In this document: in pieces, positions 1 to 64,000 of the stretch
Layout: the number at the start of each line of letters is the position of its first letter
How positions within the stretch are numbered: position 1 is the stretch's first letter
Assembly: GCA_913774955.1 (NCBI GenBank)
Contig: CAJYKV010000007.1
Location: forward strand, 333,693-397,692
Direction: 5' to 3'
Origin: an uncultured Acidovorax sp.
GTDB lineage: Bacteria; Pseudomonadota; Gammaproteobacteria; Burkholderiales; Burkholderiaceae_C
Length of the DNA stretch: 64,000 bases
Made by a program: the position numbers and the translations under genes
Notes under the pieces: model-generated
What the model saw: the letters and a program-made list of their open reading frames with translations, nothing else
What the model was told of the DNA's origin: nothing
Database searches by the model: none

Positions 1-513
1 CGCTGCGGCACGGCCCGCGACTGTTGCCAGCCCCACCAGAGGCTGGCCGCCAGCGCTGCAGCGAGCAGCGCGGCGGCGGCCTTCCACCGCAGTCCGGCAC
101 GCGATGCATGCGGGTGCGCGGGGCGAGCGGACTCCGGGGGGGATGGCGCGGTGGAGGGCGGGATGGCCGGGGCGCCGCCCGGCGCAGCAGCGCCCCGGGT
201 CGCGTGCCCGTCCGGTGCCCGCGGGCCCGGTGCCTGCGCGCGGCCGGGCGTGGAGGGCCGTGCGGCCGCATCGTCCGCCGGGCGGGATCGTGGGCTGGGG
301 CTGTAGCGGGCGGGCCTGGGCATGCGGTCACCTCGGGGCAGGAGCGGCGTCGGACGCGGGTGCAAGGGGCGCGGATGCAGGCGCGGAGCCGAAAAGACGC
401 GGACCGGCGCGGCCACGGTGCATCCGCACGGTAGCACGGAAAGCGCTCCGCTGCCTGTGACAGGCGGTATCCACGACGGCATGGCGGCCACCCGCCTGGG
501 GCATGATCGCGGC

Positions 514-1449
514 ATGCCAGAACGCCATGCTTCTCCACCGCCCGGCAGCGGGCCCGCGGAGCGCGCCGCGGCGGCGCCCCCGCTGCCCGGCCCCGCTGCG
601 GGACCGTGGATCGACACGCACTGCCATCTCGACGAATTCGAGGCCCACGCGGGCCGTGACTACCAGGACCGCGTGCGGGCCGAGGCGGCGCGCGGCGGCG
701 TGGCGCACTGCGTGGTGCCGGCCGTGGAGCTCGGCAACCTGGACACCGTGCGCGCACTGGCGCACCGCCACGCCGACAGCTACGCGCTCGGCATCCACCC
801 GCTTTTCACCGGGCGTGCGGGCGACGGTGACCTGGACGCGCTGGCCCGGGCGCTGGAGCAGCACGCGCAGGACCCGCGCCTGGTCGCCGTCGGCGAGATC
901 GGGCTCGACTTCTTCGTGAAGGACCTCGACCCGGCGCGGCAGGCGCATTTCTTCCGCGAACAGCTCAAGCTCGCGCGGCGGTGGAAGCTGCCGGTGATCC
1001 TGCACACGCGGCGTTCGGTGGACAAGGTGCTCAAGGGCCTGCGCGACGTGGGCGCCGAAGGCGGCATCGCGCATGCGTTCAACGGCAGCCTGCAGCAGGC
1101 GAGGGCGTTCATCGACCTCGGCTTCAAGCTCGGCTTCGGCGGCGCCGTGACTTTCGACCGCGCGCTGCAGTTGCGCCGCCTGGCGGCCGAGCTGCCGCTG
1201 GAATCCATCGTGCTGGAGACCGACGCACCGGACATCCCGCCGCACTGGCTCTACGTGACGGCCGCGGAGCGCGAGGCCGGCGCGGCCCCGGCGCGCAACA
1301 CGCCGGGCGAGCTGCCGCGCATCGCGCGGGTGGTGGCGCAACTGCGCGGCATCACGCCCGAAGCGCTGGGCCGGGCCGCACACCACAATGCGCTGGCCGC
1401 GCTGCCGCGCCTGGCGGGGCTGGTGCCCGGTATGCCGGCGCCGGGCTGA
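514..1449 (+). CDS. TatD family hydrolase/DNase
   Basis: Motifs WIDTHCHLD, VAVGEIGLDF, LPVILHTR, GIAHAF, LETDAP. Start is uncertain (ATG 481 or 514). Confidence 0.92.
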   Translation: MPERHASPPPGSGPAERAAAAPPLPGPAAGPWIDTHCHLDEFEAHAGRDYQDRVRAEAARGGVAHCVVPAVELGNLDTVRALAHRHADSYALGIHPLFTGRAGDGDLDALARALEQHAQDPRLVAVGEIGLDFFVKDLDPARQAHFFREQLKLARRWKLPVILHTRRSVDKVLKGLRDVGAEGGIAHAFNGSLQQARAFIDLGFKLGFGGAVTFDRALQLRRLAAELPLESIVLETDAPDIPPHWLYVTAAEREAGAAPARNTPGELPRIARVVAQLRGITPEALGRAAHHNALAALPRLAGLVPGMPAPG

Positions 1450-1525
1450 CGGCACTTCGGGGGATCCGGCCTCGCCGTGGCGCGCCGCGTGAGCGGCTAC
1501 GATAGTCCATCGACCCCCGCACCGC

Positions 1526-2119
1526 ATGCCGATCCAATCGATCCCTTCGCACTCCCTGCCTCCCGACGACCCGGCCGCCGCCGCGCCCGCGCGCCTGGTG
1601 GGCCTCGCGCCGGTCGTGTCGGAGCGCACCGTGGTGCTGGTGCTCGGCAGCTTTCCCGGCGCGGCCTCACTGCGCGCGGGCCAGTACTACGGCCATCCGC
1701 AGAACCATTTCTGGCCGATCCTGCAGGCGCTCTGGCCGCGGCATCCGCTGCCCGGACGGGACCGCTACGCGGAGCGCTGCGCCTGGCTGCTGGACCGCGG
1801 CCTGGGGCTATGGGACGTGTACGCGGCCTGCGAGCGCGAAGGCAGCCTGGACACCAGCATCCGCAACGCAGCGGTGAACGATTTCGCGGCCCTGCGGTCG
1901 CGCTGCCCGCGGCTGGCGGCCATCGCCCACAATGGCGGCGAAAGCTTCAAGCACGCGCGCGCCGTGCGCACCGCGCTTGCGCTGCCCGCCGGGCTGCAGG
2001 ACGGCCCGGTGCCCTCGCTGCGCCTGCCCTCCACCAGCCCCGCGAACGCGTCGTGGAGCTTCGAGCGCAAGCGCGCCGCCTGGGCCGCGGCCTTCGCCCC
2101 CTTTGGATTGATGGACTGA
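1526..2119 (+). CDS. Uracil-DNA glycosylase superfamily, DNA-deoxyinosine glycosylase-like
   Basis: VLVLGSFPGAASL, YYGHPQNHFW, LWDV, LPSTSPANA motifs. Confidence 0.88.
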   Translation: MPIQSIPSHSLPPDDPAAAAPARLVGLAPVVSERTVVLVLGSFPGAASLRAGQYYGHPQNHFWPILQALWPRHPLPGRDRYAERCAWLLDRGLGLWDVYAACEREGSLDTSIRNAAVNDFAALRSRCPRLAAIAHNGGESFKHARAVRTALALPAGLQDGPVPSLRLPSTSPANASWSFERKRAAWAAAFAPFGLMD

Positions 2120-2884
2120 ATGACCACCCGCAAGAAAGCCGCAGCCGCCGAGCTGCCCGAAGTCAGTGTTTCCGACGATGGCGACGTGCGCCATCTGCAC
2201 CTGGGCACGCCCTGGATCCAGGGTTCCATGCGCATCGACGAGCCCTTCGAGATCGAACTGGAGTACGTGCAGCGCATGATGGCCTGGCTGCTGTTCGTGG
2301 AGCCTGCGGGCGTGGCCAGGCGGCATGCCATGCAGCTGGGCCTGGGAGCGGGCGCGATCACCAAGTTCTGCCACAAGAAGCTGCGCATGTGCTGCACGGC
2401 GATCGAGCTGAATCCGCAGGTGCATGCCGTGTGCCGCGCCTGGTTCAAGCTGCCGCCCGACGGACCGAAGCTGCGCGTGGTGCTGGCGGATGCGGCCCAG
2501 GAGATCCGCAAGCCCGAGTGGCACGGCACGGTGGATGCGCTGGCCGTCGATCTCTACGACCACGAGGCCGCGGCGCCGGTGCTCGACAGTGCCGAGTTCT
2601 ATGCCGATTGCCGCGCGCTGCTCACCGAGGACGGTGCGATGACGGTGAACCTCTTCGGCCGCTCGTCGAGCTACGAACGCAGCCTGGCGCGCATGGCCGA
2701 GGCCTTCGGTGCGGAGGCGCTCTGGGCCTTCAAGCCCACGCGCGAAGGCAATACCGTGGTGCTGGCCCAGCGCACCCCGACGCGCCCGCGCCGGGCCGAC
2801 TTGCTCGCCCGCGCGGAGGCCGTGCAGGCGCGCTGGGATCTGCCCGCGGCCAAGTGGCCGCGCGTCTTCAAGCCCGTGGAGTGA
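2120..2884 (+). CDS. Spermidine synthase-like SAM-dependent methyltransferase
   Basis: QLGLGAGAI SAM motif, IELNPQV, DLYD. Starts immediately after the previous stop. Confidence 0.8.
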   Translation: MTTRKKAAAAELPEVSVSDDGDVRHLHLGTPWIQGSMRIDEPFEIELEYVQRMMAWLLFVEPAGVARRHAMQLGLGAGAITKFCHKKLRMCCTAIELNPQVHAVCRAWFKLPPDGPKLRVVLADAAQEIRKPEWHGTVDALAVDLYDHEAAAPVLDSAEFYADCRALLTEDGAMTVNLFGRSSSYERSLARMAEAFGAEALWAFKPTREGNTVVLAQRTPTRPRRADLLARAEAVQARWDLPAAKWPRVFKPVE

Positions 2885-2891
2885 CCCGGCC

Positions 2892-4778
2892 ATGAACTCC
2901 AGCCTGCCCCCCTTCCCGGAAAGCGCTGGAGCCGCGGCGCGGCCCGCGTCCGCATCCGCCGTCGGGCTGCAGCCCGGCGCAGGCTCGCCAGGCCGTTTCA
3001 TCGGCCCGCTCGACTGGCGCCGCATCGTCGAGTGGCTGCGCGCCGACGGCGTGATCTCGCCGGAGGAGGCCGCCCGCACCATCGCCCGCTGCTCGCAGGC
3101 CGAGAGCCGCCAGCACCCGCTGGTGCGGCTGGCCAGCGTGGCCATGGCGCGCGCGGGCGACGGCAAGCCGCTGGATCTGGAAACCCTGACCGAGTACCTC
3201 GCGGGCCGCAGCGGACTGGCCTACCTGCGCATCGATCCGCTCCGGGTGGACGTGGGCCGCGTGGCCGACACCATGAGCGCGAGCTACGCCGAGCGGCACA
3301 AGGTACTGCCGGTGCAGGTCACGCCGCGCGAGGTCGTGGTGGCCACGGCCGAGCCGTTCATCGACGACTGGGTGGCCGAGGTAGAACGCCAGTCGCGCCG
3401 CACGGTGCGCCGCGTCGTCGCCAACCCGCAGGACATCCACCGCTACACGGCGGAATTCTTCGCGCTGGCCAAGTCGGTCAAGGTGGCGCAGAAGGCCGGT
3501 GGCGCGAATGCGGGCAGCAGCTTCGAGCAACTGGTCGAACTGGGCCGCAGCAACAAGCAGCTCGACGCCAACGACCAGGGCGTGGTCAAGGTGGTGGACT
3601 GGCTCTGGCAGTACGCCTTCGACCAGCGCGCGAGCGACATCCACCTGGAGCCGCGCCGCGAGCAGGGCGTGATCCGCTTCCGCATCGATGGCGTGCTGCA
3701 TCCCGTCTACCAGATGCCGATGGGCGTGCTCAATGCTATGGTGTCGCGCGTGAAGCTGCTCGGCCGCATGGACGTGGTCGAGAAGCGGCGCCCGCAGGAC
3801 GGCCGCATCAAGACCCGCAACCCGCGCGGCGACGAAGTGGAAATGCGCCTCTCCACCCTGCCCACCGCCTTCGGCGAGAAGATGGTGATGCGCATCTTCG
3901 ACCCCGACAACACCGTCAAGGATCTGGATGCGCTGGGCTTCACGCCGCACGACGCGCAGCGCTGGGAGCAGCTCGTCCGGCGGCCGCACGGCATCATCCT
4001 GGTGACCGGGCCCACCGGCTCGGGCAAGACCACCACGCTCTATTCGACGCTGCGGCGCCTGGCCACCGAGGAGGTGAACGTGAGCACGGTGGAGGACCCG
4101 ATCGAGATGATCGAGCCCAGCTTCAACCAGACGCAGGTGCAGCCGCAGCTCGACTTCAGCTTCACGGAAGGGCTGCGCGCGCTCATGCGGCAGGACCCGG
4201 ACATCCTCATGGTGGGCGAGATCCGCGATCTGCAGACGGCCGACATGGCCGTGCAGGCGGCACTCACCGGCCACCTCGTCTTCTCCACGCTGCACACCAA
4301 CGACGCCCCCTCGGCCGTGAGCCGGCTGATGGAGCTGGGCGTGCCGCCGTATCTCATCAACGCCACGCTGCTGGGCGTGCTCGCGCAGCGGCTGGTGCGC
4401 ACGCTGTGCCGGCAGTGCCGCCAGCGCGACGACGCAGCGGGCATCGAAGGGCTGGCCGAGGCGGTACGCCCCTGGAAGCTCAGCGGCGGCTACCACCCCT
4501 ACCGGCCGGTGGGCTGCGTGGACTGCCGCATGACCGGCTTCCGCGGCCGCATGGGGCTGTATGAGCTGCTCACGGTGAGCGAGGCGCTGAAGGAGCGCAT
4601 CACCCAGTCGCCTTCCATCGACGCGCTGCGGCGGCAGGCCCTGCAGGACGGCATGCGCCCCCTGCGGCTGGCCGGAGCGCTGCGCGTGGCCGAAGGCGTG
4701 ACCACGATGGAGGAGGTGGTGGCCGCCACGCCGCCGCTGGAGTCACGTGACCGGGGCGCGCCTCCTGCCCCTGCCTGA
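2892..4778 (+). CDS. Stand-alone GspE/PulE/PilB family secretion ATPase
   Basis: ASDIHLEP, Walker A GPTGSGKTTT, TVEDPIE, RQDPDILMVGEIRD, STLHTND, CxxC zinc motifs. Confidence 0.93.
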   Translation: MNSSLPPFPESAGAAARPASASAVGLQPGAGSPGRFIGPLDWRRIVEWLRADGVISPEEAARTIARCSQAESRQHPLVRLASVAMARAGDGKPLDLETLTEYLAGRSGLAYLRIDPLRVDVGRVADTMSASYAERHKVLPVQVTPREVVVATAEPFIDDWVAEVERQSRRTVRRVVANPQDIHRYTAEFFALAKSVKVAQKAGGANAGSSFEQLVELGRSNKQLDANDQGVVKVVDWLWQYAFDQRASDIHLEPRREQGVIRFRIDGVLHPVYQMPMGVLNAMVSRVKLLGRMDVVEKRRPQDGRIKTRNPRGDEVEMRLSTLPTAFGEKMVMRIFDPDNTVKDLDALGFTPHDAQRWEQLVRRPHGIILVTGPTGSGKTTTLYSTLRRLATEEVNVSTVEDPIEMIEPSFNQTQVQPQLDFSFTEGLRALMRQDPDILMVGEIRDLQTADMAVQAALTGHLVFSTLHTNDAPSAVSRLMELGVPPYLINATLLGVLAQRLVRTLCRQCRQRDDAAGIEGLAEAVRPWKLSGGYHPYRPVGCVDCRMTGFRGRMGLYELLTVSEALKERITQSPSIDALRRQALQDGMRPLRLAGALRVAEGVTTMEEVVAATPPLESRDRGAPPAPA

Positions 4779-4956
4779 CCCTGCCCGGCAACCTTTCCGC
4801 AGCCCGAAAAGCTCCAAAAACGTTCCGCATGCCGGAGCGCGGTTTTCGCTGGGCGCGTTGCGGTTTTCCCTAGGTTGCGGGTAGGTGGTATCCACATCGC
4901 GGCAGCGGGGGCGCGATTGCACAATCGCCCGTCAACTTCGTGTAAGGAGTCGTTTC

Positions 4957-5445
4957 GTGAAAATCAAGAGCCAGAAAGATTTCTTTTCAGGCCTCATGTT
5001 CATGGGTGTGGGGGTCGCTTTCGCTGTGGGCGCCACCAATTACAGCGTCGGCAACGGCGCGCGCATGGGCCCGGGGTACTTCCCGCTGATCCTCGGCATC
5101 CTGCTCGCCATCCTGGGGGCCGCCATCACGTTCTACGCCACGGTGGTGGAGAGCGCCGACGGCGACAAGATCGGCAAGTGGGCGTGGAAGCCGCTGTTCT
5201 TCATCCTCGCTTCCAACTTCGCATTCGGCGTGCTGCTGGCCGGCCTGCCGAGCTTCGGCGTGCCCGCCATGGGCCTGATCGTCGCCATCTACGCGCTCGT
5301 GTTCATCGCGAGCCTGGCCGGCGATACCTTCAACGCCAAGGAAGTGTTCATCCTCGCCACCATCCTCGCGGTGGGCAGCTATGTGGCTTTCGTGTGGGCG
5401 CTGAAACTGCAGTTCCCCGTGTGGCCCAGTTTCATTTCGGGTTGA
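4957..5445 (+). CDS. tctB: Tripartite tricarboxylate transporter small subunit TctB
   Basis: GTG start after AAGGAG; MGPGYFP motif; four TM segments; upstream of tctA. Confidence 0.85.
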   Translation: MKIKSQKDFFSGLMFMGVGVAFAVGATNYSVGNGARMGPGYFPLILGILLAILGAAITFYATVVESADGDKIGKWAWKPLFFILASNFAFGVLLAGLPSFGVPAMGLIVAIYALVFIASLAGDTFNAKEVFILATILAVGSYVAFVWALKLQFPVWPSFISG

Positions 5446-5463
5446 GCGGGAGCATCGAAAACC

Positions 5464-6975
5464 ATGGAATTGTTTGACAACCTGGCGACCGGCTTCGGCG
5501 TCGCCTTCACCTTCCAGAACCTCATCTACTGCCTGATCGGCTGTATTCTGGGGACGCTGATCGGCGTGCTGCCCGGCATCGGGCCCGTGGCCACCATCGC
5601 CATGCTGCTGCCCGCCACCTACGCGCTGCCGCCCGTGGCCGCGCTCATCATGCTGGCCGGCATCTACTACGGTGCCCAGTACGGGGGCTCGACCACCGCG
5701 ATTCTGGTGAACCTGCCGGGCGAGTCATCCTCGGTGGTGACCGTGATCGACGGCTACCAGATGGCGCGCAAGGGCCGCGCGGGCCCGGCGCTCGCCGCCG
5801 CCGGCCTGGGCTCGTTCTTCGCCGGCTGCGTGGGTACGCTGATCCTGGCCGCCTTCGCGCCGCCGCTGACCGAAGTCGCCTTCAAGTTCGGCCCCGCCGA
5901 ATACTTCTCGCTGATGGTGCTGGGCCTGATCGGTGCCGTGGTGCTGGCCTCGGGTTCGCTGCTCAAGGCCGTGGCCATGATCGTGCTGGGCCTGCTGCTC
6001 GGCCTGGTGGGTACCGACGTGAACTCGGGCGTGGCCCGCTACAGCTTCGACATCCCCGAACTGACCGACGGCATCAACTTCGTCGTGATCGCCATGGGCG
6101 TGTTCGGCTACGGTGAAATCATCGCCAACCTCTCCAAGCCGGAGGACGACCGCGAGGTGTTCACGGCCAAGGTGCAGGGCCTGTTCCCGACCAAGGAAGA
6201 CTTCAAGCGCATGATCCCCGCCGTGCTGCGCGGCACCTCCCTGGGCGCGGCCCTGGGCATCCTGCCCGGCGGCGGTGCGCTGCTGGCGGCCTTCGCGGCC
6301 TACACGATCGAGAAGAAGACCAAGCTGCAACCGGGCGAAGTGCCCTTCGGCAAGGGCAACATCCGCGGCGTGGCGGCTCCCGAGTCGGCCAACAACGCCG
6401 GTGCGCAGACCTCCTTCATTCCGCTGCTGACGCTGGGCATTCCGCCCAACGCCGTGATGGCGCTGATGGTGGGTGCCATGACGATCCACAACATCCAGCC
6501 CGGCCCGCAGGTGATGACCAGCAACCCGGAACTGTTCTGGGGCCTGATCGCCTCGATGTGGCTCGGCAACGCGATGCTGATCATCCTGAACCTGCCGCTG
6601 ATCGGCATGTGGATCAAGCTGCTCACCGTGCCCTACCGCTGGCTGTTCCCCTCCATCGTGCTGTTCTGCGCGGTGGGCGTGTATGGCACGAACAACAACA
6701 CGTTCGACGTCTGGCTGGTCGGCATCTTCGGCTTCATCGGCTACGTGTTCCACAAGCTGGGCACCGAACCCGCGCCGCTGCTGCTCGGCTTCATCCTGGG
6801 CCCGATGATGGAAGAGAACCTGCGCCGCGCCCTGCTGCTGTCGCGCGGCGACTGGAGCGTGTTCGTCACGCGTCCGATCTCCGCCGGCCTGCTGGCTGCC
6901 GCCGTGCTGCTGCTCGTCATCGTGCTGTTGCCGGCCGTGAGCAAGAAGCGCGAAGAGGCATTCGTCGAGGACTGA
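5464..6975 (+). CDS. tctA: Tripartite tricarboxylate transporter permease TctA
   Basis: GVLPGIG, YGGSTTAILVNLPG, APESANNA, LTLGIP motifs. Confidence 0.95.
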   Translation: MELFDNLATGFGVAFTFQNLIYCLIGCILGTLIGVLPGIGPVATIAMLLPATYALPPVAALIMLAGIYYGAQYGGSTTAILVNLPGESSSVVTVIDGYQMARKGRAGPALAAAGLGSFFAGCVGTLILAAFAPPLTEVAFKFGPAEYFSLMVLGLIGAVVLASGSLLKAVAMIVLGLLLGLVGTDVNSGVARYSFDIPELTDGINFVVIAMGVFGYGEIIANLSKPEDDREVFTAKVQGLFPTKEDFKRMIPAVLRGTSLGAALGILPGGGALLAAFAAYTIEKKTKLQPGEVPFGKGNIRGVAAPESANNAGAQTSFIPLLTLGIPPNAVMALMVGAMTIHNIQPGPQVMTSNPELFWGLIASMWLGNAMLIILNLPLIGMWIKLLTVPYRWLFPSIVLFCAVGVYGTNNNTFDVWLVGIFGFIGYVFHKLGTEPAPLLLGFILGPMMEENLRRALLLSRGDWSVFVTRPISAGLLAAAVLLLVIVLLPAVSKKREEAFVED

Positions 6976-7008
6976 CCTCCGGCGGATACCGCTCCACGAT
7001 TGGGAACG

Positions 7009-7036
7009 ACGGCACCTTCGGGTGCCGTTTTTCTTT
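7009..7036 (+). terminator. Rho-independent terminator after tctA
   Basis: Stem ACGGCACC-TTCG-GGTGCCGT followed by a T-rich tract. Confidence 0.85.
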
Positions 7037-7090
7037 GGGTGCGGGTGGGTCGTTGCAGCGGGGCGAGGTGAGAGCGCAGATGGGAGGCGC

Positions 7091-7489
7091 TCAGGGCATG
7101 ACGGCGGAATCCGGGAGGGACGGGCAGTCCGTGCACTCCGGCGGGATGTTCTCGAAGACCACGTCGCGGCCCACGCGGATCTTGTTCATGCGAGGATTCA
7201 GGTACCAGTAAATCTGCCCGTTGATCCAGAGGTCTACTACGTCGCTTTCTACGAGCAGGGCTTCTGGTTGAATGCGGTACAGGCGCACGAAGGAGGGAGC
7301 CTTCATCCCATGATGCATGAACCGCTGCAATGGCGATGCATCGTAGAAGTCAAGGCGATAAACGTGGTGTGGGCTGATCGAAAGCCCTTTGTGCTTCGGC
7401 GTGACCGCATACCACGTCACTCCGATAAGAGAAAGTGCCAGGGTCGCTTTCGAAACCCATGACGCGTATTTCTTTTGTGTGGTTTGCAT
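7091..7489 (-). CDS. Membrane-anchored CxxC protein, DUF6402-associated paralog 3 (putative immunity protein)
   Basis: 132 aa; N-terminal TM helix; shared SPxHxYRL, RLYR, VVDLWxNG and GRDVVFENIPPECTDCP motifs with 7977..8381 and 38483..38866. Confidence 0.8.
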   Translation of the reverse strand: MQTTQKKYASWVSKATLALSLIGVTWYAVTPKHKGLSISPHHVYRLDFYDASPLQRFMHHGMKAPSFVRLYRIQPEALLVESDVVDLWINGQIYWYLNPRMNKIRVGRDVVFENIPPECTDCPSLPDSAVMP

Positions 7490-7510
7490 GGGCTACCCAC
7501 CGGAAAGTAT

Positions 7511-7896
7511 TCAGGGTATGACCGCGGAATCCGGGGGCAATCCGTGCATTCCGGCGGGATGTTCTCGAAGACCACATCGCGGCCCACACGGACCTTATTC
7601 ATGGGAGGGTACAGATACCAATAGATCTGCCCATTGATCCACAGGTCTACTACGCCGCTTTCTCCAAGCAGTGCCCTTGGATCGACACGATAGAGCCGGA
7701 TAATGTGGGGGTGGCGCATGTCCCGGTGAATAAGCTTTTGAAGCCATGAGGATTCGAATAGTCTAGACCGTATACGTGGCGGGGCTGTAATGACTTCGCT
7801 GGTATTGATTTTTTGTCAAGTAGTGGTGGGCGCCAGCAACGGCCAGCGCGGCAATAAAAGCAGCTTAAATGATTTTAGTTGCCGTGTTTCAATCAT
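7511..7896 (-). pseudogene. Frameshifted paralog 2 of the DUF6402-associated protein
   Basis: Reconstructs to MIETRQLKSFK/AAFIAALAVAGAHHYLTKNQYQRSHYSP/RHVYGLDY/FESSWLQ...ECTDC/PPDSAVIP* only across three 1-bp deletions (about 7866, 7783, 7757) and a 7-bp deletion (about 7536). Confidence 0.8.
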
Positions 7897-7976
7897 TTAA
7901 TTTTTGCATTCGACGCGGGATTAAATTGATCTCCAAATTAATTTTTGAATTTCCCATGGTCGATAGTCGAGGCTGA

Positions 7977-8381
7977 TTAAGGCATTGCCGCCGATTCAGG
8001 TGGGGGAGGGCAGTCTGTGCACTCCGGTGGGATATTCTCGAAAACAATATCTCGCCCTACCCGGACCTTGTTCATCGGTGGGAATGTATACCAGTATAAT
8101 TCTCCATTCATCCATAGGTCGACTACCTTGCTTTCTTTTATTAATTCTTCCGTGTCGATGCGGTATAGCCTGGCAAATGCAGGCATTTTGTAGTCACGGT
8201 GAAAAAACCCTTGCAGGAAAGATGTTTCATAATATTCAATTCTATATAATTTATGGGGGCTGATCGCAGTGTGGAACAGTTTTGGCCTCGATCCTTGCCA
8301 TAGAACTGCTACTACAAGAATCAGTAAAAATAAATAGACTGAATTTTTCAGAAAACGGCTATTCTTTTCGATTTTTACCAT
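7977..8381 (-). CDS. Membrane-anchored CxxC protein, DUF6402-associated paralog 1 (putative cognate immunity protein)
   Basis: 134 aa, AT-rich; ATG overlaps the DUF6402 stop (ATGGTAA); TM LFLLILVVAVLW; C-terminal ECTDCP. Confidence 0.82.
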   Translation of the reverse strand: MVKIEKNSRFLKNSVYLFLLILVVAVLWQGSRPKLFHTAISPHKLYRIEYYETSFLQGFFHRDYKMPAFARLYRIDTEELIKESKVVDLWMNGELYWYTFPPMNKVRVGRDIVFENIPPECTDCPPPPESAAMP

Positions 8382-9268
8382 GTGAAGGTCTGTGGAAAGG
8401 CGAGTTTAATGCGGTGGACATCAGAAACAATCATGAAATCGGCACCCCTGTTATTCTTCTCTCTCCATCGCCTGAAGTCTTGGTTCTGTACAACGTACTT
8501 GTAAGCTTGAACTGATTCAGGAGATTCGTCCACCGAAGTATCTTCAATAGGTACCTTTAATTGCGTGTGAATGCCGCATTCCATTCCGCCGAATCCCCAG
8601 CAGCCGAGAGGCTGTGAAATAAAGGATCTACCGTCATTGAAATCGTAGGAGTCACGTAGATAGAATGCCAGTTCGTCAATTTTGACCGTGGTTTTGCCAT
8701 TGTTTATTGGAACCACGACTCCGGATGCCGCCACCTTCATTTGCGCTTCTCCCATCGCACCGTAGAAGTCGTCCAATGGATCACTCAACCGGCCAAAAAC
8801 CAAATAGTTGACCTGACAGGTGTTGTCGAGAATCTTTGCGGGCAGACCGAGATCACCGAGTCGCCAACACTGCTGTTGCCGTCCCAGCCTTTGCCTATCC
8901 ACATGTTCCTTCAGCTGCGCAATCCCAGCGGGACTAGCCCAGCTGGTGCGCAGTTGTTCCAGGGCTGCCTGAACTCGTGCGAATCCCAGCGCCCACGCCA
9001 TCGAGACGTTGTTTTCATCCAGTTGCGCTGCCGGCAACTGACTCAGACGTTGCCCTTCGACACTGCCTTTGACTGCAGGCGTCATCTGATACGCCGCCCC
9101 ATCGAACCACCGCTCCATCAACGCCGCCGCCACCGGCCACCCCAGCCGAGAGCGCATTACGGACGGGATGTCGCGCAACTGAAATAGGCGCGTGGCATAT
9201 TGCGGCGGCTTCCTCCGCCCGAGCAACGTGTTGAGCGCTTCCTCCGGCGCCTTCAAGAGATCGACCAT
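8375..9268 (-). CDS. DUF6402 family protein (putative toxin/effector)
   Basis: 297 aa; WPVAAALMERWF, DDFYGAMG, FYLRDSYDF, QPLGCW, VQNQDFRRWR..GADF recognised as DUF6402-like; SD GAGGG upstream. Confidence 0.72.
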   Translation of the reverse strand: MVDLLKAPEEALNTLLGRRKPPQYATRLFQLRDIPSVMRSRLGWPVAAALMERWFDGAAYQMTPAVKGSVEGQRLSQLPAAQLDENNVSMAWALGFARVQAALEQLRTSWASPAGIAQLKEHVDRQRLGRQQQCWRLGDLGLPAKILDNTCQVNYLVFGRLSDPLDDFYGAMGEAQMKVAASGVVVPINNGKTTVKIDELAFYLRDSYDFNDGRSFISQPLGCWGFGGMECGIHTQLKVPIEDTSVDESPESVQAYKYVVQNQDFRRWREKNNRGADFMIVSDVHRIKLAFPQTFTW

Positions 9269-9659
9269 CTATTTCCCTCTCTGTTTTTTTGGATCGGCAG
9301 GCTGCGGGGCCCGCCGGAACGCGCGGATTATCGGCAGGAAAGGCCGGTGTGGCGCCATCTCCCACGGATGAGTTGGTTGCGAGAGGTAACCGAGCCCGTG
9401 GATGGTGGGGAGGGGGCGCCCAGGTAATTTCTGCCGCATCGGCCTGGAAGATCGAGGCCCGGCAGGGCTGCGCCAACTGCCATGTCCGACAGCGGACCTG
9501 CTCCCGCCGACATGGCGTGGTGGTGGCAGCCCGAGGGGGGCTGTTGACATGCACCGTCACCCGGGTACGGCGATTGCCGAAGACTGCGGAATGGGCGCGG
9601 ATGGTGCGTCCGGCCAAGCCCGCGGGTTGCGGATGCGGTGTGGAATCCACGGAGCGTAG

Positions 9660-10688
9660 ATGGCAGCAGACATGGCGACAGGCAACGGAACGAGCCCTCA
9701 TGACAGGACCGGAAATTTCGGCAGCGGCAGCGACAGCGATAGCGACGTGCTCGTCATCGGCGGCGGCCCGGCCGGGCTGACGGCGGCGCTCTACCTCGCG
9801 CGCTTCCGGCGTTCGGTGGTGCTCGTCGATGCCGGCGACAGCCGCGTCGCGAAGATCCCCCGCTCGCACAACTACCCCGGTTTCGTGGACGGGATTCCGG
9901 GCCATTCGCTGCTGGAGACGCTGCGCGCGCAGATGCGGCGCTATCCGATTCGTACCGTGCGTGCCGAGGTCGATCGCATCGAGCGCGTGGTGCCGGACAC
10001 GGGCGCATCCGTACCGGCGCAAGGGCAAGGACAAGAACAAGGGCGAGGTGTCTTCCATGCGCACTGGCGCGGCGGTGGCAGCGTGCGCGCGCCGTTCGTG
10101 CTGCTGGCCACGGGCGTGGAAGACATCCCGCCGCCGATGCCGCATGTGCGGCAGGCCCTGGAAGACGGGCTGCTGCGCTACTGCCCCGTCTGCGATGCCT
10201 ACGAGGCGATCGGCCAGGCGATCGGTGTCATCGCCGAGGGGGCGCACGGGGTGGGAGAGGCGATCTATCTGCGACATTTCAGTGCCGACGTCACGCTGTT
10301 CCTCGCGCCCGGCGATGCGGTGCTGTCCGATGATGACCGCGAGCATCTGGTGCGCGCCGGCATCCGCTGGACGCAGGCGCCGGTGGATGCGATCCGCCGC
10401 GAGGGGGACCGCGTGGTGATCCACCATGCGGGTGGCAGTTCGGCGTGCGACACGCTCTACTGCGCGCTGGGCCTGCAGATCCATGCGGGCCTGGCCGCCG
10501 GGCTGGGGGCCGCGCTGGATGCGGCCGGCTACGTGGTGGTGGATGCCCACGGCGCGACCACGGTGCCGGGGCTGTATGCGGCCGGGGACGTGGCCCAGGG
10601 GCTGAACCAGATCGCCGTGGCGGCGGGCGGTGCGGCCATCGCGTCCTCGGCGATCCATCTGGCGCTCGGGCCGTCGTTCGGCACCTAG
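9660..10688 (+). CDS. Thioredoxin reductase-like NAD(P)/FAD oxidoreductase
   Basis: VIGGGPAGL, LLATG, YCPVCD CxxC, GLYAAGDV. Confidence 0.9.
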   Translation: MAADMATGNGTSPHDRTGNFGSGSDSDSDVLVIGGGPAGLTAALYLARFRRSVVLVDAGDSRVAKIPRSHNYPGFVDGIPGHSLLETLRAQMRRYPIRTVRAEVDRIERVVPDTGASVPAQGQGQEQGRGVFHAHWRGGGSVRAPFVLLATGVEDIPPPMPHVRQALEDGLLRYCPVCDAYEAIGQAIGVIAEGAHGVGEAIYLRHFSADVTLFLAPGDAVLSDDDREHLVRAGIRWTQAPVDAIRREGDRVVIHHAGGSSACDTLYCALGLQIHAGLAAGLGAALDAAGYVVVDAHGATTVPGLYAAGDVAQGLNQIAVAAGGAAIASSAIHLALGPSFGT

Positions 10689-10783
10689 CGCGTCCGCGGC
10701 GGGCATCGCGGTTCACGGCGCCTGCATTCCGCACTGCAGGGGGCCCGCCGGCGTCGTGCGTGCGACACTGGCCGGCTCCCCCC

Positions 10784-11722
10784 ATGATCCGCCCGCGCGC
10801 TTCTCCCGTGCCCTCTTCCGATTCCGCTGTTCCTTCTCCCTCCGGCAAGGCCGCCACCGGCCTCGCCCTCGCGCTCGTCGGCGCCATCGCTTTCAGCGGC
10901 AAGGCCATCATCGTGAAGCTCGCCTACCGGTACGGCGTGGATGCCGTCACGCTGCTGATGTACCGCATGCTGTTCGCGCTGCCGATCTTCGCGGCCATGG
11001 GATGGTGGGCGAGCCGCGGCAAGCCGCCGCTGTCGCGCCGCGACTGGCTCGGTATCGCGGGGCTGGGCGTGACGGGCTACTACCTCGCGAGCTTTCTCGA
11101 TTTCGCCGGGCTGGCCTACATCACGGCCAGCCTGGAACGGCTCATCCTGTACCTCAACCCCACGCTGGTGGTGGTGCTGGGCTGGCTGCTCTACGGGCGC
11201 GGCATCCGCCGCGGTCAGGTGCTGGGCATGGCGATCAGCTACTGCGGCGTGGTGCTGGTGTTCGGCCACGAGGCCAGCCTGCAGGGCAAGGACGTGGCCT
11301 GGGGCGTGCTGCTGGTCTTTCTCTCGGCCGTGAGCTACGCGGTCTACCTCGTCTACAGCGGCGAGATGGTGCGGCGCGTGGGCTCGCTGCGCCTCGTGGG
11401 CCTGGCCACCACGGTGGCGTGCGTGTGCTGCATCGCGCAGTTCGTGGTGCTGCGGCCGCTCTCGGCGGCGCTGGTGGCGCCCGAGGTGCTGGGCCTGTCG
11501 GTGCTCAACGCGGTGTTCTGCACCGCGGTGCCGGTGCTGCTGGTGATGATGGCCATCGAGCGCATCGGCGCGGGCGCGGCGGCGCAGGCCGGCATGGTCG
11601 GGCCGCTCTCCACCATCCTCATGGGCGTGTGGCTGCTGGGCGAGCCGTTCACGCTCTGGGTCGCGGCCGGCACGGCGCTGGTCGTGGCGGGGATCTTCGT
11701 GTTCACCCGCATGAGGGCTTGA
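10784..11722 (+). CDS. DMT/EamA family transporter
   Basis: About 10 TM segments, duplicated EamA pattern. Confidence 0.88.
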   Translation: MIRPRASPVPSSDSAVPSPSGKAATGLALALVGAIAFSGKAIIVKLAYRYGVDAVTLLMYRMLFALPIFAAMGWWASRGKPPLSRRDWLGIAGLGVTGYYLASFLDFAGLAYITASLERLILYLNPTLVVVLGWLLYGRGIRRGQVLGMAISYCGVVLVFGHEASLQGKDVAWGVLLVFLSAVSYAVYLVYSGEMVRRVGSLRLVGLATTVACVCCIAQFVVLRPLSAALVAPEVLGLSVLNAVFCTAVPVLLVMMAIERIGAGAAAQAGMVGPLSTILMGVWLLGEPFTLWVAAGTALVVAGIFVFTRMRA

Positions 11723-11873
11723 GGGGCAGGCGCCATCCGCTATTCCCCGTCGCCCCACGCGGGTGCCGGGCTTCCGTACCATCGCGGTTCCGGCGCCAGG
11801 GCGCGCCACCACCAACCACCACCACAGCGTGGCCATGCCCCAGGGCATGGCACGCAACGAAAGGACGAGCACT

Positions 11874-12704
11874 ATGGATCTGGGTATCACGGGCAAATGG
11901 GCACTGGTCTGCGGCGCGAGCAAGGGCCTGGGCTACGGCTGCGCCGAAGCGCTGGTGCGCGAGGGTGTGAACGTCGTCATCAACGCGCGCAATCCCGAGG
12001 ACCTGCGGCTGGCCGCCGCGCAGCTCGCTTCCGCGGGCGCCGAGATCACCGCTGCCGCCGGCCAGAAGGGCCCGCCGCCGCAGGTGGTGGTGGTGCCCGC
12101 CGACATCACCACGCCGGAGGGCCGCGAGGCCGCGTTCGCGGCGCCGGGCGGGCCGGGGCGCGATTTCGACATCGTGGTGACCAACGCGGGCGGCCCGCCG
12201 CCCGGCGATTTCCGCGACTGGGACCGCGAGGCCTGGATCCGCGCGGTGGACGCCAACATGCTCACGCCGATCGAGCTGATCCGCGCGACGGTGGACGGCA
12301 TGGCCGCGCGCGGCTTCGGCCGCATCGTGAACATCACGTCGAGCGCGGTGAAGGCGCCGATCGACATCCTGGGGCTGTCCAACGGCGCGCGCAGCGGCCT
12401 CACGGGCTTCGTGGCGGGCGCGGCGCGCAGCGGCATCGCCGCCAAGGGCGTGACCATCAACAACCTGCTGCCGGGCAAGTTCGACACCGACCGGCTGGCC
12501 GCCACCATCCAGGCCGCCGTGAAGAAGTCGGGCAAGAGCGAGGACGACGTGCGCCGCGCGCAGCAGGCGGCGATTCCCGCCGGCCGCTATGGCACGCCGC
12601 AGGAGTTCGGCGCGATCTGCGCCTTCCTCTGCAGCGTGCAGGCGGCCTACCTGACCGGGCAGAACGTGCTGGCGGATGGCGGTGCGTACCCAGGCGCGTT
12701 CTGA
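11874..12704 (+). CDS. SDR family oxidoreductase
   Basis: ALVCGASKGLG, VTNAGG, NNLLPG, GRYGTPQE. Confidence 0.9.
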   Translation: MDLGITGKWALVCGASKGLGYGCAEALVREGVNVVINARNPEDLRLAAAQLASAGAEITAAAGQKGPPPQVVVVPADITTPEGREAAFAAPGGPGRDFDIVVTNAGGPPPGDFRDWDREAWIRAVDANMLTPIELIRATVDGMAARGFGRIVNITSSAVKAPIDILGLSNGARSGLTGFVAGAARSGIAAKGVTINNLLPGKFDTDRLAATIQAAVKKSGKSEDDVRRAQQAAIPAGRYGTPQEFGAICAFLCSVQAAYLTGQNVLADGGAYPGAF

Positions 12705-12777
12705 CCGCCGGGTGAATCCCGGGTGATCGCCGGGCGCTGCACAGGCCGGCCCGGCCCGCCCGCCGCGGCGTCCCGGT

Positions 12778-13608
12778 TCACATGTTCCAGATGCGCGGCC
12801 GGTTCGGCGGCAGGCTCCAGAGCTGCGTGCGCCAAGTGCCCCACACCTGCCGCAGCAGGTCCATGGCCGGCTCGACGACCGGGGCCAGCGCACGCACCAC
12901 CACCACCTGCGGATGTGGGCTGGTCGCGCCCGCGGTGCCCTGCAGCGCATGCGCATCGATCACGGCGCGCGCCGCGTCCAGCGCCGCCTCCCGGCGCTCG
13001 CGCGGCAGCGCCTCGCCCGCCACGAAGAACGCCGAGGCCAGGCAGCGGTGCCCGGCGAGCCCGAGCCGACCGTCCATCAGCAGCGCATCGGCGGCGTCGA
13101 TCGTGCCGCGCTCCAGCCAGATGCCGGGCACCTCGATGTGCTGCGTGAAGCGGCCTTCCGCGAAAGGCTGGCCGGAATGCGGCAGCCCCAGCGCGGTGAC
13201 GTCCCAGGCGATGCATTCGGCGCCGGGCGCGAGCGACAGCGTGAGCCGGTTCTCGGCCTGGCAGGCGCTGTAGCAGAGCGCCTCCAGCGGCAGCCATTCG
13301 AGCCGGGCGCCGGCCGCCAGCGTGGCCTGCGTGCGCTGCAGCGCGGGCGCGCCTGCGGACCGGTAGAAACGCGAGGCCCCCGGCGTGGTGACGAGGCCGT
13401 GGGCTCCCGGCGCCACGGTGGCGGTGATGTCCAGCGTGTCGCCGCCCACCAGCCCGCCGGGCGGATGCACGAGCACGTTGTGGCAGATGCCGTCGCCTTC
13501 CGGATAGAGGCTCTGCAGGATGCGCAGCGGCCCGTCGTGCAGAAAGCGCGCCACGGTGCGCGGGCCTTCCCGCCGGTAGTCCAGTTGCAGGCGGGCGTGC
13601 CAGGTCAT
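12778..13608 (-). CDS. ureD: Urease accessory protein UreD
   Basis: WHARLQLDY, GPLRILQSLYPEG, VHPPGGLVGGD, TTPGASRFYRS, LEWLP. Confidence 0.92.
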   Translation of the reverse strand: MTWHARLQLDYRREGPRTVARFLHDGPLRILQSLYPEGDGICHNVLVHPPGGLVGGDTLDITATVAPGAHGLVTTPGASRFYRSAGAPALQRTQATLAAGARLEWLPLEALCYSACQAENRLTLSLAPGAECIAWDVTALGLPHSGQPFAEGRFTQHIEVPGIWLERGTIDAADALLMDGRLGLAGHRCLASAFFVAGEALPRERREAALDAARAVIDAHALQGTAGATSPHPQVVVVRALAPVVEPAMDLLRQVWGTWRTQLWSLPPNRPRIWNM

Positions 13609-13714
13609 CGTGCGTCGTACTCTCGGCTGTGGGGATGGGCGCGCATGATAAGCCGGGCGCGCCCCACCCGGCATCCCGGCCGGCATCCCGGGCGCATTCC
13701 GTGAGGTGCCGGTC

Positions 13715-14287
13715 TCAGTCGGTTTTCCACGCGCCTTCGTGCGAGGCCGACGCCTCCGCGACCAGCGCGGGGCCGATGCAGTCGATCGGATGGGGCGAGG
13801 CGTCGAACACGTCGCGGCAGGAGAGTTCTGCATCGCGCTGGTCCTGCCGCTCGCCCCGGAAGGCGCGCAGGCGCACCGCGTCGATGCCATAGACCACGCG
13901 GCCGATGTTGGCCCAGAAGATGGCGCCCGCGCACATCACGCAGGGCTCGCCGGACGAGTACAGCGTGGCGCGCGCCAGCACCTCGCGCGGATGCTTCGGG
14001 CTGGCGATGCGGATGGCCGAAGTTTCGGCATGCGCGGTGCAGTCGCCGGTCTCGCCGTTGGCGTTCCAGGCTTCGGCCAGTACCGTGCCGTCGCCGCCGA
14101 CGATCACGGCGCCGAAGGGCCGGTTGCCGCGCGCCCGCGCCCTGTCCGCCAGCGCGATCGCCTGCCGCAGGTAGCGGCCGTCGCGCTCGCCGATCGGCGT
14201 CTCTTCGGGCAGGGACACGGTGCCCGCAGCGCTTGCCGCTGTATCCGCGGTCGGCGAAAGCCGAGGGGTGGCGGGATGCATGCTCAT
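13715..14287 (-). CDS. Nucleoside deaminase (CDA-like Zn deaminase)
   Basis: PFGAVIV, HAE, SSGEPCVMC. Confidence 0.9.
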   Translation of the reverse strand: MSMHPATPRLSPTADTAASAAGTVSLPEETPIGERDGRYLRQAIALADRARARGNRPFGAVIVGGDGTVLAEAWNANGETGDCTAHAETSAIRIASPKHPREVLARATLYSSGEPCVMCAGAIFWANIGRVVYGIDAVRLRAFRGERQDQRDAELSCRDVFDASPHPIDCIGPALVAEASASHEGAWKTD

Positions 14288-15315
14288 GCGGCACCTTTCG
14301 CGCCCGCGGCTGGCAGGAAGCCGGGGTTGAACACGCGCTCCGGCGCGGGCTTCGCGGCGAGCTGGAACACCGTGGCCACCTCGTCGAGCTGGCGGCCCAG
14401 CACGGCGGGCTGCACGCGGCCCAGGGCACCGGGTGGCAGATCCGGAGGCGAGAGATACTGCCGCGCGATGGCCCAGCGTTCGCGCTCCACCTCCAGGTTC
14501 AGAATGGGTTCGCGGGCTTTGACCGCTGCCAGCGCCTCCTCGGGGTTGGCGAGCGCTTCGCGCAGCGCCCGGTGGCTCGCGCGCACGAAGGCCCGGGCCG
14601 CCTCGGGCTTCTCCTGCAGCAAGCGGCCCGCGAGCAGTGCATTGCCGTAGAGGTGCAGGCCGGCCTTGCCGTAATCGAGGACGGCGAGGTCCTTGGGCGG
14701 CATGCGCGCGAACAGCGACACGGCGGAATCGTGGAAATAGGTGGCCGCGTCCACGTCGCCGCGCACCACCACGTTGTCGCGCGCGCTGAAATCCGTGGTC
14801 ACCCAGTCGAAGAGATCGGGGCCGGTCTGCAGCGCGCGGGCCACCATGGGCCAGCAGCGGCGCGTGGATTCCACCGCCGCCGCGGCCACGCGCTTGCCCT
14901 TGAGCGAGAGGAAGTCCTCGGTGATGCCGCGGTCCCGGCGGCCGATGATGACGAAGGGCGCGCGCTGGTAGTACTGGTAGATCGCCTGCACCGGCGCGGC
15001 GGGGTTCTGCGACTGGAACTCGGCCAGCGCACTCAGGTCGCCCAGACCCAGGTCGTAGGCGCCGCTGGCCACGCGCGTGATCGACGCCACCGAGCCCGCG
15101 CCGACGTCGATGCGCACGTCCAGGCCCTCTTCGCGGTAGTAGCCCTTGGCGAGCGCGAGGAAGAAGGGCGAGGTCTGGCTGGTGACGCGGAAGTCGAGCG
15201 TGAACTTCAGCGGCGTGAGCGTGCCCTGCGCATGGACGAAGGGCGCGAAGGAAGCGCCCAGGGCCGCGCCGGTGGAGGCGGCGAGGGAGCGTGAAAGAAA
15301 CTGGCGTCGTTGCAT
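14284..15315 (-). CDS. ABC substrate-binding protein, NMT1/THI5 family, Tat-like signal
   Basis: MQRRQFLSR signal; AKGYYREEGLDV; GAGS motif. Confidence 0.87.
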   Translation of the reverse strand: MQRRQFLSRSLAASTGAALGASFAPFVHAQGTLTPLKFTLDFRVTSQTSPFFLALAKGYYREEGLDVRIDVGAGSVASITRVASGAYDLGLGDLSALAEFQSQNPAAPVQAIYQYYQRAPFVIIGRRDRGITEDFLSLKGKRVAAAAVESTRRCWPMVARALQTGPDLFDWVTTDFSARDNVVVRGDVDAATYFHDSAVSLFARMPPKDLAVLDYGKAGLHLYGNALLAGRLLQEKPEAARAFVRASHRALREALANPEEALAAVKAREPILNLEVERERWAIARQYLSPPDLPPGALGRVQPAVLGRQLDEVATVFQLAAKPAPERVFNPGFLPAAGAKGAA

Positions 15316-15480
15316 GGCCGTACCTCGAAAGGGTGTGCGGTGGGCCGGCTCCGGGGCCGTGGCGCGCCGCGCAGCACGCGGCGCACCGCCGGGAACGAAG
15401 GCCGGTGCGGGACGAGCAATTTCCGGGCGACGGCGGAACGGAGCCTGCCGTGCTGAACGCTTCTACTCGGCGGCGTCAAT

Positions 15481-15494
15481 GCATGAAGCGTGCC
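15481..15494 (-). promoter_or_regulatory. Sigma54-like -24/-12 promoter
   Basis: GG-CACGCTTCAT-GC (GG-N10-GC) on the minus strand upstream of 15315. Confidence 0.5.
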
Positions 15495-15959
15495 CGGAGT
15501 GATGCGTACGGCATGGCGTGCCCGGCATGCCCGGCAGCGTGCCGACTGCTGCGCGCAGGAGGGCGCTGCGGTGCGGCGGGCCGTGCGGTGCGGCCGGGCA
15601 CCGCTGGTGCACCCCTGCAGGCCGCCATTCCTCGTTCTGGTGCGGTGCTTCACCGCCGCAGGGCATGCCGCGCGCCGCGCGTGCCGGCGCCGCGCCGTCG
15701 TCGCTGGCCCGCCGATTGCATGGGTGTGCGGCGAGAGTAGAAGCGTTCAGTACGGCCGCCGGGCCCCTTCGCGGGGCAGGGCGGGCGGCGGGTCATTGCT
15801 CTTGAAGCCGGCGGCGGTCTTCCGCGGTGCGCGTGGCGAGACCGCGCGTTCGGGGAGGACTGCCGCCTTCATCCACTTCAAGGGCCGCGCCGCACTGCGC
15901 CACCGGCGCGATCGCGCGCATTCCCGGCCCTTGCGTGCTGCAACGACGAGGAAACCACC

Positions 15960-16973
15960 ATGACCCTTTCCATCCTTACCGGCGCGACCGCCCGCGCCGA
16001 CGTGCAGGAGGAACTCTCCCGCGAGGCCCGCATGGGCGGCCTGGGCGAAGAAACCCGCGAGCGCGAAGTGCGCTGCATCGACATCTCCGATTTCGACCGC
16101 CGCAAGGAAGAGATCGCCGAGCAGCTCTGGAGCGCCTCGGTCGATATCGGCTTCTTCCAGGTCTCGCACCACGGCATTCCCCTGGAGGACATCCACGCGG
16201 CCTTCGAGCGCGCCGAGGCCTTCTTCGCCCTGCCGCGCGACATCAAGGCGCAATGGCCGCTCGCGCGCAACGCGGGCTGGGAGCACAAGGCGCAGATCCG
16301 GCCGTCCACGCGCACGCCGGACCAGAAGGAGTCCTACCAGGTCACGCGCCCGCGCATGGAGGGCCTGTGGCCCACGGAGGAGGAACTGCCGGGCTTCCGC
16401 GCGGCGACGCTCGCCTTCGAGCGCCAGTGCTGGGAGGTGGGCATGCGCCTGCTCTCGTGCTTCGCCTGGAAGCTCGGCTTCGACGATGCGTTCTTCACGC
16501 GCGCGCACGATCCGTCCGTGCCGGCCTACCAGAGCACGTTGCGGATGCTGCATTATTTCGCGGTGGACCCGGCGCTCCAGGACGAGCTGGGGCTGTGGCG
16601 CGCGGGCGCGCACACGGATTTCGACTGCCTCACGCTGCTTTTCCAGCGCGCCGGGCAGGGCGGGCTGCAGGTGCTGCCGGGCAAGGAGATGGAAGGGCGC
16701 CGCTGGACGCCCGTGGATCCGGCCGAGGGCGTGATCACCTGCAACATCGGCGACATGCTCACGCGCTGGAGCGACGACGTGCTGCCGAGCAATTTCCACC
16801 GCGTGCGCAATCCGCTGCCGCACGAGTACCAGGGCGCGCGCTACAGCCTCGCGTTCTTCTGCCAGGCCAACGAGGATGCGGTGATCGCGGGGCCGGCGGG
16901 AACGCATCCGGCCATCACCGCGGGCGAATACCTGCGCCAGCGCATCAGCGCGAATTTCTCCAACCGCTATTGA
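15960..16973 (+). CDS. 2OG-Fe(II) oxygenase, isopenicillin N synthase family
   Basis: IGFFQVSHHG, HTD...FHRV facial triad, RYS motif. Confidence 0.9.
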   Translation: MTLSILTGATARADVQEELSREARMGGLGEETREREVRCIDISDFDRRKEEIAEQLWSASVDIGFFQVSHHGIPLEDIHAAFERAEAFFALPRDIKAQWPLARNAGWEHKAQIRPSTRTPDQKESYQVTRPRMEGLWPTEEELPGFRAATLAFERQCWEVGMRLLSCFAWKLGFDDAFFTRAHDPSVPAYQSTLRMLHYFAVDPALQDELGLWRAGAHTDFDCLTLLFQRAGQGGLQVLPGKEMEGRRWTPVDPAEGVITCNIGDMLTRWSDDVLPSNFHRVRNPLPHEYQGARYSLAFFCQANEDAVIAGPAGTHPAITAGEYLRQRISANFSNRY

Positions 16974-17040
16974 TGGGTGGAGGGCGGTCCGGCCATGCGC
17001 CGGGCCGGACCGGGCAGGAGGCATCGGAGCCCCCGAAGCG

Positions 17041-17304
17041 TCAGCGCGCGCCGGGACGTGCCGGCGGGCGGCCCGCGCCGCGGCCTTCGATGTGCCGGAA
17101 GGTGAGCCGGCCCTTGTTGAGGTCGTAGGGCGAGAGTTCGAGCGACACGCGGTCGCCGGCCAGCACGCGGATGCGGTGCTTGCGCATCTTGCCGCCGGCA
17201 TAGGCGATCAACTGGTGCCCGTTGTCGAGCGTCACGCGGAATCGGGAGTCGGGCAGCACTTCATCCACTTTGCCCTGCATTTCGATCAGATCTTCTTTGG
17301 ACAC
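17041..17304 (-). CDS. infA: Translation initiation factor IF-1 paralog
   Basis: [53 protein letters not shown]. Confidence 0.92.
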
Positions 17305-17337
17305 GGAACTCCTTCGGTAGGGATGGGGAAAAAACGG

Positions 17338-17553
17338 TCAGGCGGCCGCGCCCTGCAGCGCGATCTCGCGGCCCTGGTCGAGGGCATAGCGCGTGGCGAG
17401 CACGTCGCTGTCGAAGCGGGGCAGGAAGCGGAAGATGCGGTCGTGCATGCCTCTGCGGACGGAAACGGAAGCGGCAAAGTGGCCTGTCTCGGTGCGCCGG
17501 GTGAGCGGCGTCACGAGAAAACGGCCCACCGCGAAAACGGTCGGTGCGTGCAT
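17338..17553 (-). CDS. Small hypothetical protein upstream of infA
   Basis: 71 aa, normal composition (FAVGRFLVTPLTRR...RIFRFLPRF) within a longer shadow ORF. Confidence 0.6.
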   Translation of the reverse strand: MHAPTVFAVGRFLVTPLTRRTETGHFAASVSVRRGMHDRIFRFLPRFDSDVLATRYALDQGREIALQGAAA

Positions 17554-17970
17554 ATCGGAAACAAAAGTGGCAACGGCGTGCCGTGGCACGCGCGAACAAC
17601 AGGACGCCGGGAGAGCCCCGGGCGCGGCCGGCGGTGCGGCGGCGTGGAGCGCAAAGCTGGCGAACGGGTCGCCGGAGGGCAGCGCGGGCCGGGAGTCCGG
17701 AAACGGAGCGCGCTGGAGGAGGGGAGGGCTTGCCGGGGGGGCGGGAGCCGCTGTGTTGCGGGCTGCCGGACGGTGTGGGGAAGGGGACCGTGCGCTGGCA
17801 CGTGCCGCAAGCCCCGGCGAGGCAAGCACATCGCGAGGGCCCATGAGTGTAGCGCATGCGGCACTGTTCGTATAGCGCGATTGCATTGTGTTGCGCGTCG
17901 GCACCGGCCATCGCGTTGGCACCGGGCCGTGCTAGCCTGCAGTGTGATTTCTCAACCGAAGGTACGTTGC

Positions 17971-18183
17971 ATGGCCACCGCGTCCACTACCACCGCCCGC
18001 ATGGGCGAACTGCGCGAGGCTCTGCCCCGCATCGACACGCTGCTGCGTGGCAACCGGGCGGGCGAGATCGGCGAGGACGTGATCGACGAACTCGTGCAGC
18101 ACGCCTGGATGGAGTGGAACGGGGGCGCGCTGCGCCTCACGGCCACCGGCCAGAACATCTGCCGGCAGATGCAGGCCCGCTGA
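17971..18183 (+). CDS. Small hypothetical protein, possibly winged-helix-like
   Basis: 70 aa; IDELVQHAWMEWNGGALRLTATG resembles a wing motif. Confidence 0.55.
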   Translation: MATASTTTARMGELREALPRIDTLLRGNRAGEIGEDVIDELVQHAWMEWNGGALRLTATGQNICRQMQAR

Positions 18184-18271
18184 AGCCCGCCCGAGCCGCC
18201 ATGGCCAGGCGCCGCCGCGGTATCCGCCGCGCAGCGGCGTGTCCGGTGCGCCAGGCCCGGTCGTCCGGAGG

Positions 18272-19120
18272 TCAGCCGGCTGCGCCGCCGTCCGCCGCCG
18301 CGATCCACGGCGCGAGCCAGCCCAGGCCCGCGGAGGTGCCGCCCGCCACCGCGCCGCGCGCGGGGCGGTACTCGCAGCCGATCCAGCCCGCGTACCCCAG
18401 CGCATCGATCAGCCGGAACAGGTAGGGGTAGTGCAGCTCACCCCGATCGGGTTCGTGCCGCTCCGGAACCCCCGCGATCTGCAGATGGCCCACGCGGCCC
18501 GTGGGCAGGTAGCGGCGCAGCTTCGTCGCCACGTCGCCCTCGGCGATCTGGCAGTGGTAGAGGTCCATCTGCACCTGTACCGGTCCATCTCCATCCACCG
18601 GGCCCGCGCCCTCCGCGATCTCCGCCGCCAGCGCGTGCGCGTCCTCCTGCCGCTGCAGGAAGTAGCCCGGCATGTCGCGGCCGTTGATCGGCTCGATCAG
18701 CAGCGCGATGCCGTGGGGGGCCGACAGTGCCGCGGCATGGCGCAGGTTGGCCACATAAGTGGTGCGCAACGCGTCGGTCGCCACACCCGCTGGGGCGATG
18801 CCGGCCATCACGTGGATGCGCGGGCAGCCCAGCACGCGGGCATAGGCAATGGCCTGTGCGATGCCCTCGCGGAACTCGGCTTCGCGGCCCGGCAGGCAGG
18901 CAATGCCCCGCTCGCCGGCCTCCCAGTCGCCCGGCGGCGCATTGAACAGCACCTGCTGCAGGCCGTGGCGCTGCAGCAGGGCGGCGAGGTGGCCTGCTTC
19001 GTGCGCATAAGGAAACAGGAACTCCACGCCCCGGAAGCCGTCGCGGGCGGCGGCGGCGAAGCGTTCGATGAACTCCAGCTCCGGATAGAGCAGGGACAGG
19101 TTGGCGGCGAATCGGGGCAT
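18272..19120 (-). CDS. Hydroxypyruvate isomerase family (Hyi/OtnI)
   Basis: [43 protein letters not shown]. Confidence 0.92.
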
Positions 19121-19173
19121 GGCGGCGTGCGGCGGTGGGCCGCCATTGTGCCGCCCACCCGCACGCCTGCTGC

Positions 19174-20007
19174 CTATTGCTCTGCGTAGTGGTAGGTGAG
19201 CCCGCCGTCCACGAAGTGCGTGCCGCCGGTGATGTAGCGCGCCTCGTCGCCCGCCAGGAATGCCACCAGCCCGGCCACGTCCTCCGGCTGCCCCAGCCGG
19301 CCCAGCGGAATCTGGGCCGTGAGCGCGCGCAATTGCTCGGGGTTGTTCAGCAGCTGCGTGTTGATGGGCGTGGCGATCGCGCCCGGCGCGATGTTGTTGA
19401 CGCGGATGCCCAGCGGCGCGAGTTCGGTCGCGAGGTTGCGCGTGAGCATGCGCAGCGCGCCCTTGCTCGCGCAGTACGAGGCGAAATGCGGGAACGCGAT
19501 CTCCTCGTGCACCGAGCTGATGTTCACGACGACGCCGCGGCCGGGGGACGCCGCCTCGCCCGACGGCTTCGCCTCGCCCGCTGGGCCCTGGCCCTGGCCG
19601 TACGCGCGCACGTGCCGCACGAACGCCTGCGTGGCGAAGAACAGGCCCTTCACGTTGGTGTCCATGACGAGGTCGTAGTCCTCCTCGGTCACGTCCCAGA
19701 AATCGGCGCTGCGCTCCACGCCGGCGTTGTTCACGAGGATGTCGAGCCCGCCGAGCGCTTTGGCGGCTTCCTGCACCAGCCGCGCGGCTTCCGCGGCACC
19801 GCCGCTGATGTCCGCCGCCACGTACACGGCACGGCGGCCCAGGCCCGCGATGCGATCGATGAGTTCCCGGGGAGCGCCGTCGGGGTCGCGGCCGTTGAGC
19901 ACCACGTCCGCGCCGTCCTGCGCGAACCGGAGCGCGATGGCCGCACCGATGCCCTGGGTGCTGCCGGTGACGAGGGCCTTGCGGCCGGCGAGGTGTCCAT
20001 TCGCCAT
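19174..20007 (-). CDS. SDR, glucose 1-dehydrogenase-like
   Basis: [26 protein letters not shown]. Confidence 0.9.
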
Positions 20008-20161
20008 GGGATTGCCTTTCCTGGAAGAGCTGGAATGAGGCTTTCCACTGTAGAGATGGCGCTGGGGGCTCCGCGTAGTCCACCGCCCCGTGGCGGGTGC
20101 GAAACGTGCCGCGACGTAGCGCGGCAACTCCGGACAATCCTGGCGCGCCGGCCAGCCGCCC

Positions 20162-20938
20162 TCACTCCCCCTGCGAACCCCGCCGGGCCCAGCCCGTGGT
20201 GTGCTTCTCCAGCACGCTGAAGAGCTCGTACATCACCATCGCCATCGCGCCCACCACCATCAGGCCGGCGAAGGCCAGGCCCATCTGCATCGACGAGCCC
20301 GCCGAGATCAGCAGGTAGCCGATGCCCTCGTTGGCGGCGGTCATCTCGCTCACCGTGGTACCCACGAATGCGAGCGTGATGGCGACCTTCAGCGAGCCGT
20401 AGAAGTAGGGCAGCGAACGCGGCAGGCCGACCTTGGTGAGCACGTCCCAGCGCTTGGCCCCCAGCACGCGCAGCACGTCTTCCAGCTCGGGCTCCAGCGT
20501 GGCCAGGCCCGTGGCGATGTTCACCATGATCGGGAAGAAGCTGATCAGGAAGGCCGTGAGGATGGCCGGGCCCGCGCCGATGCCGAACCACACCACGAGG
20601 ATCGGCACGAAGGCCGCCTTCGGCAGCGCATTGAACGCGGTCATGAGCGGATAGACGGCCGCATAGGCGAGCCGCGAGGAGCCGATCAAAAAGCCCAGCA
20701 GCACGCCCACCACGATGGCGATGCCGAACCCCGCCATGGTCACCCAGAAGGTGCGCCAGGCATGGCCGGCGATCACCCACTTGAACTCCACCAGCTGGTT
20801 CCAGATGGCGAGCGGGCTGGGGAAGATGAATTCCGACACGCCCAGGCCCGAGCAGATGACCTGCCAGAGCACGATCACCGTGAACAGCAGGACCCAGGGC
20901 GACCAGCGCTCGACGCGTTTGCGGTGCTGTGCGTTCAT
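20162..20938 (-). CDS. ABC permease (SsuC/TauC type)
   Basis: TM pattern; LPRSLPYFYGSLKVA; EAA-like loop. Confidence 0.9.
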   Translation of the reverse strand: MNAQHRKRVERWSPWVLLFTVIVLWQVICSGLGVSEFIFPSPLAIWNQLVEFKWVIAGHAWRTFWVTMAGFGIAIVVGVLLGFLIGSSRLAYAAVYPLMTAFNALPKAAFVPILVVWFGIGAGPAILTAFLISFFPIMVNIATGLATLEPELEDVLRVLGAKRWDVLTKVGLPRSLPYFYGSLKVAITLAFVGTTVSEMTAANEGIGYLLISAGSSMQMGLAFAGLMVVGAMAMVMYELFSVLEKHTTGWARRGSQGE

Positions 20939-21771
20939 TGCGTGATCTCCCCGCCGGACTTGCGCAGCGCGCCGATGTGGCCGCGCAGTTCCAGCACGAC
21001 GTCCGTGAATTCCTTGGTGTAGGTGATCTCCAGCTCGCGCGGGCGCGGCAGGTCGATCTCGCGGCGCACGACGAAGCGGCCGGGACTCTTGCTCATCACG
21101 TAGACGGTGTCGGCCAGGAACACGCTCTCGCGCAGGTCGTGCGTGACGAGAATCACGTTGAACCGCTGCTCGGCCTGCAGGTCGCGCAGGATGCACCACA
21201 GCTCCTCGCGCGTGAAGGCGTCGAGCGCGCCGAAGGGCTCGTCGAGCAGCAGCATCTGCGGCTCGTGGATGAGTGCGCGGCAGATGCTCGCGCGCTGCTG
21301 CATGCCGCCCGAGAGCTGCCAGGGGTACTTGTCCTCGTAGCCGCCGAGGCCCACCTTCTGCAGCAGCGCGCGGGCGCGCGCCTCGTATTCCTTGCGGCGG
21401 GCCTTGAACTGCGAGCGGTGCGGCTCGACGATCTCCAGCGGCAGCAGCACGTTGTCGACCGTGGTGCGCCAGGGCAGCAGCGAAGGCGCCTGGAAGGCCA
21501 TGCCCGAGATCTTGAGCGGCCCGGTCACCGGCTCGCCCGCGATGCGGATGCGGCCCATGGAGGGCATGCGCAGGCCGGTGGCCAGCTTCATGAAGGTGGA
21601 TTTGCCGCAGCCCGAGGGCCCGACGATGGCGATGAACTCGCCGCGCCGCACCTGCAGGTCGATGGCCTCCACCGCGAAGTGGTTGGCGCGCAGCAGCTCT
21701 TCGTTGTAGGCGAGCCAGACGTCGCGGAAATCCACGAAGTACGCATCGTCGGCCTGCGGGGGCGTGGGCAT
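20935..21771 (-). CDS. ABC ATP-binding protein
   Basis: GPSGCGKST, LSGGMQQR, LLLDEPF. Confidence 0.93.
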   Translation of the reverse strand: MPTPPQADDAYFVDFRDVWLAYNEELLRANHFAVEAIDLQVRRGEFIAIVGPSGCGKSTFMKLATGLRMPSMGRIRIAGEPVTGPLKISGMAFQAPSLLPWRTTVDNVLLPLEIVEPHRSQFKARRKEYEARARALLQKVGLGGYEDKYPWQLSGGMQQRASICRALIHEPQMLLLDEPFGALDAFTREELWCILRDLQAEQRFNVILVTHDLRESVFLADTVYVMSKSPGRFVVRREIDLPRPRELEITYTKEFTDVVLELRGHIGALRKSGGEITQ

Positions 21772-21788
21772 GGGGGCGGCCTTTCGGG

Positions 21789-22829
21789 TCACTTCTTCGG
21801 CAGGATGTTCAGCTCGGCGGCGGGCGGCAGGAAGCTGCCGTTCCACACGGTGGCCGGATCCACGCGCGTCTTGGTGCCATAGGCGTCGGACACCTGCGAG
21901 GCCATCAGCGCGAGCCGCTGCGGCTTGGCCTGGCCGAAGCCTTCCGCTCGCGCGTCCGGGCTGTTGACCACGGTATCGATCGCCAGCTGCAGGCGGCGGG
22001 TCTCCAGCTGCGTATTCACGATGCCGTCGCGCTCCTTCACGTAGGCGATGGCGGCGCCCGGGTTGGCGATGACCTCCTTCGCGCCGCGCGTGAACGCCTT
22101 CAGGAAGGCCTTCACCGCTTCCGGGTTCTCCTTGAGGATCTTCGGGCTCGCGATGATGGCGTTGCCGTAGAGCTTCACGCCATAGTCGGCATACGGCATC
22201 ACGACCACGTCGGAGGCCTTCGCGCCGCGCGCCTCCAGGTTCAGCAGCGAGGTGAAGGTGAAGCCGGTGATCGCATCGACGTCGCCGCGCACCAGCATGG
22301 TTTCGCGCAGCGGCGGGTCCATCGCGGTCCACTGCACGCCGCCGATGCCGTTGGCCTTGGCGAAGATCGGGAAGCCGCGCCGGCCCGCATCGAACACCGG
22401 CGCGCCGAGCTTCTTGCCGTTCAGGTCCGCGGGCTTGGTAATGCCGCTCTTCTTGAGCGCCATCACGGAAGCGGGCGTGTTGTTGTAGACCATCATCACC
22501 GCCACGGGCCGGTTCTGCGCGTCCGGGTTGTTGGCGTGGAATTCCATCAGCGCGGCCATGTCGGCGAAGCCGATGTCGTACGAGCCCGAGGCCACGCGCT
22601 GCACCGCCGCGCCCGAGCCGTTGCCGGCGTCCACGGTGACGTTCAGGCCCGCCTCCTTGAAGTACCCCTTGGCCGCCGGCAGCAGGAAGAAGGCCGCGGG
22701 CCCTTCGAAGCGCCAGTCGAGCTGGAACTTCACCGGCGTGGGCGCGCCGGATTGCGCCTGGGCGGCAGGCACCATCAGGCCGGATGCGGCGAGCAGCAGG
22801 GCGGATTGCAGGAAGGAACGCTTGATCAT
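21789..22829 (-). CDS. ABC substrate-binding protein, NMT1/THI5 family
   Basis: Signal peptide; FQLDWRFEG; KGYFKEAGLNV. Confidence 0.9.
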   Translation of the reverse strand: MIKRSFLQSALLLAASGLMVPAAQAQSGAPTPVKFQLDWRFEGPAAFFLLPAAKGYFKEAGLNVTVDAGNGSGAAVQRVASGSYDIGFADMAALMEFHANNPDAQNRPVAVMMVYNNTPASVMALKKSGITKPADLNGKKLGAPVFDAGRRGFPIFAKANGIGGVQWTAMDPPLRETMLVRGDVDAITGFTFTSLLNLEARGAKASDVVVMPYADYGVKLYGNAIIASPKILKENPEAVKAFLKAFTRGAKEVIANPGAAIAYVKERDGIVNTQLETRRLQLAIDTVVNSPDARAEGFGQAKPQRLALMASQVSDAYGTKTRVDPATVWNGSFLPPAAELNILPKK

Positions 22830-22867
22830 GGGGTCTCCATTCGTGTCGATCGATACCGTGCGTATCA

Positions 22868-22881
22868 GCAAGATCGATGCC
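22868..22881 (-). promoter_or_regulatory. Sigma54-like -24/-12 promoter
   Basis: GG-CATCGATCTT-GC on the minus strand, about 40 bp upstream of the 22829 start. Confidence 0.55.
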
Positions 22882-22959
22882 CGTCCTGCGCTGGATGCGT
22901 GGCGCCGCGTGCCGGGGAGGCACCAACCTGGTGCGGTGCTGTGCGGTGCCGGCCGCCGT

Positions 22960-23481
22960 TCAGCGGTGTTCCCAGAAGCCCTGGTGGGCGGCGATGAGCG
23001 CGGCGCGCAGTGCGGGCACCGGCCCGGTCACTTCCACGGCGCGCTGGCCCCGCGCGAACACCTCGCGGCACGGCAGGTCGAGCGTGGGGTTCTCGGGGTG
23101 GCTGCCGGTGAGGGCGCGCAGCGCGGATTCCTCGGCGCCGTAGAGCACGCGCCCGATGCCGGCCCAGTAGATCGTGCCGGCGCACATCGCGCAGGGCTCG
23201 AAGGTGGTGACGAGGGTGCAGCCGCTCAGGACGTCGGCGGGCCACCGCGCAACGGCCTCGCGCGCGAGCGTGGACTCGGCATGGTTCACGGTGTCGATGT
23301 TGCCCTGCTCGGCGAGCACGGTGTCGCCATCGGGCGCGACCAGCAGCGCGCCGAACGGATGGCGGCCGGCGTCCATCGCGCGGCGCGCCACGGCGTCCGC
23401 CCGCAGCAGATGGCGGGCGATGCGCTCCGGCGTGAGCGGTGCGGCGGGGAACGGTGGGGAGGGGGGTGCGGTGTCCTGCAT
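22960..23481 (-). CDS. Nucleoside deaminase (second copy)
   Basis: HPFGALLV, NHAE, TFEPCAMC. Confidence 0.9.
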   Translation of the reverse strand: MQDTAPPSPPFPAAPLTPERIARHLLRADAVARRAMDAGRHPFGALLVAPDGDTVLAEQGNIDTVNHAESTLAREAVARWPADVLSGCTLVTTFEPCAMCAGTIYWAGIGRVLYGAEESALRALTGSHPENPTLDLPCREVFARGQRAVEVTGPVPALRAALIAAHQGFWEHR

Positions 23482-23561
23482 GCGCTGCGCGCACGCAAGC
23501 CGCGTACCTGGCGGCCGGCCCGCTGCGCCGGGATAGGGCAGCGGGCCGGGCCGGGGCAGGA

Positions 23562-25862
23562 TCAGCGCTGCGCCTTGGCGGCTGCCGCGCCGGCGGCGGC
23601 CAGCGCCGTCATGTTGACCACGCGGCGCACGGTGGAGGAGGGCGTGAGCACGTGGGCCGAGGCGGCCGCGCCCAGCAGGATCGGGCCGATGGTCGTGCCG
23701 TGGCTGCCGGTGGTCTTGAGCACGTTGAAAAGGATGTTCGCCGCGTCGAGGTTCGGGCAGATCAGCACGTTGGCCGAGCCGGTGAGCGTGCTGTCCTCCA
23801 GCGCGTTCTGGCGGATCGTCTCCGACAGGGCGGCATCGCCGTGCAGCTCGCCGTCGCTCTCGATGTGGGGCGCCGCCTTCGCGAACAGGTCGCGCGCCGC
23901 GCGCATCTTGCGTGCCGAGGGGCGCGTGGACGAGCCGTAGTTGGAGTGCGAGAGGAACGCCACCTTCGGCGGCAGGCCGAAGCGCTGCACTTCCTCGGCC
24001 GCCATCTGCGCGATGTGCGCGAGCTGCTCGGCGCTCGGATCCTCGTGGATGTAGGTGTCGGCGATGAACAGCGTGTGCTGCTCCAGCGTCAGGGCGTTCA
24101 CCGTGGCGAGGCCGGCGGCGCCATCCTTCAGGCCGATCACCGTGCGCACGTGCTCCAGGTGGTGGTCGAAGCGGCCGACCAGCCCGCAGAGCAGTGCGTC
24201 CGCATCGCCCAGGTGCACCATCAGCGCGCCGATGAGCGTGTTGGAGCGGCGCACCGCGGCTTTGGCGGCCTCGGGCGTGATGCCGTCGCGGCCCATCAGG
24301 CGGTGGTAGGCCTCCCAGTACTGGCGGAAGCGCGGATCGTCCTCGGGATTGCAGACCTCGACGTCCTTGCCGAGCTGGATGCGCAGGCCGGCCTTCTTGA
24401 TGCGCACCTCGATCACGGCCGGGCGGCCGATCAGGATGGGCTTGGCCAGGCCGTCGTCCACGGCCACCTGGGCGGCGCGCAGCACGCGCTCGTCCTCGCC
24501 CTCGGCATAGGCCACGCGCTGCTGCGCGGCCTTGGCGGCGGCGAACACCGGGCGCATGAACATGCTGGTCTGGTAGACGAAGCGCGTCAGGCTCTCGCGG
24601 TAGGCGTCGTAGTCCTGGATGGGGCGCGTGGCCACGCCGGAGGCCTCGGCGGCCCGGGCCACGGCGGGCGCGATGCGCAGGATCAGCCGCACGTCGAACG
24701 GCGTGGGGATGAGGTAGTCGGGGCCGAAGGAGAGTTCCTTGCCCGCGTAGGCGGCGGCCACCTCGTCGCTCATCTCGGCCTTGGCGAGGTCGGCGATCTC
24801 GCGCACGCAGGCGAGCTTCATGGCCTCGGTGATCTTCGTGGCGCCGCAATCGAGCGCGCCGCGGAAGATGTAGGGGAAGCACAGCACGTTGTTCACCTGG
24901 TTCGGGTAGTCCGAACGGCCGGTGGCGATGATGCAGTCGGGGCGGATGGCCTTGGCGAGTTCCGGGCGGATCTCGGGCTCGGGGTTGGCCAGCGCCAGGA
25001 TGATCGGCCTGTCGGCCATGGTCTTCACCATGTCGGCCGTGAGCACGCCGGGGGCCGAGCAGCCCAGGAACACGTCGGCGCCGTTCACCACGTCGGCCAG
25101 GGTGCGGGCCTCGGTCTTCTGCGCGTAGCGGGCCTTGGATTCGTCCAGCGGGCCGCGGCCCTCAAAGATCACGCCCTTGGAGTCCACCACGTAGATGTTC
25201 TCGCGCTTCACGCCCAGGCCGACCATCACGTCCAGGCAGGCGATCGCGGCGGCGCCGGCGCCGGACACGGCCACCTTCACGGCGCCGATGTCCTTGCCGA
25301 CCAGCTCCAGGCCGTTCAGCAGCGCGGCGCTGGAGATGATGGCCGTGCCGTGCTGGTCGTCATGGAACACCGGAATGTTCATGCGCTTGGAGAGTTCGCG
25401 CTCGATGTAGAAGCACTCGGGTGCCTTGATGTCCTCGAGGTTGATGCCGCCGAGCGTGGGCTCCAGGCTGGCGATGATCTCGACGAGCTTGTCCGGATCG
25501 CGCTCGGCCAGTTCGATGTCGAACACGTCCACGCCCGCGAACTTCTTGAACAGGCAGCCCTTGCCCTCCATCACCGGCTTGCCGGCCAGCGGGCCGATGT
25601 CGCCCAGGCCCAGCACGGCGGTGCCGTTGGTGATCACGCCCACCAGGTTGCCGCGCGAGGTGTATTCGGCGGCGAGCGACGGATCGGCCTGGATGTCCAG
25701 GCAGGGATAGGCCACGCCGGGCGAATAGGCCAGCGACAGGTCGCGCTGGTTCGACAGCGGCTTGGTCGGCGTGACGGAGATCTTGCCGCGACCGGGGTTG
25801 CGGTGGTATTCGAGCGCGGCTTCGCGCAGGGCCGCTTCCGCGGCGGAGAGGGGCTGGGTCAT
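23562..25862 (-). CDS. maeB: NADP-dependent malic enzyme with PTA-like domain
   Basis: [39 protein letters not shown]; 766 aa. Confidence 0.96.
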
Positions 25863-26013
25863 ACGGGTTTTCCGGAAAAGGGGCGCAATTGCAGTGCCAG
25901 TCGAAGCTTAACCGCCGTGCCCGCGGAAGGGGGCCTCTGCCCATGCCGTGTGTGCATGGGGACGAACGCCCCGCGCCGGGTGCGGAGCGGGGTGGATGCG
26001 GACGGGGCCGGGC

Positions 26014-27510
26014 TCAGTGCGCGTCGGCCTGCCGGGCGGCGTCCACGGCCGCGGAGGTGTCGCGGCTGGCGCCATTGAAGAAAACGTTCAGGAGCACGGC
26101 AGTGATCGAGGCCAGCAGAATACCGGATTCGATCAGCGGATGGATGGCGTGCGGCATCCACTGGCGGAAGTTGGGCGCCACCAGCGGCACCATGCCCACG
26201 CCGATGGAGACGGCCACGATCATCGCGTTGAAGCGGTTGGTCCTGAAATCCACCGCGCCCAGGATGCGGATGCCGGTGGCCGCCACCATGCCGAACATCA
26301 CCAGCCCCGCGCCGCCCAGCACCACGGTGGGCAGGGATTCGACCAGCGCCGCCATCTTCGGCAGCAGCCCCAGCAGGATCAGGATCAGCCCGCCGGCCAC
26401 GCAGACGAAGCGGCTCTTGACGCCCGTCACGGCCACCAGCCCCACGTTCTGCGAGAAGCTGGTGTAGGGGAACGTGTTGAAGATGCCGCCGATGAGCGTG
26501 CCCAGGCCGTCGGTGCGCAGCCCTCGCGTGAGGGCCGCCTGGTCCACCTTGCGGCCGGTCATCTCGCCGAGCGCGAGGAACATGCCGGTGGATTCGATCA
26601 TCACCACGACCATCACCAGCGTCATGGTGAGGATCAGCACCGGGTCGAAGATCGGCAGCGCGATCTCGAAGGGCAGCACCAGGTCGAACCATTGCGCCTT
26701 GGCCACCTTGTCGAAGTTCATCAGGCCCAGCGCCGTGGCGGCCACGCCGCCGATGCAGATGCCGAGCAGCACGGAGATGTTGGCGACGAAGCCGCGCGCG
26801 AACTTGGCGATCAGCAGGATGGAGAGCAGCACCAGGGCCGAAACGCCCACGCCCGTCAGGTCGCCGTAGCGCGGGTTGGGCACCGTGGGCACCACCGCCA
26901 GGCCCTTCGGAACAGGCGGCAGCGACGAGCCCGGCGCGCCGGCCGCGGCCTGCGCCTCGGCCAGCCATTTGACGTGGTCGGGATTCACCACCGTGGGTGC
27001 CGTCGGGCCTGCCGGGTTGCCGAAGATCCAGTTGATGCCCACGCGCATCAGGCTGATGCCGATCACCGCGATGATCGTGCCCGTGACCACGGGCGGGAAG
27101 AAACGCAGCATGCGGCTGACGAGCGGCGCGATCAGGATCGAGACCACGCCCGCGCCGATCACCGAACCGAAGATCAGCCCCGCGCCGGCCGGCCCGGCGG
27201 TCGTCTGCGCCATCGACACCATGGGCGCGACGGCCGCGAAGGTGACACCCATCATCACCGGCAGCTGCACGCCGAACCAGCGCGTGGCGCCCAGTGCCTG
27301 GATCAGCGTGACCAGGCCGCAGCAGAACAGGTCCGCCGAGATGAGCTTGGCCACCAGATCGGGCGTGAGGTTGAGCGCGCGGCCGATGATGAGCGGCACC
27401 GCCACCGCGCCCGCGTACATCACCAGCACGTGCTGCAGGCCCAGGGCGGTGAGCTGGCCCGCAGGCAGGCGCTGGTCTACCGGATGGAGGTCGGACGGAC
27501 TGGAAGGCAT
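26014..27510 (-). CDS. NCS2 xanthine/uric acid permease
   Basis: LGLQHVLVMY, FSQNVGLV signature. Confidence 0.93.
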   Translation of the reverse strand: MPSSPSDLHPVDQRLPAGQLTALGLQHVLVMYAGAVAVPLIIGRALNLTPDLVAKLISADLFCCGLVTLIQALGATRWFGVQLPVMMGVTFAAVAPMVSMAQTTAGPAGAGLIFGSVIGAGVVSILIAPLVSRMLRFFPPVVTGTIIAVIGISLMRVGINWIFGNPAGPTAPTVVNPDHVKWLAEAQAAAGAPGSSLPPVPKGLAVVPTVPNPRYGDLTGVGVSALVLLSILLIAKFARGFVANISVLLGICIGGVAATALGLMNFDKVAKAQWFDLVLPFEIALPIFDPVLILTMTLVMVVVMIESTGMFLALGEMTGRKVDQAALTRGLRTDGLGTLIGGIFNTFPYTSFSQNVGLVAVTGVKSRFVCVAGGLILILLGLLPKMAALVESLPTVVLGGAGLVMFGMVAATGIRILGAVDFRTNRFNAMIVAVSIGVGMVPLVAPNFRQWMPHAIHPLIESGILLASITAVLLNVFFNGASRDTSAAVDAARQADAH

Positions 27511-27561
27511 GGCGGGAATCCCGGGCAGGGCGAAGTTGCACACATCGATGTATGGAAAAAA

Positions 27562-27580
27562 TGTATGCAATTTGGGTGCC
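27562..27580 (-). promoter_or_regulatory. Sigma54-like promoter overlapped by a TGCATACA box
   Basis: Minus strand GG-CACCCAAATT-GC-ATACA. Confidence 0.6.
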
Positions 27581-27649
27581 CACCGCACGCAGGAAAACCC
27601 GCGCGCCCCGCACCGCCGCGGTGCGCGGCATCGGCACGGGCGTGGTGCG

Positions 27650-28414
27650 TCAGGCCAGCAGGGCCTTGACGAGGTCGAGCTGCCGGTCGGCGCGCTCGCT
27701 GTCGAGCTCCAGGCTGGACTCGATGCGGTTCAGGTGGTCCACCATGCAGGCGACGGCGGCCTCGGCATCGCCGCTGCGGCACACGCGCAGGAACTCGGCG
27801 TGCTCGCCGGACGAGCAGTGCGGATCGTTCGACGAGTGGTAGAGCATGGCGATCAGCGAGCTGCGCGCCACCATCTCCTGGACCAGCTGGGCCAGCGTGC
27901 GGTTGCCCGCGGCTTCGGCGAGCGCGACGTGGAAGTCGCCCAGCAGCTTCTCCTGCACGCGGCCGGTGGCGGAGTTCAGCGTCGTGCGCTCGAAGCGGAT
28001 GTGCTGCTCCAGCAGCTGGTACTCGGCCCGGCCCGCCTGCGCCACGAACAGCCGCACCACCTCGCTCTCGAGGATGCGGCGCACGGCGAACACCTCGCGC
28101 GCCTCCTGCACGCTCGGGCGGCTCACGAACGAGCCCTTGTCGGGAATGGTCTCGATCAGCCGGTCCTTGGCGAGCATCACCAGGGCGGCCCGCACCTTCG
28201 TGCGGCTCACGGAATAGATGCGCCCGAGCGCTTCCTCGCGCAGCCAGGTGCCGGGCGGCAGGCGCTTCTCGACGATCGCCGTGGCCAGGTCGCGGGCGAT
28301 GCCTTCGATCGACACCTGGGCCGCTTCGGGAGCGCCGGCATCGGGGACGGGGGCGGGTGTCGGGTCGGTCTTGGCGGAGGGGCGGGATTTGGGAGCAGGG
28401 GCGGCGCGTGGCAT
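27650..28414 (-). CDS. GntR (FadR subfamily) regulator
   Basis: LPPGTWLREEAL..YSVSRTKVR HTH; FCD domain FHVALA. Confidence 0.92.
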   Translation of the reverse strand: MPRAAPAPKSRPSAKTDPTPAPVPDAGAPEAAQVSIEGIARDLATAIVEKRLPPGTWLREEALGRIYSVSRTKVRAALVMLAKDRLIETIPDKGSFVSRPSVQEAREVFAVRRILESEVVRLFVAQAGRAEYQLLEQHIRFERTTLNSATGRVQEKLLGDFHVALAEAAGNRTLAQLVQEMVARSSLIAMLYHSSNDPHCSSGEHAEFLRVCRSGDAEAAVACMVDHLNRIESSLELDSERADRQLDLVKALLA

Positions 28415-28448
28415 GGCAGGATTGTCGCTTCCTGCCGCGGCACCGCCG

Positions 28449-29270
28449 TCAGGCCCGCTTGAGCGCCGCGGGCGTGTGCGCCCGGGTTTCCGGCTGCGCC
28501 GCGGGGGCTGCAGGCGCGGTGGACGCCCCGGGCGCGGCAGCCAGCGTGAACTCCGACAGCGCCCCGGCCATCGCCTTGGGCAGCGGCCGCGCCAGTTCGC
28601 CGCGCTTGCTCGTGGCGAGCCGCAGCGTCACCAGCGATTCGACCAGCGTGGTGGCCGCCGCCACGCCGTCGATCACCGGCACGCCCAGCACCTGGCCGAT
28701 GTGCTCGCACAGGTCGGCCATGCCGGCGCAGCCCAGCACGATCGCATCGCAGCCGTCCTCGGCCAGCGCGCGGCGGCATTCGTCGATGATGCGTTCGCGC
28801 GCGTTGGAGCCCGGCACCTCCAGCTCCAGCACGGGCAATTCGCAGGCCCGCACGTTGGCGCAGAAGCGCTCCATGCCGTAGATTTCGGCCAGGTGCCAGG
28901 CCTGGCCCGTGGTGCGGCCGAGCGTGGTGACCACGGAGAAGCGCGTGCCCACCATGCTCGCCAGGTGCATGGCAGCCTCGGCGATCCCGATCACCGGCCC
29001 GCGCGCCAGCTCGCGCGCGGCCTTCAGGCCCGGGTCGCCGAAGCAGGCGATCACGTAGCCGTCCACGCCCGCCGCCTCGCCGCGGGCGATCTCCTGCAGC
29101 AGGCCCGGCACGGCCAGCGCCTCGTCGTAGTGGCTCTCTATGGAGGCCGGGCCCATGGCGGGGCTCACGGCGATGACCTCGGTGCCCGGCCGCGCCACGG
29201 CGCGCGCGCAGGCCCCGATCTTCTCGGTCATGCTCCAGGTGGTGTTGGGATTGATGATCTGGATGCGCAC
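28449..29270 (-). CDS. Asp/Glu/hydantoin racemase family (allantoin racemase-like)
   Basis: GTG start; IINPNT, IACFGDPG, IVLGCAGM two-cysteine motifs. Confidence 0.88.
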   Translation of the reverse strand: MRIQIINPNTTWSMTEKIGACARAVARPGTEVIAVSPAMGPASIESHYDEALAVPGLLQEIARGEAAGVDGYVIACFGDPGLKAARELARGPVIGIAEAAMHLASMVGTRFSVVTTLGRTTGQAWHLAEIYGMERFCANVRACELPVLELEVPGSNARERIIDECRRALAEDGCDAIVLGCAGMADLCEHIGQVLGVPVIDGVAAATTLVESLVTLRLATSKRGELARPLPKAMAGALSEFTLAAAPGASTAPAAPAAQPETRAHTPAALKRA

Positions 29271-29275
29271 GTCGG

Positions 29276-30793
29276 TCAGTTCTTTCGGTTCAATGCGAGG
29301 TAGAAGATGAAGCCCAGGCCCATGCCCATGAACCAGGCGTAGCTCGCGGCGCCGCGCCACGAGGGCACGATCACGCAGAGGATGGGAACCAGGGCGGCGG
29401 GAACCAGTGCGCCCACGGCGCGCGGGTTGTAGCCGCCGCTGTACCAGTACGCGCCGCGCGGCTCCATGGTGTAGAGCTCGTCCACCAGCACCTTCTGGCG
29501 GCGCACGAAGTAGTAGTCGGCGATCAGGATGCCGAACAGCGGGCCGATGAAGGAGCCCAGCACGTCCAGCGTGTAGTGGATGACCTGCGGGTTGTTGTAG
29601 AGGTTCCACGGCGTGATGAAGATCGAGCCGACGGCGGCGATCATGCCGCCCGTGCGCCAGCTGATGTGCTGCGGCGCCACGTTGGAGAAGTCGAACGCCG
29701 GCGACACGAAGTTCGCCACGATGTTGATGCCGATGGTGGCGATCATGAAGGTGAGCGCGCCCAGCACCACGGCGGTGGTGGAGTCGATGCGGCCCACGGT
29801 GTGCACCGGGTCGGTGATCAGCTCGCCGAACACCGGCAGGGTGGCGGCCGTGGTCACCACGGTGAGCAGCGAGAAGAACACGAAGTTGACGGGCAGGCCC
29901 CAGAAGTTGCCCTTCTTCACCGCGTCGAAGCTCTTGCCATAGCGCGAGAAATCGCCGAAGTTGAGCATCGGTCCGCTGAAGTAGCTCACCACCAGCGCGA
30001 TGGCCGAGAGCATCACCGGCACCGCGTCCCAGCCCTGGAAGCGCACGCCGCCCAGGTTCAGGTCGATGTTCTTCCAGCCGGCCTTCCAGACCAGCCAGCC
30101 GCACAGGATGGCCATCACCACGTACACGCCCGGGCCGGCCCAGTCGATGAAGCGGCGGATCGCCTCCATGCCGTGCCAGAACACCAGCGCCTGCAGCACC
30201 CACATGACCATGAACGACACCCAGCCCAGGGTCGAGAGACCCGCGAACCCGTGCTGCGCGACGTCGGCGTACGCATCCAGCGAGGGGTAGAAGTGCAGCG
30301 CCAGGATCATGAAGGCGCTGGAGGCCAGGTAGGTCTGGATGCCGTACCACGCCACCGCGATCAGGCCGCGGATGATGGCGGGGATGTTGGCGCCCAGCAC
30401 GCCGAACGAGGCGCGGCAGATCACGGGGTAGGGCGTGCCGGTCACCTGGCTGGGCTTGGCCACCAGGTTGCAGAAGAACTGCACGATCACGATGCCGATC
30501 AGGAGCGCCGCCAGCACGTGCCAGCTGGAGAGCCCCAGCGCGAACAGGCTGCCGGCGGTGACGTAGCCGCCCACGCTGTGCACGTCCGACATCCAGAACG
30601 CGAAGATGTTGTACTGGCCCCAGGTCTGGTGCTTGAGCGGTGCCAGGTCTTCATTGGTCAGGCGCGGGTCGTAGCCCGGCTTGATGAGGGCGTTGCCCGC
30701 GTGGGGCGATGCGCCGGACGACGGCGCAGGCACTGGGGCGATGGGCGGCGGCTCCGAGCCGGCGGCGCTGACGGGATGGGTGGCGGACTGCAT
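29276..30793 (-). CDS. NCS1 nucleobase:cation symporter (allantoin permease-like)
   Basis: FAFWMSDVHS, NFGDFSRY, NIVANF, PWNL. Confidence 0.92.
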   Translation of the reverse strand: MQSATHPVSAAGSEPPPIAPVPAPSSGASPHAGNALIKPGYDPRLTNEDLAPLKHQTWGQYNIFAFWMSDVHSVGGYVTAGSLFALGLSSWHVLAALLIGIVIVQFFCNLVAKPSQVTGTPYPVICRASFGVLGANIPAIIRGLIAVAWYGIQTYLASSAFMILALHFYPSLDAYADVAQHGFAGLSTLGWVSFMVMWVLQALVFWHGMEAIRRFIDWAGPGVYVVMAILCGWLVWKAGWKNIDLNLGGVRFQGWDAVPVMLSAIALVVSYFSGPMLNFGDFSRYGKSFDAVKKGNFWGLPVNFVFFSLLTVVTTAATLPVFGELITDPVHTVGRIDSTTAVVLGALTFMIATIGINIVANFVSPAFDFSNVAPQHISWRTGGMIAAVGSIFITPWNLYNNPQVIHYTLDVLGSFIGPLFGILIADYYFVRRQKVLVDELYTMEPRGAYWYSGGYNPRAVGALVPAALVPILCVIVPSWRGAASYAWFMGMGLGFIFYLALNRKN

Positions 30794-30857
30794 GGTGTTC
30801 TCCTCGTGGCGGGGTTCGGGCCGGCGGGCGCCTGCGTCAGCAGGCGATGCATCCATG

Positions 30858-30869
30858 TTTGTATACAAA
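30858..30869. promoter_or_regulatory. GntR/FadR-type palindromic operator
   Basis: Perfect palindrome TTTGTATACAAA upstream of NCS1; second box TGTATGCAA at 30936-30944. Confidence 0.6.
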
Positions 30870-31183
30870 AAAAGGATGCAAAAAAAGGCCCATTCATGGT
30901 GCATGGCCTGGGGCTTACCCGGATGCCGGCAACGGTGTATGCAAGATGCGTGCACACGTCGGAGGCGTGCCTACGGCTGCGGTACGGGTGCGGCGCCAGG
31001 TGGACACAAGGCCCGAAGCGCCCATGGAGGGAGGTGCGGGAGGCCGGGGAGGCGTTGCGGCTGCACGCGGATGGTGCAGGAGCGGCCGCCGCGCCGGCGC
31101 ACGGGGCGTGCGCTGCGGGCGAAGGGGAGGGCGGAAAAAAGGGGAGGGCGCGGCCGCGCCATGCGGCCCCCGCGCCCCGCGGG

Positions 31184-33031
31184 TCAGCGCGGCAGCGCGA
31201 CCAGATGGCCCGCCGGTGCGGCGCCGCCGTGGGCCGCGTCGTCGAGCGTGAAGCCCGCCACGGTGCGCGAGAGGTTGTGGGCCTGGTCGTTGAGCACGCC
31301 GGAGGCCGCCGTCGATTCCTCGACCAGCGCCGCGTTCTGCTGCGTGGCGCGGTCCATCTCGGCCACGGCCTGGTTGATCTGGCCGATGCCCGCGCTCTGC
31401 TCGGCCATCGAGCCGTTGATCTCGCCGATGATCTGCGTGACGCGCTGGATGCCGTCCACGATCTCGCCCATCGTCTCGCCCGCGGCGCGCACGCGCTGGG
31501 TACCCGTGACCACGCTCGCGCCCGAGGCGTCGATCAGCGTCTTGATCTCCTTCGCCGCTTCGGCGCTGCGCTGCGCGAGACTGCGCACCTCGCCGGCCAC
31601 CACCGCGAAGCCCCGGCCCTGCTCGCCGGCACGGGCGGCTTCCACCGCGGCGTTCAGCGCCAGGATGTTGGTCTGGAAGGCGATGGAATCGATCACCCCG
31701 ATGATCTCGCCGATCTTCGACGAGGCGCCGGAGATCTCGTCCATGGTGCTCACCGCGCTGGCCACCACCTCGCCACCCTTCAGGGCCGAGGCGCTCGCCG
31801 CATTGGCCAGGCGCGTGGCCTGGGCCGCCGCATCGGCCGACTGCTTGAGGTTGACGGTGAGCTGCGAGAGCGACGCCGACGTTTCCTGCAGCGCGCTGGC
31901 TGAGCCTTCGGTGCGGTTGGAGAGGTCCTGGTTGCCGGCACGGATCTCGTCGGTGGCGGTCTTCATCGACTCCACGCCGTGGCGCACGTCCTTGAGCACG
32001 GTGCCGATCTGCTCCACGAAGGCGTTGAACGACGACGCGATCTGCGCCACCTCGTCGCGGCCCGAGACGGGCAGGCGCTGGGTCAGGTCGCCGCCGCCGG
32101 AGCCGATGCGGTCCATCGCGTCGCGCACCTGCGAGAGGCGGCGGAACGACGTGGCCGTGAGCAGTGCCGCGACACCGGCCGCGGCCAGCGCCAGCAGCAC
32201 GATCGCGATGGCCAGGGTGTGCAGCACGCTGCGCAGGCCGGCCGTGGCCTCGGCCTTGTCCAGCGCCACGACGAGCGTCCAGTCCGTGCCCTGCACGGGG
32301 CGGCCCTTGAGCAGCTTGGCGGTGCCGCCCATCTCCACCTCGACCGGCTTGTCGGCCGTGGCGAGCGACGCCATGGTGGCAGGCGTGAGCAGCGGAGAGA
32401 TCTCGGTGACGGGCTTGAGTGCCAGCTTGGCATCGGCATGGGCCAGCACCTGCCCGTCGCTGTTCACCACGAACCCGAAGCTGCCCGGCGTGGGGCGGAT
32501 GGCCGCGACCACCTCGCGCACGCCGTCGAGCGGCACCGCGCCGCTCAGCACGCCCTCGAGCTTGCCGGCGCGCAGCATGGGCGCCACGAACGCCACGTAG
32601 GGCACGCCGGTGGTGGAATCGCCGTAGGGCTTGGTGACGGCCAGCTTGCCGGCCTGCACCGCGGTCTTGTACCAGGGCCGCGCGGTGGGATCGTAGCCCG
32701 CGGGTGTGGTCGTGGTGGAGAAGAAGGTCTTGTCTTCCCAGCCCACGGTGGTGATCGGGAAGCCGTTGGCCTTGCCCATCAGGGCCACGTAGCGCTGCGG
32801 ATCGCCCATCTCCACGGCTGCGGCGGTCGCCTCCACCGCCCGGGCCTTGGCGGCCACCCACTGGTCGACGGCCATCGCATTGCCCGCCGTTACCGCGTTC
32901 AGGTCCTGCTCGATGGTCTCGAACGTGCTGGAGCGGGTGATGCTGTACGTGGCGGCCCCGGTGACCGCCAGGGCACATACCACGGTAGCGGTGCTGATGA
33001 AGAGAATTTTGGAGCGCAGTGTCTGGAGCAT
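31184..33031 (-). CDS. Methyl-accepting chemotaxis protein with dCache sensor
   Basis: YDPTARPWY Cache motif, [34 protein letters not shown]. Confidence 0.95.
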
Positions 33032-33152
33032 GTCAAACCTTCTTGCAAAGAAGCGTTTGGATTACACCCCAGGATGTTTCTTTCGTTTACGCAAATATCC
33101 AAAGTGTTGCTTACGTGCCGCTCGGCCGTAAGCAGGTTGCAAGCAACGGGGC

Positions 33153-34430
33153 TCAAGTCAGCGGGGGAACGTCCTTGCCGTCGAGCACGGCATGGGCCCG
33201 GGTTCGGTCGATGTCGCCCTCCCAGGCGGCGATGGCCACCGTGGCCACGCAGTTGCCCACGAGGTTGCCCAGGGCCCGCGCGATGCCCATGAACCAGTCC
33301 ACCGACAGCACCAGCACCAGGCCGATCGCAGGGATGGCCGGGATCGCGTGCAGGGTGGCGGCCAGCACCACAATGGCCGAGCCCGGCACGCCATGCGCGC
33401 CCTTGGAGGTCACGAGCGAGATCGCGAGGATGGTCAGCAGGTCGGCCATGCTGATCGGCGTGTTGGTCGCCTGGGCGATGAACACGGCCGCGAGCGTGAT
33501 GTAGATGGAGAACGCATCCAGGTTGAACGAGTAGCCCGTGGGGATCACCAGCCCCACGGTGGAATCGCGCACGCCCATGTGCTTGAGCTTGGCCATGATC
33601 TGCGGCAGCACGCTGTCGGACGAGGTGGTGGCGAACACCACGGCCAGTTCTTCGCGCAGGTAGCGCAGCAGCTTGAACAGACTGAAACCCGAGAAGCGCA
33701 TGATGAGCCCGAGCACCACCACGACGAACAGCGCCACGGCGAGGTAGAACAGCCCCACCAGCATGCCGAGCTGCTTGAGCGAGCCCACGCCGTATTTGCC
33801 CACGGTGAAGGCGATGGCGCCCAGCACGCCGAGCGGCGCGAGCTGGATGATGAGACCCATCGCGCGGAACAGCACCACCGAGAAATCCTCGATGAGCCCG
33901 GCCACGCGCGCGCCGCGCTCGCCCACCAGCGCCAGCGCGCAGCCGAAGATGATCGAGAACAGCAGCACCTGCAGCACGTCGCCCGTGGAGAAGGCGCTCA
34001 CCGCGGTCGTGGGAATGAGCTTGAGCGCGAAATCGCTGAAACCGCCGCCCGAGAGCTTGTTCGCGTTGTCGGTGTAGGCGCTCATTGCCGAGGCGTCCAG
34101 CCCGCGCGGGTCCACGTTCATGCCCACGCCGGGCTCGAACACGAATGCCAGCACCAGGCCCAGCGCCAGCGCGACGGTGGTGACCACCTCGAAGTAGATC
34201 AGCGACTTGATGCCCACCCGGCCCACGCGCTTCAGGTCCCCCGTACCGGCGATGCCGTGCACCACCACGCAGAACACCACCAGCGGGATCAGCATCTTGA
34301 TGAGCTTGATGAAGCCGTCGCCCAGCGGCTTGAGCTGCACCGCCCATTGCGGCGCGAGCAGGCCGAGGAGAACGCCGACCACGAGCGCGAGGACCACGCG
34401 GCCGAAAAGGGTGCGAAACAGAAAGTGCAT
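33153..34430 (-). CDS. dctA: C4-dicarboxylate:cation symporter (DAACS family)
   Basis: LKPLGDGFIKLIKM, TGYSFNLD, TSKGAHGV; possibly a paralog with another substrate. Confidence 0.88.
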   Translation of the reverse strand: MHFLFRTLFGRVVLALVVGVLLGLLAPQWAVQLKPLGDGFIKLIKMLIPLVVFCVVVHGIAGTGDLKRVGRVGIKSLIYFEVVTTVALALGLVLAFVFEPGVGMNVDPRGLDASAMSAYTDNANKLSGGGFSDFALKLIPTTAVSAFSTGDVLQVLLFSIIFGCALALVGERGARVAGLIEDFSVVLFRAMGLIIQLAPLGVLGAIAFTVGKYGVGSLKQLGMLVGLFYLAVALFVVVVLGLIMRFSGFSLFKLLRYLREELAVVFATTSSDSVLPQIMAKLKHMGVRDSTVGLVIPTGYSFNLDAFSIYITLAAVFIAQATNTPISMADLLTILAISLVTSKGAHGVPGSAIVVLAATLHAIPAIPAIGLVLVLSVDWFMGIARALGNLVGNCVATVAIAAWEGDIDRTRAHAVLDGKDVPPLT

Positions 34431-34548
34431 GAGGGTTCCCGGAAGAGGCGCAGCCGTCGACTTGTGCGCCGAACTTGCATACAAAAAATGTAGACAGGAA
34501 ACGGTCGAGCCCGCTGGGGGTAATCCCGGGTTGCGTGTCGCGTGGGCG

Positions 34549-34573
34549 AAAAAAAGCCGGGCAGGTGCCCGGC
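34549..34573 (-). terminator. Rho-independent terminator, minus strand
   Basis: Minus strand: GCCGGGC-ACCT-GCCCGGC followed by 7 T. Confidence 0.75.
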
Positions 34574-34775
34574 GGTTGGGGGGCGTTACGAGGTGAGCGC
34601 TGGAAGCGCAGTGTTCGTGATCTCGCGCTGCGGCCGATGCCGATACGCGCCGTGTGCTGGCATGCCGTGATGGCAGTTGTCCGTGGCACTGTCAAACCCG
34701 TTCTTCAATGCCTCAGTGAGTACCGTGCCTCAGCCAAGATGGGTTTGCAATTGGTAACTTTTCGTCTGCTGCTGC

Positions 34776-34814
34776 ACGGGTGCTGGCTGCGGCGGGAAGT
34801 TCATAACACGCATC
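34776..34814 (+). mobile_element. IS5 right-end remnant
   Basis: CACGGGTGCTGGCTGCGGCGGGAAGTTCATAACACGCATC matches the last about 39 bp of the IS5 at 37997-38035 (one substitution, one insertion), same orientation. Confidence 0.8.
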
Positions 34815-34906
34815 TAGGCCGATGCGGTTCATGAACAGCTTTAAGGTGAAATCCCAGGCGCGCCCAGTCCGGGAGAACGGCAAATGGAAGCCCAAAAAAT
34901 TTTTAT

Positions 34907-35185
34907 CTATTTATTTAATGCATTGTCAATGATTGAGAGATACCTAAAAACTTGATCGCGGTCACTATCTTTCTCTTTGTTTGATAAATCTGAATATTTG
35001 GTATGCGCCTGCCTTTCCCACTTCTCAACAAGATCAGGCGGGATAACTAAAGATCCATCGGCTAGTTTTTTGCACTTTGAGTGCATATATTTTTGCCAAT
35101 GAGACCATCTCTCATGCTCGATGTCTGCAAGCACTTCCACAATAGCCGATAGGTCGGAGCTGATCATGTTTTGCGTATTGGTCAT
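34907..35185 (-). CDS. Small RyR-repeat-like protein
   Basis: 92 aa; LADIEHERW and YSDLSNKEKDSDR resemble the RyR repeat pattern LAxxxHxxW...YxxLxxxEKxxDR; TAATG overlap with the caspase stop. Confidence 0.6.
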   Translation of the reverse strand: MTNTQNMISSDLSAIVEVLADIEHERWSHWQKYMHSKCKKLADGSLVIPPDLVEKWERQAHTKYSDLSNKEKDSDRDQVFRYLSIIDNALNK

Positions 35186-36171
35186 TAAATCCTTCCTAGA
35201 GCGGCAAGGCTTCTGTAATGCTCGCCGAGTGCCGTTAATTTGACCGATTTACTACCCATGGCAGCGTAGTACATGTGCTCCGCCTCCAGGGGAACAACAA
35301 GACCTACACGGTTGAAGTTTTGCAAGATTTTGAAAATTGGTGTTTTGAGAGGGTCAGGTGATGGAATGCTCATATCATCACTGCCATTCCTCGCAGGTTC
35401 GTAGGTGGGATCTAAGGGAAAATGATATCCGGGCGACGGGAAAAATTCATTGATCCTTCGGAGTTCCGTTGTTAGCAGTGGAGGTTGAACCTTACGAAGA
35501 GAAATAAAGCGCTTTACGTTTGTTTTGAAAACTGGGCGCTGTTCGCTCCAAGCGCCTAATGATTGATCGATGTGAGCATAAATGCTACCCGGCGAGACAT
35601 CGCCAACTAAGTTGGCCGCCGCACCGGTTAAAGCATTTACTAGTAAGTTGGTAAAAACTCCGCCACCACCACTCTCAAGTGCGTACTGATCTTTTGTTGA
35701 GGCTGTCAGGATCGTTACGCCATCATTTATCTCAGCAATGCTGTCGTTAAGAGCAGACGCCCCAGCAATGCCGCCATGGCAGCTATCGAGGATAATCACC
35801 TTATTGGCTATCTTGGACTTATTCGCCAAGACCATTATTTCTGCCAAAGAAACCCCGTCGTTACCTTCGGAATCAACATCCGATGAGCATATGTATCCGC
35901 CGGTTACGTCGAAGTGTCCATGTCCAGCGAAGTAGAGTAATGCAATGTCTCCTGTGTCAGAGAATAGTTGGGCAATATTGTCTTTCAGCTGTTTTTTGGA
36001 TATTGCATTGTTTGTGTCCGTGCTGCATATCTGTTTAACCTCGAAATTTCTCGATCCATCTGCGTGAAATTCAAGTAATGCGCCAACTCTTGAGGCGTCA
36101 TTGACACAGCCATAAAGTGGAGAAACTTTTGAGTAGTAGTTGACGCCAACTACTAAAGCTTTTTTGGTCAT
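35185..36171 (-). CDS. Caspase-like protease (peptidase C14) with C-terminal accessory domain
   Basis: [24 protein letters not shown]84G, ILDSC131HGG, GGGVFT; ATGA overlap with the upstream TIR gene. Confidence 0.93.
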
Positions 36172-36539
36172 AGCGAATCAATCCAAGAGGCTATATTTTC
36201 CCATGTCCAAGACATTGTTTGAACATTTGGTAAAGAAGTTGAGTCATTCTTATAAGCCCAAATGCCTCGAACGTTTTTCCCTTCTTCCTTTGCGCAAGCA
36301 ATTTCCCACTTTTGCCCTGTCGAGTTTAAAGAGTTTTGGGTGGATATCACCAAAACACCATCGGCTCTTTTTATTCTAGTTCTGACTTTTGTCTTCCAAT
36401 CCTCTTCGTATGCTTCTTTAACGGACATGTCTATATATTCAAAAGGACTGCGTGTATTAAGGGATTGTCCTTTGATCATGTCGCGAATCCGTTCATCCTC
36501 GATGGCAAAGGCTACAAAAATGACTTTTTTATTACTCAA
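36168..36539 (-). CDS. ThsB-like short TIR protein (MTH538/DUF1863-type)
   Basis: TTG start after AAGGA; [25 protein letters not shown]79I catalytic-type Glu. Confidence 0.82.
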
Positions 36540-36548
36540 GATATTCCT

Positions 36549-37040
36549 TTAGAGTTGACCCAGCGAACGACGAAGTTCTTGGTAGAAAGTCTTCGTTTCC
36601 CTTTCCGAAAAATTCTCAAGGACAAGACCTGCTGTACTGCGCGATACAGTTCTTTGGCGAGTTATGGCTGCTGACTGCCTTGCATATTCATCCAAATCTC
36701 GGTCGCTTGTAAGGTAGGGCCATTTTTTGAGATATTCAGGAACATCTACCGCCCTGTTTGCATAGGTGGCTAGCGGAAAGTCTTTTTCGCTTGCAACACC
36801 TATTTCCCATGGCACCCACCAAGAGTCCTTTGTGGCATATGAAATTACGGCAATCAATTGATTGCACTTGCCCATCTCGGCCTTCAAGTGGTCCGCTAGT
36901 TCGTATCCGTTTTTGTACAGCGCAGTATCTACGACGTCTAGATATGTTTCGATGCCATGGTTGATTCTCAGATGGTTTGCCACTCCGAGAGCGGTTGTTG
37001 AATCTTCTTTCTTGTGAGAGATAAATATTTTTGACTTCAT
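36549..37040 (-). CDS. TIR domain protein (TIR_2-like)
   Basis: KIFISHKKED, YLD, SWWVPWE79IGVA; start placed at ATG 37040. Confidence 0.9.
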   Translation of the reverse strand: MKSKIFISHKKEDSTTALGVANHLRINHGIETYLDVVDTALYKNGYELADHLKAEMGKCNQLIAVISYATKDSWWVPWEIGVASEKDFPLATYANRAVDVPEYLKKWPYLTSDRDLDEYARQSAAITRQRTVSRSTAGLVLENFSERETKTFYQELRRSLGQL

Positions 37041-37082
37041 ATTCAAAAAAATAGTGAGACCAGGAGGTTGACCGCTTTTATA

Positions 37083-37109
37083 ATTATGCAAATTATTGCT
37101 GAATGTCAA
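37083..37109 (-). promoter_or_regulatory. Candidate sigma70 promoter of the TIR-caspase operon
   Basis: Perfect TTGACA (37109-37104) with CATAAT 15 bp downstream (short spacer) in AT-rich DNA. Confidence 0.4.
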
Positions 37110-37171
37110 CTTAGTATTTTCCAGTAGGCGTTCATTGACCGCAGCCGCTTACCGCGCTAGGTCGTGATATA

Positions 37172-38035
37172 GAGCGTGTTATGGACTTTGGGCCCGTGGG
37201 CGCGAAGCCAAGGGTAGAGTTTGCAGATGCTCCGCAAGCCCTACCCGACGGACGTCAGCAATGATGAATGTAGCCTCGCTGCGCCCTACCTGACCTTGAT
37301 GGACCAGCACGCTCCCCACCGCGAGCATGATCTGCGCGAAGTCTTCAACGCCCTGCGCTGGCTGGTGCGCGCGGGAGCGCCATGGCGAATGCGCCCAATG
37401 ATCTGCCGCCGTGGGAGGCGGTCTACCAGCAGAGCCGGCGCTGGCTGGACGCGGGTTGCTTCGAGGCGATGGTGTCTGACCTGCGATCCATCATCCGCTT
37501 GGCACAAGGACGCCAAGGTCAGCCAGCGCCGTCGTGATTGACGGGCGCACGCTGCAATCGAGCTGCGAAAGCGGCCCACGCGCAGGCTACGACGGCTACA
37601 AACGCAAGCGTGGCAGCAAGGTGCACATGGCTGTGGGCCACCTGCTGGCGGTGTATGTCACGCCTGCAGGCAAACAGGAACGTGCGCAAGTACAGCGCCT
37701 GTGCGGAGACGTGCAACAGGCCACGGGCCACACGGTGAAACTGGCTTGGGCCGACCAGGGCTATACGGGGGAAGCGCCATCTAAGGCAGCGCAGGACAAC
37801 AGCATCAACCTGCAGATCGTGAAGCTGCCCGAGGCGAAGAAGGGCTTTGTACTGCTGCCGCGGCGCTGGGTGGTGGCGAGAAGCTTAGGTCGGCTGACGA
37901 GGCTTCGCAGGCTCTCACGGGACTATGAGCGGTTGCCGGAAGTGCTCGGCGAATTGCATTTCTTGGTCTTCGCTGTGCTGATGTTGCTCTCCGTCCCACG
38001 GGTGCTGGCTGCGGCGGGAAGTTCATAATACGCTC
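37172..38035 (+). mobile_element. IS5 family (IS1031-like) insertion sequence, defective
   Basis: 864 bp; IRL GAGCGTGTTATGGACTT vs IRR (rc) GAGCGTATTATGAACTT, 15/17; transposase RKPYPTD, YDGYKRKRGSKVH, ADQGY, LLPRRWVV. Confidence 0.92.
37227..38028 (+). pseudogene. IS5 transposase pseudogene
   Basis: 1-bp deletion near 37393; the usual DTL of AVDTLG is missing; catalytic WVVE reads WVVA (GCG at 37876). Confidence 0.85.
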
Positions 38036-38467
38036 TACACTGTATTTGGCCGTTGGAGCGATCCGTTGGACGATTTCTACGGTGCAATGGGGGAGGCGCA
38101 GATCAAGGTCGCTGTGTCTGGCGTGGTCACTCCCCGAGGTCCGGGACGCGCGCAGGTAGAGGTCGACGAATTGGGGTTTTATTTGCGAGATTCCTACGAT
38201 TTCAACGACGGCAATTCTTTCATCTCGCAGCCGCTGGGATGCTGGGGCTTCGAGGGCATGGAGTGCGGTCTTCGAACGAGCATGGATGTACCCATTTCGG
38301 ACACCGTGGTCGATGAGGAGCCTTCGGTTGTGCAAGGCTACAAATACGTTGTTCAAAACGCCCATTTCCGCGAATGGAGCGAGAAAAACCAGAAGGGCGG
38401 CGACTTCATGGTGTTGTCCAATGTGCACAGGGTGCGATTGCCATTCCCTGTAAAACTGGAGTGGTGA
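38036..38467 (+). pseudogene. 5'-truncated DUF6402 family gene (C-terminal half)
   Basis: YTVFGRWSDPLDDFYGAMG... aligns from Y155 of the 8375..9268 protein, about 70% identical by hand count; begins exactly at the IS IRR. Confidence 0.88.
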
Positions 38468-38482
38468 ATTGATGGTTGAAGT

Positions 38483-38866
38483 ATGAATGGAAAACGACTG
38501 GTGAGATGGACCGCCGTTGCGGTGTCGTTGCTGATCGTGGTCGGGTATTCCGCAGTCCCAAGGTACGATCGCAGCCACTATAGCCCGCGGCATGTGTACC
38601 GGCTCGATTATTACGAAGCCTCATGGCTGCAGCGGCTCATGCACTGGGATATGAAATATCCCCATGTGATCCGCTTGTACCGCGTCCAACCAGAAACCCT
38701 GTTGGGCGAAAGCGACGTCGTGGATCTCTGGTTGAATGGGGACATCAATTGGTGGTTCGACCCCCCGCTCAATGTCGTGCGCGTGGGGCAAGACGTGGTC
38801 TTCGAGAACATTCCTCCAGAGTGCGTCGATTGTCCGAGACTGCCAGACTCCGTTCTCATGCCCTGA
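38483..38866 (+). CDS. Membrane-anchored CxxC protein, DUF6402-associated paralog 4 (putative immunity protein)
   Basis: 127 aa; TM helix; SPRHVYRLDYYE; GQDVVFENIPPECVDCP. Confidence 0.82.
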   Translation: MNGKRLVRWTAVAVSLLIVVGYSAVPRYDRSHYSPRHVYRLDYYEASWLQRLMHWDMKYPHVIRLYRVQPETLLGESDVVDLWLNGDINWWFDPPLNVVRVGQDVVFENIPPECVDCPRLPDSVLMP

Positions 38867-38887
38867 CCGGCAGGCGGTCGTCCCCCC

Positions 38888-40114
38888 TCAACCCAACAGA
38901 TCGTGCAGCGCCCGCGCAATCACCTTGGTCGCGCGGCGCAAATCCTCCAGCTCCACGCGCTCGTCCGCGCGCTTGGCGTGCGAATCCAGCACGGTGCGCG
39001 GTCCCGCGCCGTAGATCACGCCGGGGATGCCACGTTCCACGTAGAGCCGCACGTCGGTGTAGAGCGGCGTGCCCACCGCGGGCGGGCGCTCGCCGAACAC
39101 TGCTTCCGTGTGGCGCTGGATCGCGTCCACCAGCGGGCGGTTGCCCTCCAGCGGCGTCATCGCGTTGGCGAGCAGCAGGCGGCGCACTTCCACGCGGATG
39201 CCCTCCATTCCGGCTGCGGCCTCGTCGATCACGCGGCGGATCGCGGCTTCGACCTCCACGGGGTTCTCTTCCGGGATCATGCGGCGGTCGAGCTTGAAGA
39301 CCACCTTGCCGGGCACGACGTTGGTGTTGGTACCGCCTTCGATGCGGCCCACGTTCAGGTAGGGGTGCTTGATGCCCTCGACATTGGACGTGACCTGCCG
39401 GTAGAGCGTGTTCTGCTGGTAGAGCGCGTTCAGGATGTGGACCGCGCCCTGCAGCGCATCGACGCCCGTGTGCGGCACGGCGGCATGGGCCATCTTGCCG
39501 TGCACGGTCACTTCCATCTGCAGGCAGCCGTTGTGGGCCGTCACCACCTCGTAGCTGAAGCCGGCGGCGATCATCAGGTCGGGCTTCGTCAGGCCCTGGG
39601 CGAGCAGCCAGCCGGGGCCGAGTTCGCCGCCGAATTCCTCGTCGTAGGTGAAGTGCAGCTCCACCGCGCCTTTCGCGGGTCGGGCGACGGCCTCCAGTGC
39701 GCGCACCGCGAAGGTGAACGAGGCGAAGTCGCTCTTGCTCACGGCCGTGGCGCGGCCGTACATCTTTCCGTCGACGATCTCGGCGCCGTAGGGGTCGTGC
39801 GTCCAGCCCTCGCCGGGCGGCACCACGTCGCCGTGCGCGTTGAGCGCGACCGTCGGGCCGCCCGCGCCGTAGGGGCGGCGCACGATCAGGTTGGTGACCG
39901 ATTCCATGCCGTAGGCACGCACCTCGCTCTCGGGCACGGCGTGCTTTTCCGCCGCATAGCCGAAGCCCTGCAGCAGTTCCGCGGTGCGTTCGGCGTGCGG
40001 GGCATTGTTGCCGGGCGGCGTGTCGGTGGGCACGCGCACGAGGGCCTGCAGGAACTGCACCTCCTCGTCGAAGTGCTGGTCGATCCAGGCGTCGAGTTGC
40101 TGGTAGTTGCTCAT
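38888..40114 (-). CDS. M20/ArgE-DapE family metallohydrolase
   Basis: LNAHGDVVP, YGRATAVSKSD, TYDEEFGG, HGKMAHAA; ATGA overlap with the upstream gene. Confidence 0.9.
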   Translation of the reverse strand: MSNYQQLDAWIDQHFDEEVQFLQALVRVPTDTPPGNNAPHAERTAELLQGFGYAAEKHAVPESEVRAYGMESVTNLIVRRPYGAGGPTVALNAHGDVVPPGEGWTHDPYGAEIVDGKMYGRATAVSKSDFASFTFAVRALEAVARPAKGAVELHFTYDEEFGGELGPGWLLAQGLTKPDLMIAAGFSYEVVTAHNGCLQMEVTVHGKMAHAAVPHTGVDALQGAVHILNALYQQNTLYRQVTSNVEGIKHPYLNVGRIEGGTNTNVVPGKVVFKLDRRMIPEENPVEVEAAIRRVIDEAAAGMEGIRVEVRRLLLANAMTPLEGNRPLVDAIQRHTEAVFGERPPAVGTPLYTDVRLYVERGIPGVIYGAGPRTVLDSHAKRADERVELEDLRRATKVIARALHDLLG

Positions 40115-41886
40115 GGGGTTTCCGTGGCGAGTTGGTTCAATACGTGGGTGAAGGCATCGACGGCCAGCTGCATGTCGTCGGCGGTGGTGGATTCCAGCGG
40201 GTTGTGGCTGATGCCGCCGTTCAGGCCGCGTGTGAACAGCATGGCCTGGGGCATGATCTCGTGCAGCTTCATGGCGTCGTGGCCGGCGCCGCTGGGCATG
40301 CGGAAGACGGGGAGGCCCAGCGCTTCCACCGCGCGCTCCCAGCGCTGCTGCAGCGCCGGCGCGCTGGGCGCCGCGGCGGCCTTCATGGCCTGTTCGGCCT
40401 TGTAGGCCAGGCCCCGGCGCCGCGCGATGGCGTCCAGTTCGGCCAGCACGTCGCGCTCCAGCGCATCGCGCTGCGGGTCGGTGGGCGCGCGCAGGTCCAG
40501 GCTGAAGAGGCAGCGGCCGGGCACCACGTTGATGGAGCCGCTGGGCACCTGCAGCTGGCCGATGGTGCCAACCGAGTCGCCATCCTGCGCGGCGCGCTTT
40601 TCCACGTAGAGGGCCAGCTCGGCCACGCCCACGGCGGCATCGCGGCGGCGGTCCATGGGCGTGGTGCCGGCGTGGCTGGCCATGCCGGTCATCTCGCACA
40701 CGTGGCGCACGCCGCCGTTGATGGAGGTGACCACGCCCAGTGGGATGTCCAGCTCGTTGAGCACCGGGCCCTGTTCGATGTGGACCTCGATGAAGCCCAG
40801 GTAGCGGGCCGCGTCGCGGCGCAGCCTGGGGATGTCGTCGATGCACAGGCCCGCGTGCTGCATGGCCTCGCGCATGGTGATGCCGTCCGCGTCCTGCTGG
40901 TCGAGCCAGGCGTTGTTGAAGTGGCCGATGAGCGCGCCCGAGCCCAGGAAGGTGGCCTTGTAGCGCTGGCCTTCTTCCTCGGCGAAGCCGACCACCTCGA
41001 TGCCGAAGGGCAGGCGGCGGCCGGCGCGGTGCAGCTCGCGCACGCAGGCCATGGGCACGAAGATGCCGAGGCGCCCGTCGTACTTGCCGCCGTTGCGCAC
41101 GGTGTCGTAGTGCGATCCCGTCATCAGGATCTTCGCGTCGGGCGTGGCGCCGTGGTAGCGGCCCACCACGTTGCCCACCGCATCCACCTCGACCTCGTCG
41201 AAGCCGCAGTCGCGCATCCAGTGGCTGATGCGCTGGGCGCAGGCGCGGTGCGCGTCGGTGAGGTAGGTGACGGTGAGCTGGCCGAGTTCGGCGAAGCCCG
41301 GGTCGCTGTGCGCGGCCAGCCTTTCCTGCCAGTCCCACACGTCGTTGCCCAGCGTGGGCTCGTGGCCGAACTTGTCGTTCAGGCGGATCTCGGCGATGCG
41401 GTGGATGTTGCGCAGCGCCTCGGCCATCTCGAAGTCCACCGGGTTGCCCAGGCGGCGGGCGAAGGTGTCGATGATTTCCTGCCTGGGCAGGCCCGTGCCG
41501 CGCGGCCCGCGCACGGCCAGGATGAACGGGAAGCCGAAGCGCGCGTTGTAGTCGGCATTGAGCTGCTGAATGCGCGCGAATTCTTCGGGCGTGCAGTGCG
41601 TGAGGCCGGCCTTGTTCTGCTCGTTCGCCGATTCGGCGGTGAGCGCCCGGGCCACCATGGCCTTGCCGGCCAGCTCGGGGTGGGCGCGGATCAGCCCCAG
41701 CTGGGCTTCCTGCGGCGCCTGCGCCAGCGCCCGCACCATGGCATATTTCAGCTGCGCGAGGGAGCGGAAGGGCCGCTCGGCCAGCGCGGCTTCGGCGATC
41801 CAGGGCGAATGCTCGTAGAGCCCGTCCAGCAGCGCCAGGGCTTCCGGCAGCGGCGCGGCGTTGAGTTGTTCCAGCGTCAGTGGCAT
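40111..41886 (-). CDS. uraD: OHCU decarboxylase fused to allantoate amidohydrolase-like M20 domain
   Basis: N-terminal YEHSPW, HPELAG, FGFPFILAV (UraD); C-terminal GSHYDTV.NGG.YDG.LG, EVHIEQGPVL, SGAGHDA. Confidence 0.92.
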   Translation of the reverse strand: MPLTLEQLNAAPLPEALALLDGLYEHSPWIAEAALAERPFRSLAQLKYAMVRALAQAPQEAQLGLIRAHPELAGKAMVARALTAESANEQNKAGLTHCTPEEFARIQQLNADYNARFGFPFILAVRGPRGTGLPRQEIIDTFARRLGNPVDFEMAEALRNIHRIAEIRLNDKFGHEPTLGNDVWDWQERLAAHSDPGFAELGQLTVTYLTDAHRACAQRISHWMRDCGFDEVEVDAVGNVVGRYHGATPDAKILMTGSHYDTVRNGGKYDGRLGIFVPMACVRELHRAGRRLPFGIEVVGFAEEEGQRYKATFLGSGALIGHFNNAWLDQQDADGITMREAMQHAGLCIDDIPRLRRDAARYLGFIEVHIEQGPVLNELDIPLGVVTSINGGVRHVCEMTGMASHAGTTPMDRRRDAAVGVAELALYVEKRAAQDGDSVGTIGQLQVPSGSINVVPGRCLFSLDLRAPTDPQRDALERDVLAELDAIARRRGLAYKAEQAMKAAAAPSAPALQQRWERAVEALGLPVFRMPSGAGHDAMKLHEIMPQAMLFTRGLNGGISHNPLESTTADDMQLAVDAFTHVLNQLATETP

Positions 41887-41963
41887 GGGTTTCTTGCTCC
41901 TGAAAAGTGAGCGGATGGCGCGTGCGGGAAGCGCGCCAGGGCCGATCGGGCTTGAGAGTGCGC

Positions 41964-42926
41964 TCAGATGGCGGGCGCGGGATGGTGCTGCGCCCAGTGC
42001 TGCGCCAGGTCGAGCCGGCGGCACACCCACACCTTGTCGTGCTTCTGGATGTGGTCCAGGAAGCGCTGCAGCGCGGTGATGCGGCCGGGCCGGCCCAGCA
42101 GGCGGCAGTGCATGCCGATGCTCATCATCTTCGGAGCGTCGTCGCCGGCCGGATCGCCTTCGGCGTAGAGCGCGTCGAAGGTGTCCTTCATGTACTGGAA
42201 GAACGGGTCGGCGTGCGAGTAGCCCTGCGGCAGCGCGAAGCGCATGTCGTTGCAGTCGAGCGTGTAGGGCACGATGAGCTGCGTGGCGTCGGTGCCGTCG
42301 GTCTTCTTCACCTTCATCCATAACGGCAGGTCGTCGCCGTAGTAGTCGCTGTCGTAGGCGAAGCCGCCGTAGTCGGCCACGAGGCGGCGGGTGTTGGGGC
42401 TGTCGCGGCCGGTGTACCACCCCAGCGGCCGGCTGCCGGTGAGGCGGGTGAGGATGTCCATGGCTTCGGCCATGTGGGCGCGCTCCACGTCTTCGGGCAC
42501 GTTCTGGTAGTGGATCCACTTCAGGCCATGGCAGGCGATGTCGTGGCCCAGTTCGCCGAAGGCCGCGGCCACGTCGGGATGGCGCTGCAGCGCGGTGGCC
42601 ACGCCGAACACGGTGAGCGGCAGGCCGCGGCGCTCGAACTCGCGCAGCAGGCGCCACACGCCCGCGCGCGAGCCGTATTCGTAGATGCCTTCCATGCTGA
42701 TGTGGCGGTCGGGGTAGCTCGCCGGGTTGAACATCTCCGAGAGGAACTGCTCGCTGCCCGCATCGCCGTGCAGCGTCGCGTTTTCGCCGCCTTCCTCGTA
42801 GTTCAGCACGAACTGCACGGCGATGCGCGCTCCGCCGGGCCAGCGGGCATGCGGCGGGTTGCGGCCGTAGCCTGCGAGGTCGCGCGGGTAGGGCAGGGTG
42901 GCGTCGTAGAGCGGCGATGCGGTCAT
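41964..42926 (-). CDS. puuE: Allantoinase PuuE (polysaccharide deacetylase fold)
   Basis: YPRDLAGYG, LNYEEGGE, YEYGSRAG, MMSIGMHCR. Confidence 0.95.
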   Translation of the reverse strand: MTASPLYDATLPYPRDLAGYGRNPPHARWPGGARIAVQFVLNYEEGGENATLHGDAGSEQFLSEMFNPASYPDRHISMEGIYEYGSRAGVWRLLREFERRGLPLTVFGVATALQRHPDVAAAFGELGHDIACHGLKWIHYQNVPEDVERAHMAEAMDILTRLTGSRPLGWYTGRDSPNTRRLVADYGGFAYDSDYYGDDLPLWMKVKKTDGTDATQLIVPYTLDCNDMRFALPQGYSHADPFFQYMKDTFDALYAEGDPAGDDAPKMMSIGMHCRLLGRPGRITALQRFLDHIQKHDKVWVCRRLDLAQHWAQHHPAPAI

Positions 42927-42958
42927 GTCGGTGGATCGGCAGGGATGGGGGAAGGGGT

Positions 42959-43624
42959 TCAGGACAGCGCGCGGGAGAGTTCGTTGGGCGGGTGCGCGCG
43001 GTCGAAGGCCAGGCTGGCTTCCACATGGCGCAGGTGCTCGTCCATGAGGCGCACGGCCAGGTCGGCGTCGCGGGCGGCCAGCGCCTTGACGATGTGGCCA
43101 TGCTCTTCGTGCGAATGGGCGGCCTCGGCGGCGCTCTGGTACATGAGGGTGATCAGCGCGCAGCGCGAGATCAGCTCGCCCAGCAGCTGTGCGAGCACCT
43201 CATTGCCCATGAGTTCGGCCATGCGCACATGGAAGTCGCCCAGCAGTTCGGTGCGGCCCGGCACGTCGGCCTGCTCCACCGCCTGCTGCTCGCGCGCCAC
43301 GTGCTCGCGCAGGGCGCGGATGCGCGCGGGCGTCACCTCGCGCACGAAGGCACGCGTCATCTCGGCCTCGAGCATGCGGCGCACGGCGAACACCTGCCGG
43401 GCCTCCTCGGCCGAAGGTGCCGCCACGAAGGCGCCGCGCGCGGGTTCCAGCGTGACGAGCCGGTTCTGCGAGAGCTGGAAGAGCGCCTGCCGCACCAGCG
43501 TGCGCGACACGCCGAAATGGTCGGCGAGCTTCTGCTCGGCCAGCTTGGCGCCGGGCTGCAGACGGTGCTCCACGATGGCCTTGGTCAGGCTCGCGACGAT
43601 GGCGCTGGTGGTGGAAGTCTCCAT
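42959..43624 (-). CDS. GntR (FadR subfamily) regulator
   Basis: LAEQKLADHFGVSRTLVR HTH; FHVRMA. Confidence 0.92.
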   Translation of the reverse strand: METSTTSAIVASLTKAIVEHRLQPGAKLAEQKLADHFGVSRTLVRQALFQLSQNRLVTLEPARGAFVAAPSAEEARQVFAVRRMLEAEMTRAFVREVTPARIRALREHVAREQQAVEQADVPGRTELLGDFHVRMAELMGNEVLAQLLGELISRCALITLMYQSAAEAAHSHEEHGHIVKALAARDADLAVRLMDEHLRHVEASLAFDRAHPPNELSRALS

Positions 43625-43751
43625 CGGTCCATGATAGCCGCCATGGCCGGATTTTGTATGCAGTTTTTGTGCACCATGGTGGGGATCGGCATCGGGGCAT
43701 ACCCGCACCGGGGCAGTGCGCGCAGCGGCCGCCTTGCGCCAGAATCCGCGC

Positions 43752-45098
43752 ATGACTTCCACCCCCACGCCATCCGCCGCCGCTCCCTCTCCGGTTCCCG
43801 ATCCCGCCGCCGAGCCCGCGCGCTTTCTGCTCCACCTCTACGACGTGGCGGTGCGTGCGGCCCTGCCCTCGGTGCGCATGGCGGCCCGCCTGCCCGCGCC
43901 GCCCAGGGGCCGCACGGTGGTGCTGGGAGCGGGCAAGGCGGGGGCGTCGATGGTGCATGCGCTGGAGTCGCTGTGGCCTGCGGCGGCGCCGCTCTCCGGG
44001 CTCGTCGTCACGCGCTACGGCCACGTGCCGCCGCGGCCCGAGGGAACAGCCGCGCGCGTGGAGATCGTGGAGGCCGCGCACCCGGTGCCGGACGCGGCGG
44101 GCGAGGCGGCGGCGCGGCGCATGCTGGAGATGGTGCAGGGGCTGACCGCCGACGATCTCGTGCTTTGCCTGATGTCAGGCGGGGGCTCCGCGCTGCTCAC
44201 GCTGCCGGCCGAAGGCCTGTCCCTGGAGGAAAAGCAGCGCATCAACCGGGCCCTGCTGGAGAGCGGCGCGGGCATCGCGGACATGAACTGCGTGCGCAAG
44301 CACCTCTCGCGCATCAAGGGCGGGCGGCTGGCCGCCGCCTGCGCACCCGCGCGCGTGGTGACGCTCGCGATCAGCGACGTGCCGGGCGACGATCCGGCCG
44401 TGATCGCCAGCGGCCCCACCGTGCCCGACGCGACGACCTGCGCCGATGCGCTGCGCATCCTGGACCGCCACGGCATCGGCCTGCCGCCGGTCGTGCGCGC
44501 GGCGCTGGCGGCCGGAGCGCTGGAAACGCCCAAGCCCGTGCCGGGGCAGGCGCCGGACGTGCACCTGATCGCCACGCCGCGGCAGTCGCTGGAGGCGGCG
44601 GCCGCGGCGGCACGCTCCGCGGGCCTGCCGGTGCACCTGCTGTCGGACGAGATGGAGGGCGAATCGCGCGAAGTGGGTGTCGTGCATGCCGCGCTCGCCC
44701 GCTCGGTGGCGCGGCACGGCGCTCCGTTCGCGCGGCCCTGCGTCATCCTCTCGGGCGGCGAGACCACGGTGACCGTGCGGGAGCGCGCGCCGGGCGCGGT
44801 GCGCGGACGGGGCGGGCGCGCCGGGGAGTTCTGCCTCGGGCTGGCGCGCGCGCTGCAGGGCCAGGAGGGCGTCTGGGCACTGGCGGCCGATACCGACGGC
44901 ATCGACGGCCTGGAGGACAACGCGGGCGCGCGGGTGGCGCCGGACACGCTCACCCGCGCGGCGGCGGCGGGCCTGCGCGTGGACGAGCACCTGGCGCGCA
45001 ACGACGCCTACGGCTTTTTCGAGGCGCTCGGCGACCTGGTCGTCACCGGACCGACGCACACGAACGTGAACGACTTCCGTGCCCTGCTGGTGCTGTAG
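43752..45098 (+). CDS. Glycerate 2-kinase / MOFRL family
   Basis: GAGKAG, SGGGSAL, ISDVPGD, SGGETTV, DTDGIDG, TNVNDFR. Confidence 0.93.
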   Translation: MTSTPTPSAAAPSPVPDPAAEPARFLLHLYDVAVRAALPSVRMAARLPAPPRGRTVVLGAGKAGASMVHALESLWPAAAPLSGLVVTRYGHVPPRPEGTAARVEIVEAAHPVPDAAGEAAARRMLEMVQGLTADDLVLCLMSGGGSALLTLPAEGLSLEEKQRINRALLESGAGIADMNCVRKHLSRIKGGRLAAACAPARVVTLAISDVPGDDPAVIASGPTVPDATTCADALRILDRHGIGLPPVVRAALAAGALETPKPVPGQAPDVHLIATPRQSLEAAAAAARSAGLPVHLLSDEMEGESREVGVVHAALARSVARHGAPFARPCVILSGGETTVTVRERAPGAVRGRGGRAGEFCLGLARALQGQEGVWALAADTDGIDGLEDNAGARVAPDTLTRAAAAGLRVDEHLARNDAYGFFEALGDLVVTGPTHTNVNDFRALLVL

Positions 45099-45160
45099 CA
45101 GGAGCTTTTCCCCGAGGGCGCGGCGGGAAGGGGCGCGAGATGTCCCCGGTGTACGCGACC

Positions 45161-46312
45161 CTACGCCAGGGGATCGACCACGAAGGCCGGCAGCGGCACC
45201 TGGGCCTGCAGGCTGCGCCGATAGCAGTCGGCCACGTCCAGCGCTTCGGCGATCGTCACGTGCATGTCGACGTAGCGGTAGGTGCCCAGCCGTCCGAGGA
45301 AGGTGACTCCATTTTCGTCCCTGGCACGCTCCACGTAGTGCGCCAGGAGCGCCTTTTCCGCGACGAGCCGGATGGGATAGTAGGGTGTGTCGTCGGGCCC
45401 GCAGAAGCGGCTGTATTCCTTGAAGGTCACCGTTTTCGCATGCTGCTCCCAGGGCGCGAAGTGTTTGTGCTCCGAGATGCGCGTCCAGGGCACGGACGCA
45501 TCGCAGTAATTGATGACCGCGTTGCCCTGGTGGTCGCCCTCATGGTCCTCGCGCTCGAAATCCAGCGTGCGGTAGCCCAGTCGGCCCGCGTCATGGCCGA
45601 ACCACGCGTCGAGCGGCCCGCTGCAGAAGACGTGGTCGTAGTCCGCCGCCTGCGACCGCTCGAAACGCGTGCCCAGGTGCACCTCCACGTTCGGCAGATC
45701 GAGCAGGTTCTCGACGACGGCGGTGTAGCCGTCGCGGGGAATGCCCTGGAATCTGCTGTTGTAGTAGTTGTCGTCGTAGTTGAACCGCACCGGCAGACGC
45801 TGGAGGATGCTGGCCGGCAGCGCCGAGGGCGGCATGCCCCACTGCTTGGTGGTGTAGCCCTCGAAGAAGGCCTCGTAGAGCTTGCGGCCCATCAGCGCCA
45901 GCGCCTGCTCCTCGAAATTGGCGGGGGCGTGCTCGGTCTTCTCGCCGATGTCCTCGAAGAACGCCGCGGCCTGCGCGGGCGAGAACGTGTTGCCGGTGAA
46001 CTGGTTGATGGTCAGCAGGTTGAGCGGCAGCGAGAACACGCGGCCGCCGGTGATCGCCTTCACGCGGTTCACGAACGGCATGAATTCACCGAACCTGCGA
46101 ACGTAGTCCCACACGCGCTCATTGCTCGTGTGGAAGATGTGCGGGCCGTAGGTGTGGAGCATCACGCCGCTGGCCGCGTCGCGGGCGGTATGGCAGTTGC
46201 CCGCGACGTGCGGCCGCGTGTCGAAGACGTCGACGCGGTGGCCCGCGCGGCCCAGTTCCTGGGCGAGGACCGCGCCGGAGAAGCCGGCGCCAGCGATGGC
46301 GATATGGGTCAT
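45161..46312 (-). CDS. glf: UDP-galactopyranose mutase
   Basis: IAGAGFSG, AGNCH, YGPHIFHT, YYP, GRLGTYRY.DM. Confidence 0.95.
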   Translation of the reverse strand: MTHIAIAGAGFSGAVLAQELGRAGHRVDVFDTRPHVAGNCHTARDAASGVMLHTYGPHIFHTSNERVWDYVRRFGEFMPFVNRVKAITGGRVFSLPLNLLTINQFTGNTFSPAQAAAFFEDIGEKTEHAPANFEEQALALMGRKLYEAFFEGYTTKQWGMPPSALPASILQRLPVRFNYDDNYYNSRFQGIPRDGYTAVVENLLDLPNVEVHLGTRFERSQAADYDHVFCSGPLDAWFGHDAGRLGYRTLDFEREDHEGDHQGNAVINYCDASVPWTRISEHKHFAPWEQHAKTVTFKEYSRFCGPDDTPYYPIRLVAEKALLAHYVERARDENGVTFLGRLGTYRYVDMHVTIAEALDVADCYRRSLQAQVPLPAFVVDPLA

Positions 46313-46353
46313 GGGATGGGGTCGGGGATGGTGCGGGCCTGCATGCAGCCGGT

Positions 46354-48741
46354 TCAGGCCACGGGAATGGCGACCGGTTTCGCCGTGGTGGCCGCCGTGA
46401 ATGCCGGCCGCCACTGCGGTCTCGCCGGCCGGGAAGCGGGGCCGTCGAAGCGCTCGAGCAGGACATGCATCGCGCCCGACGTGAGGTCCCACGACGTGGC
46501 GGCCACCACGGCCGCCGCCGCGGCCCGGAAAGCCGCCTGCTCCTGCGGCGTGCGCGCCAGGACGGCCTCGCAGGCAGCCACGAATTCCCCGGCCGACGCG
46601 GCGATCGGCACCACGGCGGCGTACTGCTGCGCCACGTCCCGCACCGGCGTGCTGACGACCGGCTTGCCGGCGGCCAGGTACTCCAGGGTCTTGGTCGGGC
46701 TGATGAAGCGCGTGGAGGCATTCAGCGCGAACGGCATCAGGCACGCGTCCCAGCCCGCGAGGAACGCCGGCAGTTCGTCGTAGCGCCGCTGGCCCATCCA
46801 GTGCAGGTTGGCGCGGCGCGGCAGCCGGGCCGGGTCCAGCTTGGCCACGGGGCCCACCATCACGATCTGCCATTCCGGGTGCGCGTCCGCAAGGGCCTCC
46901 ACCAGCGCGAGGTCGAGCCGCTCGTCGATCACGCCGTAGTAGCCCAGGCGCGGACCCGCGAGGGCCGCCTGTTCGGAATGGTCCGCGACGCCGCGCCGGC
47001 CGAAATGCGCATGGTCCACGCTGCTCGGGAAGCAGTGCACCTCCGGATGCCTGCCGCGCTTGGATTCGTAGAGACTCCGCCCGCCGGTGAACACCAGGTC
47101 CACCATGCCGAACAGCGCTTCTTCGCGGGCGATCAGGGCCGGCGGGGCGAAATCGAAGGCCGCGAGTTCGTCCATGCAGTCGTAGACGCTGCCGCGCGGA
47201 GCCAGCCCCCGCGCCAGGGGAAGGGCCATGGGGGTGTAGAACCAGAGGAGGTATTCATCGATGCCCCGGTCGCTCAGGTGCTGCGCGAGCATGGCGCGCA
47301 TCCCGTCGATGTGCTCGTCGGCGAAGCCGGCGGCGCGGCCCGGCATGTGCATCCGCAGCACCTCCACCCCGGCGCACGGGCTGTAGCGCTCGAGCCGGGG
47401 TCGATCCGCACCGGGCACCGGTTCCTCCACGAAGAGCACCGGGCGGCCGGCGGCCAGGCGGGACATCAGCTGCTGCGGCCGCTGATAGACGAAGTCCCAG
47501 CGCAAGTGGGAGAAGACGATGAGAGGGGTCATGGGGGTGTCCGTTGGAGAGCCGGTGAAAGGAAGAGAGGGGGCGTCGAGCGCCTTCCGCCAGTGCCGCA
47601 ATCGCTCGGCATAGGGAAGGCAGAGGGAGCGCGTGCTGTCGGCGGCGTCGGCGCCGGGGACGTCCCACAACCCGCTGTGGTGCCAGTGGCTGCCATCCTG
47701 CCAATCCGGCCGGTCGATGAGTGGATACAGGCACAGTCCCGCGATCGGAATGCCGCGCGACCTGCAGTCGGCGACCTGCGCCGCCATGTCGTCGAGCCAG
47801 GCCCCGCGGCCTTCGCCGACGTGTCCCGTCTCGGAGATGCACAGCGGCCTGCCGTACCGGCGCCACAGCGTGTCGGCCAACTCGCGGAAAGGGCGCCTGC
47901 GGCGGTCCTGCAGGTGCCAGTGCAGCCGGGCGTGGGAGCCTTGCTCCCATTGGTTGTTGTGGTAGTAGTTGATGCCTATCAGGTCCAGGTAGCACGGCGC
48001 ACCGCCCAGTTCGGGCGCCGTGCGCCCGCAGAGCATGTCCCAGGCCTCGAACTGGCTGGCGGTCTCCCGTGCTGCCGCCTCGCTGACCTCGGGACCGGCG
48101 CCGAGCGGCGGCTCGACGTGGATGGCCGGGTCGGTGTGCACGATGCGCGCGCCGGGTGCGACGGACCACAGGGCGTCGATGCCGCGCAGCGCCGCCCCTA
48201 CCAGGGTCTGCTTGAGCTCGGTGCCCCTTTCGGGCGCCGGGGGCCGGCAGGGTTGGATCAGGTCCGTGCTGGTGGCGGCCCAGGCGAGGAAGGAGATCTC
48301 GTTGACCGGCTGGTAGACGGGAGGCGGGCCGTCGATGTCCGCGATCAGTTCGGCGACCAGCCTGCAGTGCCACGAAAACGCATCGATGAATTGCCCGGGC
48401 CGGGCCAGCGGATCCAGCCGCTCCGGCCAGCCGTAGTGCATCAGGCTCCACACCACCTGCACCCCGTGGGATGCGGCCGCGCGCGCTTGTGCCTGCAGCG
48501 ACAGCATGGCCGCCGCGCCGCCTGTCTCGAAAATCCGCCACCCTATGCTCTCCCGGACGACATGCAGGCCCAGGCGTTTCGCTGCCGCGTAGTCTTCCGC
48601 GAACCGGACCGCATGTCCGTTGCGCACGTTCGGGTCCAGCGGCTGCCCATGGCCGTTGACGTGGTCGGCGCCTTCGAACCCGCCCATCCAGAACCCGAGG
48701 AAGGGTGAGGCATCGGGGCCGTGTCCTGCGGCAGGGGACAT
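46354..48741 (-). CDS. GH1-like beta-glycosidase domain fused to glycosyltransferase
   Basis: N-terminal FWMGGFEG, PVNEIS, ISETG; from ATG 47532 FSHLRWDFVYQRPQ, GYYGVIDER, SPTKTLEYLAAGKPVVST; no stop between. Confidence 0.82.
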   Translation of the reverse strand: MSPAAGHGPDASPFLGFWMGGFEGADHVNGHGQPLDPNVRNGHAVRFAEDYAAAKRLGLHVVRESIGWRIFETGGAAAMLSLQAQARAAASHGVQVVWSLMHYGWPERLDPLARPGQFIDAFSWHCRLVAELIADIDGPPPVYQPVNEISFLAWAATSTDLIQPCRPPAPERGTELKQTLVGAALRGIDALWSVAPGARIVHTDPAIHVEPPLGAGPEVSEAAARETASQFEAWDMLCGRTAPELGGAPCYLDLIGINYYHNNQWEQGSHARLHWHLQDRRRRPFRELADTLWRRYGRPLCISETGHVGEGRGAWLDDMAAQVADCRSRGIPIAGLCLYPLIDRPDWQDGSHWHHSGLWDVPGADAADSTRSLCLPYAERLRHWRKALDAPSLPFTGSPTDTPMTPLIVFSHLRWDFVYQRPQQLMSRLAAGRPVLFVEEPVPGADRPRLERYSPCAGVEVLRMHMPGRAAGFADEHIDGMRAMLAQHLSDRGIDEYLLWFYTPMALPLARGLAPRGSVYDCMDELAAFDFAPPALIAREEALFGMVDLVFTGGRSLYESKRGRHPEVHCFPSSVDHAHFGRRGVADHSEQAALAGPRLGYYGVIDERLDLALVEALADAHPEWQIVMVGPVAKLDPARLPRRANLHWMGQRRYDELPAFLAGWDACLMPFALNASTRFISPTKTLEYLAAGKPVVSTPVRDVAQQYAAVVPIAASAGEFVAACEAVLARTPQEQAAFRAAAAAVVAATSWDLTSGAMHVLLERFDGPASRPARPQWRPAFTAATTAKPVAIPVA

Positions 48742-48760
48742 GGTGATGATGCCGGTGCGC

Positions 48761-49255
48761 TCAGCGATCCGTGGCCTCTTCGATCGCCGCGGCCTGGCCC
48801 AGCATGCCGAGCCGCTCGTCCGTCGCTTTCTCTTCCGCCAGCGACGCCTGGAGCAGCGGTACCGCGCCCTCGTAGCCGAGCTTGGTCGCCAGCAGCACGA
48901 GGGTGGTGTAGCTCGCGATCTCGTAGTGTTCCGCCCGCTGTCCGGCGCCGATCAGCGCGACGTCGAGCACGGGGCCCTTGGCGATTCCCTCGATCAGGTC
49001 GTTGCCTTCCTCGACCAGGCCTTCCATCGCCGCGCACTTGACGCGCTTGAGCTTGAGGCCGGCCACCGCCACCAGTTCATCGATGCGCTCGACCTGGCCG
49101 CGGGTTTCCTCCAGATGGTCGAGGAACGCCTGCGAAAGCTCTTCGGACGTGGCAGCCCGCGCCATTTTCGGCAGCGAGCGGGTCATCTGCTTTTCTGCGC
49201 TGTAGGTGTCCGACAGCTCGTGGATGAAAAGGTCTGCGACGGTTTTGATGGCCAT
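48761..49255 (-). CDS. Ferritin-like DUF892 (YciE/YciF) protein
   Basis: ELSDTYSAEKQ, HLEET, EHYEIASY, EEKATD. Confidence 0.92.
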   Translation of the reverse strand: MAIKTVADLFIHELSDTYSAEKQMTRSLPKMARAATSEELSQAFLDHLEETRGQVERIDELVAVAGLKLKRVKCAAMEGLVEEGNDLIEGIAKGPVLDVALIGAGQRAEHYEIASYTTLVLLATKLGYEGAVPLLQASLAEEKATDERLGMLGQAAAIEEATDR

Positions 49256-49566
49256 GGTGTTTTTTCCTTGAAGTGAAAAACCATGGTGCGCCCTGCCGCA
49301 TGGCCAGGACCGTGGGACAGCACGCCGCATACAGATGGCGGCCGGGGCGGGCCGGCGCTTGGGCCGGCATCCGGGCAGCACGGCAGCTGCGTAGGACGGC
49401 GAGCACGCGGGGACAGGCGTAATTGCTGCACTGCCGCAGGGGACGGACGTCCATAGTGGGGCGGAGGCCGGGCGTCGAAGGCCACGGCGCATCGGCTTGC
49501 GCCGCACCGGCGGAGCCGCGCACAGCGCCCGGGGGGCGCGCCAGCGAACAATGACGGAAAGCACGA

Positions 49567-50532
49567 ATGATCGAAATTCCCACCCTCACGGCAGATGCCG
49601 CCAGGTCCCAGTACCTTGTCCCGTTGCCGTATACCCTGCCTGACCATATGGACGCCGAACAGTGGACACGCGGGACGTTTTCGCACCGCGGCCGCACGAT
49701 CGCGTACTGGCTGTACCTTCCAAAGCGCACGGAAGACGCACCGGAATGCCCGCTGGTGGTCATGCTCCACGGCTGCGGCCAGGATGCCGGCGATTTCGCG
49801 GCCGGCACGCAAATGCATGTCCACTCGGGCGGGGCCGGGGTGGCGGTGCTCTACCCGGAACAGGCGCAATGGGACAACGCGTACCGGTGCTGGAACTGGT
49901 ACAAGCCGCAGCACCAGGCACGGGATGGAGGCGAGCCCGCCCTGCTGGCTGCGCTGGCGCTGTCGGTCGCCCGGGAACACCGGGTGGACCGGTCACGCAT
50001 GTTCGTGGCGGGACTGTCGGCCGGCGGCGCCATGGCGGACATCCTCGGACGCGGCTACCCTGACATCTTTGCCGCCGTGGGCGTGCATTCCGGCCTGCGT
50101 GCGGGCGCGGCGAGGGATGCGATGTCGGCGCTCTCCGTGATGCGCAGTGGAAGCCCCGGAGCCGGCGGGGCCGCGGGCCGCGGATGCGCGGTGCCGACGA
50201 TCGTTTTCCACGGCGATGGCGACACGACCGTGCACCCCGGCAATGGCTGCGCCGTCGTCGACGCGGCGGTGAAGGCCCACGAGAGCGAAACCCTGCAGGC
50301 CCTGTTTCCGCAGGCATCGGCGGGTGTCTCGGTGCGGGGCCGGAAGTTCACCCGAACGGTCTACCAGGACGGCATGGGGCGCTGCGGCGCCGAGCTGTGG
50401 GAACTCCACGGCACGGGCCACGCGTGGTCCGGCGGCAACGGGCAGGGCTCCTTCACCGACACGGACGGGGTGGATGCCAGCGCGGAAATGCTGCGGTTCT
50501 TTCTCGCCCACCCGATGCCGGCCGTGGCCTGA
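49567..50532 (+). CDS. PHB depolymerase family esterase
   Basis: VVMLHGCGQ, CWNW, GLSAGG, FHGDGD, GHAWSGG. Confidence 0.9.
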   Translation: MIEIPTLTADAARSQYLVPLPYTLPDHMDAEQWTRGTFSHRGRTIAYWLYLPKRTEDAPECPLVVMLHGCGQDAGDFAAGTQMHVHSGGAGVAVLYPEQAQWDNAYRCWNWYKPQHQARDGGEPALLAALALSVAREHRVDRSRMFVAGLSAGGAMADILGRGYPDIFAAVGVHSGLRAGAARDAMSALSVMRSGSPGAGGAAGRGCAVPTIVFHGDGDTTVHPGNGCAVVDAAVKAHESETLQALFPQASAGVSVRGRKFTRTVYQDGMGRCGAELWELHGTGHAWSGGNGQGSFTDTDGVDASAEMLRFFLAHPMPAVA

Positions 50533-50555
50533 CGGCGGCAGGGCGCCGCCCTGCG

Positions 50556-52370
50556 TCAATACCCCAGCGTGCGCCCATCCGGATTGCGCGGATCGGAATA
50601 GCCGAACAGCACGCCGTCCTTGAACTGGATGGTCTGCGTGCGGCCCATGGAGGGCTTCAAGGCCAGCACGTGGCCGCGGGACTGCAGCAGCGCCAGCGTG
50701 TCGGGTGAAAGGCCGTTCTCGATGCGCAGTTCGTCCGGCGTCCACTGGTGGTGGATGCGCGGCGCCGCGGCGGCCTCGGCGGGGTTCATGCCGAAGTCGA
50801 TCACGTTCACCACGGTCTGCAGCACGGTGGTGATGATGCGCGCGCCGCCGGGGCTGCCCGTGACGAGCACCGGTTTGCCCTCCTTGAGCACCAGCGTCGG
50901 CGTCATCGACGACAGCGGCCGCTTGCCGCCCGCCACCGCGTTGGCGTCGCCGCCCACGAGGCCGTAGGCATTCGCCACGCCCGGCTTGGCGGCGAAGTCG
51001 TCCATCTCGTTGTTGAGCAGGATGCCGGTGCCCTTGGCGACGATGCCGCTGCCGAAGTTGGTGTTGAGCGTGTACGTGACGGCCACGGCGTTGCCGGCCT
51101 TGTCCACCACCGAGAAGTGCGTGGTCTGGTCGCTCTCGTAGGGCTGGGGCTGGCCGGGCCGGATGTCCTTGGCCGGGCGCGCCTTGTTCGGATCGATGGT
51201 CTTCGCGAGCGAGGCCGCGTAGCCCTTGGAGGTGAGGCCCCTGAGCGGGATCTTCACGAAGTCCGGGTCGCCCAGGTACTCGGAGCGGTCGGCGTAGGCG
51301 AGCTTCATGCTCTCGGCCATCATGTGCAGCGTCTGCGCGCTGCCCGCGCCCCACTGGGCGAGCGGCATCGGCTCGAGCATGTTGAGGATCTGCACCAGGT
51401 GCGCGCCGCCGGACGACGGCGGGGGCATGGTCACCACTTCATACCCGCGGTAGGTGCCGCGCACGGGAGTACGTTCCACCACCTCGTAGTCGCGCAGGTC
51501 CTGCAGCGTGAGCGCGCCGGGGTAGGGCGCCATCTCGGCGGCGATGCGGCGCGCGATCGGGCCCTGGTAGAAAGCCTTCGCGCCCTGCTGCGCGATGAGG
51601 CGCATGGACTGGGCCAGGTCCTTCTGCACCAGCCGGTCGCCGATCTTCAGCGGCGCGTCGCCGCGCCAGAAGATCTGCCGGGTGGCGGGCCAGCGGGCCA
51701 TGGTGTCGCGCTCCTGCGCGAGCGTCTTGGCGAGCGTGAGGCTCACCGGGAAGCCCTTGTCGGCCAGCGCGATGGCCGGAGCGATCACCTTCGAGAGTGG
51801 CATGGTGCCCCAGGACTTGAGCGCATGCTCTAGGCCCGCCACGGTGCCGGGCACGCCCACGGCGTAGTGCGTGTGCAGCGATTTGCCGTCGATCACCTCG
51901 CCCTTGTCGTCCAGGTACATGTCGCGGCTCGCCTTGCGCGGCGCGACCTCGCGGAAGTCGAGCGCGACGCTCTTGCCGCTCTTCGCGTCGTACACCATCA
52001 TGAAGCCGCCGCCACCCAGGTTGCCGGCGTTGGGCAGCACCACCGCCAGCGCGAAGCCCACGCCCACGGCCGCGTCGATCGCGTTGCCGCCCGCGCGCAG
52101 GATGTCCAGCCCCACCTTCGATGCGAGTTCCTGCTCGGTAGCCACCATGCCGCTGCGCGCGACGACCGGGTGGAACACGTCCATGTCCATGTCGTAGGCG
52201 CGGCCGGCCGCGCGCGCGGCGGGCGTCTGCGCGGGCGCGCTGTTCGCGGCGGGCGTGGCCGCGGCCGGCTCGGAGCCGCCGGGCAGGTTGGCGCAACCCG
52301 CGATCGACAGCAGCGCGAGCGCGGAGCTTCCTGCCAGCAGCCAGGGACGTTGGAGGCGGAGAGATGTCAT
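50556..52370 (-). CDS. ggt: Gamma-glutamyltransferase
   Basis: Lipoprotein signal IAGC; GGNAIDAA, DFRE, TTHFSVVD, NNEMDDF, PLSSMTP. Confidence 0.95.
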   Translation of the reverse strand: MTSLRLQRPWLLAGSSALALLSIAGCANLPGGSEPAAATPAANSAPAQTPAARAAGRAYDMDMDVFHPVVARSGMVATEQELASKVGLDILRAGGNAIDAAVGVGFALAVVLPNAGNLGGGGFMMVYDAKSGKSVALDFREVAPRKASRDMYLDDKGEVIDGKSLHTHYAVGVPGTVAGLEHALKSWGTMPLSKVIAPAIALADKGFPVSLTLAKTLAQERDTMARWPATRQIFWRGDAPLKIGDRLVQKDLAQSMRLIAQQGAKAFYQGPIARRIAAEMAPYPGALTLQDLRDYEVVERTPVRGTYRGYEVVTMPPPSSGGAHLVQILNMLEPMPLAQWGAGSAQTLHMMAESMKLAYADRSEYLGDPDFVKIPLRGLTSKGYAASLAKTIDPNKARPAKDIRPGQPQPYESDQTTHFSVVDKAGNAVAVTYTLNTNFGSGIVAKGTGILLNNEMDDFAAKPGVANAYGLVGGDANAVAGGKRPLSSMTPTLVLKEGKPVLVTGSPGGARIITTVLQTVVNVIDFGMNPAEAAAAPRIHHQWTPDELRIENGLSPDTLALLQSRGHVLALKPSMGRTQTIQFKDGVLFGYSDPRNPDGRTLGY

Positions 52371-52597
52371 CGGCTGGAGCCCTTCCCTTCTTTGTCGTTG
52401 ACGTGTGCCGGAGCGTGGAATGCCGGCGGAGCGGCGGACAGTGTAGAACGGGTGTCCGCGGCGGGACGTCACGGTTCGTTACGGCGGGGCGCCGCCATGC
52501 ATACACTGCCGCATGGCGCGCGCCGGTGCAGTGGGCACCGGCCGGCGCACCGGGTTTTCCATCCATTTCCTTAACGGACCGACAGGAGATATGCCCC

Positions 52598-52948
52598 ATG
52601 GGCCTCAGCACGCACGTTCTCGACACCATGCACGGATGCCCCGCCGCGGGCATGGCCGTGGCGCTCTATGCGACGGAGGACGGGCAGGCGCGGCTGCTGC
52701 AGTCGCTGGTGCTCAACCACGACGGCCGCACCGATGCGCCGCTCTTCGACAACGCGAGCCTGCGCACCGGCACCTACCGCCTCACGTTCGACGTGGGCGC
52801 GTACTTCCGTGCGCGCGGCGTGGCGCTGCCCGAGCCGAATTTCCTGGACCGGGTGAGCCTGGACTTCGGCATCGCCCATGCCGACCAGCACTACCACGTG
52901 CCGCTGCTGGTCAGCCCGTGGAGCTATTCGACCTACCGTGGCTCCTGA
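52598..52948 (+). CDS. uraH: 5-hydroxyisourate hydrolase
   Basis: LSTHVLD, DGR, HYHVPLL, C-terminal YRGS. Confidence 0.96.
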   Translation: MGLSTHVLDTMHGCPAAGMAVALYATEDGQARLLQSLVLNHDGRTDAPLFDNASLRTGTYRLTFDVGAYFRARGVALPEPNFLDRVSLDFGIAHADQHYHVPLLVSPWSYSTYRGS

Positions 52949-52979
52949 CGCACGGCAGCGGCCGTGCCCGGGCCCGGGA

Positions 52980-53528
52980 TCAAAGTTGGCCTTCGGTGAG
53001 CGTGTCGAGCTGGAACCGGCCCGACTTGTCCCACAGCCAGGTGTCGGTGTAGGTCACGCGGCCCATGCGCGTGGGCACGGGGTAGGGCGCGGCCGCGCGC
53101 ACGGTGCGCTCGATCTCCGCGATCACCTCGGGCGCATGGCGCGGCGCGCGCATCCAGTGCAGGCGGGTCACCTGGCCGCTGCGGTCGATGTCGACCTGCA
53201 GGGTGCCGATGGCGTACAGCATGGGCGGCAGCTTGCCCGGATAGATGCGCGACTGGTTCAGCCCATAGAGGTGGGTGGCCGCATCCTGGCGGTAGGCGCG
53301 CGGGTCCGCCGCGGCCGAGGGGCGTGCGGAACCCCGCGCCGCCGGCTCGGGGCCGGCCACGCCCGCGACCGGGCTGGCCGGCGCGGCGGTCTCGCCGGGC
53401 GCGGTGGCCGGCTCGGGGCCCGACTTGCAGGCGGCGAGGAGCGAGGCCACGGCGGCCATCAGGCCGGCCAGGAGCCAGTGGCGGCCGCCGCGCGGCGTGC
53501 CGTGGGAGGGGGTGGGCGAGGGCTTCAT
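52980..53528 (-). CDS. Hypothetical lipoprotein, possibly TonB-C-like fold
   Basis: Lipobox LLAAC; VDIDRSGQV...VRAAAPYP pattern. Confidence 0.6.
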   Translation of the reverse strand: MKPSPTPSHGTPRGGRHWLLAGLMAAVASLLAACKSGPEPATAPGETAAPASPVAGVAGPEPAARGSARPSAAADPRAYRQDAATHLYGLNQSRIYPGKLPPMLYAIGTLQVDIDRSGQVTRLHWMRAPRHAPEVIAEIERTVRAAAPYPVPTRMGRVTYTDTWLWDKSGRFQLDTLTEGQL

Positions 53529-53611
53529 CGGTGGGTCGTGGCTGGAGGCGGGGGCAGGGAACCGGCATGCGCGCGCGCCGGAGGGCTGCCCGGGCAACGC
53601 GGGGGCGCGCC

Positions 53612-54475
53612 ATGGCGTTGACGCAGGCCCTGAACGCCTTGCTCCAGGGCCTTGCCGGGCGGCCTGCCTGCGTGGTGGAGGTGGAGTCTACCCAAGGCTC
53701 GGTGCCGCGCGAGCGCGGCGCCTGGATGGCCGTGTTCGACGACGGGCCACCACTGGGCACGATCGGCGGCGGGCGGCTGGAATGGGATGCGATCCGCGAG
53801 GCGCGGGCCCGGCTGTCTGCCTTTGCCGGCACGGGGGCGCAGGCCGGTTCCGGGATCGAGGCCGAGTCCGTCCTCCGGTTCGCGCTGGGGCCGAGCCTGG
53901 GCCAGTGCTGCGGCGGGGTGGTGCATCTGCGCTTCACCTGCGCGGGGCCGCAGGACCGGGCGGCGCTCGCCCGGCGGCTGGCGCCCGAGCGCACCCCGGT
54001 GGCGCTGTTCGGCGCCGGGCACGTGGGGCATGCGCTGGCGCGGGTGCTGGCGCCGCTGCCGTTCGAACTCACCTGGATCGACAGCCGCGACGGTGTGTTC
54101 CCTGCGGACGCCGAGGCGGGAGGCGTGCGCTGCGAGCATTCCGAGCCGGTGCATGCGGCCGTGCCCGGCCTGGCGCCCGGATCGCGCGTGCTCATCATGA
54201 GCTTCAGCCACGCGGAAGACCTCGACGTGGTGGCCGCCTGCCTCGCGCGGCAGCGCGCGCAGGGCGACCTGCCGTTCGTCGGGCTCATCGGCAGCCGCAC
54301 CAAGTGGGCGACGTTCTCCCACCGGCTGGAGGCCCGGGGCTTCGGTCCGCAGGAGCTGGCGCACGTCGCCTGCCCGATCGGCCTGCCGGGCATCGCGGGC
54401 AAGGAGCCGGAGGTGATCGCGGTGTCCGTGGCCGCGCAGCTGCTGGCCACCCTGCCGGCCCCGCCCGGAACGTGA
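53612..54475 (+). CDS. xdhC: Xanthine dehydrogenase accessory protein
   Basis: GSVPRE, GTIGGG.LE, LGQCCGG, FGAGHVG, GLIGSRTK, CPIG. Confidence 0.93.
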   Translation: MALTQALNALLQGLAGRPACVVEVESTQGSVPRERGAWMAVFDDGPPLGTIGGGRLEWDAIREARARLSAFAGTGAQAGSGIEAESVLRFALGPSLGQCCGGVVHLRFTCAGPQDRAALARRLAPERTPVALFGAGHVGHALARVLAPLPFELTWIDSRDGVFPADAEAGGVRCEHSEPVHAAVPGLAPGSRVLIMSFSHAEDLDVVAACLARQRAQGDLPFVGLIGSRTKWATFSHRLEARGFGPQELAHVACPIGLPGIAGKEPEVIAVSVAAQLLATLPAPPGT

Positions 54476-54742
54476 TGCGCAGCGCGTGACGGACCGCGGC
54501 GGGCACGCGCCTGCCGGTGTGGCATCCGCGCCCGTTGCGGCCCGCCCCGTTCCGGCGGGAACGGAACCTGCATACACTCGGGCCACAGGTCGCAGCGGTG
54601 CAAGGCGATGCCGCCCTTCCGTCTTTCGGCGGGGGCGCATCCAGCGCGGCCTTCCCGCTGCTCAGAGCGCCCGCCGTGGTGAGCAGGTTGCCGCGCGGCG
54701 CGTCGCCGATGGAACGGGCCGCGCGCGAAGTTGAGAGCCACC

Positions 54743-55969
54743 ATGGAAAGCTACCTTCTCGACTGGGCCAACCTGCTGCTGCGCTGGGTCCACGTCATCA
54801 CCGCGATCGCCTGGGTCGGGTCGTCGTTCTATTTCGTCTTTCTCGATTCCAGCCTCACGCCGCCGGTGGACGACGACCTGAAGCGCCAGGGCGTGAGCGG
54901 CGAACTCTGGGCCGTGCACGGCGGTGGCTTCTACCACCCGGTCAAGTTCGCGGGCGCGCCACCGCAGTTGCCGAAGCACCTGCACTGGTTCTTCTGGGAA
55001 AGCTACAGCACCTGGATCAGCGGCTTCGCGCTGTTCACGGTGTCCTACCTCTGGAGCGCCAGCACCTACCTGATCGACAAGTCGCGCATGGACTGGGCGC
55101 CGGCCACCGCCGTCGTGGTCGCGCTGGCGTTCCTGGTGGTGTTCTGGCTGCTCTACGACGCCATCTGCCGCATCTTCGGGCAGCGCAGGAACGGCGATGC
55201 GATCGTCGGCGCGCTGGTGTTCGTGCTGGTGTGCGCAGCCTCGTGGCTGGCCTGCCACTGGTTCGCGGGCCGCGCGGCCTTCCTGCTGGTGGGCGCGATG
55301 ATCGCCACCTCGATGAGCGCCAACGTGTTCTTCTGGATCATCCCGGGCCAGCGCAAGGTGATCGCGCAGATGAAGGCCGGCCAGCCGGTGGACCCGATCC
55401 ACGGCAAGCGCGGCAAGCAGCGCAGCGTGCACAACACCTACTTCACGCTGCCGGTGCTGTTCTGCATGCTGTCCAACCACTACAGCTTCACCTGGAGCCA
55501 TCCGCAGAACTGGCTGATCCTCATCCTGATGATGTTCGCAGGCGCCTCCATCCGCCAGTTCTTCGTGATGCGCCACGGCTGGAAGCTCGGCCGCAACGCG
55601 CACCCGCTGCCCTACGCGCTGGTGGGCTGCGCGGTGATCGTGGGCACCATCGTCGGGCTGCGGCTGGCGCAGCCGCCGGTGCCGGCCACCGCGGCGGCGG
55701 GCGCACTGGCCGCCGCCGCGGCAGGGCCCGTGGACTACGCGCAGCTGCAGCCGGTGCTCGCGCAGCGCTGCTACATGTGCCATGGCGAGCAGGTGCAGAT
55801 GAAGAACCTGCGGCTGGATTCCGCGGCGTCGGTGGCGCAGCATGCGCAGGCCATCTATCAGCAGGCGGTGGTGCAGAAGCTCATGCCCATGAACAACGCC
55901 ACCGGCATGACGGACGCCGAGCGCGACCTCGTGCGGCGCTGGTTCGAAGGGGGGGCGTCCACGCGGTGA
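54743..55969 (+). CDS. puuD: Urate hydroxylase PuuD with cytochrome c domain
   Basis: LRWVHVITAIAWVGSSFYF, WAVHGGGFY, RSVHNTY, CYMCH. Confidence 0.93.
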   Translation: MESYLLDWANLLLRWVHVITAIAWVGSSFYFVFLDSSLTPPVDDDLKRQGVSGELWAVHGGGFYHPVKFAGAPPQLPKHLHWFFWESYSTWISGFALFTVSYLWSASTYLIDKSRMDWAPATAVVVALAFLVVFWLLYDAICRIFGQRRNGDAIVGALVFVLVCAASWLACHWFAGRAAFLLVGAMIATSMSANVFFWIIPGQRKVIAQMKAGQPVDPIHGKRGKQRSVHNTYFTLPVLFCMLSNHYSFTWSHPQNWLILILMMFAGASIRQFFVMRHGWKLGRNAHPLPYALVGCAVIVGTIVGLRLAQPPVPATAAAGALAAAAAGPVDYAQLQPVLAQRCYMCHGEQVQMKNLRLDSAASVAQHAQAIYQQAVVQKLMPMNNATGMTDAERDLVRRWFEGGASTR

Positions 55970-55997
55970 CGCGGCGCGGCGCACGGGCCGCGCGCCG

Positions 55998-57950
55998 TCA
56001 GTGCGGGTGTGCGGCGGCCTGCGGATCGGAGGGAGGCCGTGCCGGAAGCCAGGGCCGTGGGCGGTCCTGCGGCGGGGTGGGCGCCGTCCCGTGCGCGTGC
56101 GCGGGCAGTGCGGCGGACGCCCGGTGCGCGGGCTCCGCGGTGCGCCAGGCCAGGCCGCTGCTGCAGCCCTTGGCGTCGTGCTTGGCCAGGGCCGCGGCGT
56201 TGGCGACCTCCTCGGCATGGCGCATGCTGCCGGGCACCACGCGCGCGGCGCCGATCGACAGCGTCGTGCAGGGGAAGAAGCGCTTCACTCCGTACCGGTC
56301 TTCCGCCCAGATGCCGCCGGCCTCCCGTGCCGCGTCGTCGAACAGGGCGCGCGCCTCGGTCGCGAATTCCCGCACGATGCGCTCGCAGCGCTGCAGCCAG
56401 TCGCCGCTCTGGAACAGCAGCATGAAATCGTCGCCGCCCACGTGGCCGACGAAATCGCGCTGCGCGTCGCAGTGCGCCACGGCGAGGCGCGCCACGAGCC
56501 GGATCATCTGGTCGCCGCGCCAGTAGCCGTAGTAATCGTTGAAGGGCTTGAAGTGGTTCAGGTCGGCGTAGCAGGCGACGAACTCGGTGCCGCTGTCGAT
56601 GAGCCGCTGCATGTGCAGGCTGATCGGGATGTTGCCCGGAAGGAAGGTGAGAGGGTTCGCGTGGCGCGCCGCCTCGATGCGCGCCTCGGTCACGCTGCGC
56701 ACCAGCTGCTCGCCGGTGCCCAGGCCCACGTAGCGGCCGTTGTCGGTGGCGATGAAGCCGTCGTTCAGGTAGCGCTGGTCCTGCGAGGTCAGGATGCCCA
56801 CGAGCTGGTCCACGTCGCAGTCGAGCTCGACCACCCGCGGCGCATGGTTGGCGAAGGCCGCGCAGGGCTTGCGGCCGTGCACCTCGCGGAAGTAGAGCGT
56901 CGCGTAGTGGTTCATGAACTGCTGGCGGTTGATGAGTGCCACGGGCCGCGCGCCGTCGAGCACCGGCAGCGCATGCAGTTCGGGGTGGGCCTTGAAGAAG
57001 GCGGCCACGGTGTCGTTGCTGGTGTCCGCCGTGGCCGTGGGCGCATGCACCACCAGGACGTTGCGCAGGATGCCGGGCCGGGCGTGCTGGCCGCGGTGGG
57101 GCAGCACCGCCACGCGGCGGTCGCGCAGCACCTCCAGCGCCGCCGCTTCGATGTGGTCGCGCGGTGCCGGGGACGGCCGCCCCAGCAGGTAGCCCTGGCC
57201 GTAGGGAATGTCGAGGTCGCGCAGTGCGCGCAGATCGTCCTGCGTCTCGATGCCCTCGGCGATCAGGGTGGTGCCGAACACGTCGGCGATTCCCCGGATG
57301 GCCTGCAGCATCTGCAGGTTCTCGGGGTGGGCGCTGATGTCGCGCACGAAGTACTTGTCGATCTTGACGAAGTCCGGCCGCGCCTCGGACCACAGCCGCA
57401 GGCTGGAGCGGCCGTCGCCGAAGTCGTCGAGCGCGATGCGGGCGCCGCAGGCATGCACCTGCTTGAGGGCCTCGCGCAGCAGGGCCATGTCTGTCACCCG
57501 CTCGTGCTCGGTGATCTCGAGCACGACGTGCTCGGTGCAGACGCCGGTCGCGCGCACGGCGGCCCACACGGGTGCGCTGGCGCACAACGCCACGCCGCGC
57601 ACGAGAGCGTCCGCGCTGATGTTGACGAACAGACGTCCGTGCGCACCCAGGTCCCCCCACTGCTGCAGCGCCACGGCGACGCACAGCAATTCGAAATCCT
57701 GCAGCAGGCCCTCCTGCAGCGCGGTCTGCAGCAGCCGGTCGGGCGTGTGCAGCGGCGTGCCCTCCGGGCCGCGGATCAGTGCCTCATGTGCATAGACATG
57801 GCCTTCGACCAGGTCGGCGAGCGGCTGGAAGACGCAGTGCAGGCCGCCCTCGCGCATCAGCCGGGCGAGCGGACCCGTGCCGCTGCGCGCGGGAGGCGAC
57901 AGCGCGGCCAGCACCGCTTCCTGCACGGTACCGAAAGTGGCGGCGGGCAT
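55998..57950 (-). CDS. EAL-CBS-GGDEF c-di-GMP protein
   Basis: HEALIRG, DDFG, QGY; DLNHFKPFND, GGDDF; start may be 57968. Confidence 0.9.
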   Translation of the reverse strand: MPAATFGTVQEAVLAALSPPARSGTGPLARLMREGGLHCVFQPLADLVEGHVYAHEALIRGPEGTPLHTPDRLLQTALQEGLLQDFELLCVAVALQQWGDLGAHGRLFVNISADALVRGVALCASAPVWAAVRATGVCTEHVVLEITEHERVTDMALLREALKQVHACGARIALDDFGDGRSSLRLWSEARPDFVKIDKYFVRDISAHPENLQMLQAIRGIADVFGTTLIAEGIETQDDLRALRDLDIPYGQGYLLGRPSPAPRDHIEAAALEVLRDRRVAVLPHRGQHARPGILRNVLVVHAPTATADTSNDTVAAFFKAHPELHALPVLDGARPVALINRQQFMNHYATLYFREVHGRKPCAAFANHAPRVVELDCDVDQLVGILTSQDQRYLNDGFIATDNGRYVGLGTGEQLVRSVTEARIEAARHANPLTFLPGNIPISLHMQRLIDSGTEFVACYADLNHFKPFNDYYGYWRGDQMIRLVARLAVAHCDAQRDFVGHVGGDDFMLLFQSGDWLQRCERIVREFATEARALFDDAAREAGGIWAEDRYGVKRFFPCTTLSIGAARVVPGSMRHAEEVANAAALAKHDAKGCSSGLAWRTAEPAHRASAALPAHAHGTAPTPPQDRPRPWLPARPPSDPQAAAHPH

Positions 57951-58042
57951 TGTTACAGTCATACACAATCGCGGGGGAGATTAACCCACCCCGATGACGG
58001 GCCCGTGACACGGCCGCGCGCCGCGCGGCTCCGGTTGGGAAG

Positions 58043-58711
58043 TCAGTGCCCGGGCGCCGGATCGCAGCGGATGTCCGCGTACGCGACGGCATATTTGACC
58101 AGCGCGGCCTGCCCGTCGATGCGCAGCTTGCGGCGCAGGTGCAGGCGGTGCGTCTCCACCGTCCGCACCGAGGTGCCCATGCGTTCGGCGATGTCGCGGT
58201 TGGAGCGGCCTTCCGCCAGCAATCGCAGCACGGCGGCCTCGCGCGGCGTGAGGGAGCGGGCGGAGGGCTGTACGGGCGGGCCCGCGTCCAGCAGGGCGCG
58301 CACCGCATCGCTGAAATGGCTGCCGCCGGCGTGCACGGCCTCGATCGCCTGCACGAGCTGCCCCGCCGGCGCGTCCTTGAGCACGTAGCCGCGCACCCCC
58401 AGGCCGACGGCGCGCTGCACGTATTCGGCATCCTGGTGCATCGACAGCACCACCACGCGCACCTGCGGGAAGCGTTCGCGGAATGCGGCCGCCAGCTGGA
58501 TGCCGCTGCCGTCGGGCATGCGGATGTCGGTGAGCACCAGGTCCGGCGCCACGGTGCTGGCGAGCGCCATGGCTTCCTGCATGCTGCCTGCCTCGGCGGC
58601 GACGCGGATGTGCGGCGTGGCCTCCAGCCGCATGCGCACGCCGTCGCGCACGAGGGGATGGTCGTCCACCAGCAGGACGCGGATGGTGACCGGGCTCTGC
58701 GCGGTGCTCAT
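58043..58711 (-). CDS. NarL/LuxR family response regulator
   Basis: LLVDDHPLVR, TDIRMP, LTPRE..., TVETHR. Confidence 0.94.
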   Translation of the reverse strand: MSTAQSPVTIRVLLVDDHPLVRDGVRMRLEATPHIRVAAEAGSMQEAMALASTVAPDLVLTDIRMPDGSGIQLAAAFRERFPQVRVVVLSMHQDAEYVQRAVGLGVRGYVLKDAPAGQLVQAIEAVHAGGSHFSDAVRALLDAGPPVQPSARSLTPREAAVLRLLAEGRSNRDIAERMGTSVRTVETHRLHLRRKLRIDGQAALVKYAVAYADIRCDPAPGH

Positions 58712-60111
58712 GCGGGCACCTGCGAAGCGTCGAATCCGGGATGGCTTTCGCCCGCGGCGTCGGTGCGCCGGTCGAGCACGGCCAGGATGCGCGTGCCGCC
58801 GCGGCCGGAAGCGATGGCGAAACGGCCGCCGAGCCCCTCGATGCGCTCGCGCATGTTGCGCAGGCCGATGCCGCCCTGGCCGTCGCGCTGCACGCGCTGC
58901 ATGTCGAAACCCCGCCCGTCGTCGCGCACCGACAGGCTCACGCGCCAGCGCGTGAACCGCAGCGCCACCTCCACCTGCGAAGCGCCGGCATGCATGCGCG
59001 CGTTGGTGAGCGCCTCCTGCGCAATGCGGAAGAGCGCCGTGCCGTGGCTCATGGGCAGCGGGCCTGCGGGGCCGCGCAGTACGAAGCGCACGTCGAACGC
59101 GCCCTGTTCCTTCACCTCCTGCACCATCAGCGCCAGGGCGGGCGCCAGGCCGAGGTCGTCGAGCAGCGCCGGCCGCAGTCCGTGCGAGACGCGGCGGATC
59201 TCCAGCAGCGCATCGTTCAGCCGCGCGAGGCCCTGGTCCAGCATCTCGCGCGGCACGGGGGCCGCGCGGCCCGTCCACTGCACCTGCGCGGTCTCCAGCA
59301 GGAACTTGGAGGACACCAGCACCTGCACCACGCCGTCGTGCAGCTCCCGGGCCACGCGCACGCGCTCTTCCTCCTGCGAGCGCACCACGCGCTGCGCGAG
59401 ACGCCGCAGCTTGGCGCTGGCCACGCGGTGGTCGCTCAGGTTGAGCGCGAGGCCCGCCAGGCCGATCAGCACGATGCACAGCGCGGCGATCGCGCAGATG
59501 CGCCGCTGCGTGCCGCCGATGTTCTCCTGCGCGGCGCGGTCGATGTGGCGCAGCGTTTCCTGCACGTCGTCGAGGTAGAGGCCGGTGCCGATCACCCATT
59601 CCCAACCGGGCATCGTCGTGACGTAGGTGAGCTTCGGTACCGTGAGCCGCGACGACGGCTTCTGCCACGCGTAGCGCACCATGCCGCCGCCCTCGCGCGC
59701 CCGCGCCAGGATGAGGTTGGCGGGCGCCTCGCTGCGCGGATCGCCCGGATCGCACAGGTCCACGCCCGACAGGCCCATGTGCCGGGCGTCCAGCAGCACG
59801 TTCCCTTCGCGGTCGTAGACGAAGAAGTAGCCGTCCTTGCCGAACTGCATGCGCGAGAGCAGGGCCAGGGCCTGCCGCTGGCGCTCGGCGGGATCGGCCT
59901 CTTCGGCGGCGATGCGCGCAAGGGCGCTCTGCGCGAGCTGCACGTACTGGCGCAGCTCGGTTTCCTTGCTGTGCAGATACGCGGCCTCCACCAGGTCGCG
60001 CTCCTGCTGGGCGAGCTTCAGGGTCTGGTGGCGGGCGGTCACGGCCACGGAGCCGAGCGCCAGGAGGATCGGCAGGGTGGACAGCAGCAGGAGCTTCAGC
60101 CGCAATTGCAT
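58708..60111 (-). CDS. Cache-domain sensor histidine kinase (HisKA_3)
   Basis: DGYFFVYD Cache, RVARELHDG, QEALTNA, DDGRGF, GLRNMRER. Confidence 0.93.
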   Translation of the reverse strand: MQLRLKLLLLSTLPILLALGSVAVTARHQTLKLAQQERDLVEAAYLHSKETELRQYVQLAQSALARIAAEEADPAERQRQALALLSRMQFGKDGYFFVYDREGNVLLDARHMGLSGVDLCDPGDPRSEAPANLILARAREGGGMVRYAWQKPSSRLTVPKLTYVTTMPGWEWVIGTGLYLDDVQETLRHIDRAAQENIGGTQRRICAIAALCIVLIGLAGLALNLSDHRVASAKLRRLAQRVVRSQEEERVRVARELHDGVVQVLVSSKFLLETAQVQWTGRAAPVPREMLDQGLARLNDALLEIRRVSHGLRPALLDDLGLAPALALMVQEVKEQGAFDVRFVLRGPAGPLPMSHGTALFRIAQEALTNARMHAGASQVEVALRFTRWRVSLSVRDDGRGFDMQRVQRDGQGGIGLRNMRERIEGLGGRFAIASGRGGTRILAVLDRRTDAAGESHPGFDASQVPA

Positions 60112-60467
60112 GGGGATTTTCTCTCGGAGTGGAGGCGACTATCCGCCGCGCATGGTGGAAGTCAACAGGGTTATGTCCAGTGCGGGGGAGGTATTCCGTA
60201 GGCTCGTGACAAGGTGTTAATGCGGTTGAGCTGTTGAATATCCTTTCGGGGCCTGGCCGTTGAACGAATGGTTACGAATCCGGTGGGCGGAAGGAATAAT
60301 GGGGGTAATCGCACCGCCCTGGTGATATTCGTACCTGCATCGGTGCGGACGGGGCCCGCCGCCGGCCGCCGTGCCCGCTGCCGGTGCATCTTCGGGAAGT
60401 CCGGCGGGGCGCACGTGGCCTCGCTGTACGACCTGCGGACCCTTCGCAGGATGCATGCCGGAGCCCC

Positions 60468-60513
60468 GTCTGCGTAGTACTGCGCAGGCCGGTCTGCGTA
60501 GTGCTGCGTAAGG
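60468..60513. repeat. Two near-palindromic boxes at 24-bp period
   Basis: GTCTGCGTAGTACTGCGCAGG and GTCTGCGTAGTGCTGCGTAAGG. Confidence 0.7.
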
Positions 60514-60711
60514 GAAAAATGTGCTGTCGCCCGCCGTAATGCCGGCACAGAATGCGTTCGTGCTTTCCTTTTCTCCGGTGATATTGGGTCCAGCGATGGC
60601 GATTATCGGAAGGAAGGCCGGAGCGGTATGGCGTAGCGCCGGTCCGGGCTGCATGGCAGGCCGGCTGGATATTCCATGCCATGGTGTGCGTCATTCAATC
60701 GGAGGAACGTC

Positions 60712-61179
60712 ATGGATATTCGGTATCCCCTCGCCAGGGGCCTGGCGGCATGCACCGCCCTGGCGGCGGCACTGCTGGCGGGCTGCGCCGCGCCCGCCCA
60801 GCGGCAGGTGCTGTCCACCACGCAGATCTACCCCGCGATCGGCCCGTACTCGCAGATGGTGGCGCACGGCAACACGGTCTATTTCTCCGGCGTGCTGCCC
60901 CTCAATGCCGCCGGCAATGCGGTGCAGGGCACCACCATCGAGGAGCAGACCCGCGCCGTGCTCGACTTCATCGGCGCGAAACTGCGCTCGCAGGGGCTGT
61001 CGTACGACGACGTGCTCTCCACCACGGTCTACATGAAGGACCTGGGCGAGTTCGCCGCCATGAACAAGGTGTACGGCGAGTACTTCCGCAGCGCGGCGCC
61101 CGCCCGCGCCACGGTGGAAGTCGCGCGGCTGCCGCGCGACGTGAAGATCGAGATCGCCGCCATCGTCGGGCGCCGCTGA
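60712..61179 (+). CDS. RidA family enamine deaminase with lipoprotein signal
   Basis: LLAGC lipobox; IGPYSQ, PARAT (catalytic Arg), KIEI; SD GGAGG. Confidence 0.88.
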   Translation: MDIRYPLARGLAACTALAAALLAGCAAPAQRQVLSTTQIYPAIGPYSQMVAHGNTVYFSGVLPLNAAGNAVQGTTIEEQTRAVLDFIGAKLRSQGLSYDDVLSTTVYMKDLGEFAAMNKVYGEYFRSAAPARATVEVARLPRDVKIEIAAIVGRR

Positions 61180-61213
61180 AAGCGCCCGCAGTCCCCCTTC
61201 CAGGAGCATTCCC

Positions 61214-62689
61214 ATGATCGAAACCTCTCCCCTGGCGGCCACCGGCGCTGCCCGCGATGTCCTCGTGCAGCCCGAGGCCGCCGGGCTCGCGCGCTGGAGC
61301 GCCAAGCGCCGCGACTTCCTGCGCATGATGGGCTACGGAGCGGGCGCCGCCACGCTGGGGCCGCTGGTCGCCGCCTGCGGCAGCAGCGGCGCGCAGACCG
61401 CCGCCGAGGCGCTGCGCGCACAGCTCGTGCGCGACGAGGCGTTCTGGACCGGCGTGCAGGACATGTTCGTCCTCAAGCCCGAGAAAACCTACATGAACAT
61501 CGGAACCGGTGGATCGATGCCCAAGCTGGTGCTCGACGTCTTCGATGGGGAGAACCGCAAGAAGGCCGCCGATTCGGGCAGCGGCTACGGCAACCTGCTC
61601 GACCTGCGCAAGCAGGTGGCGCCTGGCTTCGGCGTGGATGCGGACGAACTGGCCTTTTCCGCGAATACGTCATCGGGCATGTGCCACGCCATCCTCGGCA
61701 TCGACTGGCAGCGCGGCGACGTGGTCGTGACCACCAACCACGAGCACGGCGGCGGCGACACGCCGCTCAAGATCGCCACCGACCGCTACGGCATCGAGGT
61801 CTCGCGCATCGAGATGCCCGTGGGCAACAACCAGACCGCCGCCACCTACGTGAACCTGTTCGACGAGCGCATCCGCGCGCTCAAGGCCCAGGGCAAGCGG
61901 GTGCGCGCGATGATGTGGTCGTCGCCCACCTACAAGACCGGCACCATGCTGCCGATCGCCGACCTGATGGGCGTGGTGAAGGCGCACGGGCTCATCAGCA
62001 TCGTGGACGGCGCGCACCTGCCGGGCATGATGGCCTACAACTACGCCGAACTGGGCATGGATTTCATGTCAGGCGCCGGCCACAAATGGCAGTGCGGCCC
62101 GGGCTCCACCGGCATCCTGATCGTGCGCAACAAGATGCGCGCCTCCAATCCGCTGCCGCTGCCCAAGTGGTACCCCGTCCACACCAGCTCCTACGCCGCG
62201 AAGGACCGCACCACCAACGGCACCGAGACCTACGACATCGCCGCCACCATCACGAGCTGCGGCAGCCTGCACACGCCGATGTTCATGGCGCTCGCGCAGG
62301 CCTGCGCGCAGTGGGACGGCATCGGGCGCAAGAAGATCGAGACCTACGACCTCACGCTCTCGTCCTACCTCAAGGAGAAGATCGCCGAGCGGTGGGGCGT
62401 CGATGCGCTGTATTCGCCCAAGGACGATCCGAAGCTGCTGTCCGCGCTCACGTCCTTCAATCCGTTCCCCAACAAGGCCGACGTGATGAACGCGCAGAAG
62501 TCCACCGCCTTCGTCGCGCGCATGCTGAGCGACTATCCGCAGGGCTTCGTGATCCGCAACGCCGACTTCCCCGTCATCGGCGCGCCGGCCAACCACTACG
62601 GCATCCGCGTCTCCACCCACCTCTGGCACGACGCGCGCGACATCGATCTGCTGGTCGATGCGATGTGGGAGCTGTCGCGCAAGATCTGA
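61214..62689 (+). CDS. Class V PLP enzyme (CefD/cysteine desulfhydrase-like) with Tat lipoprotein signal
   Basis: KRRDFLR twin-Arg plus VAAC lipobox; TNHEH, VDGAH, GAGHKW PLP lysine. Confidence 0.85.
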   Translation: MIETSPLAATGAARDVLVQPEAAGLARWSAKRRDFLRMMGYGAGAATLGPLVAACGSSGAQTAAEALRAQLVRDEAFWTGVQDMFVLKPEKTYMNIGTGGSMPKLVLDVFDGENRKKAADSGSGYGNLLDLRKQVAPGFGVDADELAFSANTSSGMCHAILGIDWQRGDVVVTTNHEHGGGDTPLKIATDRYGIEVSRIEMPVGNNQTAATYVNLFDERIRALKAQGKRVRAMMWSSPTYKTGTMLPIADLMGVVKAHGLISIVDGAHLPGMMAYNYAELGMDFMSGAGHKWQCGPGSTGILIVRNKMRASNPLPLPKWYPVHTSSYAAKDRTTNGTETYDIAATITSCGSLHTPMFMALAQACAQWDGIGRKKIETYDLTLSSYLKEKIAERWGVDALYSPKDDPKLLSALTSFNPFPNKADVMNAQKSTAFVARMLSDYPQGFVIRNADFPVIGAPANHYGIRVSTHLWHDARDIDLLVDAMWELSRKI

Positions 62690-62726
62690 TGCGGGCGCCG
62701 CCCGGGCCTGCGGCGGCCGGGCCATG

Positions 62727-62762
62727 AAAAAAAGAGCGCGGGAATCGCTTCCCGCGCTCTTT
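62727..62762. terminator. Bidirectional Rho-independent terminator
   Basis: A7-GAGCGCGGGAA-TCGC-TTCCCGCGCTC-TTT between convergent genes. Confidence 0.85.
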
Positions 62763-62785
62763 CACCTTGGAGGCTGCCGCAGGGA

Positions 62786-63811
62786 TCAGAACCGGTGGCG
62801 GATGCCCAGGCCGATGCTGTTGCCCGTGCTGCGCGCGGTGATGCGGTCGTTCATCAGCATCGCGTAGACGTCGGTGCGCTTGGACACGAAGTGGTCGTAG
62901 CCGATGGTGAACGTCTTGCGGTCCATGTCGGTCTGGCTCATCTCGGTCTTCACCCACTCGACCAGCACCTTGCCGGACGGGCCCACGGGCACGGAGGCGC
63001 CGACCTGCATGGTCTTGGCCTTGTTGTCGGTGTTGTCCGCCTTGGCTTCGCCATAGCTCAGGAAGGGCTTGACCACGCCGAAGTCGTAGGCGCCCAGCAG
63101 CATCCAGTCCTTCTTGGTGGTGCCGAGGTAGGCACCCTGGCCGGGGTTGGCGATCTGGTCGCGCTCGTAGAAGCCGGCCAGCGTCAGCGGGCCGCCGAAG
63201 TAGAGGAAGTTCGCGCCCACGTTCTTGCGGCCGTTGTTGCCCGCCTGCTCGCCGAACTGGTACTGGATGTTGGCCGTGAAGCCGCCGATCTTCGGCGTGC
63301 TGTAGGCGATCTGGTTGCTCCAGCCCGTGTCGGCCGGCGTCGTCGCGGCCCAGCCCGTGCCGTTGAAGAGGGGCACGTTCATGTGCAGGATCAGCGGCGA
63401 GAACGTGAACGAGTCGCCCAGCGGGTTGCCCACCACGGACGGCAGGAAGTTGGGCGCCAGCCAGCGGCCCAGCAGCACGGAGCCGAAGTCGCCCGACAGG
63501 CTGACGTTGGCATCGCGCGAGAAGAAGGTGTCGCCCGTGAAGCGGCCCTGCGTGCCGGTGTCGACCTGCAGGAACGAAGTCAGCTGGAAGCTGGCCTTCA
63601 GGCCGCCGCCCAGGTCTTCCGTGCCCTTGAAGCCGAACCACGACGTGGTCAGGCCGCCGCTGTTGACCACCGAGCGGCGGTCCGCGTCACCGGCCATCTT
63701 CATGGAGCCCACGTAGGCGTCCGACAGCCCCGTCAGCTGGACCGAGCTCTGGGCGTGTGCACCGGCGGCGCACAGCAGTGCGGCGCTCAGGGCGATCAGG
63801 TTTTTTTTCAT
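62786..63811 (-). CDS. Gram-negative porin
   Basis: MKKNLIAL signal; SWFGFKGTEDLGGGL; SKRTDVY; GIRHRF terminal Phe. Confidence 0.93.
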   Translation of the reverse strand: MKKNLIALSAALLCAAGAHAQSSVQLTGLSDAYVGSMKMAGDADRRSVVNSGGLTTSWFGFKGTEDLGGGLKASFQLTSFLQVDTGTQGRFTGDTFFSRDANVSLSGDFGSVLLGRWLAPNFLPSVVGNPLGDSFTFSPLILHMNVPLFNGTGWAATTPADTGWSNQIAYSTPKIGGFTANIQYQFGEQAGNNGRKNVGANFLYFGGPLTLAGFYERDQIANPGQGAYLGTTKKDWMLLGAYDFGVVKPFLSYGEAKADNTDNKAKTMQVGASVPVGPSGKVLVEWVKTEMSQTDMDRKTFTIGYDHFVSKRTDVYAMLMNDRITARSTGNSIGLGIRHRF

Positions 63812-64000
63812 AGGATTCCCGTCCACAACGACAAACACACACAAAAGAAGGGGGAGGACCCCGGCACGGCCAGGAATTCCGTCCTCGGGGAGAAAATGTA
63901 ACCAGCAATTACCGTGCCGGTTCAACCGCGTGTGGAATGCGCGGCCCGGTGCTGCAAGAATGCGACACGGCCGTGCAGGCGCGCATCGCGGCGGGCGGCA

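Follow-up and report, generated by a model that had tools for sequence, protein, structure and literature searches.

The 64,000-nucleotide stretch of uncultured Acidovorax sp. DNA analyzed here (the window) contains a four-gene operon that encodes two TIR proteins, one caspase-like protease and one 92-residue protein resembling the RyR domains of ryanodine receptors. We consider it probable that this operon is a variant of type IV Thoeris anti-phage immunity to which a second TIR sensor has been added, along with a protein, encoded by the host, that binds or hydrolyzes the system's own signal and would serve as a threshold or off-switch. No description of a RyR-like gene in a type IV Thoeris operon was found in the literature searched, and we found no paper on a TIR-caspase operon with both a second TIR and a RyR-like gene, so the arrangement appears to be an undescribed variant of type IV Thoeris.

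A signal-based defense that kills the cell needs safeguards against accidental firing. To our knowledge no host-encoded safeguard exists in Thoeris, and none was found in the literature searched; a RyR-domain gene coupled to the protease in a large type IV Thoeris clade is a concrete candidate for one. A broader proposal, which we advance tentatively, is that, in the whole of this TIR-caspase clade, N7-cADPR is bound or hydrolyzed by a RyR-domain protein that the system itself encodes. If true, Thoeris immunity would have in this protein its first signal brake encoded by the host, and the thousands of stand-alone phage relatives of the protein would make up a second family of anti-type-IV-Thoeris proteins, and a widespread one. 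The recognition of cyclic ADP-ribose by RyR domains would also extend to the N7 isomer, and the proposed link between bacterial immune signaling and the cADPR regulation of animal ryanodine receptors would become stronger. The RyR-like finding further predicts a target for a very large unannotated family of phage proteins, and the homologous host and phage proteins form a natural pair in which one fold can be followed on both sides of an arms race.

Architecture of the operon

The features of the locus, in window positions, are as follows.

34775–34811, plus strand: solo 37-nt copy of the right end of the neighboring insertion sequence (IS), 36 of 37 positions identical
34812–37173, no strand: AT-rich islet of 44% GC that contains the operon, with IS sequences at both edges
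34907–35185, minus strand: RyR-like gene, 92 aa
35185–36171, minus strand: caspase-like C14 protease gene, 328 aa
36168–36539, minus strand: TIR2 gene, 123 aa, TTG start
36540–36548, minus strand: intergenic spacer of 9 nt with a Shine-Dalgarno-like AGGA, read from the sequence
36549–37040, minus strand: TIR1 gene, 163 aa from ATG
37080–37109, minus strand: promoter-like site TTGACA-18 nt-AATTAT, matching the consensus at 10 of 12 positions
37174–38036, plus strand: IS5-family insertion sequence of ~863 bp (inverted repeats, Pfam DUF4096 and DDE_Tnp_1)

A preliminary description of this DNA had claimed four minus-strand open reading frames, and all four were found with the boundaries it gave. 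Its account of the junctions is likewise borne out by direct reading of the sequence: the TAA stop codon of TIR1 is followed by the 9-nt spacer AGGAATATC and then by the TTG start codon of TIR2, TIR2 and the caspase gene share an ATGA overlap, and the caspase and RyR-like genes share a TAATG overlap of the kind that couples translation. All four genes are intact and tightly coupled. The same description had placed the operon on an island of about 40% GC; the contrast with the surroundings is real and the figure was slightly low, the operon measuring 44.0% GC (39–46% in the single genes) against 68–70% in the flanks. The host genome, placed by the neighboring chemotaxis receptor among Paracidovorax/Acidovorax, is Paracidovorax/Acidovorax-like, with 68–70% GC.

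The promoter-like site lies inside the AT-rich islet, ~40 nt 5' of the TIR1 ATG; it is a match to the consensus alone, as sites of this kind are no more numerous in the region than the shuffled expectation. No intrinsic terminator was found 3' of the operon on the minus strand. The sequencing runs that contain the operon are nearly all DNA runs, and the sole RNA run has 9% of the sampled words.

The TIR2-caspase pair

The founding study of type IV Thoeris described a two-gene operon in which a TIR protein is paired with a protease resembling caspases (Rousset et al., Science 2025; bioRxiv 10.1101/2024.10.24.620036), and TIR2 and the C14 protease of the window are identified as such a pair by their sequences. 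TIR2 matches Pfam ThsB_TIR at 25.5 bits (cut-off 21.2) and carries a putative catalytic Glu79 in the motif KWE79I, of which W78 and E79 are invariant in 91 homologues. The protease matches Pfam Peptidase_C14 at 71.5 bits (E = 1.1e-19), above the curated cut-off, and contains the dyad motifs GH84GH and DSC131H, with H84 aligned to the catalytic His86 of Arabidopsis metacaspase-4. The active-site residues named in the preliminary description hold: W78-E79-I80 is present in each TIR, and H84 and C131 of the protease are invariant, along with many C-terminal residues, in an 18-sequence family alignment. PADLOC, a check which that description had proposed, calls ThsB, ThsB and caspase on the operon.

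Residue numbering agrees closely with the proteins studied by Rousset et al., whose active-site mutants were PsTIR E79Q and PsCaspase C129A; E79 has the same number in TIR2 as in PsTIR, and C129 of PsCaspase is C131 in the window protease, which has two extra residues. In that study two two-gene systems protected against phage T6, catalytic mutants abolished defense, and a metabolite fraction of infected TIR-expressing cells activated the protease in caspase-only lysates. A TIR2-like gene lies directly 5' of the caspase gene in 64 of the 78 evaluable genome loci, and the TIR2 homologues at these loci match with E-values of about 1e-50 to 1e-63. The type IV Thoeris assignment is upheld by this adjacency, by the Pfam and PADLOC matches above cut-off and by the invariant active sites, and homology with gene order marks TIR2, rather than TIR1, as the canonical partner of the caspase. 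The published system has two genes; in the window operon these are preceded upstream by a second TIR unrelated to the first and followed downstream by a conserved, coupled RyR-domain gene. The earlier claim that the fourth gene lies outside the known system is correct.

Homologues of the caspase number more than 7,900, and almost every one of those listed is 328 aa long. Its C-terminal domain (~205–328) aligns without large gaps across 18 members and includes the invariant segments QRPVFKTN, LDPxYEP and LGEHYR. The window protein is an outlier, ~65% identical to its relatives, which are mostly much closer to each other, column identity in the alignment of 18 sequences averaging 88%. An AF2 model built from a shallow alignment reached a pLDDT of 57.7 overall and is confident for residues 1–130 only. 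Foldseek with this model returned 70 matches at E <= 0.001, and each of the 50 listed among these 70 is a structure of MALT1 paracaspase, a metacaspase or caspase-1, which recovers the caspase fold.

TIR1 as an accessory TIR

TIR1 scores 35.2 bits on Pfam TIR_2, against a cut-off of 28, and matches the PADLOC ThsB model at 2.6e-15. It has a C-terminal extension of ~40 residues and a putative catalytic Glu79 in WVPWE79IG, which is invariant in 11 homologues. With TIR2 it shares 17% identity only, and its family (~158 aa long, 530 hits) is a distinct one. All three relatives sampled, in P. aeruginosa, Rhizobium and Glaciimonas, adjoin TIR-caspase pairs; the four-gene order of the window recurs at loci L043, L056 and L222, and also at L040, where TIR2 is frameshifted. 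By homology and neighborhood, TIR1 is best described as a recurrent accessory TIR of TIR-caspase loci.

Thoeris loci with several thsB genes occur, and their TIRs reportedly recognize different phages. The window operon resembles these loci in having more than one TIR gene per effector, but their effector is of the SIR2 type (type I), whereas the extra TIR family found here accompanies caspase effectors. We infer that the two TIRs of the window may sense different phage triggers.

A RyR-like protein in a defense operon

What is the product of the fourth gene? On profile evidence, the 92-aa protein is classed as a remote, sub-threshold homologue of RyR domains and not as a curated member of Pfam RyR (PF02026), which it matches at 19.8 bits against a cut-off of 27.4 (E = 9e-4). 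RyR is the only Pfam family matched consistently: all 16 of the locus homologues hit it, with a best E-value of 4e-5, as do 64 of a set of 149 representatives at E <= 0.01, with a best E-value of 1.9e-5. When profiles were searched against 177,635 PDB sequences, the 14 best hits of the 16-sequence profile were RyR-domain structures (best E = 2.2e-6) and all 13 hits of the 149-sequence profile at E <= 1 were RyR domains (best E = 2.8e-7), the per-domain E-values being weak, 0.0013 at best. The alignments cover the repeat domains of RyR1/2/3 and a single-repeat protein of Bacteroides, and both hallmark motifs are aligned, namely the LAxxxHExW helix and the YxxLsexEKxxDR helix.

Conservation within the family is centered on a few residues. 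H24, W27 and D75 are invariant, bar one D-to-N change, in 173 relatives (93 operon-linked and 80 stand-alone), and E23, R26, H29, H35 and D43 are conserved at 98–100% in operon-linked copies versus 25–65% in phage stand-alone copies. An AF2 model of the monomer shows four helices and a hairpin with a pLDDT of 92.5, and Foldseek with this model gave no significant match, and no RyR structure, in the PDB or BFVD. The native unit of the protein is probably a dimer.

Linkage and distribution of the RyR-like gene

Of 74 genome loci that could be evaluated, 15 have the RyR-like gene directly 3' of the caspase gene, and among its 80 closest metagenomic relatives 76 have a caspase gene directly 5'. 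The two genes overlap or are separated by at most 12 nt in 85 of 92 linked cases, and the linked caspases form essentially one clade, which is large and spans several bacterial phyla. The conserved linkage identifies the RyR-like gene as a third gene that marks this clade and is not peculiar to the present genome. The gene is not essential, since some 80% of type IV loci function in its absence.

A different picture is seen in viral contigs, where the relatives, which are more distant, are stand-alone genes in 79 of 80 loci. Stand-alone phage copies include an ORF of Microcystis phage LMM01 (32394–32624 of NC_008562) and copies in IMG/VR. Their neighbors encode a portal protein, an endolysin and a methyltransferase, which is genuine phage context, and the genes beside them are ordinary phage genes with no known anti-defense gene found among them. 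The family as a whole comprises 5,962 cluster representatives, and in the sampled viral contigs its genes mostly stand alone. In a tree, L020 and L059 fall inside the viral cluster and L095, L112 and L125 inside the linked cluster, and several of the RyR-linked operons lie in prophage-like or viral contigs.

Comparison with Thoeris inhibitors and other accessory genes

Close functional precedents are the phage RyR-domain defense-evasion proteins (RyDEP), which defeat Thoeris by cleaving or sequestering cADPR signals (Lopez Rivera et al., bioRxiv 2026, PMC13232231). RyDEP has four helices and cleaves 2'/3'cADPR via His75 and Asp117, with Trp78 stacked on the adenine and His100 bound to phosphate; two characterized homologues are sponges, and 6 of 8 tested bind signals (PMC13232231). 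The 92-aa protein is likewise small and PF02026-related, with the same number of helices in its model, its family keeps the H-x-x-W motif and the Asp of EKxxD in a motif alignment, many of its relatives are stand-alone phage genes, and it too would have a functional tie to Thoeris cADPR signaling. RyDEP, however, is encoded by phages, whereas the 92-aa protein is encoded by the host within a defense operon. The middle segment also differs, GWxYG...KxHP in RyDEP being replaced by HWQxYMHxK...DGSLxIP, and the position of His100 is apparently taken by Trp56, as judged from spacing alone. The ligands studied for RyDEP were 2'/3'cADPR and did not include N7-cADPR (PMC13232231), which is the expected ligand of the 92-aa protein. 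The N7-cADPR linkage is N-glycosidic and that of 2'/3'cADPR is ribose-ribose. No significant direct similarity to the characterized RyDEP proteins was found: against eight RyDEP-family sequences, hhalign of the 92-aa family aligned 15 columns at 7% probability, and scores of the family HMM on the same eight sequences were about 0 bits.

TadIV-1 (T4 vs.3), a phage sponge for N7-cADPR that is also 92 aa long, sequesters the signal of type IV Thoeris (Chen et al., Nat Commun 2026, PMC13243611). According to that study it has no recognizable domain, is Straboviridae-specific and differs structurally from known sponges (PMC13243611). It was considered as a homologue and set aside on this description, and no protein of that name appears among the PDB profile matches. 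Liu-DS6 is a five-gene operon combining Pycsar with type IV Thoeris in which an uncharacterized fifth gene follows the caspase and can be deleted with little effect on defense (NAR 2026, PMC13069673). It resembles the window operon in having a small gene of unknown function directly 3' of a type IV caspase. In an E. coli example of this five-gene layout the fifth protein (L257:4493-4915, 140 aa) has no RyR motifs, which makes it a different accessory gene, and on this example its identity with the RyR-like gene was rejected.

A parallel in logic may be found in type III CRISPR, where host enzymes, the ring nucleases Crn1-3 and Csx3, break down the cyclic oligoadenylate signal that the system itself makes, an activity that viruses also use as anti-defense. 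The proposed logic would be the same, in that the second messenger is removed by a factor which the host encodes within the operon or close to it, and which limits self-damage and resets the system. The folds and ligands of ring nucleases are unrelated to those of the RyR-like protein, and the likeness would be functional only.

A model for signaling and signal removal

We propose that phage infection would cause TIR2, by homology and through Glu79, to turn NAD+ into a cyclic ADP-ribose isomer, N7-cADPR being the signal in characterized type IV Thoeris systems. The signal would activate the caspase-like protease (His84/Cys131), presumably via its C-terminal domain, and the activated protease would cleave cellular proteins and abort the infection. 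TIR1 is most likely a further sensor and signal synthase that would widen the range of phages detected. The RyR-like protein most likely binds the system's own signal in a pocket formed by His24, Trp27 and Asp75 and then either sequesters it or hydrolyzes it to ADP-ribose; such removal would set an activation threshold or end the response, much like the ring nucleases of type III CRISPR. Phage relatives that stand alone would turn the same activity on the host, and their genomic context is as expected for anti-defense genes. An E. coli type IV operon is slightly toxic upon induction, which fits the requirement for a brake.

An alternative hypothesis is that the RyR-like protein is a positive component, such as a co-receptor or carrier that passes the signal to the protease, a converter of a TIR product into the active isomer, or a protector of the signal against sponges such as TadIV-1. 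Strict co-inheritance with one caspase clade and translational coupling would fit a stoichiometric partner, and the extra polar residues kept in operon-linked copies hint at a role beyond simple sequestration, although this conservation may reflect the lower diversity of the linked set. We nevertheless consider a positive role unlikely, given that the metabolite fraction of TIR-expressing cells in the founding study sufficed to activate the protease in caspase-only lysates, that the window caspase retains the full conserved C-terminal domain, and that all characterized RyR-domain relatives remove signal and none relays it. Could the RyR likeness instead be spurious or vestigial, so that the protein binds no ligand and works through contact with other proteins, perhaps as an inhibitor of the antitoxin type or as a sacrificial caspase substrate that is freed upon activation? 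A small gene that is coupled to a toxic effector often encodes an antitoxin, and the sub-threshold RyR match, the Foldseek result without a RyR fold and the lack of significant RyDEP similarity would all agree with such a role. Against it, independent profiles pick RyR domains out of the whole set of PDB sequences, and the invariant H-x-x-W and D match the RyR/RyDEP ligand pocket by motif. Thousands of relatives stand alone without a caspase partner, which argues against a caspase-specific antitoxin, and we regard the protein-contact role as quite unlikely.

The gene could also be a captured phage anti-Thoeris gene that serves the mobile element rather than host immunity, for example as an off-switch by which a prophage or island silences its own abortive-infection module, or that neutralizes the system. 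Transfer between phages and operons in both directions is seen in the tree (L020 and L059; L095, L112 and L125), prophage-like or viral contigs contain several of the linked operons, and the window operon is flanked by IS sequences. The linkage, however, is old and stable, with essentially one large caspase clade in several phyla and with position and coupling kept in 85 of 92 loci, and a permanently neutralized system would be expected to decay, whereas the four genes here are intact with their catalytic residues; capture strikes us as very unlikely. Finally, neighbors that are not defense genes (a DctA-type transporter, a chemotaxis receptor and a peptidase) might suggest a TIR/caspase programmed-cell-death or stress module with a non-phage trigger. 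This is extremely improbable in our view, since two two-gene systems of the same type, likened by type and not by sequence, block phage T6, the locus has foreign GC content and IS linkage, and relatives are carried by prophages and by an ICE-like island or adjoin restriction-modification genes. Our preferred model is a type IV Thoeris variant in which the RyR-like protein would remove the system's own signal.

Mobile DNA at the edges of the islet

The operon is horizontally acquired, and location on mobile DNA is a feature it has in common with type IV Thoeris as described by Rousset et al. The insertion sequence beside TIR1 has terminal inverted repeats GAGCGTGTTATGGACTT and AAGTTCATAATACGCTC, read at 37174 and 38036, and two overlapping transposase reading frames of the DDE type (37221–37541 and 37534–38028). 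It is placed in the IS5 family by its DDE transposase in two reading frames, its terminal inverted repeats and its length of ~0.85 kb. The solo copy of its right end lies in direct orientation just past the 3' end of the operon, and the right-end sequence has two matches in the window against 0 expected.

Operon architecture

The operon consists of four ORFs arranged head to tail:

36549-37040, minus strand: TIR1, 163 aa counted from ATG
36168-36539, minus strand: TIR2, 123 aa, start codon TTG
35185-36171, minus strand: C14 protease, 328 aa
34907-35185, minus strand: RyR-like protein, 92 aa

The N-terminus of TIR1, MKSKIFISHKK, agrees with those of its homologues. The gene coupling noted in the preliminary description (a 9-bp Shine-Dalgarno spacer and two overlaps) is read from the sequence as claimed: TAA, AGGAATATC, TTG at the TIR1/TIR2 junction, an ATGA overlap between TIR2 and the protease, and a TAATG overlap between the protease and the RyR-like gene. 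The operon has a GC content of 44.0% (39-46% per gene) in a window of 68% overall with flanks of 68-70%, such that the contrast described for this AT-rich island holds, while its earlier value of about 40% was slightly low. A promoter-like site (TTGACA, 18 nt, AATTAT) lies ~40 nt upstream of TIR1 within the AT-rich islet, and no terminator-like site was found after the last gene. In a Logan contig carrying an identical operon copy (L081), the automatic call starts TIR2 at an internal ATG, giving 86 aa in place of the 123 aa read from the TTG. Annotations of such operons may overlook the short TIR or misplace its start.

Assignment to type IV Thoeris

The locus is very likely a type IV Thoeris-type system, as was originally proposed, and this assignment is supported by family calls, gene adjacency and invariant catalytic residues. 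The Pfam scores of the two TIRs and the protease exceed the curated cut-offs (TIR1, TIR_2, 35.2 bits; TIR2, ThsB_TIR, 25.5 bits; protease, Peptidase_C14, 71.5 bits), and PADLOC, a check suggested at the outset, calls both TIRs ThsB and the protease caspase. A context census covered 80 protease loci in a collection of species-representative genomes; of the 78 that could be evaluated, 64 have a TIR2-like gene immediately upstream of the protease. The catalytic-type Glu ascribed to both TIRs is present in each and invariant among homologues, as W78-E79 in 91 TIR2 homologues and as Glu79 of WVPWEIG in the TIR1 family.

The protease has more than 7,900 homologues, and among the matches listed almost all are 328 aa long. 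G83-H84-G85-H86, D129, C131-H132 and many C-terminal positions are invariant in an 18-sequence alignment, both residues of the H84/C131 dyad among them, and H84 pairs with His86, the catalytic histidine of Arabidopsis metacaspase-4. The AF2 model of the protease is of low confidence and good only for residues 1-130; a Foldseek search with it returned 70 matches at E <= 0.001, and the 50 listed were all MALT1, metacaspase or caspase-1 structures, in line with the expected C14 fold. In the founding study, E79Q in the TIR and C129A in the protease were null mutants (Rousset et al., Science 2025; bioRxiv 10.1101/2024.10.24.620036). The window protease has two residues before the Cys that are absent from typical members (extra N-terminal residue, SEGNDG insertion), and for this reason C129 of that study corresponds to C131 here.

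Probable RyR identity of the fourth protein

What is the fourth protein? As a single sequence it matches Pfam RyR below threshold (19.8 vs 27.4 bits, E = 9e-4, residues 7-85). However, Pfam RyR is matched by all 16 homologues from genome loci, any other family by at most one of them, and by 64 of 149 diverse representatives, with competing families at four or fewer each. The 14 best PDB matches of a 16-sequence profile are RyR1/2/3 repeat domains, insect RyR and a Bacteroides single-repeat 'putative ryanodine receptor' (best E = 2.2e-6), with weak non-RyR matches only below them; a 149-sequence profile matched 13 PDB sequences at E <= 1, all of them RyR domains, with a best E of 2.8e-7 for the full sequence and of 0.0013 per domain. 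The profile alignments span both RyR hallmark motifs, LAxxxHExW and YxxLsexEKxxDR. The protein is thus likely a true, though remote, RyR-domain homologue. Its AF2 model is of high confidence (pLDDT 92.5) and has four helices and a small hairpin, and as a monomer it gave no significant Foldseek match in PDB or BFVD. RyR repeats act as dimers or tandem pairs.

Linkage of the RyR-like gene to the protease

The RyR-like gene is a conserved component of the system. When the search started from the protease, 15 of the 74 genome loci that could be evaluated had an RyR-like homologue after it, among them Achromobacter, Qipengyuania, Bradyrhizobium, Paracoccus, Caulobacter, Micromonospora, an acidobacterium, Leptolyngbya and a Saccharibacteria genome. 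The protease is directly upstream in 76 of the 80 closest metagenomic relatives of the RyR-like protein (53-67% identity); three of the remaining four lie at a contig end (<20 bp upstream), and locus L221 is the one true exception. Protease stop and RyR-like start are separated by 12 nt or less, or overlap, in 85 of 92 loci.

In a neighbor-joining tree of 128 proteases, a quick distance tree, the RyR-linked proteases form essentially one clade. Since the metagenomic loci were selected via the RyR gene, the unbiased linkage counts are those from genomes only: the gene is present in 12 of the 16 genome loci of that clade and outside it only in L020 and L059. The window protease is placed at the base of the clade, next to a highly conserved RyR-less group (L002-L011).

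As published, type IV Thoeris has two genes (bioRxiv 10.1101/2024.10.24.620036), in contrast to the four of the window operon, and the statement that the fourth gene lies outside the known system therefore stands. An RyR-domain gene within a Thoeris operon is not described in the literature searched on RyDEP (a phage RyR-domain defence-evasion protein), on PF02026/Thoeris and on RyR domains of phages and bacteria, nor in the TIR-systems survey or the TadIV-1 paper. The one additional gene published downstream of a type IV caspase is the fifth gene of Liu-DS6 (PMC13069673). It was considered as an RyR-like protein and rejected, based on a five-gene operon of the same layout on the E. coli ET210 chromosome (L257):

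L257:4493-4915: gene after the caspase, Pycsar plus type IV Thoeris layout, 140 aa

This protein has no RyR motifs and is a different, uncharacterised accessory gene. On this literature, neither the RyR-domain partner nor its linkage across a protease clade appears to have been described; the core mechanism is already known, and the function of the partner is a prediction.

A proposed role for the RyR-like protein

How might an RyR domain serve a Thoeris operon? The mycobacteriophage protein RyDEP is a glycosidase that converts 2'cADPR and 3'cADPR to ADPR, using a His75 and Asp117 catalytic dyad with the adenine stacked by Trp78 and the phosphates contacted by His100; six of eight tested phage homologues bind 2'/3'cADPR signals without cleavage, two of these were characterised as nanomolar sponges, and both cleavage and sequestration defeat Thoeris (Lopez Rivera et al., bioRxiv preprint, May 2026, PMC13232231). 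Neither N7-cADPR nor type IV Thoeris nor host-encoded copies come up in the preprint. In the window protein, H24 and W27 reproduce the H-x-x-W spacing, and D75 falls on Asp117 in the only segment that hhalign aligns. However, its direct sequence similarity to RyDEP proteins is not significant, the His100 position is apparently Trp56, judged by spacing alone, and N7-cADPR has a different glycosidic bond from 2'/3'cADPR.

Based on the RyDEP-family activities, the H-x-x-W spacing and the placement of D75, we hypothesize that the RyR-like protein binds the cADPR isomer of its own operon and would sequester or hydrolyse it, and that such signal removal would give the protease, which is lethal once active, an activation threshold or an off-switch. 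Selection for a brake is plausible because the E. coli type IV operon is slightly toxic on induction (bioRxiv 10.1101/2024.10.24.620036). A negative regulator acting on the signal has about an even chance, perhaps slightly better, of being the correct role. RyDEP homologues with high sequence conservation differ in being sponge or enzyme (PMC13232231), and sequence does not tell which mode applies here. Taken as a whole, a type IV Thoeris system with an accessory TIR and an RyR-domain signal brake is a reasonably probable description.

Phage relatives of the RyR-like protein

An exhaustive profile search yielded 5,962 cluster representatives at E <= 0.001 (4,046 at E <= 1e-10), many of them 100-250 aa with extra N- or C-terminal segments. 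A relative is encoded on 141 IMG/VR contigs; in 79 of the best 80 it stands alone, neither TIR nor caspase lying within 4 kb, and the exception (L093) is a TIR/TIR/caspase/RyR locus. Sampled neighbors of stand-alone phage copies are typical phage genes, encoding portal protein, endolysin and DNA methyltransferase, and one relative (P0163) adjoins terminase and a T7 gp5.9-like gene. A copy with about 40% identity occurs in cultured Microcystis phages. Operon-linked copies also occur in prophage-like regions. Many stand-alone phage relatives (L091-L170, P0164-P0311) are far longer than 92 aa because of terminal extensions, with representatives of up to about 250 aa and stop-to-stop ORFs in viral contigs of up to about 500 aa.

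A tree of 173 RyR-like sequences splits the linked from the stand-alone copies, with a few crossings in both directions. Both groups keep H24, W27, W30, L67 and E71 without exception, and D75 with a single exception, a D-to-N change in one stand-alone copy. E23, R26, H29, H35 and D43 are 98-100% conserved in the linked group only, which may reflect function or merely the lower diversity of the linked set.

TIR1 as an accessory TIR

TIR1 and TIR2 share 17% identity (E = 1.4) and belong to separate families, so the two TIRs are divergent as described. The TIR1 family comprises ~158-aa TIR proteins (530 matches), and its members adjoin TIR-caspase pairs in all three contexts looked up. In P. aeruginosa (L251-L254) the order is TIR(123)-caspase(324)-TIR(159) on an ICE-like island (ParB, DUF932, RadC, integrases); this three-gene variant is listed in 426 blocks of the genome collection, so type IV Thoeris with two TIRs is common in that species. 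Rhizobium grahamii (L255) has TIR158-caspase333-91 aa beside a second, divergently oriented TIR129-caspase332 pair, and Glaciimonas sp. PCH181 (L256) has TIR(166)-165 aa-TIR(131)-caspase(330)-Peptidase_S8. The exact gene order of the window recurs in Tardiphaga (L043), Bradyrhizobium semiaridum (L056) and a metagenome (L222), and in B. iriomotense (L040) with TIR2 frameshifted. Because its relatives flank TIR-caspase pairs and the gene order recurs, TIR1 is a recurrent accessory TIR of these systems. Thoeris loci with multiple thsB genes are a precedent, and by analogy TIR1 may be a second sensor for other phages.

Two TIR-caspase systems lie side by side in L040, L056, L027 and L207 (Bradyrhizobium/metagenome) and in L255. 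In these paired rhizobial loci one system is RyR-linked and the other more distant and often divergently oriented, and one gene is frameshifted in L040 and L027. In L255 the next genes after the RyR-like one encode a CHAT/Peptidase_C25 protein and a 453-aa metallophosphatase. The L256 set, another accessory set around the same TIR-caspase core, adjoins a large caspase-helicase fusion protein.

Islet borders and acquisition

The surroundings of the operon are as follows:

34775-34811: solo 37-nt copy of the IS right end, direct orientation, 36/37 identical
34812-37173: AT-rich islet carrying the operon
37174-38036: IS5-family element, 863 bp, with inverted repeats and two overlapping transposase ORFs
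38066-38866: truncated DUF6402 gene and a 127-aa ORF, beyond the IS

The IS5-family element has a possible TA target duplication, and the 37-nt copy of its end lies on the opposite islet border (0 expected by chance); the arrangement looks like a decayed composite transposon or IS-mediated capture. Only the C-terminal half of the DUF6402 gene is left (positions 141-278 of the 278-position profile), the 127-aa ORF had no match in a Pfam search, and the GC content of this segment, 55%, is between the islet and genome values. The segment may be what is left of an earlier insertion that the IS cut, perhaps a toxin/immunity-like pair. Because the IS and the solo IS end border the islet and DUF6402 is truncated beyond the IS, IS-mediated insertion or rearrangement is the likely acquisition route.

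The window protease is an outlier: its identity to every listed relative is about the same (63-66%), whereas these relatives, across phyla, are mostly far more alike (column identity averages 88% over the 18 aligned sequences). This distance and the AT-rich codon usage point to a long-branch donor lineage absent from the searched databases. The adjoining chemotaxis-receptor gene is a member of a 90%-identity cluster of Paracidovorax/Acidovorax proteins, and the sequencing runs containing the operon are mostly plant metagenomes.

Follow-up and report, generated by a model that had tools for sequence, protein, structure and literature searches.

The window analysed here, a 64,000-nucleotide stretch of DNA from an uncultured Acidovorax sp., carries a type IV Thoeris operon whose last gene encodes a small protein resembling the ryanodine receptor (RyR) repeat, termed RyRL. 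The gene is conserved as a third component of type IV Thoeris, although not every system has it. No description of it was found in the literature searched, and a survey of Thoeris systems reports Cap2/3 and Cap9-11 as ancillary genes and no RyR-like gene. What is new is a divergent family of RyR-like proteins, encoded by the host within type IV Thoeris and possessing a large stand-alone phage branch. We propose, at roughly even confidence, that a putative RyR-type pocket lets RyRL bind the signal made by the TIRs and sequester or hydrolyse it, which would set the threshold of the caspase. The features of the locus, in positions of the window, are the following.

34775..34811, plus strand: left copy of a 37-nt direct repeat, a cassette boundary that looks like a solo IS end
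34907..35185, minus strand: RyRL, 92-aa RyR-repeat-like protein, last gene of the operon
35183..35197, minus strand: RyRL/caspase coupling junction, TAATG plus the Shine-Dalgarno-like AGGAAGGA
35185..36171, minus strand: caspase-like protease of 328 aa (Peptidase_C14 PF00656, E=1.1e-19)
36168..36539, minus strand: TIRb, 123-aa ThsB-type TIR, whose stop overlaps the caspase start (ATGA)
36549..37040, minus strand: TIRa, second TIR (TIR_2), 163 aa from the ATG at 37040
37080..37109, minus strand: sigma-70-like promoter match, TTGACA-18-AATTAT, 10/12, about 40 nt upstream of TIRa
37221..38028, plus strand: IS4/IS5-family transposase, two overlapping ORFs (DUF4096 and DDE_Tnp_1), adjoining the cassette
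37997..38033, plus strand: right copy of the 37-nt direct repeat, the end of an IS5-family element

The four genes are transcribed from the minus strand in the order TIRa, TIRb, caspase, RyRL. TIRa, which starts further out (TTG at 37109) in the mechanical ORF list, is found in a minority of related loci only. TIRb matches PF08937 and the PADLOC ThsB models, and the caspase carries GHG at residues 83-85 and its catalytic Cys131 within DSCHGG. At the caspase/RyRL junction, the RyRL ATG (35185-35183) and the caspase TAA (35187-35185) have one base in common. The resulting TAATG at 35187-35183 bears out the initial annotation, which had placed the start of the 92-aa ORF inside the caspase stop. 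The Shine-Dalgarno-like element lies at 35190-35197, 4 nt 5' of the RyRL ATG. The scan of the region for promoters and terminators found no minus-strand terminator-like site 3' of RyRL, and the sigma-70-like site is a consensus match only, in a region whose count of such matches is no higher than chance. The operon lies in a cassette bounded by the two copies of the 37-nt repeat, which are 97% identical, with a dicarboxylate symporter gene on one side and other chromosomal genes on the other. The low, island-like GC content attributed earlier to RyRL was recovered as well, the value being 0.40-0.47 between 35000 and 37000 and about 0.70 in the flanking DNA.

Type IV Thoeris has been published as a two-gene operon composed of PsTIR and PsCaspase, from Pseudomonas sp. 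1-7 (bioRxiv 10.1101/2024.10.24.620036). PsTIR produces N7-cADPR, and the type IV caspase is an indiscriminate protease that cuts after Arg. The cloned sequence given in Table S2 of Rousset et al. (bioRxiv 10.1101/2024.10.24.620036) was taken as the PsTIR reference, and the native Pseudomonas sp. 1-7 locus was traced via the exact PsTIR protein. TIRb and PsTIR, of equal length (123 aa), are identical at 92 of 123 residues (75%) in a gap-free alignment. The window caspase is 62% identical to PsCaspase across residues 1-328, both proteins having 328 aa, and its Cys131 corresponds to C129 of PsCaspase. Like the Pseudomonas sp. 1-7 pair, the window has an overlapping TIR-caspase junction and a Cys at the matching place; unlike this pair, it adds a second TIR and RyRL. 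Sequence comparison identifies TIRb and the caspase as orthologues of PsTIR and PsCaspase, the validated type IV pair, from which we infer that the window system produces N7-cADPR and defends against phages. Since the 62% identity spans its whole length, the caspase keeps its own C-terminal sensor domain. Several RyRL-bearing organisms of the analysed set also appear among the type IV systems in Table S1 of Rousset et al.

Scanning 185,579 species genomes for the pattern yielded 267 RyRL relatives, and the best 80 of these 267 loci were analysed. The co-occurrence with TIR-caspase operons, which the initial annotation had suggested counting, proved to be very strong: the caspase gene is followed by RyRL in collinear order in 70 of the 80 loci, and in another five a caspase is located within 2.5 kb in some other arrangement. 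In the collinear loci the upstream caspase is 51-64% identical and usually comes after a PsTIR-like TIR, and the distance between the caspase stop and the RyRL start is very short (overlap in 20 loci, a gap of 0-15 nt in 48 and of 16-17 nt in two). Of the non-collinear caspases, those of L064 and L078 are in convergent and that of L076 in divergent orientation, L023 has its caspase downstream, and L041 has it at a distance of 1.2 kb. The remaining five loci have RyRL at most 450 nt from the end of a contig, with a TIRa homologue alongside in two of them. The linkage spans Pseudomonadota, Actinomycetota, Acidobacteriota, Planctomycetota and others, and persists through several gene rearrangements. 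The order is RyRL, caspase, metallophosphoesterase on Rhizobium rhizogenes pC6.5d, and TIR, caspase, S8 peptidase, CHAT protein, TIR, RyRL in Sphingomonas parapaucimobilis, while several loci (L005, L076, L165) have RyRL next to a TIR gene instead of the caspase. About ten actinobacterial caspase-RyRL pairs are without a detectable PsTIR-like gene. A multi-transmembrane protein of about 1,150 aa precedes the caspase-RyRL pair in L020, L060 and L077, and a DUF6338 protein does so in L063.

RyRL is not present in every type IV locus. A search with the family HMM in six reading frames detected no RyRL within 4 kb of the validated Pseudomonas sp. 1-7 locus, and RyRL is likewise missing from two enterobacterial plasmids, an IncI plasmid of E. 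coli and a plasmid of Providencia, whose caspases are 54% and 64% identical. Among the plasmid matches listed, RyRL is found near about 20 of 44 full-length type-IV-like caspases, namely 18 of the 25 with at least 50% identity to the window caspase and two of the 19 below this value. Close relatives with and without RyRL are interleaved, which therefore points to repeated gain and loss of the gene. Since the validated locus is devoid of RyRL, this protein would modulate the system rather than belong to its core, and an essential role in the core mechanism is ruled out. A role as a stand-in for a missing sensor domain is ruled out too, the caspase being full length and aligning end to end with PsCaspase. 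Because the caspase retains its full length and its C-terminal sensor region, RyRL is better viewed as a putative extra signal-binding module than as a replacement.

The RyRL family is very large. Clustered at 50% identity, it comprises 5,952 clusters at E<=1e-3 in an exhaustive HMMER search, of which 4,047 reach E<=1e-10. In the 43 close homologues, which have a length of about 90 aa, the residues E23, H24, R26, W27, W30, Q31, W56, Q59, L67, E71, S74, D75, R76 and V79 are invariant. In a wider set of 82 bacterial and 82 viral relatives, H24, W27, W30, E71, S74 and D75 are 100% conserved and W56 and Q59 are 95-100% conserved in bacterial as well as viral proteins. R26, H29, Q31 and H35 are near-invariant in the operon-linked set only, R26 being conserved in 52% of the viral copies. 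The family size and the invariant residues of its translation indicate that the RyRL ORF is no chance ORF. PHROGs, PADLOC and NCBIfam contain no family covering RyRL. Weak NCBIfam matches to WecE-type transaminases (E ~4e-4) are far under the cut-off and look like chance.

The two motifs reported initially are present in the translation with all residues as described, L19-A20-x3-H24-x2-W27 (L19-A20-D-I-E-H24-E-R-W27) and Y64-x2-L67-x3-E71-K72-x2-D75-R76 (Y64-S-D-L67-S-N-K-E71-K72-D-S-D75-R76). They reproduce in the correct order the signature A-E-x2-H-E-x-W followed by P-Y-x2-L-x3-E-K-x2-D-R, and in HMMER alignments both of them align with the RyR repeats of RyR1 and B. thetaiotaomicron. RyRL matches the Pfam RyR family (PF02026) with E=9e-4 in a single collinear alignment that pairs residues 7-85 with positions 12-81 of the 91-position profile, at a score of 19.8 bits that is below the Pfam gathering score of 27.4 bits. 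PF02026 is the top family in 41 of the 43 close relatives and in 58 of 149 diverse ones, with E-values of 9e-6 and 1.9e-5 for the best, and is the sole recurring Pfam match; a precomputed PF02026 match exists in only two of the 43 homologues. We also searched 177,635 PDB sequences with two profiles, A1 built on the close family and A3 on the broad family. With A1, 14 of the 15 matches at E<=10 are RyR repeats (best E 1.8e-4), the other one being a homeodomain protein at E=0.033. With A3, all 15 matches at E<=1 are RyR repeats (best E 9.9e-8), and a single-domain bacterial RyR protein is matched at E=1.4e-3. The scores of these RyRL-RyR profile comparisons are modest, with single-domain E-values of 1e-3 to 0.1, and the last helix contributes most. 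Bacterial stand-alone RyR proteins (B. thetaiotaomicron, PDB 3NRT, 6UAG) and Repeat12 and Repeat34 of animal RyR are thus nearly the only PDB proteins that the RyRL profiles match.

The AF2 model of RyRL has a pLDDT of 94.1 and consists of four helices and a β-hairpin. With this monomer model, Foldseek returned no PDB match at E<4 and no BFVD match at E<0.5; such a search copes poorly with small, entirely helical monomers taken from obligate dimers. As in animal RyR repeats, tandem duplication occurs in the RyRL family, and the natural tandem RyRL P0168 was modelled by AF2 from its single sequence as a mimic of the R12 pseudo-dimer, reaching a pLDDT of only 50. Because the sequence profiles consistently point to RyR, the null result of Foldseek is not proof against RyR homology. 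The RyR-repeat identity put forward in the initial annotation was therefore upheld as a sequence-profile resemblance, and was not matched by a score above the gathering value or by a structural hit. We consider it likely that RyRL is a divergent RyR-repeat derivative with a putative RyR fold.

Two RyR-domain proteins of phages offer the closest functional comparison; both come from 2026 preprints, and both are dimers that bind cADPR isomers (PMC13232231; bioRxiv 10.64898/2026.06.04.730250). [quoted passage not shown] RyR Tad sponges 3'cADPR, 2'cADPR and the canonical base-linked cADPR in a pocket formed by H129, W132, H154, K147, K170 and D171 (bioRxiv 10.64898/2026.06.04.730250). Neither type IV Thoeris nor N7-cADPR nor a host-encoded copy is mentioned in these two preprints (PMC13232231; bioRxiv 10.64898/2026.06.04.730250). 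RyRL resembles both proteins in that it is small and helical, with an H-x2-W helix and an acidic D in an E/K-rich last helix. By motif, its H24, W27 and D75 are the equivalents of H75, W78 and D117 in RyDEP and of H129, W132 and D171 in RyR Tad, the equivalence of H24/W27 to RyDEP being based on the common H-x2-W motif. When RyRL was compared with nine RyDEP homologues by hhalign, D75 fell on D117, in alignments of 13-16 columns with a probability of 7.5-8.9% that covered only the C-terminal P-Y-x2-L-x3-E-K-x2-D.

The differences are nevertheless numerous. The GWxYG loop and the K-T-H-P motif (containing H100) that are invariant in RyDEP homologues are absent from RyRL, which has W30-Q-K-Y-M-H35 ... 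D43-G-S-L-x-I-P at this place. RyRL possesses an extra helix, 50-61, with the invariant W56 and Q59, that is not found in RyDEP, and is missing the N-terminal pseudo-repeat of RyDEP. RyDEP matches phrog_5154, phrog_11782 and phrog_18865, whereas RyRL matches no PHROG and the two have none in common. RyRL is host-encoded within a defence operon, in contrast to the phage-encoded RyDEP and RyR Tad. Sequence comparison thus places RyRL outside the RyDEP clade, in a separate and much more divergent subfamily. The expected ligand also differs, since the type IV assignment suggests N7-cADPR for RyRL instead of the 2'cADPR/3'cADPR of RyDEP; the linkage in N7-cADPR is N-glycosidic, whereas RyDEP cleaves an O-glycosidic ribose-ribose bond. 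Because the sponges of the RyDEP family retain the catalytic dyad, sponge and glycosidase are inseparable by sequence. The earlier idea of a signal buffer or sponge finds a direct experimental precedent in the phage RyR-domain proteins that sequester or hydrolyse cADPR isomers (PMC13232231; bioRxiv 10.64898/2026.06.04.730250).

The phage branch of the family shows a very different context. In IMG/VR, 136 contigs encode a RyRL relative, and 78 of the 79 that were analysed have no caspase or TIR within 5 kb. The viral RyRL genes have no conserved neighbour and are surrounded by terminase, portal and methyltransferase genes. These homologues are 33-60% identical to the window RyRL and are carried by very diverse viral contigs; gp044 of the Microcystis phage Ma-LMM01 and its relatives, 40% identical to RyRL, stand alone too. 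Stand-alone copies in unrelated neighbourhoods are a pattern seen for anti-defence genes, which would be compatible with such a role here. Since H29 and H35 are conserved in the operon-linked set only, the host and phage copies may act differently. TadIV-1 and Tad2_71 are small phage proteins that inhibit type IV Thoeris by sponging N7-cADPR; Tad2 belongs to the DUF2829 family, and TadIV-1 is described as differing in structure from every known sponge (PMC13243611; PMC12393519). The sequestering of N7-cADPR by these two proteins is the activity that we propose for phage RyRL; their folds differ, and neither has been reported inside a host operon.

Taken as a built-in negative regulator of type IV Thoeris, RyRL would be a small protein that binds a nucleotide, is probably dimeric and has its origin in the RyR-repeat (R12) fold. 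When a phage infects the cell, one or both TIRs would turn NAD+ into a signal of the cyclic ADP-ribose type. This signal, which is most likely to be N7-cADPR because TIRb is 75% identical to PsTIR, would switch on the caspase-like protease through the C-terminal domain of the caspase itself. Translational coupling would fix the RyRL:caspase ratio, and RyRL would take up the signal in a pocket formed by H24, W27 and D75. [quoted passage not shown] Basal or stray signal would be absorbed, and therefore the indiscriminate protease would fire only above a threshold, which RyRL could set in a protective manner since it is co-translated with the effector at a fixed ratio. Autoimmunity is a real risk, because the E. 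coli 328 operon is slightly toxic on induction. Phages would have taken RyRL as a stand-alone gene that quenches the signal and lets them escape the defence. Ring nucleases are host proteins that remove a cyclic-nucleotide messenger and so reset or limit an abortive-infection effector, and viruses carry homologues of them as anti-defence proteins. Such enzymes of CRISPR type III, together with the viral homologue AcrIII-1, were reportedly described by Athukoralage et al. in 2020. The logic would be the same as in our model of RyRL, by analogy only, as the fold, the ligand (cyclic oligoadenylate) and the immune system are unrelated.

Several observations go against this model, namely the lack of a Foldseek match, the sub-threshold Pfam score, the weak profile similarity to RyDEP and the N-glycosidic nature of the ligand. 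In addition, RyRL stays next to the caspase also in loci without a detected PsTIR-like gene, which fits a direct protein partner equally well. Such a partner could be a protein inhibitor or chaperone of the caspase, antitoxin-like or similar to the caspase inhibitors of animal viruses, that holds the protease or its C-terminal sensor domain inactive until the signal arrives, with the phage copies inhibiting the caspase. The tight coupling in all 70 collinear loci agrees with this reading, as do the pairs that persist where no PsTIR-like or TIRa-like gene was detected, the optional character expected of a modulator and the unconfirmed match to the RyR fold. However, the universally invariant residues are those that bind nucleotides in RyR-domain proteins, RyRL adjoins a TIR gene and not the caspase in several loci, and the viral homologues are so diverse that a common small-molecule target is easier to envisage than many divergent caspases. 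We regard direct inhibition as unlikely. The relation to the caspase could also be that of a substrate or pro-effector, toxic or active once cut at an arginine, an option raised in the initial annotation that fits poorly with the stand-alone phage copies. RyRL does have the conserved R26 and R76 as possible sites for a protease that cuts after Arg, but R26 is poorly kept in viral copies, RyRL is predicted to fold compactly into four helices and shows no recognisable effector domain, cleavage by the caspase is indiscriminate anyway, and phages would not carry a lone pro-toxin. This possibility is very unlikely.

A positive accessory role would consist in capturing, stabilising or handing over the signal, or in sensing ATP/ADP as does RY12 of RyR1. 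It would accord with the predicted co-expression of RyRL with the effector, and RyR repeat domains bind adenine nucleotides and have been put forward as ADP sensors (PMC13642953, PMC12627627). Nevertheless, the two-gene system is fully functional without RyRL, and stand-alone copies of an activator would harm the phage, making this role distinctly improbable. Finally, RyRL could be a mere hitchhiker of the mobile cassette with no role in defence, as the IS remnants that bound the cassette and the many related systems without RyRL might suggest. Such an origin is hard to believe given that the linkage is kept across several phyla and through several gene rearrangements and that specific residues are under strong purifying selection.

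In its most specific form, the preferred model of a negative regulator makes RyRL the first host-encoded off-switch of Thoeris, an RyR-repeat-derived enzyme or stoichiometric sponge removing N7-cADPR, and its stand-alone phage relatives, which number in the thousands, a large unrecognised family directed against type IV Thoeris; we advance this version tentatively. If true, RyRL would be the first case in any Thoeris system of a built-in component that ends the signal or sets the threshold, comparable to CRISPR ring nucleases, and would account for the ability of cells to tolerate an indiscriminate protease. The very large phage family (5,952 clusters for the whole family) would become a source of candidate inhibitors of TIR-caspase immunity. 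The link between the RyR repeat and cADPR immune signals would be extended from phage counter-defence to the host side, with TIR, caspase and an RyR-type cADPR-binding module united in one bacterial pathway, which would support the descent of cADPR sensing by animal ryanodine receptors from prokaryotic immune signalling. As to the distribution of the window locus itself, a look through public sequencing runs turned up no usable RNA and located it only in plant-associated metagenome DNA.

In the window, the TIR-caspase-RyRL cassette, whose last gene encodes the 92-aa RyR-repeat-like protein (RyRL), is flanked on both sides by a 37-nt direct repeat with copies 97% identical to each other. The elements of this boundary and the ORF beside it are as follows.

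Repeat, IS and adjoining ORF (window coordinates)
34775-34811 and 37997-38033: copies of the 37-nt direct repeat, one of them the end of an IS4/IS5-family element
37221-38028: IS4/IS5-family transposase in two overlapping ORFs (DUF4096 and DDE_Tnp_1)
38066-38467: ORF matching DUF6402 in the C-terminal half alone (positions 141-278 of a 278-position profile; E=2e-42)

Since the cassette is bracketed by this repeat, and the copy away from the IS element looks like a solo IS end, acquisition or rearrangement of the cassette via the IS is suggested. The DUF6402 gene directly adjoins the IS and, judging from an ORF that covers just half of the profile, is truncated. Next comes a 127-aa ORF (38483-38866) with no Pfam match. 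The intermediate GC around 38066-38866 (0.54-0.61) indicates that this segment may be a leftover of other island cargo, possibly a toxin/immunity-like pair.

Two records labelled as viral also have a TIR-caspase-RyRL cassette instead of RyRL alone. The GenBank scaffold MT835687.1 ('UNVERIFIED: Bacteriophage sp.'; L081) carries TIRb, the ThsB-type TIR, together with the caspase and RyRL, and an IMG/VR contig (L085) has the caspase and RyRL genes as a pair and, upstream of them on the other strand, two TIR genes. These two records are either (pro)phage DNA bearing a defence system or bacterial sequence misassigned to viruses.

In many type IV Thoeris systems the IMG gene IDs of TIR and caspase are 2 or 3 apart (Table S1, bioRxiv 10.1101/2024.10.24.620036), which implies that genes intervene between them in many catalogued systems; such genes are undiscussed in the published two-gene description (bioRxiv 10.1101/2024.10.24.620036). 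A DUF6338 membrane protein lies ~600 nt upstream of PsTIR, the TIR of the type IV Thoeris system validated from Pseudomonas sp. 1-7, in 3/3 genomic contexts of that system, and a DUF6338 protein ends ~150 nt upstream of the caspase-RyRL pair of a Micromonospora locus; this protein may be a further unrecognised type IV Thoeris accessory. Three actinobacterial loci have a ~1,150-aa multi-transmembrane protein, and not a small TIR, ahead of the caspase and RyRL; this protein has no Pfam domain except a sub-threshold PQQ_2/beta-propeller match. Its central HIVLLRSFADD...VIELREV is TIR-like, as judged by eye only, and the protein may be an alternative signal generator or sensor serving the same effector pair.

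Upstream neighbours (coordinates within each locus)
L168-L170:2799-3389: DUF6338 membrane protein, Pseudomonas sp. 1-7 contexts
L063:4017-4823: DUF6338 protein, Micromonospora
L020:1480-4959, L060:1510-4953 and L077:15-3053: ~1,150-aa multi-transmembrane protein

Two plasmids carry extended variants. Rhizobium rhizogenes pC6.5d (L164) encodes two divergent TIRs, then a 135-aa RyRL, the caspase and a metallophosphoesterase, adjoining a SIR2 gene, and a Sphingomonas parapaucimobilis plasmid (L165) encodes a TIR-like protein, caspase, S8 serine peptidase, CHAT-domain protein, TIR and RyRL. Additional effector or signal-processing roles may fall to the protease cascade and phosphoesterase of these variants.

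RyRL itself varies as well. In the 183-aa family member P0168, retrieved by HMMER, one polypeptide contains the RyRL unit twice, as a natural tandem duplication. This resembles the way R12 and R34 of animal RyR are built from tandem repeats; the second copy in P0168 is degenerate, retaining E-H-x2-W but not the EK-x2-DR motif, which it has lost. In an alignment of RyRL sequences, 82 from bacteria and 82 from viruses, H29 and H35 were conserved at 97-98% in operon-linked copies, whereas Gly (26%) and Phe (56%), respectively, were commonest at these positions in viral ones, with a similar host-viral pattern at R26 and Q31. These differences could mean that, of host and phage RyRL, one is an enzyme and the other a sponge, or that the two differ in ligand.
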